The notes beneath the pieces are model-generated. The model was given only the letters and a program-made list of their open reading frames with translations, was not told where the DNA came from and searched no databases. A stretch of DNA of 64,000 bases from Marsupella aquatica (taxonomy: Eukaryota > Plantae > Marchantiophyta): the NCBI GenBank assembly GCA_973895155.1, contig OZ316898.1:8977079-9041078 (forward strand). The letters run 5' to 3'. The position numbers and the translations under genes were made by a program. Positions 1-64,000 of the stretch are shown here, one piece after another; positions within the stretch are counted from its first letter, which is position 1; every line of letters starts with the position of its first letter.

Positions 1-835
1 GTGTAATCTGAAGAACTTCAAAATGAACTATAATGCATGTATGGACAGGACCAGGATGGAGTCCCTCGCTATTCCCAACAATCTGTTGCCTGGAAAGTAT
101 TTTTTTCCATACAGAAATTACTTAATATAGTGCAATATCTAGGGCAGGGGTTCTAGCCTGAACCCTGTTCCCCAGGGAGTTTGGCCATGGCCCCAGAACC
201 TTTAATTGGCTTGGTGTTGAGGGAGTATGGGCTGTAATTGCAAGGGAGTTTGGCCATGGCCCCAAAACATTGATCTAAAAGGGTGCAGCTCTACTCGTCA
301 AAAAGAGAGCTGCATCCTTTTGATTTGTTTTTTGTTTGGTTCGTGTGCCAGCTTTAAAGAGATCATATGGGTTAGCAGGTAACCCCAACCCTCCTTTTCA
401 CATAACATTTTGAAATTTTGAGACTGGCTAGGCTGGCCAGGGGTTATGATTTGGAATCCTCTGTCCTATCCAGGCTGGATAAGAATTAAAACGCCACTAG
501 CCAAGACAAAAATGTGGTTACAAAGTGTTCACCATTTTCAGTACTGTTTCCTAAAATTGTGGAGCAAAAGTCTCACGGTAGAGGTGAGGAATGTGAAAAA
601 GTGAGAAGTTTTGGACACTACTCCTTTTATATGGCCAGTGGTGGTGGTTTAAGCAGGCTACCACCTAAAACTACATAGGAGAGAAGAAAGGAGGGGTTTA
701 GAAATGATGGTCTCTCTTGGGTTTTCCATGGGCATCTCTACACTTATTTGGATTTTGTTGTACTTTTTCAGTCATGTCACCATGCCTCCTTTCTGAAAAA
801 CACCTGAAGTTGGGGATTGTTTTCCAATAGCCAAA

Positions 836-978
836 GCAGGCATGGCTGAGTGGTAGCTCACTTGAGTAGGGACTTATAGGTCTTGGGGTTCAAATAATCA
901 ACTGGCTTCTGTTGCCTCCCTTTCCGTGGGGTTTCATGAACTTCCACTATAAGTAAAATTAAAATAAATAAATAAAAT
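836..978 (+). mobile_element. tRNA-derived SINE-like element or tRNA pseudogene
   Basis: A-box TGGCTGAGTGG (843-853), degenerate B-box GGTTCAAAT (887-895) at tRNA-like spacing, then an unrelated body and an A-rich tail (951-978). No TSD seen. Confidence 0.5.
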
Positions 979-1094
979 TGCAAGTTTTTTTAGTGCATTT
1001 TGGTCATCACTAAAAAATATATATATATATACAAGTGATTATCCATAACTGCAACTTATAGGCAAGATTGGAGAGTTTGTTGATAAGAGCAATC

Positions 1095-1171
1095 AACAAT
1101 TATATTGTAGACCGTCCTGGTTGTTTGAAAAGGGGGGAGGGGGACAAAAAACAAAAACAATTATATTGTAG
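1095..1171 (+). mobile_element. 45-bp insert with A-rich tail and 16-bp target-site duplication (5'-truncated retroposon)
   Basis: AACAATTATATTGTAG at 1095-1110 and 1156-1171, flanking a 45-bp insert ending ACAAAAAACAAA. Confidence 0.55.
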
Positions 1172-2271
1172 TTAGATTAGATATACTTCTTCGGAGAAAG
1201 CCCCATACTGAAGGTTTTTGACTCCACTAGAAGCGGAGCTGGCAACTTTGGGTGCGCTGAGTATTGACAAGGTCTGGTAGATGTAAACCGTCCTGCAGAT
1301 ACTTAAATAATCCATTTCAACTCGAGCAGATAAGAGAAAGACCGTGTACCCATTACACAATGCATATTGTGCATAAGTGCATGTCAAGCCTTCGTTCCGG
1401 GAACCACACTTTTAAGCATGGTAGATGCTATTGTCTCTTTAACTTTAATGCTATCTCGGTGGTTAACAGACTTGACTCTGTTTAGACCGGTCTCACAGGG
1501 GTCTCACAGGCAGCTAACAAATATTTTAAGTCTAAACACTACAATATATGCAGATCCTCCCATTCTCCTCCATTGTGTGTTTTGTGATATATAGCATGTT
1601 CATCCTTGAACATGCCTCTTTGTTTGTCTTGTAGTGACATGCAATTCATTTTATGATAAAAGAAATAGGTACATGTAAAGTATATACCAAGAAATTAACA
1701 TCTCTTAATTAAGAGTGAATGACATAACACACAAAACCATAAGTACACATGCAAAGGAAAACACATTATAACCAAGAAAATACCAAGGTATTAAAGAGTT
1801 GTGCACACACAAGACAGATTTTCACTTGTTTTTTGGTAATGAGAATGAACTCAATTAAATCATAACTTTGTAAAGGAAATCACAAGGGGAACTTAGTACA
1901 CCAGATATGCACATTGTTCAAATTCATTTTTCACTCTCATGAGAAAATAAAAAGATTCAAAATGAAAGATTAAAACATTTATGAGGGGAGCCAAATACAT
2001 TCAAGATACTCTAAGTTCACTGAAATTTAAAGGGGTCCAAAAGTTAATTCAAAATGAACTTAATACAAATTATTCATCTTGTGAGGGCACATTAAAATCA
2101 AAATACTGGACAGAAAATATGAATAAGACAAAATCTGAAAGGTGAATTCACCGTATAGCAGCTTCATAATTTGCTGATATGAATTGTCATCTAGATATAG
2201 CATGATCATGGGAGATGCTGCATTCCTTGTCTTGTGATATGTAGGCGATCTAAATTTTTTGTGGTTACTGC

Positions 2272-2373
2272 ATATTTGTTAAGATTGAGCAGAACAAATA
2301 CAAGTATATTTGTTAAGATTGAGAGTGATAAATATAAGTATATTTGTTCACATTGAGTGGGATAAATACAAGT
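2272..2373. repeat. ~34-bp tandem repeat x3
   Basis: ATATTTGTT(A/C)A(G/C)ATTGAG...AAATA(C/T)AAGT repeated three times. Confidence 0.75.
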
Positions 2374-2432
2374 CACATTATGACTAGAGGAAAAGTAACA
2401 AGTCTATGACACATAAGTAACAAGAGTAGAAG

Positions 2433-2751
2433 CCCAGTTTGGCCTTGACAGGCATATTGGGGGTCTTGACCCTGTCAAACCGGCATCCCGTCCACCACCC
2501 ACCAGGCCGGCCCCAGCCCCGACCCAGCCCCGACCTTGCACAATCCCCCCACCCACCCGACCTGACCCGACCCTGCCCAGCTGTGACCCCGAACCGGGGG
2601 ACCGGCTCACTAGACCAGGGGAGTCCGGGGGAGAACTCGGGAATAGCCGGGGAATCAGTGGGAATATGCATCAAAATGCCTGTTTCTGGCCTGTCATTTG
2701 ACAGTTTTACATGCCCGGCAAGGCGTCAAGTTGCTCGTCAGGTCAATCTGG
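2433..2751. mobile_element. Non-autonomous DNA transposon (MITE; hAT- or Mutator-like)
   Basis: GC-rich island in AT-rich DNA. Imperfect TIRs CCAGTTTGGCCTTGAC / GTCAGGTCAATCTGG. 8-9-bp direct repeat (G)AGTAGAAG on both flanks (2424-2432, 2751-2759). Confidence 0.6.
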
Positions 2752-5301
2752 AGTAGAAGTACAACTCACATGTAAGGAAAAGTAATAATGACCCGTAAAT
2801 GTTCAAGTCTATGGTATTGTGTTGTGCGGACAAGACTAGAGATACTTATGTACTTACGTTAGGTTATGACACTCAAATCAATTAGAACCATACCTTACTA
2901 AACAAAACTTAAAGACACAAGGTTTGCAGTTTGCTTATAATTATTTCCCACTCATAATAAAAGTTGCTATAAATTCCATGAGATTTGTTGAAGGGTTGGA
3001 TGGACAATATTGGAATCTAGAATTAGCAAGAAAGAAGTGCATTAGGAGAGCAAGGATTAAAAATATTTATAGAGGTGCTAATATAAATTCAAAATCACAA
3101 CTATACAAGGGATGCACCTTGTTAGGACATATTGAAATAAAATAAAAATAACAAAAAAGTTCAATAAGACAAAATTCTGAAAGGTGGATTTGCCATATGG
3201 GATATAGGAGCATCAATATTACACTAGACTAGGTAGGCCTTAAACACCTCCTAAACCCTTCATACCTCACCTGCCCTTGTGCTCTGCATCTCCCTGCCCA
3301 TCTGCATGTTCATCTCCCTGGGCCACGGACCCCATTAGCCAGAATCTAATGGTTATACTTAAATCTAGGGAGACCTAAAGGTCAGAAATGAATCTAGGAA
3401 CCGTATATAGGGAAGATTCCAAGCATTGTCCCCTTCACACAAGGTGACATTTGCCACTTTGGCAAAAAAGAAAAATACTGAAATGGAATATTTCAAGCAT
3501 TTTCTCCTTCACACAAGTTTACAATCATGACCACATTGGCAAAAACAAAAACTGAAGAGTTGATCTGAGGCTGAGCACCGCTCCAATATGACTACTCTCA
3601 GGATATAGTAACCATTTCTATTCCCTGCTGCCGTTTTCATAATCTTGTACCAGGACATTCTAACCACAAAACCTATTTCAGGACACAAATTACAAAGTAA
3701 AACCAATGTCTGGGCACGGGTTCCTAGTCTATAGTCCTAAATCCAGAATGTTGGAGAAAGCTTATGAGACATGGTTGTTCTATACTTAAATAAATGCCCT
3801 TTGTGATTTTTCCCTTTGTAATTTCAGGGCATTATGGGAGCATCATGCCTGGTCAAGGTCACCATAACCTCATTCAGAATATTCTCCTCTACTTTTACCA
3901 AAGTTAGTAAAAAAACAAAAATCTCTCAGACCTTTGAATGTAGTAAGGTCTTGTTTCCTGAGCATCATGGGCAATGATAGACCCTCAAAACTCAAACTGA
4001 AACTCTCATTTTAGGGGGCATTATGAGACATAATGTCCTGTAAACAGTACTTTACTGCATACTAGGGAAGATCCAAATGGAGTGTTTACTAAGATTGAGC
4101 TTTAAGAAAGATCCAAATGGACCGTTTAGTAAGATTGAGCTGCTGGTGTGCTTATTTTTAGGGTAGGGATTAAGGGTATGGTGTGGGTGTGTCCACCAAA
4201 AGCGCCCCAACAAACAAAGCAGCTTAAAACCCCTAAGGAAAAGAACGACTATTTTTTGCAGACTGTACAGTGTGAAGGTTATCCTATACAAAGGTATGCA
4301 AATGGAGGGTTTATAAAGTACATTTCTAGCCAGATATTCTTTTTCCAGAGTTAAATATTTTGTGAGTTTTCTCTTTGTATTTTTGAATCTAATTATAATC
4401 CAATTATATTCCATACAGCCTACCTTCTTTTGAGGAGGAATTATGCAAAACATCTGAAATGCAGTCAATGCCTAATTTCACTTTTCTCTTTGGAATTTAA
4501 TTTCAGGATTTTTTTCAGAGATTCACTTTTTCTTGTTAAAACATCACTTAAGTTTGATGTACATTAGTGTACCGATTATAGAAATTATAAGAGCAATGAC
4601 CTTCAAAATTTGGGCCACAACACTTGATTTTTGGGACATTATATTTCACTAGCCCGATGTCCCTGCCTTACTCCAAAGATTTTGAGATGAGATCAAGATG
4701 TCAAGTAGAGGGCAAGATTCAAGAGGAGGACAAGATGTTCAGGTGAGAGGGTGAGAGGGCAAGATGTCCAGGAGAGGACCACAACACTTTTTGGGGGAAT
4801 GTAATGTTCTCTAACCAAGAAATCATCCTATTCAAAATATTACTTTCTAAAACCAATGTCTGGACATAATGTCCAGAATGTTGGGAAAAGCTTCCCACAC
4901 ATGATGGGGATATACTATACAAAGAAATATCCAGATGGACCAGATGGAGGGTTTACTAAGATTGAGCTTCAAGAAAGATACAAATGGAGGGTTTACCAAG
5001 ATTGAGCTTCTCCTGCTGCTGCTGCTGTTGGTGGACGCACCCACACCACACCCTTCATACTCATATTCACCCCTAATAATAAGCACACAAACAAACAAAC
5101 AAGGGTCAAAACCCCGAACGAAAAGCACGAATACTCTTTGCAGAGTGTACACGACTAGTGTTGTGGTGAAGGATGACGAAGATGCAACCAAGAAGAAGAA
5201 GCCGAAGAAGCAGCAGCAGCAGCAGAGTGATGGATGACTGAATGCGGAGGGCTCACGCACCACGTGATCAATCGCCCGCCCGAGCCGAGCGCTGAGAGGA
5301 C

Positions 5302-6246
5302 ATGGCCGCGGTAAGCTTGATTGCCACCGGACATTTGGGTGCGAATTCGATTCAGTTGGCGCATAATCGGTCGATCTCGTCGTCGCGGCGACAATGTGAA
5401 GTGCGGGCCGGGAGCGGTAGTAGGAGTGGCGAAGGAGGAGGAGGAGGAGGAGAAGGAGGAGGAGGAGGAGGTGATGGTGGAGGAAAAGGGAGCGGGGATC
5501 CTCCGAGGAAGAAAGGAGGAGGTGACAAGGGGCGACGGCGTTTCGATGGCGGATTCTCGTTCGCCGATGGAGCTGGGAATGGAGTCGATTGCGCGGTTCC
5601 GACAGAGCAGCAGCCGGTGAACGAGTACCAGTTACTGACGCAGGGAGCTCTGTTCCCGTGGGCGACGGACGACATTTGGAAGTACGTCTTCAGGCTGGCG
5701 GCGATCGGAGCGCTCAGCACTGCGGTGGTGGGATGGCCGGTGTCCGCCGTGAGCATCAACGCTGCGAAGGAGCCTTTCAAATGCGCCGTTGGAGCCTTGT
5801 GTGGGGGACTGGGAGCGTCGACGCTCGCTGTCGTTCGCCTCTACTTGGGATGGGCGTATGTAGGAAATCGTCTGTTCAGCGCCACTGTTGAGTATGAGGA
5901 GACGGGGTGGTATGATGGCCAGGTGTGGGTGAAACCTCCGGAGGTTTTGGCTCGAGATCGGTTGCTCGCGTACTACAAGGTTAAACCCGCGTTGACACGG
6001 TTGAAGGCTACACTTGTCTTCCTGGCCATAGCTCTTGTGACCTGCTCCACTCTTTTGGTCACCCTCCGTGTTCCTGAGCGACCAAAGATGACGCCAGTTG
6101 AAATGGACGACCCCGGTCCGGCCGTCGTGAGGGGAATTTACAGTGATAAAGCTGCTCGTCGATTCGAACCGCAGGCCTTCTCAGACGATGCTCCTGATGG
6201 TGTAGACGAGTTGCTGTACTTTAGACGAAGCCATGGTTTACAGTAG
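5302..6246 (+). CDS. ycf36: Ycf36/CGLD27 (DUF1230) plastid membrane protein, intronless, with N-terminal transit peptide
   Basis: 314-aa ORF with family motifs CAVPTEQQPVNEYQ.L, RLYLGWAYVGNRLFSATVEYEETGWYDGQVWVKPPEVLARDRL and hydrophobic segments. Ser/Arg-rich N-terminus followed by poly-Gly. Confidence 0.93.
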   Translation: MAAVSLIATGHLGANSIQLAHNRSISSSRRQCEVRAGSGSRSGEGGGGGGEGGGGGGDGGGKGSGDPPRKKGGGDKGRRRFDGGFSFADGAGNGVDCAVPTEQQPVNEYQLLTQGALFPWATDDIWKYVFRLAAIGALSTAVVGWPVSAVSINAAKEPFKCAVGALCGGLGASTLAVVRLYLGWAYVGNRLFSATVEYEETGWYDGQVWVKPPEVLARDRLLAYYKVKPALTRLKATLVFLAIALVTCSTLLVTLRVPERPKMTPVEMDDPGPAVVRGIYSDKAARRFEPQAFSDDAPDGVDELLYFRRSHGLQ

Positions 6247-6776
6247 GAATTTTTAGAAATTGTCTCCCAAAATGCTTGTGAAGCCCACTGCAGTGTAAAG
6301 AGCAACAATTAAATTTGTAGGCTGTGTGTATATTAATTGTATCCAACAATCTAATCAGAAAATCAAGATTACCCAGGGCCAATTGTAAACAGGAGTCTAG
6401 GCAGACCGACATATGGCCCTCCGTTGTTTGGCAACATCGTCTCCATGGTCTTGTTATTTGTGCTCTCGTCCTGTTGCCTTTAGTTAGAGTAGTAACCACG
6501 GTGATGAATACAATGCATTAGCAAGCTCAACTAGATTGAGTTTCATGAGCTGCTTCACTTGGTATTAGACTTGTGCTTGCTGCGTTCAAGCAGCGCTTAC
6601 AAGTAGGTCGGAATTTTTTTTGGATTGGTGGTAAAGTTGACAATTATTCACCTCACTTGCCTTCGCTATCCTTCCTAGAGGTCCATGGTCATTTCTCTTT
6701 AGCCCTTCTCGGTGCAAAGCAGAGAGGGAGTTTACTTCAAGACCCCCTTGTCCCCAGGTAGTTTAGAGGTACAACG

Positions 6777-8399
6777 ATGTCGAAATGGTCAGCCCTGCAA
6801 ATCATGAGCTGTTCTGCAATTGCTCACGATTTGACATCCCGGTCGAATGAAAGAATATCCTCTTCGTCTCCAAATAGCATTTGCCTCAAGTTGACCGCCA
6901 ATCTCGCACATCGAGTTGGAATTTTGCCCAATGCAGGTTTGACCACGGCCGTCGCGTCTAGAGATCACAGTCGAAGCAGGGACCCAGCTGGGAAGGATGG
7001 ACTTTTACAAGCAACACATGAGGATGGAAGCCTGAAAAATTCCTGGAAGAGAAGATTCAGATCAAGGAGCACAAGAAGGTGTGGTTTTCGCACATTTGAA
7101 AGGCAAGGAAGTAGCATAGTACGATGTTCAGAGGAGCTGACGGAGATCTTATCCGACGGAGAAGAAATTATCAGTAGAGACTCCAAGAGAACCTCCTCAC
7201 GAAAGGAACGAATCTCCAACAAAGCTGCTGGGCTTATACCATCAGGGCAGAGGTTAGAAGTTCGTCTTTTGCAACGATTAAACCATACACTCGAGGACAG
7301 ACATCTCTTAGTCCCTGGGCAAAAGGTTTTGCTTGCTGTGTCTGGGGGACAAGATTCTGTCTGTCTGATGCACCTCCTGGTGAAATTGCAAATCAAATGG
7401 GGATGGAAGATCGGCATTGCCCACTGTGATCACCAGTGGTCTTCTTCTGCTCGTGAGCAAGCAGCACATGTGGCTCAGGTTGCCCAAGGCCTAAGTTTGG
7501 ACTATTATCAAGCGCTAACTGTTGAGGCAGTCCCTCGAGAAGGAGTGGCACGCACTTGGAGGTATGGCGTTCTGCAACGGATTGCCGTTTCTCATGGCTA
7601 CGAAGCCATCGTCACAGCTCACACAGCTAGTGATAGAATCGAGACCTCACTATTCAACATTTTCAGAGGGAGTGGCCTCCAGGGCCTGCAGTCACTCACT
7701 TGGAAGAGATCACTATCCCCTGGCCTGTTTCTCTCTGGCAAATCTGCTTTCCAGCTGACTAAGGCAGTCGAAAGTGTGAAGGATCCTCTAGAAGGCACCA
7801 TAGCCGTATCTAAGAGGAGGATATCTCTCATTCGGCCTTTACTTGATGTCACCAGGACTGAGCTCAGCGAGCTACGCGAGGAACTAACATTGCCACTGTG
7901 GCCAGACCCCAGCAACAGCTCTGTCGAGATTGACCGGAACCGTATCCGTCATGAGCTCCTGCCCTATTTGCGCAAACATTTCAATTCAAGAGTCGACAAA
8001 TCGTTGGCTAGGTGGGCTGAGATTCTTCATGGAGAACAGGCGTATCTAGATTCTATGTGTGAAAGCATCACAGCAATTACAGTGTCGGAGATCAGAGGTC
8101 TAGGAGGTGAAGAAGTCGGCAGAAAGCTGGATATCTCCCTGTTGAAATCTGTTCCGAGAGCTTTGCAGAGGCGAGTTTTGAAGCAGTTCAGCGATGGCTT
8201 TACAGGAAAGAGCTTGGGCTTTGACATTGTCGAGCGCGTGAGACGAACCTGTGGGGATGTATCGAGTAGGAAAAGGGGCTTGAAAGTTTCTGTTCCTGGG
8301 AATTGCTACTTGTTCATCCGTGGTGACGATTTAATTATTGGTCGATGCCCAGATAGGAGAATTCAAGAAGTGAGATCAGCCCCTCGAGTATCGAGTTAG
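6777..8399 (+). CDS. tilS: tRNA(Ile)-lysidine synthase TilS (ycf62-type), intronless, ~150-aa N-terminal extension
   Basis: PP-loop AVSGGQDS, HCDH, AR..RY, TAHTASDRIET, RGSG..GL, LIRPLL, DPSN, RNRIRHELLP, and C-terminal ALQRRVL motifs. Confidence 0.93.
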   Translation: MSKWSALQIMSCSAIAHDLTSRSNERISSSSPNSICLKLTANLAHRVGILPNAGLTTAVASRDHSRSRDPAGKDGLLQATHEDGSLKNSWKRRFRSRSTRRCGFRTFERQGSSIVRCSEELTEILSDGEEIISRDSKRTSSRKERISNKAAGLIPSGQRLEVRLLQRLNHTLEDRHLLVPGQKVLLAVSGGQDSVCLMHLLVKLQIKWGWKIGIAHCDHQWSSSAREQAAHVAQVAQGLSLDYYQALTVEAVPREGVARTWRYGVLQRIAVSHGYEAIVTAHTASDRIETSLFNIFRGSGLQGLQSLTWKRSLSPGLFLSGKSAFQLTKAVESVKDPLEGTIAVSKRRISLIRPLLDVTRTELSELREELTLPLWPDPSNSSVEIDRNRIRHELLPYLRKHFNSRVDKSLARWAEILHGEQAYLDSMCESITAITVSEIRGLGGEEVGRKLDISLLKSVPRALQRRVLKQFSDGFTGKSLGFDIVERVRRTCGDVSSRKRGLKVSVPGNCYLFIRGDDLIIGRCPDRRIQEVRSAPRVSS

Positions 8400-9971
8400 T
8401 GCAAAGGTTTAAAGTAGAGTCAAAGCTGACTCAATCGTCGACGACAAAAGTAGAAAGGGTTTCAGTATACTGTCATAGATTGTATGAGAAGTACAACGTT
8501 GCCAATGAGGGCAAGGTTATATCGGTGCCGATCACCATTACTCAATTTAGAGTGGCGGCATTATGGAAGTTGGAAGGAAAAGCAATGGGTGCTGACTTTT
8601 CCTCCATAGCTTTTGCAATTCTAGACCCGTAGTGAAAGAATCTTACAATTCAGTTACTGTCCTCGCCAACAGAATTATGAGTTTAGGCGTGGACAAGGCA
8701 CAGCAGATTGCATGTCATTGTTGATGAGCAAGACTCGCTTGCCAGAAAATATTTCTTAAAGCAAACTAAAATTCTCTCGCTATCATTCAAGGAAAGTTCT
8801 CTCACTATCGATTTTCTCACCCCTCTAGTAATTATGGAGATTTTCGGAAATGCATAGTTCTTAGACATGAGGTTGCTGAGTAGACCTACTTCCGACTCAC
8901 CTTCGAAGGATCTTGGAAAAGAAAAAGCAGGAAGTCTTGGCAGAATGGCACAAATGTGGTGTCCGTCGAAGGTGTAGGGACCTGAGGTCCCGGATGCCCA
9001 GATACTTGAGAAGTTTGGAGAAATCTGGTCGTGGCGTACGGATAGATTCGATGAAACTATGCTGAACGTTTTGAGGTCTGGAGAAAGCTAGATACTGAGT
9101 TCCATTTACTAACCGCGAGATGGATGGCAACCCTGCTGCCAGAGCGGGTGACATGTACAGACGCGCATCCGTGGTTGAAACATTGAGACCATCTGAGTTC
9201 TGCCATATAGGGGAACTGGCTTTCATTCACGTTAACCGAATTTTCCCACAGATTCCAAGAGTTGATAATCGATTCAGGGACCTCTACATAGGAAGAAATA
9301 AATACAAGGGGTTGGGGTTAGGGGCAGCTATGCCCACGTGTAAGAAGTTCGATACTCATCCAAAACACAGTTGGTCACAAGAAAATATGATCCTATGTAC
9401 TCACGTGAATTCATAGTGAAAGCAGGAAATACTGGGGTGACTTAAATAGTAGACGATACAGGGATTACAAATTGATTACCACGAGTATTATTGACATGGA
9501 CTATAGGCGACATAATCCTGATTCATCATTGTCCACCAGCCAGAGTCAAACAGTTGATTGTCGGTACCTCTGAAAAGTGTAAGTGAACATGTCTTCTCAA
9601 TTATGCCTTTACAAAACGCTCTCATACTCGCGGAAACTATGGAAATTATTCCAAAGTTTAGGGAGTAAACAGAGGCAGAGAAAACGAAACCACTACCATG
9701 TCGTGTGTGATGTAAAGCTAATATCTATGTCCCGAAGTGGTGCATCATGGTCTACAACGAGCAATAGACTTTCGCTCCCGAATCACTCTTCAGATCCCTA
9801 AACTGCGCTTTTTCCTTGCACAAAGAATATTTCACCGAAAGCCTGGCACCTATCGTCTACAAGTGAACATCCCGAGCAGCTACCAAAAATCTACATAAAC
9901 TATCATAGGCAAAAATCCACTAAATTTACAAGCAGACCCTCAATTGAAAAAGTCTCACAATGGCTTCGACC

Positions 9972-12900
9972 TTAGTGTTTTCCCTTGCCCTTGTGGACCT
10001 TGGGTCCTTTTTTCGGTGCGCCTACTTTCGAATTGGCAGCTTTCGAACCACTGCCACCCGTCCTTTGTTTCCCTTTCTTGAGAACGCTGCTCATACCCTG
10101 GCGCGCAGATGCTTTCTTCGCCTCTCTCCTGTTGAGAAGCTTTGGATCCAAAGGCCAGTACGCATACGGTTCAAATTTTCCTTCCTTTTTCATATCTCCT
10201 CCACCTTTCCCTTTCCGGTTCGCATAGTCCTCCCCAGTGTAAGCCCAACTCTTCGTACCGGTCTTCGCCTTCTTCCTTCCGGCAACCTCCTTCTGTCCAC
10301 GTCCGGTTCCTTTGCTAGATTCCTTCCCTTGACTTCTTCTACTGGCACTACTTTTACCTCCCCTACTTTTCGTGTCATCATCGTCATCATCACTATCATT
10401 CCTTTCACGTTTGCGATTCCTGTCCTTGTTTTCATCGACTATAAGCCGGCCATCCATGTCAAAATCTGGTTCATCATCGGAGTCCACTTGTTTGGGTTTC
10501 CTCAGCGCTGATAGAACTTCACGGGTCTTTTTCACATCCAGCAGGTCCAAAGGTTCATTTTCTTGCATATCCACATCTTCAGGAAGTCGCTTTTTAGACT
10601 TCCGCAACATTTTAGATCTGTATCAATCATTAAGCTCGTCAGATTAACCCTCTTACTCGTGATGCATCAACAGAAATTTGCATCCCGAAGACCAAAATCA
10701 AATACGGCAAGATAATGCACCTGGTCACATTGGATCCTTTTGTCATGGATGACTTGGCCACTGTTGTAGCCCTTGTGCTGCCATAATCATCCTCACTGTC
10801 ATCATCATCTTCAAGATCATCTGAAAAGATGTCTGTGTGGTTCCATGCACTTTTCCTGTTACAGTCACTTAAATTAGTCCATGCAAAGTAAGATCAAACG
10901 TAGAGCTCGTAAATAGAATACTGACAGCTCAAGCTAAAAGTTGCAACAACACTGACATCAAAACTAAGTTGTAGATTGTGTTGGTGATGTCAAAAAGATC
11001 ATCTGAAATCCTTATAAATCAGAGTTTTTTACTGTTCTCAATAACTTCAAATATCATGGCGTATCTTAAATAATTTCACACTTGTTTCTCTTTACTCGAT
11101 GTCTTTGTTCTTCAGTTCTTCAAATCAATTAGTTTTCGGGGTCTTTCACCTTTACTAGCTGGTGAGGGATGACTCCATTCACACTTGTTAGAACGCAATT
11201 TCTCGTTTCATGGCCGGCATTTTAAAAGAGACTCCTATCAAAGAATGAGGCAAGCATCCTTACCTTGCAGTTGAGGCCCGCGACTTCACCGACTTTGTGT
11301 CATCATCAGTGTAATCCTTTTTCTTTTTCTCTGCTTGCTCTTTTTTCTGCAGTGAAAAACAGATTCGGCATGAGAGGATAATTCTTACCCTTTTTCAAAA
11401 GGTTGAGAACAAGCAGACATCTTTTCCTCGAATAAAAGTTTTATCCCTGCAAGAAAATTACCTTACGAATGTTGGTGAGAAGCTTCATATGCTCTGGTGG
11501 CATCACAGCAGCAACAGCGTCCATTCCACATCTCCGAACCATCCTCTCAATAATTTCTCTAACCTGTTACAAAACCAGGTCAAAGTTAGATTGTCACGCA
11601 TGTTGTAGCATTAATGACCGGGACCAAATGGTGCAATATTTCAATACAAGGTCTTCTGTCGTTATGAAAAGCTTGACTATGAGGTTTAGTGAAGATGGTT
11701 GGAGACAACTCAGTAGATGCATTCCTTGTATTAAAGACAAAGGACACACATGTTAGGAGGAGCAGAGAAGCCAATTTTCAGCATAAGACAGAAAATTCAG
11801 ACGAGCGAAGAAGGCTGCCCCCTCACCAAGAACGGCACCAAACCCTTGCCTCCAGGGAAAAGAAAAGAAGGGTTAATGAATGACACGACATTTCTCGCAC
11901 CTTTGCTTTAAAGCGGTTCTTTGAATCATCAGTCCATAGCATCAACCCTTGAACCATGCTTGGTAAATGCTTCTCCAAGTCTACAGCTGGTAAACGAGCT
12001 ATCACAACCTTAACCAGGCCCAGCACAGACTGAACACCACATGTGACAGCATTCGATTAGCACGTGAAGGTTAATATAGACTGCACGCATCCTACTAGAG
12101 TTAAGCACTACGAATCGATCCAGACCTCCAAAGATAACGGATCTGATACTAAAATCAAACTTCTCAGGCTACGTACAACCTGCTTGATCGCAGAATATGA
12201 AGGATCCACACAAGACACGATATATCAACTGCAGTATCGAAAATTTACGTCTTTAGCACGACCTACAGCGCTGAGACATACCTTAATGATCTCGCGATTC
12301 TTGCTCCGGAGCAATAGCAAAGCTGAAGGCAGTAGGTCAGGAACGGTGTGGCACAGGGTAGCTGCAAACTCGTATATAAGCCGAGCGAGAGATGCCACAG
12401 CTGCGCTGACCATTTGAGGAGTGGTCCCTGCGAGACAACCAAGTATCTGCCATCCACAACCCCAACAAGCTCTATTACTGTGTCCGTATCACATCATACT
12501 GACCAAGCCTTACACAGCACAATAATTACTGAAGTGACACAGGAAACAGCTATATCTCAAGGCCACTAAACATCATGACTCACCATATTGTAGTATCGCA
12601 TCAAATTGGTGTGGGAGTTATCCGTGTCAAGTTCCTCCACAGAATGAGCAATTGTAATCAATAAGTCGTATGCTGCATTCCTTGCTTTCTTGTTTGACTG
12701 CAGCAATCATCAATCTCGCAGAGTGTCAATATGACATAAACTCCCTAGGTCTCCCACCTTAAATGAAGTGACCATGTAAGTATCCGATGGCATTTAAAGC
12801 ATGTCCATGGAGACGATCTAATCGAGACTTTGCATGAACAACCTTAACGTGCCAGACTTACTTCTTTGGTAGCCAAGATTATCTCGCTAATTAGAGTGGC

Positions 12901-15900
12901 AATGGTCTCATCCTTCTTCTCGTCACCAGTCTGCGTCCAGATTTTCAAATAGCTCAATCAGTCACTAAAAAGAGACTCGCAACTCATACATTCCTTACCA
13001 ACATACCCATTCACAATGAAACACACAAAGAATGAAAATAGAATACCCAGACCACGACTCCTTTGAATGAATTGGGCAAGACTTGCAAGACTTCAGACCA
13101 ATATTGACTTATAGGGGAACCGAAAAGAAGGACCTTGGAGAAGTAAATAACAACGTAGTGCACACAGCTAAGGCGGTGTCGGCGAGCACTTGGGTGACAA
13201 GATGCCAGTGAGAACATCAGCGTTTCGAGGATGCGCTCTGAATTCTTGGCAAGAAAATCTGCATTATCCTTCAGCAGACGCAAACAATTTGGAACCAGTT
13301 CAGTCTCAAGGGTTCATGATGTAAGATATGAATTTCATTTGTTAAGCGTTTCTTACATTAACGTTGCCGCCCTCGATAATTCAGACTCCGACCGCGTATG
13401 AGGTAATTCTTACTATCAATGTATTTGGTGCCTGGAACGACGAAAACTTGACATAAAAGGCCAAACCAGATGCAGAAAACTTTTAGTGGTGACACGACGG
13501 CTAAGATTCTGGAAGCCAATGAACTGCATACCTTGCAAATAACTGATATTACTTTGTAAGACTTCTTTTGTACTGCTCCATCCTTGTCCTGTTCATCAAA
13601 ATCAGTCAAGTACAAAGCGGTTTCGTTACAGACCTGAGACTTACTTTGGTACAAACTTGAGGAGCACATTGACAATTTTAAAATCTCAACTACAATTCAG
13701 TAATTTCCCTGAAAATAACGACCCACCTGCAGCGCAGGTGTGGCAGTAGTCAGGAGCATCCCCAGTGCCTCTTCATCGAGGCCTGTTATGAGAGACAAAG
13801 CAAGATCCATAAACACACACCTGCAAGTCCCAATTGCGAACAATATAATCTCCGGCTAGAAAGAGCTCTGAAACTCAAACAGAGAGCCAACATCATCTGA
13901 GCGAACAAACTTACACTATGTAACATATTCTGCAACAGAATCAAGATAGCCTTAGGACCACAAGCAACCAAAAACCAGCTCAATGAACGATTCTTGGAAG
14001 GAAAGAAAATCATAGTTCGCAGAAAGCCATGAGATTCACCGAGGTAACCGACTACATTTAGCTCACCTCCGAGATGTAGCATTCTCTTCCGGGTTTGTTG
14101 AATCTACTTCCATCACATCCTGCTTTACTTTAGGTGTAGCAGCGTCTTTAGTTGCTTGCAGAAGTTTCTTCATGATCGCAATAAAGAAGTTCTTTATAGT
14201 TTGTTGGTCTGAGATAGACGCTATTGAGGCTATTGTTTCCTGTGATACGGAAGAGTACGCAACGTTATGGTCGTTGAAGGTAAGGTAGCAAGATAACAAG
14301 TAAAAAGCATCTTAGAGATAGCTGATATTGATGTAATGGGAGGTCGAATTAGGTGATTAACTTTCACATTCAAAAGCCGCCACTGGTGGCCAACACTCCA
14401 CATTGACAAAACACCTTCGACTCGTCATCCCAGGATGAAAACCATCCTGCCAGAACAAACTTAATTTCTTTAAAGGAGGGTCACCAGACGGTAGAAGATA
14501 CTCTCACCTGCAAATCTCCACGCTTGGCTGCAGGAGATGCAAGAAAGATATTGAACAAGAGAGGAAGGAAATTTCGTGAGTATCCAGCAATGGCCACAAG
14601 GTTTGCTGACGCAACATCCTCAGTATAAGCAGCTCTGGCCCTTTCCTCAGCAGCATTCAAATCCCCAGAATTCATATCTTCAATTGCCTGCAGCTCCTTC
14701 TTTCCTTCCAGCGTATCTCCTCGTGCCACCCTATTCTGTAATATGAGAGTCTGTACGTCACAACAGAAGAATATCAGGTCAGCCAGGCATAGCACTGGAG
14801 CGAAGCTGTTGTACAGAATGAACAAACAGCAACCTGGCATTACAACAACAGACAACTAACAGTATGTTATGCGCCCAAGAAACAACAGACCTGCAGTGAA
14901 GAGCATATCAGTCCCCTCAATTCAGCTTCCTTGTTGATTGCATCTCCCAACGTTTTTGCGAGAAAACCAAACTTTGCCGCTGTGTCCGAAGGGTAGTTGC
15001 AAACTGACGGTAATAAAGCCCACAGCGATTGAACACAAGCCTCAGCATTCCTTGTGGCTACTGGTTTTCCATCTGCTGAGAGCTGCAATCAAAGCTTATG
15101 TTAGGCCAACTACTGCAGGTCATTAATGATAGACGAGATGACTGAGAACCACGATTTAGGATAGACTGACACCATTACCTTTCCCGCTCGTTGTCTAAGT
15201 TGATTAGCAAGAGGCAGTAGATGATCTGCGAAAAATCCAAGTCGAGCTCCAACCATGTGCTGTTTTAATATTGGAAGCAACCAGATGCGCGATGATCCTA
15301 GATCAGATTTGTCCATCTCCAGAGGTAACAAGGCCAGAAATTGGTCTGGACCCATTGCTGCCAATGCAGATCCGAGTGTTTTGTGCAGCTGGACAGTGAA
15401 AAAAAAATCCACATTAGGTACTGGTAACACCGCCCTGTTTTTTCAGAAGTCACAACGGTTGTCCAGATTTTAAAACAAAAGATTACTCGTCAAATTTAAG
15501 TCTTCACGTCCCCCAAGGATAAGACTTCAAAGCCAATCACTTCCCTCACAGAGTACTGATAGGTTGATATTTCAACACTAAACGAGCAAAAACCTGTTTA
15601 AATAGAGTCAACAAATTTGAACTGAAAATAGAGAAACGCGCTCAAGAGCTGTCCTTAATATTCTACGTCAAACTCAAAATAGCGCAAGAAGCAAGTCATA
15701 AGACGTAGAAATCTTATAGGTAAACAAATACTACAGCAAGAATCCTATGCTCACACAAATCCGAAGAAGTAAATCATTCCCTTCAAAGGTTTTCGGAAAG
15801 CTATACAGAGCGGAAGGTCTACGCAGGTGCGGTACCTGCTTGCGACATGTCAAATCCTGGTCTGGAAGGGCTTGAAGATCGGACAAGGTCTTCACCGTAC

Positions 15901-17912
15901 CAGTCAATAGCACATATGACGATGCTCCTGCACAACCAGCTCTCACAATGAGAACTTTTTACAGCCTCCAAAGGCAACCTTCAACATTCGAACGTAAATG
16001 ATATTCAAGTTACTCACTGAAGCTGCACCTCGAGACTCGGAATCACAACGAAAGAGAAGCAATGGATATTAGAGTCAGAGTTGAAAATGACTTCAGCTAG
16101 TGACATGAAAACTTACCAAGCTTGTCAAAAAGGGCTGAGACGACGTGGAGAGCCATATCCCAGGCAGTGCTGTATTGATAGCCCAGCATACTTTCCGCAG
16201 ATGCACAGATTCTTTCAATGGCAGAAGGTGCCCCTTGCCCAGGCTGACGGAGCCTCCTCACCCCTTGCTGAACCATAGCATCGTCGACACAGCTTACAAC
16301 CAAGCTCCGCAGACATTCTGCTGCTCCATAAATTATCTCCTCTTGCTCCGCTGCCAGGAGTCCTGTACGCCCATTCAAACAGTAACAGATGTTGTTATGC
16401 CTTATAAACTGCTCAAATCTACTGAATATGTCCTCAATCCCAAGGTGGTATTTTGAACAAAGATAAATTGTTAGATCTCTGTAGTTGTTGGTAGCAGTGT
16501 GTTGTCTAAGGTTGAAACTAATGGAAGCCTGGACTCAAAAATCCAGCATTTGCTGTAATGACAATATAACCTTGAACAAAATCACAGACACACGCAAAGG
16601 TACAAACCTGTGAGGGCATTGAATACCGCTGGCAATTTACGGGCACAGGAAGCAGTATCGAGCTCATAAAGCCTCTCAAATCCATGCTGTATCACACGAG
16701 TGGCAACTGGAATTTCGTCGACATCCTTCTTTTTGGTGTTAGAGAAGAACGCAGCCAAATTTCCAAGGACATCCCCGAACACCTCAGATGGAATTTCTGC
16801 ACTTGGGCTCATGCAAAGAGCTTGAAGAGTGTCCAATATCCGCCTGGTGAGAAGTGCCTGTTTCATTTCAACCAAATCTGCCAAGACAGGGAGAACTCGC
16901 CCAATTGTCTTGCCCGACATGAGAGGTAACATTCCTGTCATACCCCCGAGCATGTGCAGGACTTCCACAGCACCTGCTTTCCCTGGGGCGATTTTCTCTG
17001 CAGTTTTGCCAGAGGCTGGCCCGATTACGGACTTCAAAGACTGCTCAAACGAGCTGACGATGGCTTCACTTGCAGGCGATAACGCAGGAGAGCCTTGGAA
17101 TGCAGAGAGGATACCAGTCATGCATAGTTGGGCACGTTTCCGTACCTGCCAAGGCCATACTGGGTAAAGAACATTGGATGACAAGTGCTCGGCATTTCCT
17201 ATTCTTGAAGACATTAGAAACGAATGAAAGAATCAATCTGTTACATATATCGGCATTAAGCCATTAGGCTGGTCGTACCATACACCCACTTGTGGGCTTG
17301 TGAACTTCAAATTCAATTCATTTTTTCTTTGAACTCCGCTACTTCGGATATTTTTAACCAAGCTTCGTCACCGGCTTGATCGCCACTACAACCATTTAAA
17401 GATGGACAAAAGCATTCAAATTTTCGTACCTTGGGTCGTTGGTCAGTGCAGTGCTTCAGAACGAGATGAAATGCTCGAGCTAGTGATAGCCAATTTGACT
17501 TATCAGCGACTTTGAGCGTGCTCTCGACGCAAACTAGTGCAGATTTGACCGTCGAAGCTACAGAAGTGTCCGCAGACAGGACACCAACGAGCAACTCTAA
17601 AATCTTACCGCTCTTAGATCTCAATACTTGAGGAGGAACCTTTGGCAACACCATGGACAGAAATGTGCACATAGCAGTAGTCACCGCCAGGTCACGAGGT
17701 CTGGTATTCATCTGTTTCTCGAGAGAGGACATTGCTGCAGCGAAGCAAGCGGTTGGAGAGGGAGGTAGCGATTGTTCCCTGAGAATTTCAGATATTGCTA
17801 GAGCAATCGCACATAGATGGCAATGCTCCGGTGCCTTTGAGTTCCTATACCGACGCACCACGGCACTGCAAACATCATTTCCACCATCATCGTCGATCGC
17901 ATCGTGCTCCAT
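9972..17912 (-). CDS. RRP12: RRP12-like ribosome biogenesis protein (HEAT/ARM repeats, NUC173 domain), 19 coding exons
   Basis: Exons (minus, GT-AG): 17912-17430, 17145-16608, 16362-16117, 15927-15836, 15388-15179, 15082-14891, 14750-14508, 14239-14067, 13820-13727, 13588-13532, 13268-13134, 12930-12862, 12697-12584, 12446-12282, 12029-11901, 11563-11462, 11346-11264, 10855-10721, 10617-9972. Motifs DQRPKVRKRAQ, LGSALAAMGP, RIWLLPILK, LWALLP, VQKKSYK, TPQMVSAAV, TGEDYANRKGKGGGDMKKEGKFEPYAYWPL. Confidence 0.93.
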
Positions 17913-18423
17913 GATGCCTTCCTCGGTCAGTCCACAATTTTCTCCGCTTCTCTGCTCGTCTCCCACCTTAATTGCAGTAGAGAAGTTTCAGGTTGAAGCT
18001 CTCCTCGCGTGAATTCAAATATCAGATACTTATGAGACTATATTGTCGAGAATAAAAAGGCGAAGTCGACCTGACGATGCACGGATAATCCTCAAAGAAA
18101 CTCATTCGCTGCATCGACCATCTCGACTTAGGTTCTTAGGTCCTAATTTGAATTCTAGCCTATATAGATGAAAATCCTTTCAAGGCCACAACAAGCGAAA
18201 TTAGACTGTCTTTCCGGTGGAAATCAGATCAGACAAATTCGAAAGAAGTTTGCAATTCACTCGTTCACTTCATCCCTGTGTTAATCTTTAAGCTTCACAT
18301 CACAATCAAGCATAATTCCGAGAATGTGTGATGAATCTCTTCAGGACGGAAGCTCCGTTCTTGTTGGAATACTCATGATTGTGCACCACCACCAAAACCC
18401 TGCCCCGTAGAACGATGACGCCT

Positions 18424-18445
18424 TAGGGTTTAGGAGTTAGGGTTT
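18424..18445 (-). promoter_or_regulatory. Telo-box pair (AAACCCTA) near the RRP12 5' end
   Basis: TAGGGTTTAGGAGTTAGGGTTT on the + strand gives two AAACCCTA on the minus strand. The motif is typical of plant ribosome and translation gene promoters. Confidence 0.6.
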
Positions 18446-18680
18446 GTGACTGTCTCGACGGTCACCGTTGAACTCGCATGTGCTCAATGGTGCGAATCTG
18501 AAGCCCAGATCATAAAGGTGGGTTCATCGAAACCCCCATGGTGCACATTCCCTAAAATTGAGTTTCATTAAATAACTGAATTTTAAGACCATCATAGTTG
18601 AGTATTTGCACAGAGGTAAATTCTACTGGATTAATTTTCATTGTGTTCATATGAGAATTTTGGGGTTGTGTTTTTGATCC

Positions 18681-18887
18681 CTTTCTTCCTTCTCCAGGAA
18701 CAGCAAAACTAAAATTTGGTTTAGAACTCGTAACCATCAGGTTATGGACTCCAAACTCTCATAGATTAACAAAAGTGGTACTCTCCTTTTCTTCCTTCTC
18801 TAGGAACAGCAAAACTAAAATTTGGTTTAGAACTCGTAACCATCAAGTTATAGACTCCAAACTCTCATAGATTAACAAAAAGTGGTA
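18681..18887. repeat. ~105-bp tandem duplication
   Basis: TTTCTTCCTTCTC(C/T)AGGAACAGCAAAACTAAAATTTGG...AAAAGTGGTA present twice, near-identical. Confidence 0.85.
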
Positions 18888-19430
18888 TCCTGAACATTAT
18901 GTCCAACATGGTGGTCTATTTTGGCTCAATACCCATTTAGTAATTATTGATATTTACCAGTTGCCCAGGGAAACTAATGAAAATTATAAATCTATTAAAC
19001 TTTATTAGTGTCGTTCTTTATTCATCAATCATTAGCGCAATGTCTAGTTATTGTTGCAGTGAAACAATATGCTGCAATTCCTCTAGTAATAGTAAATTTT
19101 AATATCTAGACTATGCTTGTAGGTAAAGATAGATAGTTGGGTTGGGTTGGATAAGGGGAGCCCCTGCTACAGGTTTATGTTTGGGTCGTTAGGAGATTTC
19201 AGCCCGACGGCTAGCTCAACTTTAGGATTATCCAAATTGAGGTGCAGTTTTTAAGTCAAAATAAAACAAAACCACACTAGTTAATCCATGGCCTTGGAGA
19301 TTACATCCTATAAATTTTGTCAAGAGGGTTATTGGCATGAAAACATTTATGGAGTCAGTTGCTATTCCCATAATCTATTGCCCTTAAGTAACCTTTTCCT
19401 GGACAAAAATTACTACATATAATGCACATC

Positions 19431-19552
19431 TGGTCTGGGGTTACTAGCCTTTAACCCTGTTCCAAGAATGCTTATAAAATCTTCCCAGCAATAGCTGTTA
19501 AGGTTTTCTTCAATCTCTGGCCATAGGGTTACAGGCTAGTAACCCTAGACCA
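19431..19552. mobile_element. Fold-back MITE (~122 bp, ~30-bp TIRs)
   Basis: TGGTCTGGGGTTACTAGCCTTTAACCCTGT is near-complementary to ATAGGGTTACAGGCTAGTAACCCTAGACCA. A related left-end sequence occurs near 145-170. Confidence 0.65.
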
Positions 19553-19723
19553 AACCTACATTATCCTATACATAAGCCTATGGGGCCATGGGGTTACCCA
19601 ACACGTCTCTGTGCGTTACTCAAACTTAATAAATCTCAACTATTCCTGCAATCCGGGACAGGCTTTCAAAGACGGTCCGCCCCCATGGAACCTGCTTCTA
19701 ATTAGAGAGTGCCCTCATAACTA

Positions 19724-19731
19724 TAAACCCT
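19724..19731 (+). promoter_or_regulatory. Telo-box upstream of RPL3
   Basis: AAACCCTAAAC about 300 bp upstream of the RPL3 ATG. Confidence 0.5.
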
Positions 19732-19907
19732 AAACGCGACCGAATCATGTTTCAGTTCCCCATAACACCACTCGTTCTGTATCACTGGAGCGAATGCGCG
19801 AACACAGATCCCTCAGTGAACCTGTGCCGTCGATTCTTAAACGGACGTTTCGGATCAAACGATTCGCAGACTGTGTTCTGTTGGAACATTAGGTCATGAG
19901 GCTCTGA

Positions 19908-21632
<1,725 letters not shown>

Positions 21633-22789
21633 GTCTGTTTCTAGCGTAGGTATTTTTGCGGTGCTTGGTCGTCACAGCGGGAATGTATCTCTTTGGCAAA
21701 GAGCAAATGAGTTTTATGTCTGGACATGAGAGCCCGTGCTCGCACGGGTTTGGGCCAATGGCATGTGCCTCCTTGTGATGTACTACGGCATTGATGTACT
21801 TGTTGTGCGCCATGCTCCAGTACCAGTGCACCTCTGCTATGCCCTATCTCGTCTCGGCAGGCTCGTTTTGTTCTTCTGAGCCTTTATTAAAGACGATCGT
21901 GTTTTGCTACGCTACTTCGTGTCTATCTCTGTCATTCACTTGCTTTGATCCGAATGTTTATTTCGGACAGCATTTTATCCCCTATGGTATGAAATTCTAT
22001 TGTTTCCTCTGCAGTGTATACGACTTCCGCGATCATTTTACTGTTTCCCCTGAAGGTAGTGCATGTTAATTTCCCTTGATCATCTTTCCTCGACACAGTA
22101 AGCGCCACATTGTCTTGTAGAGGTAAATCCCTTCCAAAAATCCCTGTGAAAGCGCGGCATAGCTTTGCACCTCACTGCATTAGTTGATGTGCCGTTTAGT
22201 TTGTTTAGGGATCCTGTAAGAGACTGCAAACTGCATTCCGAAGTACGGCCTGGTTTTGTTATGGTTGACGCCAGACCCACAAAGGAAGTTTGTCGAAGAA
22301 GAGATTCCGGTAAGAGTTTGAAATTAAAACTACAGGAGAACTGTCGAGATTGAACTTGAAAACCTGGTAGGAGTTAGGACTTGAAGCTGTCAATCTGAAA
22401 TGTGAGAACTGTATACCTACACTCAAAATCATGCTGGTCTCCCTTGCCACTTGAGCCACTGTAATTGGAAAAGGATGATTGAACTTAAAGCTGAAACTCT
22501 AGGAGCACTCTCTGGAAGGACACTAAACTTGAAACCTGATCTCAGGCAATGGCCTCTTAAGCTGATCATCAGATTGCATAGAAATGAGCTTCCCATTACT
22601 TCTTGTCACAAGAAGTATCTACTCACGTACCACCTGTGTCATGGCAGGCCGGTTATCAGTGTTGTTGACTACCCAGGGTGATTATGCCTCAGGCTTTCGT
22701 CACAAGAATTATATAAACTCGAGTACTTGGTTGTGCGCGAAAATCCTTGGCCTAGCACACATTGATTAGTGTACTCTAAGCCCTTTCCC

Positions 22790-23230
22790 ATCTTATTGTT
22801 AGCAATACTAATTTTACACTAGCACTTACTACTGTAGATAATAACACTGATAGAGATAGGGGATCTTGTGGTGTAAGGTTCCGAATGAAAATCCTTGCAT
22901 TTTAATGTTAGTAATACTAGTTTTTCACTGGCACTGATTAGATGCTAACAGCAATAGTGATAGGGCATCTGGGGGTGTAGGGCATTTTACTGTAAGTAAG
23001 ATTAGTTTTTCACTAGCACTAATTACATATTAACACTAATAGTGATAGGGCATCTTGGGGTGTAGGGCTTCGCTTCAAAATCCTTGGCTATTTTACTGTT
23101 AGTAATACTAATTTTCCACTAGTACTAATAGGGCATCTTGGGTGTATGGCTCCCCATGAAAATCCTTACATTTACTGTTAGTAATACTGATTTTCTACTA
23201 GCCACTAGTTACAGGCTAACACTAACAGTA
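22790..23230. repeat. Degenerate ~80-115-bp tandem array (about 5 units), with another copy near 23790-23930
   Basis: Recurring TGTTAGTAATACTAATTTT(C/A)CACTAG ... ATAGGGCATCTTGGGGTGTA ... AAAATCCTT. Confidence 0.75.
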
Positions 23231-24199
23231 CAGATTTTTTTCTAGGCTGCTATATGGCGGGACACTCTTTGGCTATCTTGTGTCAGGCAGCCCCTATAAC
23301 TTTTTTAATGTCCTTAGTTTTTATTAGGTCTCCTCCTATTTTTCTTACTATTTTGAGGGGCATATTTCCTTACCTGCATGAGAGAATGTTCCACCCTTCA
23401 ACCAAGCAACTAGTATACTATTCATTGATGAGTGCACCTTATATGCCATTGGTTATAGAATTTACATTGTTAATGGTTTATTGATTAACAAGTGTCACCT
23501 AAATAGAGAGCCCAAATAGAGGCAAAAGTTTTATAAAACAAAGTTCACTAGTTCATGCTCTTCTCTTTGAATTGAATCATCAACTGTTGCTTACTTATAC
23601 AAATACATTGACTAATACCTTGAAATTAATGCACATGTCTTCAAATATTGTACTTTTTTCATTTTCAAAAAGGTGTGCATTAATTTTCTTATAATTATTC
23701 TTCAATACTTGTTTTTAATAAACTAGTTAAGTTAAAATGTCTACCCATTTCAATTCTTTTAATAAGTCACAAAATAGGCATGTAGTAGTACAAGGTATTG
23801 TGGATGTAAGGTTCCGCGTGAATTAACTAGACAAGCCCTATCCCCCTCTTGTAACCCTATTCCCCTCTTTTTGTTAGTAATACTAATTTTAGACTCACAC
23901 TAATACAAATAAGGGGTGTATGATGTACTAAGGTTATGATATCCTTAAACTAATCTATATTTTCTTTGATGTCTATAATATATGTAAATTTTATGGTGTA
24001 CTCCATAACATGATATACCATCTTTTCTTTATCATATTGTACACCATATAGGTCACACGCTCCATCTAATCCATCTTTTCTTTATCATGGTATGGTATAT
24101 GTGAGATATAAGGTGTACGATATCACTCCATACCATGATAAACTTTGTTATTTTCTTTAACTCAATGAGTGTACACTGTATATTACCACATTTTGATGT

Positions 24200-24310
24200 G
24201 TGAATTAGTTGATAGATCCTTGTACGGCATTGAGTCGCCTAACATGCCACTCATATCAGACCGACAGAAAGGCCTACTTGCCGCTATGAGTTATGTGTGG
24301 CCAGGTAAGA
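24200..24310 (+). pseudogene. Mutator (MULE) transposase fragment
   Basis: PLISDRQKGLLAAMSYVWP matches the conserved MULE ISD(R/Q)xKGLxxAvxxvfP motif. No intact ORF. Confidence 0.7.
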
Positions 24311-27300
24311 TACATGCAACATCGCTAGGGAATTTTGATACTTGTAACATTGCTCATGATTGCACCGTTCATAAATTGTTGGCAAGTTAAAAGTTTGTGG
24401 ACATGTGTTGAGTGCAAATAGGTGGAGTAGTGTCCATGTTTATTGTGGCATTAAGGTCAGTGTAGGATTGTAATGTTAAAGTTTTTGAATGGTTGGCAAT
24501 TGAACGGCCAAATTGCGCAAATGGCATCCATTGTTGTGGTTTTTGGCAATTATCTCTGCTCCTAGGATTGCTCAAAGAGCTTGCAAGGGAATTCCTGACT
24601 TTTTTTTAATTTTTTCAGTAACATTCAGGAGGAGGCTTTCATTGTTTGAAATGGTGGAAGTGTTGTATTCAAGTTATAAGTGCTTGAGATACATCCACCG
24701 ACAGTGGACTGAACTGAACTCTCATTGCAAATCATTTCATTGTGAGAAATAACAAAATGAATTTTAAATTGAATCTCCATCATCACGACAATCAAGCGAT
24801 CAATGCGATACATGATTCACAATATCAAAACATTCAACATAAATTCTCCCACAAGAATCATAGAGACTCTGCACACAAATTATTCCACACAATCACATTG
24901 TTGGAACTTGTGGCATTATGGTGAGCAATATATCAGCACATACACTTGTTTCAGATAGAATTCTTAATGTCAATGATTGCCTTGAAATATCCTCTAAATT
25001 TAAAGTGTGTAGTGACACTACTCAGGCCTATTTGTTCTCTTTCCTTACATGGTAGGAACCAAGCTCAGCAATGGTGAGTTCAGCATTGTTATGTTGGCAT
25101 GCATGTAACATAGAGATTTAGGATTAACTGATTGACCCTATCAACCTTGAACCAAAGAGATGGAAATGCAGAATTTGGATACAGAGCATCAGGTGACATT
25201 CAGAGTGATTCCACAATACCATTTCGTGACAAGAATGGAAAGAAAACAGAAACAAAGGGAAGGAAAAGAACAAAACTGCACGGGAGAGACTGACTAATGG
25301 CTGACTGCATAATCTCTCTCAGGGTTAATTCACAATTATCAGTCAGCCAAGGCACATCTCTTAAGAACAGTGATCAGCAGAAGCTTCCATGGCCTGCTAT
25401 TGCAAAACTCAAGAGTGGTTCCATGTCCTATAAGCCTGGGAATATACTTTTCCCAAAGGTCTTGCAGTTGATGGTAGACAATTGTTTTGTGTTCTAAAAC
25501 CTTGCATGATTGAAACCTGCACGTGCGACTTTAATGGCTACCTTACGGCCATCTAATTCTCCAAGAAAAATCTGTTTACTCCATCTTATGGCATGGGGGT
25601 TTATGGCCATATGCAAATCCTATGCTAGAATATGTTGTTTCAAACTCTTGAGGGAATAAGGGGAAGCTTGTTTTCACGGACTTGCATTCCCTATGAGACG
25701 ATCTTCAGATGGCCTCTTATGTCCTTCACGAGGTGGTAGTCTTTTCTCCGGGGGGGGTGACTATCAAAAATCTTAGGAACTATCTTTTACTATCAAAAAT
25801 ACCCATTTTTGGTTCTTTTGCGTAGGAGGCAAAAGAAGGTATGATAAACTCATGTTTATAGAATATTCTCTAATATATACCTTTTATAAAGTAACATAGG
25901 TTGTTAATATTGAAATGGAGAATATTTTTGGAATATTTTCTTTATAAAATAGGTCTATTTATATTAGGCTAGGATCGCACGTTGTACCCCAAAACATACA
26001 CTTAGTTAATCCTCTGATGGTCCTTTAATTTGCTCTGATCAGTCTCCTTGTGGCCTCGTAGTAGATAGACATTGTTGGCTTCCAACTCAAATTTATAATC
26101 CCTACGTGTATCTGCCTTAGTTTGCTAATTGCAGCATGTATTACATTGTCGCAATCAGAGGAGGCTTTTCTGAATTCCAGACTATGGCATCCAAAATTTC
26201 TAGCGAATCGTGGAGCGCCTGATTGCCCTCTATCGTGTGTATGAAACATCAAAATTGGTTAACACAACATAAGCTATATTGTATTGATACCAAATACTTG
26301 ATGAGTTGTCTTAACAAAGCCAACCTGTCCTTCATAGGAACCTCTCTTTGTTCCTGCAAATCTGCTCTAACACATAGATCTAGAAGATTAGCAGGTAAAT
26401 GTTGTTGTGAATCTCTAAAGACCAGGAGACTTACGTTCCAGAACAAGGAAGGTTTTTGAACCTTTGCTCACCCTGATATCACGCACTATGCGACTCGCAA
26501 CTTTGTCTAGGGTTTCGTCGGTATGAAGACCAGAGTGTCGTGATCCAGAGATTCTACCTGAATGTTTGGTACTACGAAAACAACCCTTGAAGGGATCATA
26601 TCAAAGTAAACCTACAAGGAAATCATTGACTAAACAAACCACATCCCGATGGGAGTGCACTGTGATACCCGCCAGAGAAGCAAACTCACGGGAGGGTCTG
26701 CGTTTGGGCAACGACTCTGTTTCAAACTTCTCCATATTGTCTGTTGTTGCTTTTCTGAAACCCTCCCACTTCTTGATTTCCTTCTATTGGTAGCCAAAAT
26801 TAGTGGATGTGAAATAGCCGATCAAATGTAGCACCGTTCAATGGAAGTGCTTGCTTGACCCACTTTGGCCAGGGAAGTCATTCCACTCCCAATTCATCTC
26901 GCTCTGCTTTCACTTGGTTCCAGGCATTTACTAGCGCTTGCACTAGATTTGATTTTGCTTCCAACAGTGCCTTTTTTTGCTCTTTCAAGACCAACCTGGC
27001 TGCGAGCACTCCTTTGTCCTTGATTTGGAGTTTGATTTCCTCGATCCTTTTATCCTAATTTTCTAGGTCGTCCCCAACATTTTCCATTTTATCCTTCTGC
27101 TTTCGAGCAAAAATGAGAACCTAGAAATTGGCTTTGCATCCCCTGCAAACTTTAGCCTACGGGTAACATGACCCCATACAAACGCATAGTAGGGAAAGGA
27201 AGAGCGAGGAGCAAGGATTGGTACTAGCATGTAGTAGGCTCAAAAGTTTATCTTCTCAGCAGGATGATGATGATAGGAACGACACCCTAGAGCTCATTGG

Positions 27301-28384
27301 CCGTAGTCATGCATAATCTCTCTCAGACTTAATTCACAAGTCTGTCATGATGATGAAACAACATGCTTGGACCCGAATCTGCTCGCAACTGCTGTCATCC
27401 CAGTCTCAGACGAGTAAGAAATGGAGAGATGACAATAAGGACACCCCAAAGCTCATCGACTATGGTCATGCATAATCTCTCTCAAAATTCCCAAACTGTG
27501 AAGTGATGAGCGAAGAGCTCGCCATTGGATCATTGTAATGTGCGAGCAAATAGTAAAATTTTTCCTAGCACAAGCAATTTTTTTCTCTTAAGGTGACCCT
27601 ATTTCTCCCCTTGCTTCGCTAGCCCAAACTCCAAACTAGTGTAATACATTCCACCTTTTCATGAACCTCAAAATACTAACAGAAAAGACATACGGGGAAA
27701 GAGGGCCCAAAAAAAAGGCCCTGGCTACTAGTACATCTTCCAAACCTCACTTGAACATTCTTCAGAAATGTTTCACAACCCCCCTCAAGACTATTGTCAT
27801 ACATCCTACCTAAAAATAGACTGATTTTTGTGGCTTCTCTTCGACCACCTCACCTACGTACCACCACATAATATCAAATCGGACACATACAACAGGCCAG
27901 CGAAATTGCTAGTCCAACGACACTCTTCCCTCCAGGGAGGAAAACTTGGTCCCAGGTACCGAATCCCAAATATTCTGACATGAGGCAAATGATTATGGAC
28001 CACTTACTGCAAACTTAATTAAAACACGCTAGCCACCAAATTCTCGTGATCAGGATCCGTGACAACTTTACTAAACCTTAATTGCTATTAGGCCCATTAG
28101 CATCCCAAAAGGCATTCATTCATATCTGTCAACGCAACGACCATCCTAATGGAAGGCCAACTCTACCTTATAACCGGGTTCTCGGGCTCCCACGATACAA
28201 TCTTCACAAGAAGAAAGTTCAGCTTGAACTAGAGCGAGATCCTCCTCTGCGCGTTGTTCTATCAGTTTTGCAGACCTTGTTCCTCCAGCCACTCATTCGT
28301 CAACTAGGACCTCTTCCTGCACTCTACTTTCGATCAAGTCATGTAAGATCCACTTTGCAGGCAATGGAACTCTGACCCTCATGA

Positions 28385-29209
28385 TGTGCCTCACACGTCC
28401 CCACCCATGTAGAGGTAAATAGTAGCCACTTTGGCTAATGTTTAAAAACAAGTAAAAATGGCTGGTGGAGAGGGAAAAGGCCAGGTGAGAGAGAGGAGTA
28501 AAGTTGGATAATGTTTCAAAAAACCAAAAGAAAAAAACTGGTGGGGAGAGAAAAGGCCAGGTCAGAGAGAGGAGTAAAGTTGCCAAGGAAACCCCAAGAG
28601 GAGTAAAAATGGCAATGGAACCAACCCCAATGGAACGAACCCCACCCCAATGGAACCAACCCCTAGCCTGTCGAGGCGCCTCACACTTCCCCACCCAACC
28701 CAACAGTTGTTAGGGCTCTTCTGGTGTCTGGTTTGGAGTACCAAAATAACTGGTGGAGAGGGAAAAGGCCAGGTGAGACAGAGGAGTAAAGTTGCCAAGG
28801 AAACCCCGGGAGGAGTAAAAATGGCAATGGAACCAACCCCAATGGAACGAACCCCACCCCAATGGAACCAACCCCGAGCCTCTCGAGGCGCCTCACACTT
28901 CCCCACCGAACCCAACAGTTGTTAGGGCTCTTCTGGTGTCCGGTGTCTCTGGTGTCTCTGGTGTCTGGTTTGGAGTACCAAAATAACTGGTGGAGAGGGA
29001 AAAGGCCAGGTGAGACAGAGGAGTAAAGTTGCCAAGGAAACCCCAGGAGGAGTAAAAATGGCAATGGAACCAACCCCCAATGGAACCAATCTACCCCAAT
29101 GGAACCAACCCCGACCCTCTCGAGGCGCCTCACACGTCCCCACCAAACCCAACAGTTGTTAGGGCTCTTCTGGTGTCTCTGGTGTCTCTGGTGTCTGGTT
29201 TGGAGTACC
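28385..29209. repeat. ~210-240-bp tandem repeat array (3 full units plus partials) abutting the VDAC promoter
   Basis: Units start ACTGGTGG(A/G)GAG near 28537, 28749 and 28988, with internal AATGGAAC(C/G)AACCCC and GGTGTCTCT subrepeats. The ORFs reported here are repeat artefacts. Confidence 0.9.
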
Positions 29210-30099
29210 GTAGCAGCAGCAGTGGCGCGACTCGAGCACCGTAGAGCGCGAGCGTACCATATGCGCCTCGACACGAAAGGAGCAGAACAACGAGGAGTGG
29301 TTTTGCGAACAAGCTCGTCCATTCTTCATCTTCGTTCTTCTTCCGTGGCGGAGAGAGCGAGAGAGCAAGAGAGAGAGAGAGCAAGTGAGAAGGAGGAGGT
29401 TTGTCGTTGGCTGCACGAATGGAGTAGCGAGTCGCTACGGTGTTCCAGTAGTAGATCATCCCTCGCTTCTGCGCGGACGGTGTCTGGTGAGTGAGTCGAG
29501 TCGATTTGACTTGCATCGTCGGAATCGGTTTTCTTGTCGTGCTTTGTGCGGTCGTCGGTGTCGTCGTGGTAGTCTCGTAGTTAGGCGAGAGCAGGAAGGT
29601 GTTTGGGGCGAGCGAAGAGAATAGAATAGAAGAGAAGAAAGTGAGGAGAAGAGAAGAGGGACAACCAGTTGTTGTCCGTGTGTCGGTTTTCTTGCTGTGC
29701 TTTTCGTCGGTCTGCATTGCTGCTGCTGAAATCGACGTTGTGTTGCTTTTTCGAGCTCTCTGGTCCTAGTTTGTTTCTCTCTTTGGTTTGTACGGCTCTT
29801 TCTGCATCTGTCTTCCGGCGTGCACTGCGCATCGTGTGTCCAAGCCGCCTGGTGACGCCTGATGTTCTGAGATTTGCTCTTCTTGAGCTGTTCTTGCGTC
29901 GTCTAGGGGCCGAAGGTGCTAGTTTTGTGTGTCGGCTTCTTGTGTACCGCTTTAAAGCGTCAACGTACACGTCTGTAATTTGGTTTTCGTTGTTTGCCTT
30001 GTTTTATTCTCTTTTTGATGTTTTTTGCACTCAATGTCGTGGCAGGTCGCGGCGATCTCACCATTTTGAATTTTTGAGGTCTAAATCTTTTGGATCGCC

Positions 30100-32942
30100 A
30101 TGGGCAAGGGACCGGGATTCTACTCGGATATCGGGAAGAAGACCAAAGGTACTTTACATCATGACCCTGACCGCGAGCCTATCTGTTCCTGAACTTGCTC
30201 GATGTCACATTGCAAGGCAGAGATAAATGCCGTAAATCTTTCGTGTTACAAGCATCCTTGCTGCCGATGACTACAGCTGTGGAAAGAGATCGTAGAATGG
30301 CTCATATGGATTTTGATTTGTTGAACAAGTGAGAATGACTGGAAGTAGGGTTTTCTTTAAAGAGGCACAATGGGCAGATTAGTAGGATCCTAAACTTCGG
30401 ACTTACCGGCTCGCCGCTATGGTCTTTTGTGAGTGTGTTGCGAAGCGTGTTTAACAGAGACTTAACGACCAATATGAAGCTATGTTGTGCGTTGTCCAAG
30501 GAGGTTTTAAAGTTTGTTACTACAGATCGTGGTCCGCGTTTTTAAAATTGAAGTTCAGTTTGGAAGTAATATCTCCTTTTGTCGGTGAACAAGAACGATA
30601 TCTTTTCTGTTTTTATAAATCACTGCCAGTTGCGAAGGTGTCCTTCCAGCTTACGGATCTTGTGGTAGCATTGGAACTTCCTAATCGGGTAGATTTATTG
30701 TGCACATATCTGCATTTCATCAAGTAGGTCTGTTGTTTGCAAAGATTTTGCAAGTAGGATAGCATCTGTGAGTTGTAGAGTCCAGTTTCAATAATTGTTG
30801 ACTTGTGGAATAGGTTACTGCACGTCGTTTCAGGGAGATGTTGGGCAACCTCGAAACCCTTTTACTGTTTTGGCTTTAGCTCACTTCTTGCGCCCACTCA
30901 AAGCACATCTGTGCGTTAATCGATCTAGTACTTTGTGAAATTCAAAATACCGTTTCTGCTATGGTTTGCACTTGCAAATTATTTCGTTCTTTTGCGTGTG
31001 GCTCAGATCTCATCAACAAGGATTACACCTATGACCAGAAGTTTACAGTCAGCACTGTGACCTCTGCTGGACTGGTACGTGCCTAAGTGCTTGGTTGTTT
31101 CTGATTTCTTGGCAGAGGATGAGATGCGAAGATAGATGAACAATCTGCTGTTTGTTAAATGGGTGAATTTCATGAGAGGAGGATAGTCGAGAAGTGACCA
31201 CTTAAATCTGAGTGGCTGGCTACGGTACTTCAATTAATCTGGTCTTCTGTAGACCGGCGACTGCGTGTTAGATTCATGAGCAGATGGTTATGAAGATGTC
31301 CGGAATCTTTGGAGAGACTGCCTAAGTATTTGCGATCAAGTGTCTTGGAACACAGGACTGACAGGGTAAAATGTAGTAGAACATAAAATGCACGTTTATT
31401 TGTCTATAACAACTGTTGTGGCGATCTGAAGGTGAACGGAAACTTACTTAAATATATTTGTACATGTGCAGAACTTTACCACCGCAGGAACCAAAAGGGG
31501 CGAGGGATTCGCAGCTGATATTACCACCAACTTCAAGCACGGCAATATTTCTGCGGATGTCAAAGTTGACACCAGATCAAATGTACGTCCTGGCTCTTTT
31601 AGAACATGTTGCGCTAGTTTGCTGGCCCTTTTAGAACATGTTGCGCTAGTTTGCTGAATTCATTATCGTCATGACTGGTGATGGTTGTCCTCGTTTTGTT
31701 CACTATCGTTACGACTGATGAGTTTTCCTACTTCTGTTTGTGATGGTTTTTTTCTGTGGTTCCCCGTACTTCAGTGTGCCTAGGACCGCAGGCTTCTTCA
31801 GACTTATGCTGAAATGAATTATGGTCTTCTTAGTGAGTTTATCGTCGTGACTACTTAACCCGGCCTTGATCGTCGGGTGATTGCTTTTCCAGATTTTGGC
31901 TACTGTGACAGTGGATGAATTCACCGCCGGTGCAAAGTCTATCTTCAGCTTCACCATCCCAGACCATAAGTCTGGCAAGGTAGTGTACTTTAGCAAATCA
32001 GATATTGTACTGGAATATTTGTTTGAAGTTGGATCAATGAGTGGCGGTTGCTTTCTCTTTCGTCTATGATTCTACGGGCGTAGATGGTAACGAAAATGTG
32101 ATGAAGTCTTCACCGCCACCGTTGAATATGTGCCTCTAGCCTCTTGCTGTGCTATTTGCATTCGATTAGGACATTTCCAGTGGAGGTCTGTTTCATCTTG
32201 GTCGCCACCCCTTGCGATGACTTGGAACTGATCTATCTATTCCTGCTGTGTTCAGGTTGAGGTGCAATACTCACATGAAAATGTGGGGATTACCAGCAGC
32301 ATAGGGCTGACCCCAAATCCACATGTGGATGTTACTGCAGTAATAGGAAGTGAAGGACTTGTCTTGGGTGGGGAGGTAGGGTATGATACAGCTTCTGGAC
32401 TCCTCACCAAGTACAATGCAGCAGTCGGCTTCACCAAGCCCGACTTCAGCACGGCAGTGCACCTGTATGATCCATAATCCATTCATCGTTGTGTGAAATG
32501 GTCGAACTTTTGTTTGTTATTTGTTGTACTTAGCCTTTGAAATCCGTGTTACAAGTCGTGGGATGTGTTGCAAATTTAGAACTTCGGATGGTTGGCGTTT
32601 GAACTATTTGGTGGGTCGTATCATGCCTCCTGCAGGATCGACAAGGGTGATGTTGTCAAGGCTTCTTATCTGCATCTTGTTAATCCGGGTTCACGGACAC
32701 AAATTGCAGCTGAGATTGCCCACAGGTTCTCAAAGAATGAGAACACCTTCACTGTGGGTGGTTTGTATGGTTTGGATCCTCTGACCACAATCAAGGGACG
32801 TCTGAACAACCATGGGAAGTTGGCCACTCTCCTCCAGCATGAATTTAGGCCCAAATCCTTGGTTACCATCTCGGGTGAGGTTGACACTAAGGCTCTAGAC
32901 AAGAGCGCAAAGATAGGTTTGGCGTTGGCACTGAAGCCTTAG
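30100..32942 (+). CDS. VDAC: Mitochondrial outer-membrane porin (VDAC), 6 coding exons
   Basis: Exons 30100-30148 (MGKGPGFYSDIGKKTK), 31007-31074, 31472-31582, 31893-31979, 32256-32464, 32636-32942 (...QHEFRPKSLVTISGEVDTKALDKSAKIGLALALKP). Probable 5'UTR intron ~29487/29491-30045. Confidence 0.96.
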
Positions 32943-33369
32943 ATGAGGGCTTCATGTCAACTGCCTTGCTGGGGTGACTGCTCTGTTTGAGCTATGGTGC
33001 GCGTGATTTTTGACCTGGAAGTTGCGAACACATCTTCCGTGGCTTTTTTTTCCCTTGGAGGAGGTCACAATACAAGAGAATAAGCATTAATTTATTCTGC
33101 ACAATTTTTATATAAAGAGATTTCTTTTGGCCGCATAACACGTACTTGCTCCCACGGAAAAAGGAGCTCTTTCCTTCCTTGAAGGTGGTGGGCCTGTCTA
33201 TAAATGCCAAGTTGTCTAGGATTCTGTGCGCTACTATCTAGAACTGAAATCTGCGATCCGGGAAGTATGGTTTGGCTGCTATTCGTTCCGTCTGCTCATA
33301 CCCAAGCCTTTTGTGTAGTGTCCAGAGAGGAAGTTGTGACATTCCTTGTTTCAAACCGTCCCATCCTCG

Positions 33370-34086
33370 GGATTGTGCTGAAGAAAACATTGTTAGGTTA
33401 AATTGCCTTTTAAAGTCTCAAGTGTTCCCACTAGGCTTTTCTTCCACAGTTCTGACATTCTTCGATGGGGACGAACGAGGAGGTATGTCCTGAGGAAAAC
33501 ATTGCTAGGCTAATTACCTCTTGAAGTTCTAAGTATTCCCCCTAGGTTTGTGAGTCTATAGCTCTGAAATCCTTCGATGGGGAGGAATGAGGAGGAGGTA
33601 TGTCCTGAGGAAAACATTGCTAGGTTAATTACCTCTTGAAGTTCTAAGTATTCCCCCTAGGTTTGTGAGTCTATAGCTCTGAAATCCTTCGCTGGGGAGG
33701 AATGAGGAGGAGGTATGTCCTGAGGAAAACATTGCTAGATTAATTGCCTCTTGAAGTTCTAAGTATTCCTCCTAGGCTTGTGCGTCTATAGCTCTGAAAT
33801 CCTTCGATGGGGAGGAATGAGGAGGAGGTATGTCCTGAGGAAAACATTGCTAGGTTAATTGCCTCTTGAAGTTCTAAGTATTCCTCCTAGGCTTGTGCGT
33901 CTATAGCTCTGAAATCCTTCGATGGGGAGGAATGAGGAGGTATCTTGCAGTGCAGATAATAGTCCCAGTTCAGCTGTGGCCAGTCTCCGATCGTTTCACC
34001 CATCAACGGAATGAGGAGGTATCTTGCAGTGCAGATAATAGTCCCAGTTCAGCTGTGGCCAGTCTCCGATCGTTTCACCCATCAAC
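33370..34086. repeat. 115-bp tandem array (4 units plus a degenerate one) followed by a 79-bp exact duplication
   Basis: AGGTATGTCCTGAGGAAAACATTGCTAG at 33481, 33596, 33711 and 33826. GGAATGAGGAGGTATCTTGCAG...CCCATCAAC at 33929-34007 and 34008-34086. Confidence 0.92.
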
Positions 34087-34593
34087 CATAAGCTTTCATG
34101 GGATTATCATAGACTTTTACGGCCCCAGGTGTGACCATGTATGTTTACATAAAACACAAAGGTTCTGCACTAGGAAAAGCCAATGATCACATGATACAAC
34201 TGGTACCATGTTTCTGGTTATCATGAAGGGGCGTGGGTAAACCTGGTAACTTGGCTACACCAGGTTATCAACCCCACAAACCTTGGCTAGCCTAAGGAAA
34301 GCCTTAGCCACAAATTGTGGCGAGCCTTAGGAGACCCTTGGAACACTTAACCATAACTGTTGCAACTTTTCCCTGACTTAGAATAAAATTTTCCCTGACT
34401 ATCAGAAATCTGATATGGTGATTGCTACATTTGGGGTGGTGCACCAAAATGAAAGAGAAGGGGTATATGTTATGAGTGATTGCTAAATCTGAGGTGTTGG
34501 CTAAATGAGAATGAAAACGATGCTATGAGATTTAGTTGATCATACATTTGGGATAGTGGCTAAAGGAGAGTGAATGAAATCAGATACATGATA

Positions 34594-34619
34594 TGAGGTG
34601 AGGTGAGGTGAGGTGAGGT
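34594..34619. repeat. (TGAGG)5 microsatellite
   Basis: Seen directly in the sequence. Confidence 0.8.
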
Positions 34620-34889
34620 TGTAACCTTTGGGGTGGGCCAATGTTGCCTTCCCCCACCTGCAGTTTATAATATGATTTCTGAATCGAGAGCGCATTCAAA
34701 AATTCTTTAAGTGGGTCCCATAATAAGATTTACAGGATGGACCACAAATCCTTAACTTTCAACCATGACCCACCTAATATTATCCTTTGCTTGGCCAGAC
34801 CAAGTTGTCAGGAGAAAATGTGCCCAAAATATGCTTCAAAGAGCACTCCCACCCTGTCCTTTGCACATTAAACAATGCTTCACAAGGGA

Positions 34890-35190
34890 GTCCTGTGCAT
34901 CTTTGTGAGGGTTTGAGGAACGTCCTGACCCATCCCGCCTCTCAAAATCACCAAAGATTGCCAGGTGAGGTGCCTGTGCATAGTGAGCTTCCCTGCCCAT
35001 CCTACCTCTCAAAATCACCAAAACTTGCCAGGTGAGGTACCTGTGCATCTTGGTGAAGGGTCTGACGAGCTTCTCCACCCATCCTACCTTTCAAAATCAC
35101 CAAGGACTGCCAGGTGAGGTGCCTGTGCATCTTGGTGAAGGGTCTGATGAGCTTCCCCCACCTATCCTACCTCGCAAAATCACCAAAAAT
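34890..35190. repeat. ~70-80-bp tandem repeat x4
   Basis: CCTGTGCAT...CCCATCCTACCT(C/T)TCAAAATCACCAA...TGCCAGGTGAGGT repeated. Confidence 0.85.
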
Positions 35191-36671
35191 TATCAGTTGC
35201 CAGAGTAGCTGCAGAGAACTTCAATCAAGTAGGGGTCTATCATGGTAGTTGATTGGTCGTGTGGGACTGCCAGTCTCAGAAATATCACAGTGCACAAAGG
35301 CAGAAAACTCTGAACGGGGAGACATGATCCCAAAGGCAAAGCAACCCAATGAAGGGGAGGAAAAGAGGGGAAAGGGCCCCAAGAGGGAAAATGCCTGGTC
35401 ACAAAGTTGGGTGCTCAGACCTGGGCATACTAAGGATTGGAAAACTGGACCCCTGCCGGTCCCACTATACCTCTATACTCGCTCCCAACCGGACCCAATA
35501 GTGGAGTGTGGGATTGCAGGGAAAGCCTAGCCGAGGGTGACTTATTAAGCCGCACTGGCTGGGGAAACAAGATTTTGGTTAACTGAGCCCTGCATAATGT
35601 AAAACCTAGAGCCTGGCCTGCTAGGAGCTCTCTCCTTCGTGCCAGAACTGCCTCCCTACCTCGTAAAAAAATGTACCCCAAAATAGAAAAGACAACATAG
35701 GGGAGAGGAGAGAAAAGGGAGTACATAACTTGTACCCATAAACTCTCCTCAACAATGACAACATTTTTGTAAAATGTGGGGATATGACCAAAACAACATC
35801 ATTTTTGCAACAACAACCACCTAGCCAAAATAACAACTCTTTTGCCAAAACCACACAGCGGCAATAACAACCCAGTTAAAAAGGACAATTGATTCCACAA
35901 TCACAACACAGCTCTAGTGACAATCCCGTCACAACAGAGTCGCAATGATAGATGTGCAACGCACATGCATGTGATCGGTCGCTCTATAATAAAGGAAGCT
36001 CTGTCGAGGCAAAAAGAAAATTGTCTACCAAACGTTGGTCCGGGTTGATGTGTGGACAAGGATGATTAAGAAGGTTGAACTTTCAAAGCTTTAAATCCTC
36101 GTGCCTACGCTCTTGGTTCCTATACAAGCTACGAATCGAGGGAATGACTGTGGAGGTGTGAAGTTTGGGCAGACATATGAAAGAACTGTGATTATTTGAC
36201 CACTTTCCTGTCAGGTTCTCGACAAATAACCTTAGAGCACTGAATCACAGGATCACATGGATCTTGCGTTTGGCAGCAGTATAGTTTTGAATCCTCTTCT
36301 GACCGCAAAGTTTCTAAATTCTATGTTCCCGCATACAAAATCTCAGACCTAGACTGAAGCCCCCGAGACTTCTGAATTCCTGATCATACGACCAGGAATG
36401 ATTGCCGGCCATTTGAAACAATCTGTGTGAGGCAATTCGTCTGTTGTTTGAGTTGACATCTATCTTTAAAGACATTTGAATTCCTGATCATTTGACCGAA
36501 CATGATTCCCGGCTATTTGAAACATCTATGTGAGGACGGACATCTCATGAAATGTACAATTTCTTGAATTCATGACCGAAATGTCTCTCTAGCAACCCAA
36601 TAAGTACAAGTTGAAGAGTCCCCCCTGTATAGAAGTATAATCAGAGATTTGCTGGGAAGAACAAAATCCAC

Positions 36672-39600
36672 TCAGATTATCCGATGTCTCTTGCCTGGCT
36701 GTCCCTGGTAGCTGTCCCATGTTCCTTGCAACATCTGTTGCCTACCGGCAGACACCGGCAGCGACACATTGTCGTTGTGGGGACTGAAGCTCTGCAAAAA
36801 CAGGACAAGTAAGGCCCTGTGCAGGTTTTCATGGGGTGGACAACAAACATAGAACAAATTGCGATGAACATCATAGAGGTGAAACAAGAGCGCTCCGTAA
36901 TGTTCACATTTGGTAGTTCCGGTATCCGGCTCAAAAGCTCAAGGAAAGAAGCGCACAATGAAAGTACTAGTTTCCTTATCCTATAGTTCTACTGACGACG
37001 AGACGCCAAGTTCTTTAGACACTGTACCTGAGGGTTGGTGAACGCCGATTGGTTTACCAGAGTTTCGCCCTTCATTTGGGTTTGAAAGTCATTTTCATAG
37101 GCCTCCTGGAGAAGCTTCACCCTGGGAAAAGAGTTTAAACTAGTCATAAAACAATCTGTAGCGATTTGATCAAGAATTAGTCCGATAGCTCGTCAGCACA
37201 TGGTTTCCGGAAAAAGAGAAAATAGGATCCAATCTGGTATCCATGCAGGCAAACGCAGTGTTCATGATTCTTTCAAAGTCGGTTGCTCATGTTGCTTCGC
37301 AACCCTGCACTGCTCATGATCAATTTTTCACATGTTAATCCAGTCAAGAGAGGGAAACATTTACTCTTCGATCTTCTGTTCGAGGCTCTGCAAGGCTCTT
37401 TGCTGATCCTTGAGGAGATTGCCCAACTTCTGCTCCTGGCCTGACGTCCATAACGGAGCAACTATTGAGAAAAGTTCTCAATAACTTGAAGATAACTAAT
37501 TAACTACGTCAACGCTTTGAAGATACCAGGGTTGAATCTAGCGTGTTGCCATCCTATCGTGGTTTTCGTATCCGAAGAGAACCAAAATGGCTGTGGGATT
37601 CTGCAGTAGAAGAGGGCAAGTCAAAATGCTGTGCCCGTCGAGAAGTTTTGAAATTTGAAGGCCTCTCCGATGAAATGAAACGAAGTAGCTTGGCTTAGGA
37701 CGGCATCATTATGGTTTCTTCAAATTGCGTGGGCATGCCAAAAAATTAGGATATAGAATGAGTCGCAGTTGGTTCGTACTCAGAAGAAGAGGTAACTCTT
37801 GCTGGAGTGTGACAATTCCGTCTTCCAAATTTCTCTTCTCTTCGCTGAACAAGTCAAAATCTTCTTCCAGCCTACAGATGTTAGAGATCATGTTAGTTCA
37901 AATGGCTCACAGCCTTTCAGAGACCTATTTTGTTCAAAAGCTTTCATCAAGACTCAAAGAGCTTACCGAGAAATTTCCTGACATCCTTGCACATTGGCCA
38001 GGGCATCATTTAGACCATCTATCCTTCGTAACAGGTGTTTCTTCTGTGAATTTTCGGCGTTCATTTCACTCTGCAATTCTGTTCCACATATGAGTCAATA
38101 TATAGCGAATGACAAATCTCTGCATGATAACTTCTCCGACCTCCGATTATCAGTCAGGATATTTTCTTTTAGGACCATCACGTTTAACGTTTTTGAATGC
38201 CTGCTACACTTCATTTGATTTCTCTTCAAGCAATTCTTCGGATCATCGAATTATGATTGCGCCAGTTCGTTTGATTTCTCTAAGGGAATTGAAGCTACCT
38301 TGAAGCATCGATCGTACCTGCATTGACATGTTGCAATTGTCGGAATCGTTCCATCTTATTTCGAGAGAGTGCCTGCTGATCAGCAAATTGAACAGATTTG
38401 ATGTCCCTCTTGGGAGTTTCACCCTCAGAAAGATGGGTAGATTTTCGTAACGTTAGAGCAAAGTCATTCACTGCTCCTTGGCCCATTTCTCGTTCCTGTT
38501 GGAATGATTTGCATGAGGCAATAAAAGCCTGCCTTCAAGCATGTTAGGTTAGTTAGTCAGACAAATAAATTGATTTCTTCTCCACTTAGATCCAATGTCC
38601 GTCCAACGCTTAATCCTCTTGTTAGCGGTAAGATCAGTGGGGATCAGTGGACAGATGGTTCAAGTTTTAGTCTATTCTAGAATGTGCACGGCCAGTGAGT
38701 CTCCAAAAGTACTAGTAGAGCTGCAAAATGATTTGCACAATTCATGCAAATGTGTGTTCCTCAACACGGGGCTTTGAACTATTTCGAATCATCTGTAAAG
38801 AAGGCTATGAATATCTTTCTCCATCTTCTTACTGAAGACGACGTAGCATTACTGGCGAAGATTTTGCATAATTATGGTTATACGTGTCCTTGTTGGCAGA
38901 CTCTTCATCAATATCTGAAGTACAAGCTGACGAGCTGCTGATGCTCGGAGGTGCCAATGGCCAACCAACCTATAACAGCCATTTTGAAAACAAACCAAAA
39001 GGCGTTCTCGGGATCGAAAACGCAGGCTCAACCAAACCAGTGGATTTCCATGTTAAGCAGGAAATCTCACGAGTAGTACGCACGCAGTGAAATCGAGGCC
39101 TGACATCAGTCAATCACTTCACAACTGTGCCGATCGTCAGCAGTTCGGTATCTCATGAAATTTAGAGTATATCACCTGTAACAGCCATTCGCTATCCGGT
39201 TCTCTCAAGAGATAGTCGAAGGCGGATACGGTCACGTGAGGAGAACATCTAAGTCTGATGAAGAGCCTTCAGTATCGCAAACAGCTTAGAGGATTGTCCA
39301 TCCACATAGTACTAAGTCAGGAAGGCTTCGATGCTCGCTGTCATAGCTAGTTGGATATTTATGAACATTGCGGAGAAAAGACTTTCGGCCATACCTGTCG
39401 TTCTCTATCTCGAAGCAAAAATCAGACTTCTGATTTTCGACAAGTCGGAGCTTCTCTTCTAGTTGTGCGAAATTCTCCTTCGCCGCATCTGTCAGTTGCA
39501 AGATCGGAACCATTATTTTCAATATCTAAATGATGCTGTACGTAGAGCGAAAACATTTCATTCCATTGGACCGTGCCTAAGTCAAATGAAAGCGCTTCCT

Positions 39601-41778
39601 GCAGGGGCTCCTTGAACACACTGCGGACACAGACTACCACTAATTTCAAAGTGATATGCAGTCAACTTAGAATATATTGTCACCATGTATCAAGCACAGC
39701 AAAAAAGGAGTGCTGGCTATCAATCCAGCTGCTCACTGGACTTGAACTCCGTATAACTTTTCATCAAGAAGAAAGTTTGGTTCAATCACTTTCTATTGCC
39801 TGCTTGCGTTCAAGAAAAACTACCATGAGCAACTCATGCTATTACTTGGCAATGATTTGATTCTTTCAATTGAGATGACTGTGTAACGCAGGAATGGAGG
39901 AAGTCTGAAACCCCTTTCGCTTTTAGAGTATCATCCTCGTGTCCAAAAGGCAACAGAGGAAGCCTGAAACCCTTCGCTTTTAGAGTATCGTCCTTGTGTC
40001 CTGAAGGCAGTTATAGAAAGGAAGGCTCCCGGCGGATGTTATTGCTTTCTTGTCTACAATTGGGAAAGGAAAGGAAAAAAAAGGTAGTCTTGTCACTCGG
40101 GAGCTTCCGTTGCCGGGACTCGAACCCGGGTCGCTCGGGTGAGAGCCGAGTATCCTAACCATCTAGACTACAACGGAGATGTCGTATTTGCGGCAAAAGA
40201 GCAACTTAACAATTTTTCATTAATGGCGGGAGTGAGGGTAACGACGTAGGAAATGGATCGGAGTGCACGATTGGAAAGTCATGTTGATTGGTAAGAGTTT
40301 CAAGTTTGAGAACTGAAATCGTTACCGAGACAACACTGAAATTGATAGCGCCATGCTCCCCGTATCACTAAGAGACATCCGAAAACTTTACAACAAGGTG
40401 ACAACACCAAACTGCAGATTAAATAGTCCAATGCAATTGCCATTGCTGTGCCCAGGAAAAATTCCTTCTCCAGAGTACCAGAAGTTCTTCTCATCGACGG
40501 ACAACGAAAGAGTTTTTACCAGTCACTGCCAGCAGATCCGACTTTTGATTTTCCCTTCGAATTAGGATCTGCTTCCATTTCTCGGCATAAGTTCGTGCTG
40601 CGTGCTCCTTCTCCGCGCTTTGCACAATTGCTAACTCGACTGCTCTTGTGTTCCTTATTATCGCTTCTATCTCCTCGTTGATCTGTTACAAACCAGGTGC
40701 AAGAAATCAGTGTCTCCGAAGGTGGGAAAAAACACATGTAGCTTTGATGAGCGCGTTATTGAAATTGGAGAAGGATCAAACAGGATGTCGTTGGCGTTCA
40801 TTGCGCGACTTCGAAGCTGCGAGAATGAATTCTTCTTGGACAAGTAATTACCATACAGAGTTCGAGCTTAATCTGAAAAGCTTCAACCATGCAAACGAAA
40901 AACCTTTAGAGTTTATACAAAATAATAAGATCTCACCATGAATGGATCTTTCTCCCGAGTGATAAACAACTGAGAGTTATGAGATTCCGACTGAGTTAAA
41001 TGGTGTCACCAAAAACTTCAAAATCACTCTGGCGTGCTACTCTTCTCGAACGCCGCTTTAATGTAGGTTTTATGAGATCTTGCTTCTCTCGATCATGATA
41101 CCTCAGGTAATGCCACGATCTGAACCTTCGTACATGGTTATCTTTGTACTCTAGAAGTCCTAAACCAAGCCGGCATTAATAAGCAACCTGTTGCACCAGT
41201 AAGTTGAAGTGCTGCGCGCCAGGAATGGCTAATTTTCGAGTGTTAACGAGTTTGAAAACAAGAAGAAGAAAAAAGGAACGTGACTGTTCTATACCTGATC
41301 GATGTTATGCTTGCAATCGGAAATATGCTGCAAGAACGATTGACCTTTTGCCCTAGTTGCACTACTGCCAGGAATGGCTTTAATTTCCAAGTGCGAACGA
41401 GTTCCAAAACAGGAAGAAGAAAAAAAATCATGACTGTACCGTACCGGATCGATATAATGCTTGAGGTTGAAATTTTGCTGCAAGAACGAACGACCTGTTG
41501 CACTAGTTGCACTGCTTCCAGGAATGGCTTTAATTTTGGAGTGCGAACGAGTTGCAAAGGAAGAAAAAATGGAACATGACTGTTCTGTACCTGTTCGACA
41601 TTATGCTTGAGGTCGAAATTTTGCTACAAGAACGAATGACCTGTTGCACTAGTTGCTCTCTTGCCACGCGAGGAATGGCTTTAAATTCTCAAGTGCGAAC
41701 GAGTTCCAAAAACAGGAAGCAAAATGGAACATGACTGTAATGTACCTGATCGACATTATGCTTGAGATCGGATATTTG
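36672..41778 (-). CDS. Multi-exon coiled-coil protein gene (unknown family; 5' end unresolved)
   Basis: Phase-compatible GT-AG exons: 33-nt micro-exon(s) 41778-41746 etc., 40872-40852 (IKLELCM), 40682-40520, 39488-39395, an uncertain linker (38934-38884 plus ~38720-38690, or 39248-39176), 38372-38318, 38078-37967, 37871-37780, 37461-37365, 37121-37028, 36791-36672 (stop). The joined peptide QISDLKHNVDQIKLELCMINEEIEAII... keeps a 3-4 heptad across junctions. Confidence 0.7.
40105..40177 (-). tRNA. tRNA-Glu (anticodon CUC), plant cytosolic type
   Basis: TCCGTTGTAGTCTAGATGGTTAGGATACTCGGCTCTCACCCGAGCGACCCGGGTTCGAGTCCCGGCAACGGAA forms a full cloverleaf with A and B boxes. T8 Pol III terminator about 22 nt downstream (40075-40082). 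Confidence 0.97.
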
Positions 41779-42070
41779 CTGCAAGAATGAGCGGCTGTGC
41801 GAATCCATTATAATGCACAATAATAGGAGCGCGAATTTTCTACTCTCCTTGGTTTTTCTTCCTTCAGCAAGACTAGAGTTGTAGGTAATGTGGCCAAATC
41901 AGGGTGACTCCAGGTCGGAAATTTGCCGCAAGAACGAACGGCTGTGCGAATCCATAGTAATGCAGAATAATAGGAGCGAGCATTTCTTACTCTTGGTTTT
42001 TCTTCCTTCAGCTAGACTAGAGTTCTTGGTAATGTGGCCAAACCAGGGGGACTGCAGGTGCGGATCAGGG
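41215..42070. repeat. ~150-bp tandem array (4 units, each an intron plus 33-nt exon cassette) followed by two ~145-bp units
   Basis: AGGAATGGCT at ~41221, 41370, 41520 and 41671. Second-type units GGCTGTGCGAATCCAT... at ~41792 and ~41940. Confidence 0.9.
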
Positions 42071-42609
42071 GTGAGTTGAGAGTAGTCTCTCAGTTGAACT
42101 ACTCAGGATTCGAGCAGGGGCTGAAACTGACAGAAGGGCTTCGGGATGTGCTTTGCTCTAAGTCGCCTGCAGTTCTGCTGGAGGAGAATGGGATCACTTT
42201 GAGTTCACAGCACAACACTGCCCCTCAACCGAAGTTCCATAAATCAATCAATCAACTGAAGTTCCATGAATCAATCAATCAACTGAAGTTCTATGAATCA
42301 ATCAAAGTAGAGGATAAAGGAGGTCTGGTGTGGGGTTACTAGCCCTAAACCCTCTCCACAAAGTGAAGAAAAACAGATTATGGGAATAACAAATGCCTCC
42401 TATGGGAATAGCAAATGCCTCCCTAAAATGTTTACATGCAGGTAACCTGCTTTCCGGACAGAAATACTGGAGGTGCACAAATTTAAGGTTAATTTTGGGG
42501 GGGCCTTAACAGAAGTGACCATATTTCTTTTTCACTTTGTTCTGTAATTTTAAGTTGCTTGTTTCTTGGGAGCTGTGGTCATCTTTCATTTCACATTAGT
42601 TTTAATCTA

Positions 42610-43185
42610 CCTGTCCCTATAAAAGCCCCATTCCATGCCTCATTACTTCTCATTCCTGCCTGTCCCTGTAAAAGCCCCATTCCATACCTCACTACTTCTC
42701 ACTCCTGCCTGTCCCTATAAAAGCCTCACTCCATGTCTCACTACTCCACATTTCTCTCCTGTGGTGAACAGTGTACTCACCATAAAAGGTGGAGCACTCA
42801 CTACCTTTTGTGGAGCTCAAGTCCATTCCTGTAAAAATGAAACTCTGCACTTTATAATGAGTGCAGAGCTACAGGTAACCCTAACTCTTTATAGGTGTAC
42901 TTGTGATTTCAAAGGTTACTTGTTTCTTGGGCTTAACACCGCTGCTTATTTTTCATTCTACCTTGTTCTTGAAGGTATAATTCTACTGTCCCCATGATTT
43001 CTGAAAGTTATTTGTTTTTTGGGCTTAACAGTGATTATCTTTCATTTCCCCTTGTTCTTTGACATATAATTTTAATGTCCCCAGGATTCCTTAAGGTTAC
43101 TTGGTTTTTGGGTTTAACAGCAGTGATAATCTTTCATTTCAATTTGTTCTTTAACATATAATTCCACTGTCCCCATGATTTCTGG
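42610..43185. repeat. Short tandem repeats (49-bp x3; ~90-bp x3)
   Basis: CCTGTCCCT(A/G)TAAAAGCC at 42610, 42659 and 42708. GTTA(C/T)TTG..TT.TTGGG.TTAACA at ~42915, 43007 and 43097. Confidence 0.75.
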
Positions 43186-44692
43186 CGATGAATTCTCCGC
43201 AAACAAACCAGCTGCTTCACTCGGAAGCCTACAGCAGGACGAGTCGAAAGAGAGTGATTCGATTCCACTGACGTTGATTGCTGGTTTCATGTAATCAAGC
43301 ATATAAATCTCAGGTGGGCAGTGAAGCCAGAGTCGATTGTCATGGATTTTTGGAATGTTCGGTAGCTGAAATGTGTCCAGGGAGCTCAGAAATCTTCCCC
43401 AGTGTAGGGTTTAGGGTGGCTGGATAATTGTTTTGCAAAGTACAAACAAAACATCCTAGGAGGCCCTTAAAGACTCAGACTGATATGTGGGATCGAGTAG
43501 GATTAAGAAGAACCTGGCTAGGGCGTCTACCCATCTGCCCAGAGCATTCTACCAGATAATTGCACTGTAAAGTACACACAAAATTCATAGGAGGGCCTTG
43601 AACTTTTGAAATGTTATGCGAGGTAGAATAGAAATACCACGGCACATCAGAGATTATATCCCGTAGGTGTATACTTTCGTTCACTAAATCTAAATCCTCT
43701 TTGGTCATGGACCTGGTAAAGTGACATCTTTATACAATTGGAAGTATGCGAAGTATGCAAGTTTTAGGAGAAGGTTATGCAAGCACCCAATCATGTCCAT
43801 AGTTTTTTCATTTATCAATTTCTGGCCTTCCTGTGTAGAATGACACAAAGACGAGAGGGACATCAAGAACTAGAAGGTAGGAAATGAAGAAGCTTCCAGA
43901 AGAACAGATGCTACATATGGCCTTGCAAAAACACTTCCAAAACAACATAATGCTCTTTAGATGTGGAGAATTTTAGGTGGAGCTTGTCTCGGTCAGCGTT
44001 TGTACTTCCGTGGTACTCACCCGTCCTGCTACTGAACACTTTACAATGTGGGAAAGCAAGAGTGGCACAGGTTACAATCTCTTCGCGACATCCTTTCTTT
44101 CAGTTGTTAGTCGTGACATCCATAAGTGGAGATCTGCATCGACTTTAACCAATTGATTTGATTTCTAATTCCTGCACTTGCAAGACATCCCAACAGTCCA
44201 AAGATCGTCTGATTGATCACCCTGACGTGTGCTTCCAGACCGAGGGGGTATTTGCCCATGTTGAGGGCTCCCAGCACAGAATAATTGCAATGCTTACTCA
44301 TACATGATTTCCCATCGTTTCTATCGGTGGGCAAGCTAGACCAGTGGTTCACTAGGATTGAACACTTCGAGGCCACTATTAACAAGTTCATCGGCCAATC
44401 ATTACATCAAGGCCTCCCTAGTCTCCTTCATCGTTGGATCCTCGCGACGACAAGAAGTTTCTAGCCAAACCAGACCTAAAGCTGTAACCTACACAGTTGG
44501 ACAGGGAAATCCTTCTCTCGATTCGTTCTCCACTTTTCGTCAAAATCAAGATATTGAACTTGGGATCATGCTCGTGTTTCTTCTTCACATATAGAATGGT
44601 AAGACACTATATGAGATTGTGCTCAGGGTTGAAAGCAGACACTCTTTTGACAGTTCCTCTTTATAAGCTCGAATTGCTAGAACTTATACTCT

Positions 44693-47600
44693 TTAGTGAG
44701 AATTGGTAGAATTGATAGAACATATGAATTGGTAGAACTTGTATCCAGAGGCATCAGCAATTATGTTCCGCAACCCTCCAATGGTGGCAATGATAGCAAG
44801 TAGTGCCCCTATGACGATTAGAAACTGCACAGATTCACGCAACCCTTTAGAATTCTGAACGAAATAGAAAACCTGCACAAATCTACTTGATGAAGGGAAA
44901 CCCTCAGTATTGACATTGTAATGTGACTTTTTGTTAGAGAGAACAGGAGGCTGAATTAGCCGGATTTCTCAAGTACCACTTACCCAATTTAAGAACCAAG
45001 AAATACTGTAAACCGGTGGCTTCTTAATAGCGAGCCATATAATGCATGGTAACTGCGCACAACAGTTCAAGACAGTCAGTAAAACCCGTTTTCAGGCATG
45101 ATTTCCATATAGACAGAAGTTAGACATGACATTAACCTTTCCTTCAGGGATCAAATAAAAAGCACACAAACTATATCCAGAAACCAGTACGGCCAATGAA
45201 TTGGAATTGCAAGAAAAGTTGCTCATCAACACTTACAAAATATGTTGTAGGAGCAAAAGCAAAGCCTCCCAAAAGTCCGAGTAGATCGTGGAAGAAAGGA
45301 AACGTACAAGCTATAAACGCCGTGAACACTGAAAAACAAACACATACATGAGGAACCAGAAACTTCCTATAATTTTGTTTTGAGAAAGCAAACTCTGCTG
45401 TCCGCAAACCAAGATATAGAACACAAGTGATCCAACGACTAAAGCTCAGCAAGCATCAAAATTGACAAAGAAGCTTTCAATTACTTACGAACATAAGAAC
45501 TTCGAGTCACGACTCGTAACATTGAAAGAGGTCCCGGTCTTGGGAAGCGAAACTTCTTCACCAAAATAGTCTCCATCATATCGAACACAGGCATTGCATA
45601 CACCTGCATGCAACATTCACGGAATTCCCCAGGTCCAGAATCAGCAGACAACTTGCGAGTTTGTTAAGATCGCCCTAGTTCTCAATCAAACACAACATGT
45701 GGGGTTATCAGAGGTGGACAGATTTTCACTGTTAATACAAATGAACTCGCTGACTCTCCGAAATTCAACATTTATTCTAGAGTGTCGGCCAAGAGCGAGC
45801 CACATGTACCTGGTAACTCCCTGTAACATGAATAACCACCATCAGATTTGCAGCGGCGATTAGCCCCATTGGTGTACCCAATTGAAGCAGAATATTTCCA
45901 CTGCCTGGATTTCCTTTGCTTGATTTCCCCAAAGTCTGCGAGAGTGAGTTTCCAAATGCCCAGTAACCAGCGAATGCCACCGGGAAGTAGCAGAATGCAA
46001 CGAGGATGTACGCTACCACTACACCCCGCCACATTAGAACTTTGGACGGTTTCTTTTGGGTAGATGGAAGCGTGGCCTGAATCTCGAGCACCACATTGTG
46101 ACCTGCATAAGCAAAAGCTACAGTTCCTAGCGCGTTGCACGCTCCAAAAACTAGGTCTAGAGTTGAAGTGTCGGGAAGATGGTAGTCGTCGTACCGAACC
46201 GGAGTCGGGGACAGGGACGGTGTCTGAAGATCGCGATTTGAATGATTCGCATTGCCCCGGTGAATAGAGTCAGCCCAAGCGATTGTGCAATAGCTACACA
46301 CCGAGCAACACATATTACATTTTGTTTCGAGGAAGACACTTGGTCAAGTCACATCGAAATGTCGTCCTTCACGGGACAATTATCTTATTTGCAGTTGTGC
46401 ATAGAGTCTTTGTGGCTGAGAAAGCTTATCTTCGTTTAAAGAAACTGAAATTCTCATTTTGGGATCTCAATGTCAAGAATAAATGAAACTGAATTTCTCA
46501 TTCTGGGATCTCAATGTCAAGAATAAATGAAACTGAATTTCTCATTCTGGGATCTCAATGTCAAGAAACCAATTGTTCGGCCTTGTATAGATTTTGTTGG
46601 GCTCATGAGCAACACCAGTAGGTTCAGATGAACTACTACCCTGGCCATAGAGACTGGTAAATCTTTGCAGTAGTCAATGCTGATGTTTAGCACACAAGGA
46701 CAACAACACCTCAAGGACACAAAGTAATCAACGAAACAACGAAGGCTAGTTACCAGAGGGACATGACAGAAGCGGCCATGGAGATGCTTGCAATAGAGTT
46801 AAAATTCCCGAGCTGGGCAAGGAAAAACTGCGGCGCGGCAAAGATGACCATGAATGCCGTTCTCCCAACTCCTTTACAGCATTGGTCTCCCGGGTCCACT
46901 GCAGGCAAGTGGGAACACGCGAGCAGCTTGTAGAACTGCCACAGAGACTGTCCACCTGCGACCATGTACACGATGTCCCCCCCAACTTCCACGACGAGCT
47001 GTTGTGGCACTACAATCCACAGCCCCAGTTTCTCCCCAAAAGCCTGCTGCCCAAGCTCGTGGTACCGATCAAACCTTTTTCCAGGCACCATCTCGTGCAT
47101 CTGTATCATTTGCCATAATGTGTACAGGGTGATTACCCACGACAACACCAGGACGACTGTTCCAGCGCCCCTATATACAGACACTCAATGTACAACAAAA
47201 TGTCAGCTTGCATTGACTAGGTGGACCGAGGATTTTCCAATTTTTATTCAGAACTCTTCCCATCTCTAACAAAGGCACAGATCTAGTCACTCACCAGCCA
47301 AGATATGCCATGGTCGTTGGAAGGCCCAGCACACCGGCTCCCACCATGGCAGTGACATTGTGGTAGGTTGAATACCACCATTTGCCGTTCCGGGATCCAA
47401 TGACAGGCAGCCTGTCGTCATCTGGGTCGTACTCAACCGAATCGTCTGTATCCTGCCCAAGTCCACATTGAAGAGCAGAATCTCAGCATCGGAAATTCGC
47501 AAATCCTCTGCAAATCTTTACTGTGAGTTCACGTTATCTCCACCTTGACTCTCAATTGCCCAAGTCCAAGTTTCCGGTAGAATTTGACATCATATTTCAG

Positions 47601-48114
47601 AACTTGAACCTTCTCATTCGAAAGCGGGCACCTAACTTACAAGATTCGATTCATTGCACCAAAAAGTCACAACCCGAAACAGTTCGGGGTCTTAAGTCTT
47701 AGTTTCCCGGTAAAATTCACATCCTCAATCAGAAATTAAAGCTTCTCACTCGAAAGCAGGCACCTATGAAGATTCGATCCACCACGCCTAAACATTACAA
47801 TCCGGAAGTCTTAAGAGAATCTCCAAGAAGGTCTTGTGTTACGCTTGTGAATCTTTGCTAGCTTCGCAAAAGTGAGTAAGACACCTAACTTTTTCAACAG
47901 CTAAGAAGGGGGACAGAATCCCACACAGGTGTACTTCACACCTGTATTGAACTAGACAATTCAACAACTTACTACAGCAGATGAAGCGGAAGAATTAAAA
48001 AAACCACAACGAACAAGACTAAACAGCTCGTACCTCGTCAACTCTAGCGAACTTGCCCAGCGAGCGTGCCTCTGACAGTTCTATATCGCCAATATATTCT
48101 TGGCGCCACGACAT
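44693..48114 (-). CDS. LHT: Lysine/histidine transporter (LHT, AAAP family), diverged tandem copy, 8 exons
   Basis: Exons 48114-48034, 47452-47295, 47170-46754, 46293-45810, 45603-45489, 45328-45237, 45052-44984, 44824-44693. Motifs [73 protein letters not shown]. Confidence 0.92.
46441..46568. repeat. ~43-bp tandem repeat x3 in an LHT intron
   Basis: GAAACTGAA(A/T)TTCTCATT(T/C)TGGGATCTCAATGTCAAGAA repeated three times. Confidence 0.85.
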
Positions 48115-49080
48115 GATGCTGCAACTATGGAGCCCTTCACAGCAACCTCACATCTTCCGCTCGTACGTAACTACAGAGGAGGACCCGCATGACACGCACC
48201 GACGACAACAGTAGCAAGGGCTCAGCTATCCCCAAAACACTGAACAAGGCAGAACAACAATTCAACTCTCTGCCTACTGATAAATAAATTGCACAAATCG
48301 CGCAGCCTGATGACAAAAACACACACTCTCGCAAAATCACCTCTCCTCAGTGATGAATGTTCCGCAGCAGCGCTGGTCAATAGACTTTCTCACAACCGAT
48401 CCCACTTTTGCTTTCGAGACGACCGAAGGCTGTTGTGGGCGGCAGTTGGTCAATCCGCGCTTGCGTACCTTCCAGGTTACGCACAGAGGAAGAAAGAGTG
48501 TAGCACGATTCTTCGGTATCCACAAGTTTCGAGCTCGCTTCGTGAGGGTGAGTGGAGACATTCTACTGAATCTGTCTTCCGAAGCACAACGCGAAGGGGC
48601 AACTTCAGCACCTTCTGACTGCTTTTGTTTACAGTATTCTAAAGCTTTTTGTACGACAGTTTTCTTCGTGTCCACTCTGCCTTGGGGGCAGGCCTACTGG
48701 AGTTTCTCGTGTACGGTGTTGTCCAGAAATTATCGTGATTCCTGTGATTTTTAGTGGTGGGTTTTCTTCACCTCTTCCATCGCGTAATCATCGTTTCCTT
48801 TCGCCTCGAATTTGTTCACGAAATCGTTGTCAGATTCAACGAGAAGCGTCCCATTTCAAAACTTCGAACGAAGTTCGCTGCGTAAAATGTGCTGTCCTGA
48901 TGAATACAGAATTTGAATCCAGGATGGACCTCCATGTTTGAATTAAGGGGTTTCGACAGATATGTGCAACCCTCATAACCCATAGCAAACTCTTTTCTGC
49001 TCATATAGTACAGCTTTGCAGAGAATTGTGACAAAAACGATTGTAGGTCTCTCAATATTCAGTGAAATTTGACTCTAATA

Positions 49081-49225
49081 GGGCGTGTCAAAGCACAATG
49101 ACATGAAATTTTCTTACAGTTAGGGCAGATTTACTATGGGCTACCAAAATATGTACCCCATAAGGGTGGTAAGTCCAGAAAATAAAAGTCATAACACTTT
49201 GATTATGGAAGACTTTGACATGCCC
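49081..49225. mobile_element. MITE (Tourist-like termini), 145 bp
   Basis: TIRs GGGCGTGTCAAAG / CTTTGACATGCCC, with TAATA on both flanks. Confidence 0.6.
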
Positions 49226-50812
49226 TAATAGTGAAAGATATTTCCAAGCAATTCTTAACTAATGGAAGAAAAGCTAATAAGCCTCCATTGCCTGGATATG
49301 GAGGGAGATATTAACTGTCAAACTTAGCTGCTAAAACATTTTGGAAGCCTAAAGTGTGGGCAGTGCGTGACTTTTGAAACTCATGACATTCTCAGTTATG
49401 CATGTAAACTAGAGCCATTAGACTTTCTGGAAAGATCTTTCCAAGCCCTTCTAACCAGCCCAAGACTATATGTAGATAAGGATTCACTCTCACCTAATAT
49501 TTCCCCATTTTTGTTTGTGCGCCCTTTCTCCCGCTCATTCGGTGAAAAAGGGTCCATGGGAGCATCACTTTCGATGTATATAGCTTCCCATTTCAATTGA
49601 AAAGAAGTTCATTAAATACAATATACTGCAGTAGGGAATCCTTTTTCATTTGTTTTGTTTTGTACTGATTTGTTTGAAGGGGAAATGGTCTTTGAGCATG
49701 CTTTTTATTTGTCTTGAAAACTCCGCAGACACGGCACACATTGCCACATTGCCACATGGTTAATTAACAATTAACAGGCACACCACGTTAAGCCTGTGCA
49801 GGCCAGGCAAAAGGTTCACGAGCCACTTTCTAGCTAGAATCATTTCTTGTGTCAATGGATGAATAAGGTTTCTCATTCAAAAAAATGATTTAGTAGTGAC
49901 TAAAATATAGGGTGTCTTAAAACTGACATCAAACAGATATAAAAGTTAAATCTATTTTACATTAATAAACATCAAATTGACCTAAAATGATTTTTGGAAT
50001 GTAACCAATCACTTGTCCATACTCTGCAAGTGCAAGACAGGTTTGCTTTCCGGAGAGATTTCATTGTTTGTGTAAATTGTTCTTGGCTAGTTATCGATGT
50101 ACAATAAGTGGATTGTGCTCTTGGATTAACTTAGTTTATGCACTAGAAGAAGTACTTAGACGTTAACATAACTTTCAAGATGTTTTGAAACCATGTTTTA
50201 CTAACAAGTGAATCTCACACTTCAGGCTTTTGTGCTTCTCCATTTTTGGATCTTTTGCTGGAGGTTTACATTTGTTAGTATAAATCTGTTCCAACACTAG
50301 GAAAACGAGAAGTTGTTAGACTCCCGCATGTTGGTAAGCATTTCAAGTTGTATGGGATTCAACACCTTACAATCTCTAATAGCATGTCTCAAAGCTTGCT
50401 GATGGTGGCTTTTGGCCACAAGCATATGGCCATAGCTGTTTCACACAGTTGTATATAAGTGTTTTTTTCCACTAGCCTCTACACTGACTTATGGTCAAAT
50501 ATTTATGGCAAGAAGTTACAGATCATGAATTTGGTAGTCCATACTTTTTTTTGTCCCTAACCTTAATTACTACCATCTTCCCCCCAACACAACGCCATGG
50601 CCTTGTGTTCTAATAGTGGACCGTGGAGCACTCTAGTGCGTTGTATTCAAGTTTTGACTATATGTTTTCATTTTTTGTATTTGCATTGTGTTTGAAAACG
50701 GGAGTTGTGTTCAAATATTGACATTGTGTTTATACTATTTGTGCTCAATGTAGAACAGTTTAGGGTCAGATCTCGAAAACACTGTCCAACTCAAACACAA
50801 TGCCAGTGAGTT

Positions 50813-50930
50813 GTGTTAAAATGACCTTGTGTTTGAATAAATAAATACATTTTTGAACACAATGCTCGGGGTGCTGTGTGTTAAAATGACCTTGTGTTTG
50901 AATAAATAAATACATTTTTGAACACAATGC
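50813..50930. repeat. ~53-bp direct duplication in a TTGTGTT-rich repeat region
   Basis: GTGTTAAAATGACCTTGTGTTTGAATAAATAAATACATTTTTGAACACAATGC present twice. Confidence 0.8.
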
Positions 50931-51952
50931 GGTAGTCCGTCAAATTTTGAGCTTTTGAGACCCCCTCATACACACAGGACCTGAGAAAGTAAGCCCTTGC
51001 ACTTGTATAATTTAGCCACACCCATTTGCATCCAAGAGGGCCAACATCTTGCTCATTGATTGCCAAAAGCCTCCTACTTTCCCCTCATAGATTGGACTGG
51101 ATAGTTGAAGTTTTCTACTCATAGTTTGGACTGGATAGTTTCAGTTTTCATTAAACGTCAAACTTTTGGGGGGGAGGGGCAGCCCAGAGAGGGTTAAATG
51201 CCCCCAAGGCCATCAAACATCACTCGAATCCATGGAGTGGCCTGGGCTGCCCAGTACTAGGTGTAGTTGAACCAGACAACCAAAGGGTACAAGCTAGTGA
51301 GCACATGGCATTGGGCAAACTACCACTATGTTTTGAGTGATAAATTGGCGCTATGGCTAACGCATGAGATCACCATGTGAAAGTTTGGAAGCGTACTATG
51401 TATACTTCTCTATCATGTGAATGTACCCCTAGGCTCTTGACAGGGCAAGGGCAGGTTTGGTTCTAACTCTTTTATGAAAAGGTGCTCAGATATTCATCAT
51501 CTCACATACAACAAAGGCTTTCATCTTGATTTTTTCTTTTATCATAAAGACAGATTCGCAAGTCAGTCATTGGGAGATTCCAAGACGAGAGAGAGAAACT
51601 ATGCACATAATAAGCGAAAGTTTAAAGCCAAGGATCTGGTAAATGGTATGTATCACCATCCTCCAGAATCCATCTTCAATTGTTACAGAGGAATTTGTGA
51701 CAAAATGGAGGCCACAAATTTCATAATCACTTGCTGGTCACAATGTTGACTGTCTGATTGGAAAGTCTCGATTGGACCTAGAGCCTACCATCAAAGGTGG
51801 TCCAAACAAGAGGCAAAGTCACAGTTGAGTTCAAAAATAAAATAGATCACGTAAACACTACTCTGGACTTTGATTGACGTGTTGTTGACTAAGATATACA
51901 CAAGGGTACGGAGGACGGCTGTATAATAGAGAACTCAGTACAAATCCATTGT

Positions 51953-54653
51953 TTACTGGTAGAACTGATATGTGGACGCATCCTTAATGATGTTTCGCAT
52001 GCCTCCAATTGTTGCGACTGTTGCGAGTAAAACGCCTAAGAAGATTAGAAGCTGCGAACAATATATCAAATCGAGAACACTTTAGTCCACTGTGTTACAG
52101 ATCACAGAAATGAGCGCATTCGTTTACAACGAGGAATGTCATGACAGAAGTTCAGAAGAGCTGTGCACAAAACTTACCCAATTGATCAGCCACGAAGGAC
52201 TGAAAACCCTCGGTTTCTTAATCTTCAACCATATGATACACGGCAACTGTACAAAACAGTTCGAGATCAGTTTCCTCGAATTCTTAGCTCAAGTCCATGG
52301 CACTGTCAGGCGTACACTTCAGGGGACAGATCAGTGGAAAGATTTCAACTTACGAAGTATGTTGTTGGAGCAAAGGCGAACCCTCCCAAGAATCCGAGTA
52401 AATCACCGAAAAATGGCAAAGTACAGGCCACAAAAGCCGTCGCCACTGGACAACAGACCAACAAGTTGAAGACCAGATAAGTTCCTTTTCACGAAAAACG
52501 CAGGAAAGAATTGAAGGAGGATGCAAATCCCATGGATACGGAAAACGAGAGACTCGATTTCGCAATACGCCAGAATGGAAAAGCGGGCGGGAACTTACAA
52601 ACATAGCTGCATCTGGTCACAACTCGCAAAATGGCAGAGGGGGGAAGATGCAATTTCTTCACCAATACAGTCTCGAGCATATCAAACACAGGCATTGCGT
52701 ACAGCTGCAGCCAGGCATCAAGATTGTTTCCCAAAATTGGTCATCACGAGATTGAGGTATCAAGTCCAATCATGACGGAGCAATAGCAAACATGAATTTA
52801 GGAAGATCTCCAACAGTTCGCAAGTGCCCCAGAATTCTAACTATCTGCAAAATATCCACAACAAGTCCACAACAAGTATGGCATGTTCGAGGCATACATA
52901 CCTGATAACTTCCAGTAACATGAATGACCACCATGAAATTGGCAGTTGCAATGAGCCACCTTGGATTACCCAACAAGAGCAGGATGTTCCCCGTAATTGC
53001 GTTTCCGTAGGCCCAGTAACCAAGTAGTGCCACAGGGAAGTAGCACAATGCAACAACAATGTATGCTACCACCACACCGCGCCACATAGCAATCTTGGAC
53101 GGTTTCTCAGGGGTCGATGGAAGAGTGGCTTGGATTTCGAGCACCACGTTGTGACCGGCGTAGGCGAAAGCCACAGTTCCTAGCGCGTTGAAGATTCCGA
53201 ACACTAGATCTGGCATTCCCTGGTCTGGCAGATGGTAGTCAACGTTCGGCGTCTGACCCTCCTTTACGGTGTCGGCCCAAGCGATGGTGGAATAGCTGCA
53301 CTCCCCGCTCTGTATGTTAGTATATATGGACAGGTAATGTTCCTGAGAGTATGACACAACAGTACAAAACAGCTGGAACACCTGAAAAATTCAATCTGTT
53401 TTTCTCACTAATTGTCTCCGCAGTCTCTAAGTTATCGTTGTCCATAGCCTACAGACAGGCATAAAGAAGAGCGGATTAGAAGGCTGGTGGCACCTGAGGG
53501 ACATAACAGCTGCCGCTAGGGAGATGCCGGCGATAGAATTGAAGTTGGGAAGCTGAGCCAGGAGGAAGTGCTGCGAAGCGAAGATGACGATGAAAGCCGT
53601 TTGACCGATGTGACCACAGCTCGTTTTTTGGTCACTTGCTGGTATATTTTTGCACCTGATCAGCCTGTAGAATTTGAACAAGGATTGCCCACCTGTGACC
53701 ATGTAGACAATGTCCACACCTATCTCAACGATTAACTGTTGTGGTACCACTATCCACAGCCCCAACCTTTCCCCAAACGCTTCTTGCCCAAGCTCATGGT
53801 ATCGGTCAAATCTCTTCCCTTTCACCATCTCATGCATTTGCACCATTTGCCACAACGTGTATAGGGTGATGATCCACGACAACACCAGGACAGTGGTTCC
53901 TGCTCCCCTGCATCATCCACAACCAGGCAAACAATCAGAACCGAGTTCTGTTCAACACACGAATTTCTCCTCTAAGCAATCGAGAAACAGAGGGAAAGGG
54001 CGAAAGTAAGTGTTTGCACGACTTACCATCCAAGATACACCATGGCTGACGGCAGACCCAGCACACCTGCTCCCACCATGGCGGTGACGTTGTGAAAGGT
54101 TGAGTACCACCATTTTGCGTTCCGGGAGCCTGTCACAGGTAGCCAATCGTCCACATCCTTCATCGTTCCAGGATGCCTAAGGCCAGTGTCATTTTCCTGC
54201 GACGAACATCCCATCTCAATATCAGGAACAAGCACAAAATCTCCAATTTCCAGTCAAATTCACTTCCGTATCAATCCACGTAATTGAATGACTCTTTCCG
54301 AAGCAGCCCCAAGAACGCAGGAGATAGACCTTCGTCAATCGGTATGTGAGGGACTCTCTCGAAAATACACAATGGACGCAGCAGCCCCCACATCATCGTC
54401 ACTCCGTATTCGGGTGAATATCCTTAACTAGGCAGTGGACGCAGCTCACACACCAACAGCGAATTTCACTGACGCAGTCAGTGTCTGGGCTCCACACCCC
54501 AAACGAAGAGCAAAGCGAAAGGGGAAAAATTGGCTCCTGCCGCGATAGATCCCGCCCCTGAAGTTCGACAACGGTCCACAGTCTCCATACCTTTGACATA
54601 GCAGAGTTGCCCGGAGGTGGTGAGAGGTCTGTCGCGGCACCAACCTGTGCCAT
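51953..54653 (-). CDS. LHT: Lysine/histidine transporter (LHT1-like), canonical tandem copy, 8 exons
   Basis: Exons 54653-54591, 54196-54027 ([31 protein letters not shown]), 53907-53494, 53295-52902, 52704-52599, 52445-52354, 52246-52178, 52051-51953 (ends YQFYQ*). Intron positions match the other copy. Confidence 0.95.
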
Positions 54654-57600
54654 GCTGCAGCAATCGTGCTTCTTCTTCTGCCGTCACTCGAGGATTTCAG
54701 ATCTCCCCTCGCCGAGCAGGTCCTGATTATTCCGCAAGAGAATGCACGAGGTGCTGGACCGATCCGCGCTGCCCAACGACAGCCTTCCACAATCCCCAAC
54801 CCCGACTCCAAAATGGCAGAATCGCTTCCACAATCCCCAACCCCGTCTCCGATATGGCAGAATCGCCGCCCGATGTAAATAGAAAACAATCACCAGTCTG
54901 GCGCTGCTGCGGCAGACATTTCTTCGTCCTCCACAACAATTCCTCCACAACGAGAGCAGTCTGCCGCACGAAGCCTCCTCCTCTTAACGGCTCTACTGCC
55001 CTGGAGCTGTGGAGCAAACCAAACCCAAAAATTGCGTCCTCGTGAGACCCCCTCTTCCGCCGCTCCTCCGCCCGTCCGTCCGTTTGTACGTCGGCCGGGA
55101 TCGCCACTCCCCTTTCTGCTCGCCGCGGCCAATCTCTACAATGCAGCAACCGATACACAGGGATGGGCGAGAGCATACACAATGCGCAGGCTGAGGGACG
55201 GGAGAGAGACGAGAGGAAGAAAAAGAGAAGAGAGGCACGAAACGGAAACGAAGAAAGCTCGAAAGAAGAAGATTGGTGATGATGGTGGTGCCGGGCTAGT
55301 AAATATGCTCGACCGAATGACAGTCAACACCTACATGATTCTTAAATGTCTTCTGGGCAGGATGTGGGCCCCGTGCACGAATAGAGATTCGTCTCACTCT
55401 AATCACCGCAGTCTTCGTCGAGCTGTAACTTTTTCCACCTGAAGTGGTAACCTTTTGCTCCAAAATGTTTCTGTAGGCTTTTTTTTCTTGTCAATGTGAC
55501 AGACATATTTTTATTTCTATTTTATACCATTCTATCTATATTCTATCTAGTCTATTTTTTGTGGTATACACTAGTGTCCTGCTGACAGCGAATTGTGGGA
55601 GGTAGTGTCCAGGAAAACGAAAGCTTGAGTTTTGCGTGGCTATTGAGCTCGAGTTTTGAGGGGCTATAATGCTCATAATGCTCATAATGCTCAGGGAAAC
55701 ATGACCCTAATTTATTTAAAGATTTTTAATCATTTTCACTAATTTTAGAAAAGTAGAGTAGAATCTTCCTAAAGGGGTGATCCAAATCTTGACAAACTTG
55801 ACCACTATTAGCTTCCAAGAATGGAGAGACAAATACAAAGGGGAAAATCATGAAGGGCACGTAGAAGTATTGTGACGATCTGGCTTTCTGTTTGGCTCAT
55901 GCTATTGTGGGATATAGTGTCAAGAGAAACTACAGTAACTGCGCTTTAGATAGCCCCCTCAATTGTTGTTGAGTGGAGATTCCCAAAGAAGAGTCTTGAC
56001 CCGGAAACTACTAGTAAGTGTGATCTTTTCCTACTAGTGTTTTTACTATCCCCCAAACTGGTAGAAGTTATTAACCTGTATTAAAACTAATTTAATTATT
56101 AGGTTGCCCCAGTTTTGTATATGGGTTGGCTTAACTCAATTATATTAACCCAAGATAGCACACAATAGGTTACCTGACCTTGGAGGCTTGCAATTTGGCC
56201 TTGCTAACCGCCTCAAACTGTACCTTCACCTTGGACAAGGTTCCCCCATGTGACACTCGGCAGAATCCTGGCATAGACTATTGTCTACATGCAAGGACTA
56301 TCTCATTTTAGTCTGGATGTTGCATTTACCATTGGAGGGGGTTAGCTTGGACAACTTATGAGTCTCCATGTGTCCCCAGACCAAATACATGTCATTTCGG
56401 GTTAGTCTAGCAGCTAAGCTAACCGTGAGTTCCTGCCTAGAGTACAACTGTGTTGCTTCTCATGGAGTATTCGTGATTTTCTTTGGTACAAAAGAAAATT
56501 CATTTAGAGAGTGGCTTCCTTTTTTGAAAACAAACTTGTTTGGAGGCACATTGACGTAACCCACCAACTCATTTAGATCTATCTCTAGACCCTAATCCCA
56601 ACAACCTCTGCCAGTAGTAAACCAAACTCTTTAAAAACTCCGAGAAATAGAAATTGAGTTTTTTCCAATCAAACAAGTTTGCAACTCAATTTGTCAAATT
56701 TGGGGAGTCTAGGAAATCCCGACAAAAATGGGATGAGGTTGTCACCACCGGAGATGGCATTGAGGGATTGAGATCTTAGTTGTGCAGACCGGTACTAGTG
56801 TTTAAACTCAAATAGGGGAAAGCAATCGCTCACACAAATCACAACTGGAAACGCTACCAGTAGTCCTGGGAGGAAGCTTCACAGCAGGCGAGTAGCAGCA
56901 AAGCTCGTCTGTTAGTCCTACTTCACTCGCATTGCGAGGTACTGCAGCATGTGCGGGATGACTGTGAACATACTTGCTCCCAAGATCAGCTCAATCGGCC
57001 AACCAGTGACGTAACATGCAGATTCCGCAGGATCCATCCTCCTTCTCCTATGATTCTCATAGCCTATGCTGCCAAAACTGCAAGTGCTAGAATAGTAGGG
57101 TCAACCGCGTGAGAATTGCTCCAAATTCTGACGATGAAAAACGCGACCACCAAAAAGAAGAAACGGAGAACTGAAGAAGGCGATTGAGCATGTCCGGACA
57201 AAAATTGACTTGGGATTGTCCGATTGTGTAACCGGCTGAACGGCCATTAACATTAGTGAGCAGGAATGCTGAGGAAGAAAGATAAGGTTCTACAGTCATA
57301 ACATTACTTCTAAACACATCCCTTCTTCTGTTGTACTGTGTGTCAACGGTCAAATGTATGACTTCTTTAGTATGGCCCACAAAGGTAGACCGTGTCTTTT
57401 AAGTACTAATAGGAGTATCACTGTTTGACAACACCGCCCAATAAGGCAAATGGGACACAAAGTTTGAGGTAGAAAATGCTATACAGATCAATGTTGTACA
57501 GATCAATTTAAACATAAATTTACTTAGATTGTCATGTTTTTTAACACAATTCAAATCTTGTCACTATGTCCCTTATTTTATATATGGGTTGAGAGAATTC

Positions 57601-57788
57601 ACTTCAGTTAGCTCTTTCACATCGAATGGTTATCATTGCACCCTCTGTTCATTGATTCAATGACCCAGGTCTCCCCCAAGATGACTTTGACCACCCTTGG
57701 GTCAGTTGACCAAGGAGTGTGTCAGGTGGTCCGGTCCTCCTATCTAATGCCCAGCCTGTTTAGGGCCTGCGTCTCTCTGTCCTCCTAA

Positions 57789-60130
57789 GAGCATCTCTAG
57801 CCGTTTGGCGGTAGCTGACCTCCAAACCCCAAATTTGCCCTGTATGGTTCAACACCAAAAATTAGCCCCAATCGCGTGCTCTAAAATCTCCAGCAGTAGT
57901 GGGATTTTTTACCACCATCCTTTAGCCATGGTTTGAACTGCTCTCGGCCCGGTTTAAACAAGCCCTGAAACAAGCCACAAATCCAACTGAACCCTACATG
58001 CTCTGCACCTTTGGTTCTTGTGCTTGCAGCAGTGTCAAATGCCATCACTGGCTACTCGTGCTTTGCCAAAAATTCTGATGTGTGAGAAGTTGTCAATGTT
58101 GTCCTTAGAGTTCACAATAATCTAGTGGACGTTTGGGAAGGTGAGAATTTTTATAAATCCTTGATACTGTACTGCTTTGGTTCACTGCATAGACACCATA
58201 CAAAGATGGGGTCAGATTTTAAGAAAATGGTGGAGGACTATGAAGCAGATTCATTGGGATGAAGAGGAGCGATTATGGGAGATGATGATGTACACTAGAC
58301 CACTCACCATCACCACCATCTTGACAACACCAAGGAAAGAGAAGCATGGAGGATCTAGACTTGCAGGCAGGACCAAGAATGTGGATAGGATGAGAATAAA
58401 AGGTGCAATAGATTTGTAGAATTATTATTTTGCAAAGAATACTAAGTATGGAGAGCTCTTATTTAGAACGAGGTTCAGGATGACCAGTAGTTTGTTCAAT
58501 AAGATTTTGTGTGCTGGTGTCTCGGGGGTCTCACTATATGGAAGCCTCCCCAGCACCTGCGACATTTTTAGGTCTCGGCCCCCTAAAATGTTAGAAAAGA
58601 TTTAATTTTTTCAACCCCTATAAAGTTGGAATATTCTTGGAATATTCCAAATTTTTGGTTAGAAGTACCATAATATTCTTATAAGTCTCAAAATTGGATT
58701 TACAGTACCCTATTGTTCTTTTGAAAAAATTCTTAACTCTTCACTTTGAACCAATAAAATGACTCTATCTTTCGTCACACGTGATATGTCATTTTTGTGG
58801 AAGTGAAACCCTTGAGGCCGGTGTGCACACAACAAATACTTCCAATGGAAATGTGATCATGCTCCAAGGAACCTTGGTTTGTCTCCACATCAAACCTCAT
58901 TGCAACATTACCACAACTAGCTTATGGAGTTGGGGCAGCTGCAATGGATGAGTAGCAATATTCCAACTCATATTGCCGAGACCCTCACTGAGACCACAGC
59001 TCTAGAATCATTGTATAGGTTTGTCAAAGCCTTTAGGGAACTATACCAAGAGAGGTTTTTGGGTAATTGTAGTGTGCAATGAAACAGTAAAAACCATCCT
59101 TGCATGAGCAGACTTTTTACTCACATGACCCCTGTTTTTTATATCCAACTGTCTTGCTAACAACAACCTGGTTGGTAACATCCATTCTGGGGACTCTTCT
59201 TTTTGGCTAGCAAACTTGCTAGCCATCTGGAGTCTTCAAAACCACTAAAAATACAAAAGGCAGCAAAAATCAAAAGAAATTTAAAACCACTAGTGAATCA
59301 CTAACAAGACTCTCCTTGCTATCAAAACTTCTGTTTGCTTGCATTATACAATATCTCAAGGATTTTGAGGAAGCCAAATGCACAGGATTTCCAGAACCAC
59401 CTTGAAATTAACCAAACAAGAGGATTTCTTTGAATGTTTAGGTACTTGGATTGCATGCACTGGCAGTGGAAGAACTGCCCTGTAGCATGGGAAGGTCAGT
59501 ACAGTGACAAAGATAAAACCAATTTGATCATACTTGAGGCTATTGCTGATCAGGAACTTTGGATTTGGCATACATTTTGGGGGCTGGCTGGGGGCAACAA
59601 TGACCTTGATGTTTTGGACAGGTCGCCCTCCCCCCCTCCCCCTGGTCGCCCCTTCTCAATGAGTGGGTAGTGAATGATTTTGCTAATGTTCCCTACTATG
59701 TCAATGGTGTTGAGTACAACCAGCAAGCATATCTAGTGGATAGGATTATCCAGAGTGGTCTATGTTCATTTCTAGAATGCACTCACCACACACTGAAACA
59801 TTGAGTCACTTTGCCAAGTGCCAGGGTGCTAGAAAGGATGTGGACAGGGGCTTTGGGGTTCTATAAGCCAGGTTTGAGATCATCAAGAAGCCTGCCAAAT
59901 CTTGGTCTGAGTCAAATTAGACTAACATTATAATGACATGTGTAGTGTTGCATAATATGATCTTGGAGGATGAGAGAGGAGAACAATTTACTCCATACTT
60001 GAGGGTGACAACTCCAAATTTTACAGGAGGAGTCATGCCTTGGTTGGAGTTCATGGAGGCCAATAGGGAGATTCATAATAGAGACAATCATTCCAAATTA
60101 AGAAGTGACATTATTCACCACTTGTGAGCT
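57789..60130 (+). mobile_element. Decayed PIF/Harbinger DNA transposon (transposase pseudogene)
   Basis: TAA|GAGCATCTC left terminus. Fragments FRTRFRM, LGLSPHQ, QLAYG, LDCMHWQWKNCPVAWEGQY, IILEAIADQELWIWH.FWG..GGNNDLDVLDRSP, RKDVDRGFGVL, CVVLHNMILEDER, with stops, frameshifts and two insertions. No right TIR found. Confidence 0.9.
58521..58816. mobile_element. MITE with 8-bp TSD (hAT-like) nested in the Harbinger transposase
   Basis: TIRs CTCGGGGGTCTCACT / AGTGAAACCCTTGAG. TSD GCTGGTGT (58513-58520) / GCCGGTGT (58817-58824). Confidence 0.75.
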
Positions 60131-63100
60131 TGAAAAGGGACATGTTTTGCTGAAAACTAATTATCTGGCTATGGGTTTTCTTCTTTTCCTGTTGAACTCT
60201 CCATCATTGGGTTTTTGCATTGGGACTGACCCTTTCTATTGCACCCACTCACCTCATGTGATGTGGAGTATTGAAAGGCCCATTTGAGACTGTTAGGACA
60301 GAGGTGAGTTGCATTGGATTGAGAGCAACAACACCACAGTGATGGCAGCTCAGGGTTTGGGATGTTCTATGATTGGATATTGCTGCAAGGCACACTCTGG
60401 CTAGGATGTGATCAAGTTGGAAAGGAATAGAACCATGGCAGAATTAGAATTTTGCCACAATACAGGCCGTGTAAGCATTTAAATTAGCAGACCATGCTCT
60501 GCAGACAATGCTTCAATTTTGTACTCAGGGTAATGCAATTGTAGTGGCTTTGTTGAGCTGAACCTTCAAGAGGAGCATTTCGTAATGAATTTTTCATTTT
60601 ATGAAACTCAATTGAAAACACAGCTCGCTAGTTGTACAAATCACAGGAATGGACCAGTTTGAGACACTTGGACAAATGATAGTGCCCAAATGAGGAACTG
60701 AATTGTCTTTTAATTGAATTCTGAGGCAAAAATCACACTTGTGTGGAATCCATATCAAGCATGGCAAGGAAAGCCTTTTGGTCTAGTACCGGGTCATTTT
60801 GAACTCTAGTTCCAATTGCTTCCTCACCTACCCTATTGTGTAGAGCACTCTGCTCTGCTTCGTCTCCATCTTTGTCCAATTCTCCATGAACTTCAAGCAC
60901 ATTGGGTTGCGCTGCTGCAGGTGGAATTGGAGTACAAACACAAGGAGATGGATTGAAAGATTGAAAGGGATGCGCATGCTCCGGATGCTTCACTTGTCAA
61001 ATGGATGGCTCATCCATACGCTTTCTTCCATCAATGGTCAGGGAAAACAGCTAATAAAATCCAACAACTGTGGATCTTCCTGGCCCAAGAGTTTTTTTGT
61101 ATTGGTATGAAGGACAAAAAAAGTGGGATCCCTTATTATAGTTGTAGATAGATGTTAAGGTGAGGCCATAGAGCTCGTTTTTTAATAGAAGTAGAAATAA
61201 TGACAAAAAGTATGCATGACTATCATTTGACATACATCATGGTCACGAGTTTTCACATCCACATGATGAGCCATGGAGTTACAATCTAGAGGCACTCTAG
61301 AAGCCTAGGCCTCAACTCTAGCTTGTCTTTGGTGTTTTATAAATAAGATTATAGACCCTCACAACTTGAGCTGAAGCTCTTCTATGGAAGGCTATGTAAT
61401 ATCCTTTCTCTTTATAACTGAGAAGGCATGATTGAAGAAAAATGCACTTAAGATTTGATTCAACTCTCATTTTGAAAACTCTCCTCTACTATAATTAAAG
61501 TAAAAATAAAATCCTTTTAGCTTTTTGACTATACTATTAATGTCCTATTACAGCCCCTCAAAACTTAAGCTCAAGCTCTCCTTTTGGAGGGCATTGCAGC
61601 CCATAATGCTCTCTAAAAAGGACTTTATTACATGTATACACACTTATATTGCACCAGTAAATAATTTTCAAAAAACATGTCGAGAGCTGCAATTGAATTT
61701 GACAAATATTTGGCTATTTTAAGATCAAGAAAGAACTTACTGCACTTTAGTGATTTTTTCACTTTTTATTTTTGAGTGAATTAATTTTCCATAATAACTC
61801 CCTTTTTTTTAAGAGGGAATGATGCCAAACACCTTAAATCTTTTCCTTCGGGCCAAAACTCTAAAACATATACTGGAAACTGCATACAGAAATCATGGAT
61901 GTGGGTAAAGACAAACAGAAAAATAATAAGTATAATTTTTTGCAAATGTTTTTGATCTTATCTCTATTTACATTTCAAGAACAGGTAATCAGGCTTGTGT
62001 ATAATAATTATACATATTCATAGCTTTCGCGCAACTGTAGACTATAGACGCTCAACGCCGACCTTTCATTAATGTCCACATCGAAGTGTACTCTCTTAGC
62101 ATCTTTTAGGGTTTAGGGTTGCCATGACTGACATATCTAACCTAAATACATAATCGCAAACAACAGCTAAAATAAAGGGCTACTTTGTAGCCACATCTCT
62201 AACATAAGTGGGAACAAAAGATAAACTAAGGAGCTAGAATCTACAGTGAAGCCAATAGCTAAAATTTTACTAATGCAACGCGATCAAACCTACTCTTTAG
62301 GGCTAATGTCTAGAGTGAAGCCTCCACACAGTGACTTTTTACCCCGTCTAGACTGTGACTCTAAAAAGATAACAGAAAGGGCATAGTACACAAACATGGA
62401 TGTGGGTAAAGATAACCTGAAGATAACAAGAAACGTTTTTTGGAAGACGTTTTTTTGTCTCATCTCTATATATATTCAAGGAATGGGTAATAGACTAGTA
62501 GTTATTCACATGTAGGCAAGTCAACAAACACCTAGATGATTACGATAGGCTGAACAAATACTACTTGGGTTTGGCAATCTAATTTTTGCCTTAACAATGT
62601 TCAGTGAAACTGAGGGGAGTCCCAAATGGGCGCAGTATTGTAAAAGCTAGCCAAGAAAGTGTTCCCATATGACTAATCTGCAAGGAAATACAGAATGAAA
62701 TTTTTTATAAGAATGCAATTATGTAACAAGAGTTTTAGTTGTGCTTGACACTACTGTACTCCAAGGTAGGGGGAAGCACCAAGCTGGTGCTGGAGTACAA
62801 TAGTTGAAATTGAACATAGGAACTGAGGTCAATACTATTTATCCAAGCTCAGGGGGACTGTTCAACAGGACCTTAGCAAGAAACACATAGTGTGGAGTCC
62901 TACTCTACAAGCTGGCTCCCAAGGATTTTCTTCCCCATCCTCCCACATTGGGCTCCATACACAAGGGGACTTCCATTGCTCTCTGCGTTCTAGGTACCTT
63001 AAGCCTTTTTTTTGGGGGGGGGGGGGGGGGGGGGGCATCATCTACTATTGTTGACAATACAGGCTGGGCAATTCTATAACAGGGCGGTTGTCAATAATTC

Positions 63101-63783
63101 ATTCTCTGGCCATTTTGAGCCCCCATCAGTTCAACTGAACTCTATCCAGCCAATAATACAATCTAAAGACTATAATTATATAAGGGCTTAAACCTCAAAA
63201 CTGATAGAAAAAGTTATGGACAATCAAATACATGATCCTAACTTTTTGCCATTACCATAAGTTCCTCTACAAGATAAAGAGAAAGACCTAAAAAAATGGT
63301 GACAAAGCCCTATAAACAATGTTACGGCCAGATCTTCATGGCCAAAAGCCATCACCTACGCAGATGAGACTTTGAGACTCCCTTATCTGTTATCTTGTCC
63401 TTTCTTTCTCATGGTCTGTTTATGCAATGGCATGTTAGCATGAGCTTCCTTGGCTGTTTGACTACAGTGACAATTCTTAATTTAGAGTGGGGCCTAATTA
63501 AAGGTGCCATTTCAATGCACATTTGCTATTCCCAACGTGTCAGTCTTCCACTTCTTGCATATTCCTCAAAATCTAATTGTCAGGCTCACTCCCTTGCCTG
63601 TAGTTGCTTGAGAACACTTCCATTCAACATTACTTATTACGGAAATATTTTGCATTGCACAGGCATTGGACAAATCATGCATACAAAATAATCTTTTATA
63701 TTTTGTGAATTTCCATTATTCAGTGTTTTCTTAAGAGTTCAACATAGGTTGCAATTGATGGCTCAAGACATAAATCACCATGA

Positions 63784-64000
63784 CTTGGGGGTCGCACTGT
63801 CACCTGCATCATTTGTAAGCCTGAGACCCCCTAAAATGTAAGAAAATTCTATTTGTTTATCCCTATAAGGTGGAATATTCTAAAAAATTGTTAAAACCCA
63901 TGACAATGTTATTACAAGACTCAAAATTGGATTCAAAAGAACCTAATGTTCTTCCACAAAAATTTCCAAGTCTTCCCTAAATTTAGAACCAATAAAATGA
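63784..64000. mobile_element. Second member of the 58521-58816 MITE family, truncated by the window end
   Basis: Starts CTTGGGGGTCGCACT and shares CCCCCTAAAATG, GGAATATTCT, CTCAAAATTGGATT and GAACCAATAAAATGA in the same order. Confidence 0.75.

Follow-up and report, generated by a model that had tools for sequence, protein, structure and literature searches.

A tandem array with a period of about 150 bp, located in the window (the whole 64-kb stretch of liverwort DNA considered here) on the minus strand, probably represents a lineage-specific tandem duplication of the junction between exon 1 and intron 1 of a single host gene. The copies in the intron appear to form a neutral minisatellite that makes three in-frame pseudo-exons, and the array is at most a candidate nascent alternative exon. 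The locus is mostly a case for correction, in that an apparently designed array of micro-exons resolves into one duplication history and an ordinary gene model (Table 1).

The minus strand was read directly over 41180-42060. Positions 41219-41787 were reported by Tandem Repeats Finder as a single tandem array (period 150, 3.8 copies, 80% matches, 4% indels, score 638), in which the repeat finder placed four copies in register at spacings of 150, 146 and 155. Four minus-strand segments of 33 nt, each preceded by TTCTTG(C/T)AG and followed by GTA, read QISDLKHNVDQ, QNFDLKHNVEQ, QNFNLKHYIDP and HISDCKHNIDQ in frame 0 of copies 1-4, and are separated by spacers of 122, 113 and 117 nt. An earlier note on this DNA had described these four as open, phase-0 segments between AG and GT with indel-bearing spacers of 113-122 nt, and had understood the apparent satellite as an exon-plus-intron cassette repeated within a minus-strand coiled-coil gene, which goes on at 40682-40520. 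All four segments are present where it placed them, the spacers have the lengths and indels described, and we agree on the cassette. The spacer indels occur mostly in T-rich or homopolymer tracts, and the 33-nt part contains no such tracts. Frame 1 is likewise open in all four copies, so that the open frame 0 says little. Moreover, the AG, the GT, the length and the frame of the copies were inherited from one parent by duplication and hence do not amount to four independent coincidences.

The window is nuclear DNA of a plant, and its genes are split. The nature of the first copy follows from the gene to which it belongs. An exhaustive HMMER search with the 54-residue translation of exon 2 (40682-40521) recovered exactly one protein relative, P0001 (341 aa), which is 87% identical over the exon and is aligned at its residues 22-75. 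This protein, a gene prediction from the leafy liverwort Calypogeia fissa, has the accession CAM6087182.1 and the title ‘unnamed protein product’. Its first 21 residues, MDSHGRSFLQQIFDLKHSIDQ, match window positions 41808-41746, which read MDSHSRSFLQQISDLKHNVDQ and are followed by GT (tblastn), and ‘micro-exon 1’ (41778-41746) is therefore the last 33 nt of a first coding exon of 63 nt. The supposed TTCTTGCAG acceptor of copy 1 consists of TTC TTG CAG, codons 8-10 (Phe-Leu-Gln) of exon 1, the 5' border of the segment falls within a coding exon that is open over at least 63 nt, and the length of 33 nt is simply the parental distance from the CAG codon to the donor. The ‘acceptor’ is an accident of coding sequence. 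We consequently rejected copy 1 as a micro-exon: the proposal that it is a symmetric micro-exon with an acceptor of its own fails, because it is part of the ATG-bearing exon 1 (41808-41746) and its acceptor is made of Phe-Leu-Gln codons. The term denotes an internal exon of no more than ~51 nt that is spliced at either border in mRNA.

The whole of P0001 could be placed on the minus strand of the window by tblastn, and a junction search gave a complete host gene model of nine exons with all introns GT-AG and 342 codons, in which copy 1 is the sole copy used. The model spans 36672-41808 (-) in the window, where 41808 is the position of the ATG; the corresponding C. fissa locus is L001, 10001-14894. 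All nine exons recur in the C. fissa gene at identical lengths, save that exon 4 differs by a single codon (215 vs 212 nt). Between the two species the amino-acid identity is 81% and dN/dS is 0.23 over the whole CDS, and exon 1 alone gives a dN/dS of 0.13. Judged by these sequence comparisons, the host gene is a real, constrained gene.

Table 1. Positions of the host-gene exons, intron 1 and the repeat units in the window
Feature	Position	Strand	Description	Basis
A-type tandem duplication	41766..42059	-	2 units of ~146 bp, 86% identical	repeat finder, blastn, tblastn 41955-41908
Upstream start-codon copy	41899..41955	-	18-codon ORF (MDSHSRSFLRQISDLESP, then stop)	
Coding exon 1	41746..41808	-	63 nt, ATG at 41808, 21 codons, MDSHSRSFLQQISDLKHNVDQ, donor CAG/GTACAT	tblastn of P0001 residues 1-23, model
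B-type tandem array	41219..41797	-	four units of 146-155 bp	TRF, repeat finder, alignments, blastn of unit
Intron 1	40683..41745	-	1063 nt, holds three extra copies	
Intronic copy 2 (B2)	41591..41623	-	TAG/33 nt/GTACAG, QNFDLKHNVEQ; candidate pseudo-exon	
Intronic copy 3 (B3)	41445..41477	-	CAG/33 nt/GTACGG, QNFNLKHYIDP; candidate pseudo-exon	
Intronic copy 4 (B4)	41295..41327	-	CAG/33 nt/GTATAG, HISDCKHNIDQ; candidate pseudo-exon	
Exon 2	40520..40682	-	163 nt, acceptor phase 0	
Exon 3	39395-39488	-		
Exon 4	38318-38532	-		
Exon 5	37967-38078	-		
Exon 6	37780-37871	-		
Exon 7	37365-37440	-		
Exon 8	37028-37121	-		
Exon 9	36672-36791	-	stop included	

From P0001 as a single sequence, AlphaFold predicts three long helices (residues 3-122, 153-206 and 208-293) together with a disordered tail. 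This prediction backs the label ‘coiled-coil-like’ and makes the exon 1 peptide continuous with the helix of exon 2. In Pfam we found only sub-threshold coiled-coil noise, both for P0001 and for eight open minus-strand segments (seven over host-gene exons and one spanning exon 1), and a PDB sequence search gave no meaningful match. The queries of the searches were individual exons or P0001, and the spliced CDS of the window served for translation and dN/dS. A word search with exon 2 returned no match, the same kind of search with P0001 in 5.8 billion clustered proteins returned only P0001 itself, and a scan of metagenome contigs for the first 26 nt of exon 2, in which a transcript fragment was sought, was also without a match. 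The host gene accordingly has no detectable relatives outside Calypogeia in the collections searched, and its coding sequence suggests a lineage-restricted (orphan) gene that is kept under purifying selection.

The extent of the duplicated unit can be read from the similarity around the 33-nt segments. Copies 2-4 match exon 1 for a further 18 nt on the 5' side of their CAG, corresponding to codons 5-10 (G-R/H/Q-S-F-L-Q), and the B-type unit therefore comprises exon 1 codons 5-21 plus approximately the first 100 nt (97-104) of intron 1. None of copies 2-4 has an in-frame ATG, B3 carries a C at donor position -2 (CCG/GT), and the spacer downstream of B4 continues into ancestral intron sequence. 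A distinct A-type unit, composed of upstream/5'UTR sequence, the ATG and the first ~14 codons, is duplicated on the other side and overlaps the B array at exon 1. The fifth partial copy of the earlier note, with CGG for CAG, does exist at ~41955-41908 and is this upstream A-type copy. Its 18-codon ORF has A at -3 and G at +4 and ends 90 nt 5' of the real ATG; to judge from the sequence, it would be a lineage-specific uORF if it lies inside the transcript.

Comparison with C. fissa suggests that the array is a recent addition. No tandem repeat was found at the orthologous locus L001, and the unit has one match only in that locus (blastn); the C. fissa gene model joins this single copy straight to exon 2. 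Intron 1 measures 614 nt in C. fissa and 1063 nt in the window, and the distance from the copy-4 donor to exon 2 in the window is 612 nt; the intron of the window is thus the ancestral intron plus three inserted units. In agreement with this, the window can be aligned to intron 1 of C. fissa beyond its last repeat unit. The divergence among copies (22% uncorrected, ~0.27 after JC correction) is below that between the species (pS 0.33, dS ~0.43 corrected), which fits a gain of the array in the lineage of the window after the split from C. fissa, the one other species against which conservation of the array was judged. The array has the features of a minisatellite, namely head-to-tail units, a period of 150, flat identity in sliding windows and absence from C. 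fissa. About 18 other minisatellite arrays are found in the 64-kb window, and such duplications are therefore often made in this genome. A dispersed repeat or transposon was also considered as the origin and was rejected, because the unit is confined to its own array (blastn with the B-type unit gave no occurrence elsewhere in the 64-kb window).

Our proposal is that the lineage of this liverwort, a relative of C. fissa, gained three tandem duplicates of a ~150-bp stretch that straddles the border of exon 1 and intron 1. The step itself may have been slippage or unequal exchange between two short, imperfectly matching motifs, intronic GCAACAGG and exonic GCACAGCC. The first copy still serves as the functional end of exon 1 (ATG at 41808, donor at 41746/41745), and the other three lie in intron 1, each with the inherited 5' splice site of the parent. 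In their intronic setting, the inherited codons TTC-TTG-CAG would happen to read as a pyrimidine tract and a CAG acceptor. Most likely, exon 1 is spliced straight to exon 2 in the main mRNA, just as the C. fissa model has it, the copies presumably being skipped; inclusion of one or more of them may occur at a low level or conditionally.

The substitutions in the copies give little sign that their peptide matters. Compared pairwise, the copies are 78.3% identical over the 33-nt part and 77.6% over the spacer; the comparison of exon with spacer that the earlier note had called for hence shows no better conservation of the former; 72 of 129 sliding windows of 33 columns are as conserved as the 33-nt part or more so. 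Read in the claimed frame, the copies give a dN/dS of 0.73 among themselves, and the two other frames give 0.87 and 1.12. When C. fissa is taken as the outgroup, three synonymous private changes and one nonsynonymous fall in the real exon, and copies 2-4 combined have one synonymous and nine nonsynonymous (Gln to Pro, Leu to Cys in two steps and Asn to Tyr among them), a contrast with a one-sided Fisher p = 0.04 that is drawn from few substitutions (14 changes in total). Going by the site counts, neutral change should give ~1 synonymous for every 4-5 nonsynonymous. By identity, dN/dS and private changes, measures of low power here, no purifying selection on the protein sequence of the copies was accordingly detected, and the divergence of copies 2-4 fits neutral drift as far as these very few substitutions allow. 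The fallback offered in the earlier note, recent duplication without selection, is favoured by the identity, dN/dS and private-change results and by the single copy in C. fissa.

A different interpretation of the same copies is that they are nascent alternative cassette exons, with copy 1 constitutive in exon 1 and copies 2-4 optional, singly or together. On sequence grounds we hold this to be possible but rather unlikely. All three intronic copies have kept the AG, the GT, the length of 33 nt and an open frame. In neutral simulations run at the observed per-lineage divergence of 11.9%, AG, GT and open frame were retained in all three in 16% of cases, and in 4-8% when absence of indels in 3 x 33 nt was also demanded; neutral retention of all features at 4-16% speaks for cassette exons and leaves some room for weak selection on copies 2-4. 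Their splice signals are not visibly poorer than those of the host gene and appear on a par with its real sites. For instance, the donors of the copies resemble the GTAC donors present at 4/8 real introns, the 20 nt 5' of the pseudo-acceptors contain 10-12 pyrimidines (8-16 at the real ones), and the spacers, with their 113-122 nt, match real introns in T-richness. Under intron definition, pairing of the exon 1 donor with the first pseudo-acceptor, at a distance of 122 nt, is conceivable. Each copy would add 11 in-frame residues to the N-terminal helix, up to 33 extra, in a region that is predicted as one long helix in the C. fissa orthologue (residues 3-122), and the hydrophobic residues of the unit have a 3-4-4 spacing that can be read directly from the sequence. 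Insertion of the 33-nt copies keeps the frame and brings in no stop, and would therefore escape nonsense-mediated decay. However, the nine-to-one excess of nonsynonymous private changes looks neutral, the spacer is as conserved as the 33-nt part, the 33-nt segments themselves match introns in AT-richness, and C. fissa is without the array. A YTRAY branch motif within 60 nt is moreover present at 0/3 pseudo-acceptors and at 10/16 real introns of both species, and is thus absent from 6/16 real ones as well. The neutral substitution pattern of copies 2-4, set beside the constraint on the exon 1 peptide, argues against constitutive translation of the copies. Combinatorial inclusion of 0-3 extra units is in our view a minority possibility. 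A reading in which the copies in the intron are newly arisen in-frame cassette exons that use the former Phe-Leu-Gln codons as acceptor and enter the mRNA in variable number, so that the helix is lengthened in 11-residue steps, seems to us improbable.

The earlier note had also suggested a choice among four independent symmetric micro-exons, mutually exclusive and giving four sequence variants, to which we attach almost no credence. The equal length and phase of the copies and their homology are indeed those of classic tandem-duplicated exons (PMC9013439), but copy 1 lies in one open exon with the ATG, copies 2-4 lack an in-frame ATG, and the orthologue has no upstream coding exon. As the only start codon is in copy 1, which cannot be skipped without losing it, four-way mutually exclusive splicing is excluded. 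The spacers are also long enough for adjacent copies to be spliced together, so that steric exclusion would fail, and neither purifying selection on the copies nor more than a single copy in C. fissa was found. It is likewise very improbable, from what the sequence holds, that the array acts as a regulatory decoy, in which extra 5' splice sites, pseudo-acceptors and the duplicated upstream start codon would lower or tune expression, possibly through unproductive pairing of splice sites, intron retention or uORF translation. Three more donors of consensus-like sequence at distances of up to 450 nt from the real donor, a stop that is met after 18 codons when exon 1 is read through into intron 1, and the good start context of the 18-codon upstream ORF would suit such a function; against it, there is no sign of selection for the arrangement and minisatellites are common throughout the window. 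A neutral intronic minisatellite that carries pseudo-exons remains the reading we prefer.

Tandem exon duplication is an established source of alternative, often mutually exclusive, exons, as reviewed and surveyed by Ivanov and Pervouchine 2022 (PMC9013439). The present array resembles such cases in having homologous exon-derived segments of the same length and phase within one gene, each with AG and GT, and in offering raw material for alternative inclusion. The subject was reportedly treated earlier by Kondrashov and Koonin and by Letunic et al. The array differs in that what was duplicated is not a whole internal exon but the 3' portion of the first coding exon together with the start of an intron, in that the acceptor is former coding sequence and copy 1 has the start codon, and in that the copies show no purifying selection and are absent from C. 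fissa. A mutually exclusive cluster would consist of two or more adjacent homologous internal exons, with one copy per mature transcript, and would be expected to persist in relatives; here length and phase are equal, but copy 1 is in the first coding exon, and in C. fissa, the only relative compared, the array is lacking.

With intronic minisatellites of the VNTR type the array shares head-to-tail ~150-bp units of ~80% identity, a lineage-specific occurrence, even substitution along the unit, indels in T-rich tracts, and its place as one of ~18 in the window. It departs from them in that the unit includes a coding segment and a 5' splice site, and each copy is a potential in-frame pseudo-exon. 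The spliceosome normally passes over pseudo-exons and decoy splice sites in introns. The copies are like these in being intronic segments with plausible 3' and 5' sites, and unlike them in that their origin is known (the end of a real exon was duplicated) and in that they are in frame and free of stops. The micro-exon genes of schistosomes encode secreted proteins and contain many symmetric exons of 6-36 nt, spliced combinatorially with cDNA support. A short length in multiples of three, which permits in-frame inclusion or skipping, is common to both; however, those genes mostly have many different micro-exons, and here an ordinary nine-exon gene has three candidate intronic copies.

If inclusion of the copies is true, the locus would offer a clean and datable case in which duplication of an exon-intron junction created in-frame alternative exons in a plant with short introns, and under the cassette reading new alternative exons would have been caught arising in a bryophyte. 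Otherwise, the array is just a further minisatellite in a liverwort genome that is rich in repeats and has many of them.

Several other features of the window were recorded around the host gene. The density of minisatellites is unusually high, with about 18 distinct arrays of periods 21-237 bp in 64 kb (for instance at 28530-29195, 33374-33940, 42225-42305, 42610-42752 and 42912-43184); four arrays are found within 1.2 kb directly upstream of the host gene, and one (57 bp x 1.9) is in its intron 2. Open reading frames at ~45000-47200 (-), such as 46750-47184 and 45777-46313, resemble what we take to be exons of a plant lysine-histidine-transporter / AAAP amino-acid transporter. Rfam and tRNA scans gave nothing besides a tRNA-Glu(CUC) within intron 2 of the host gene, in the same orientation, at window 40105-40177 (-) (Rfam 63.9 bits; ARAGORN). 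The same tRNA-Glu sequence is present in the orthologous C. fissa intron (L001, about 11240-11312, +), and the nested arrangement is hence conserved between both species.
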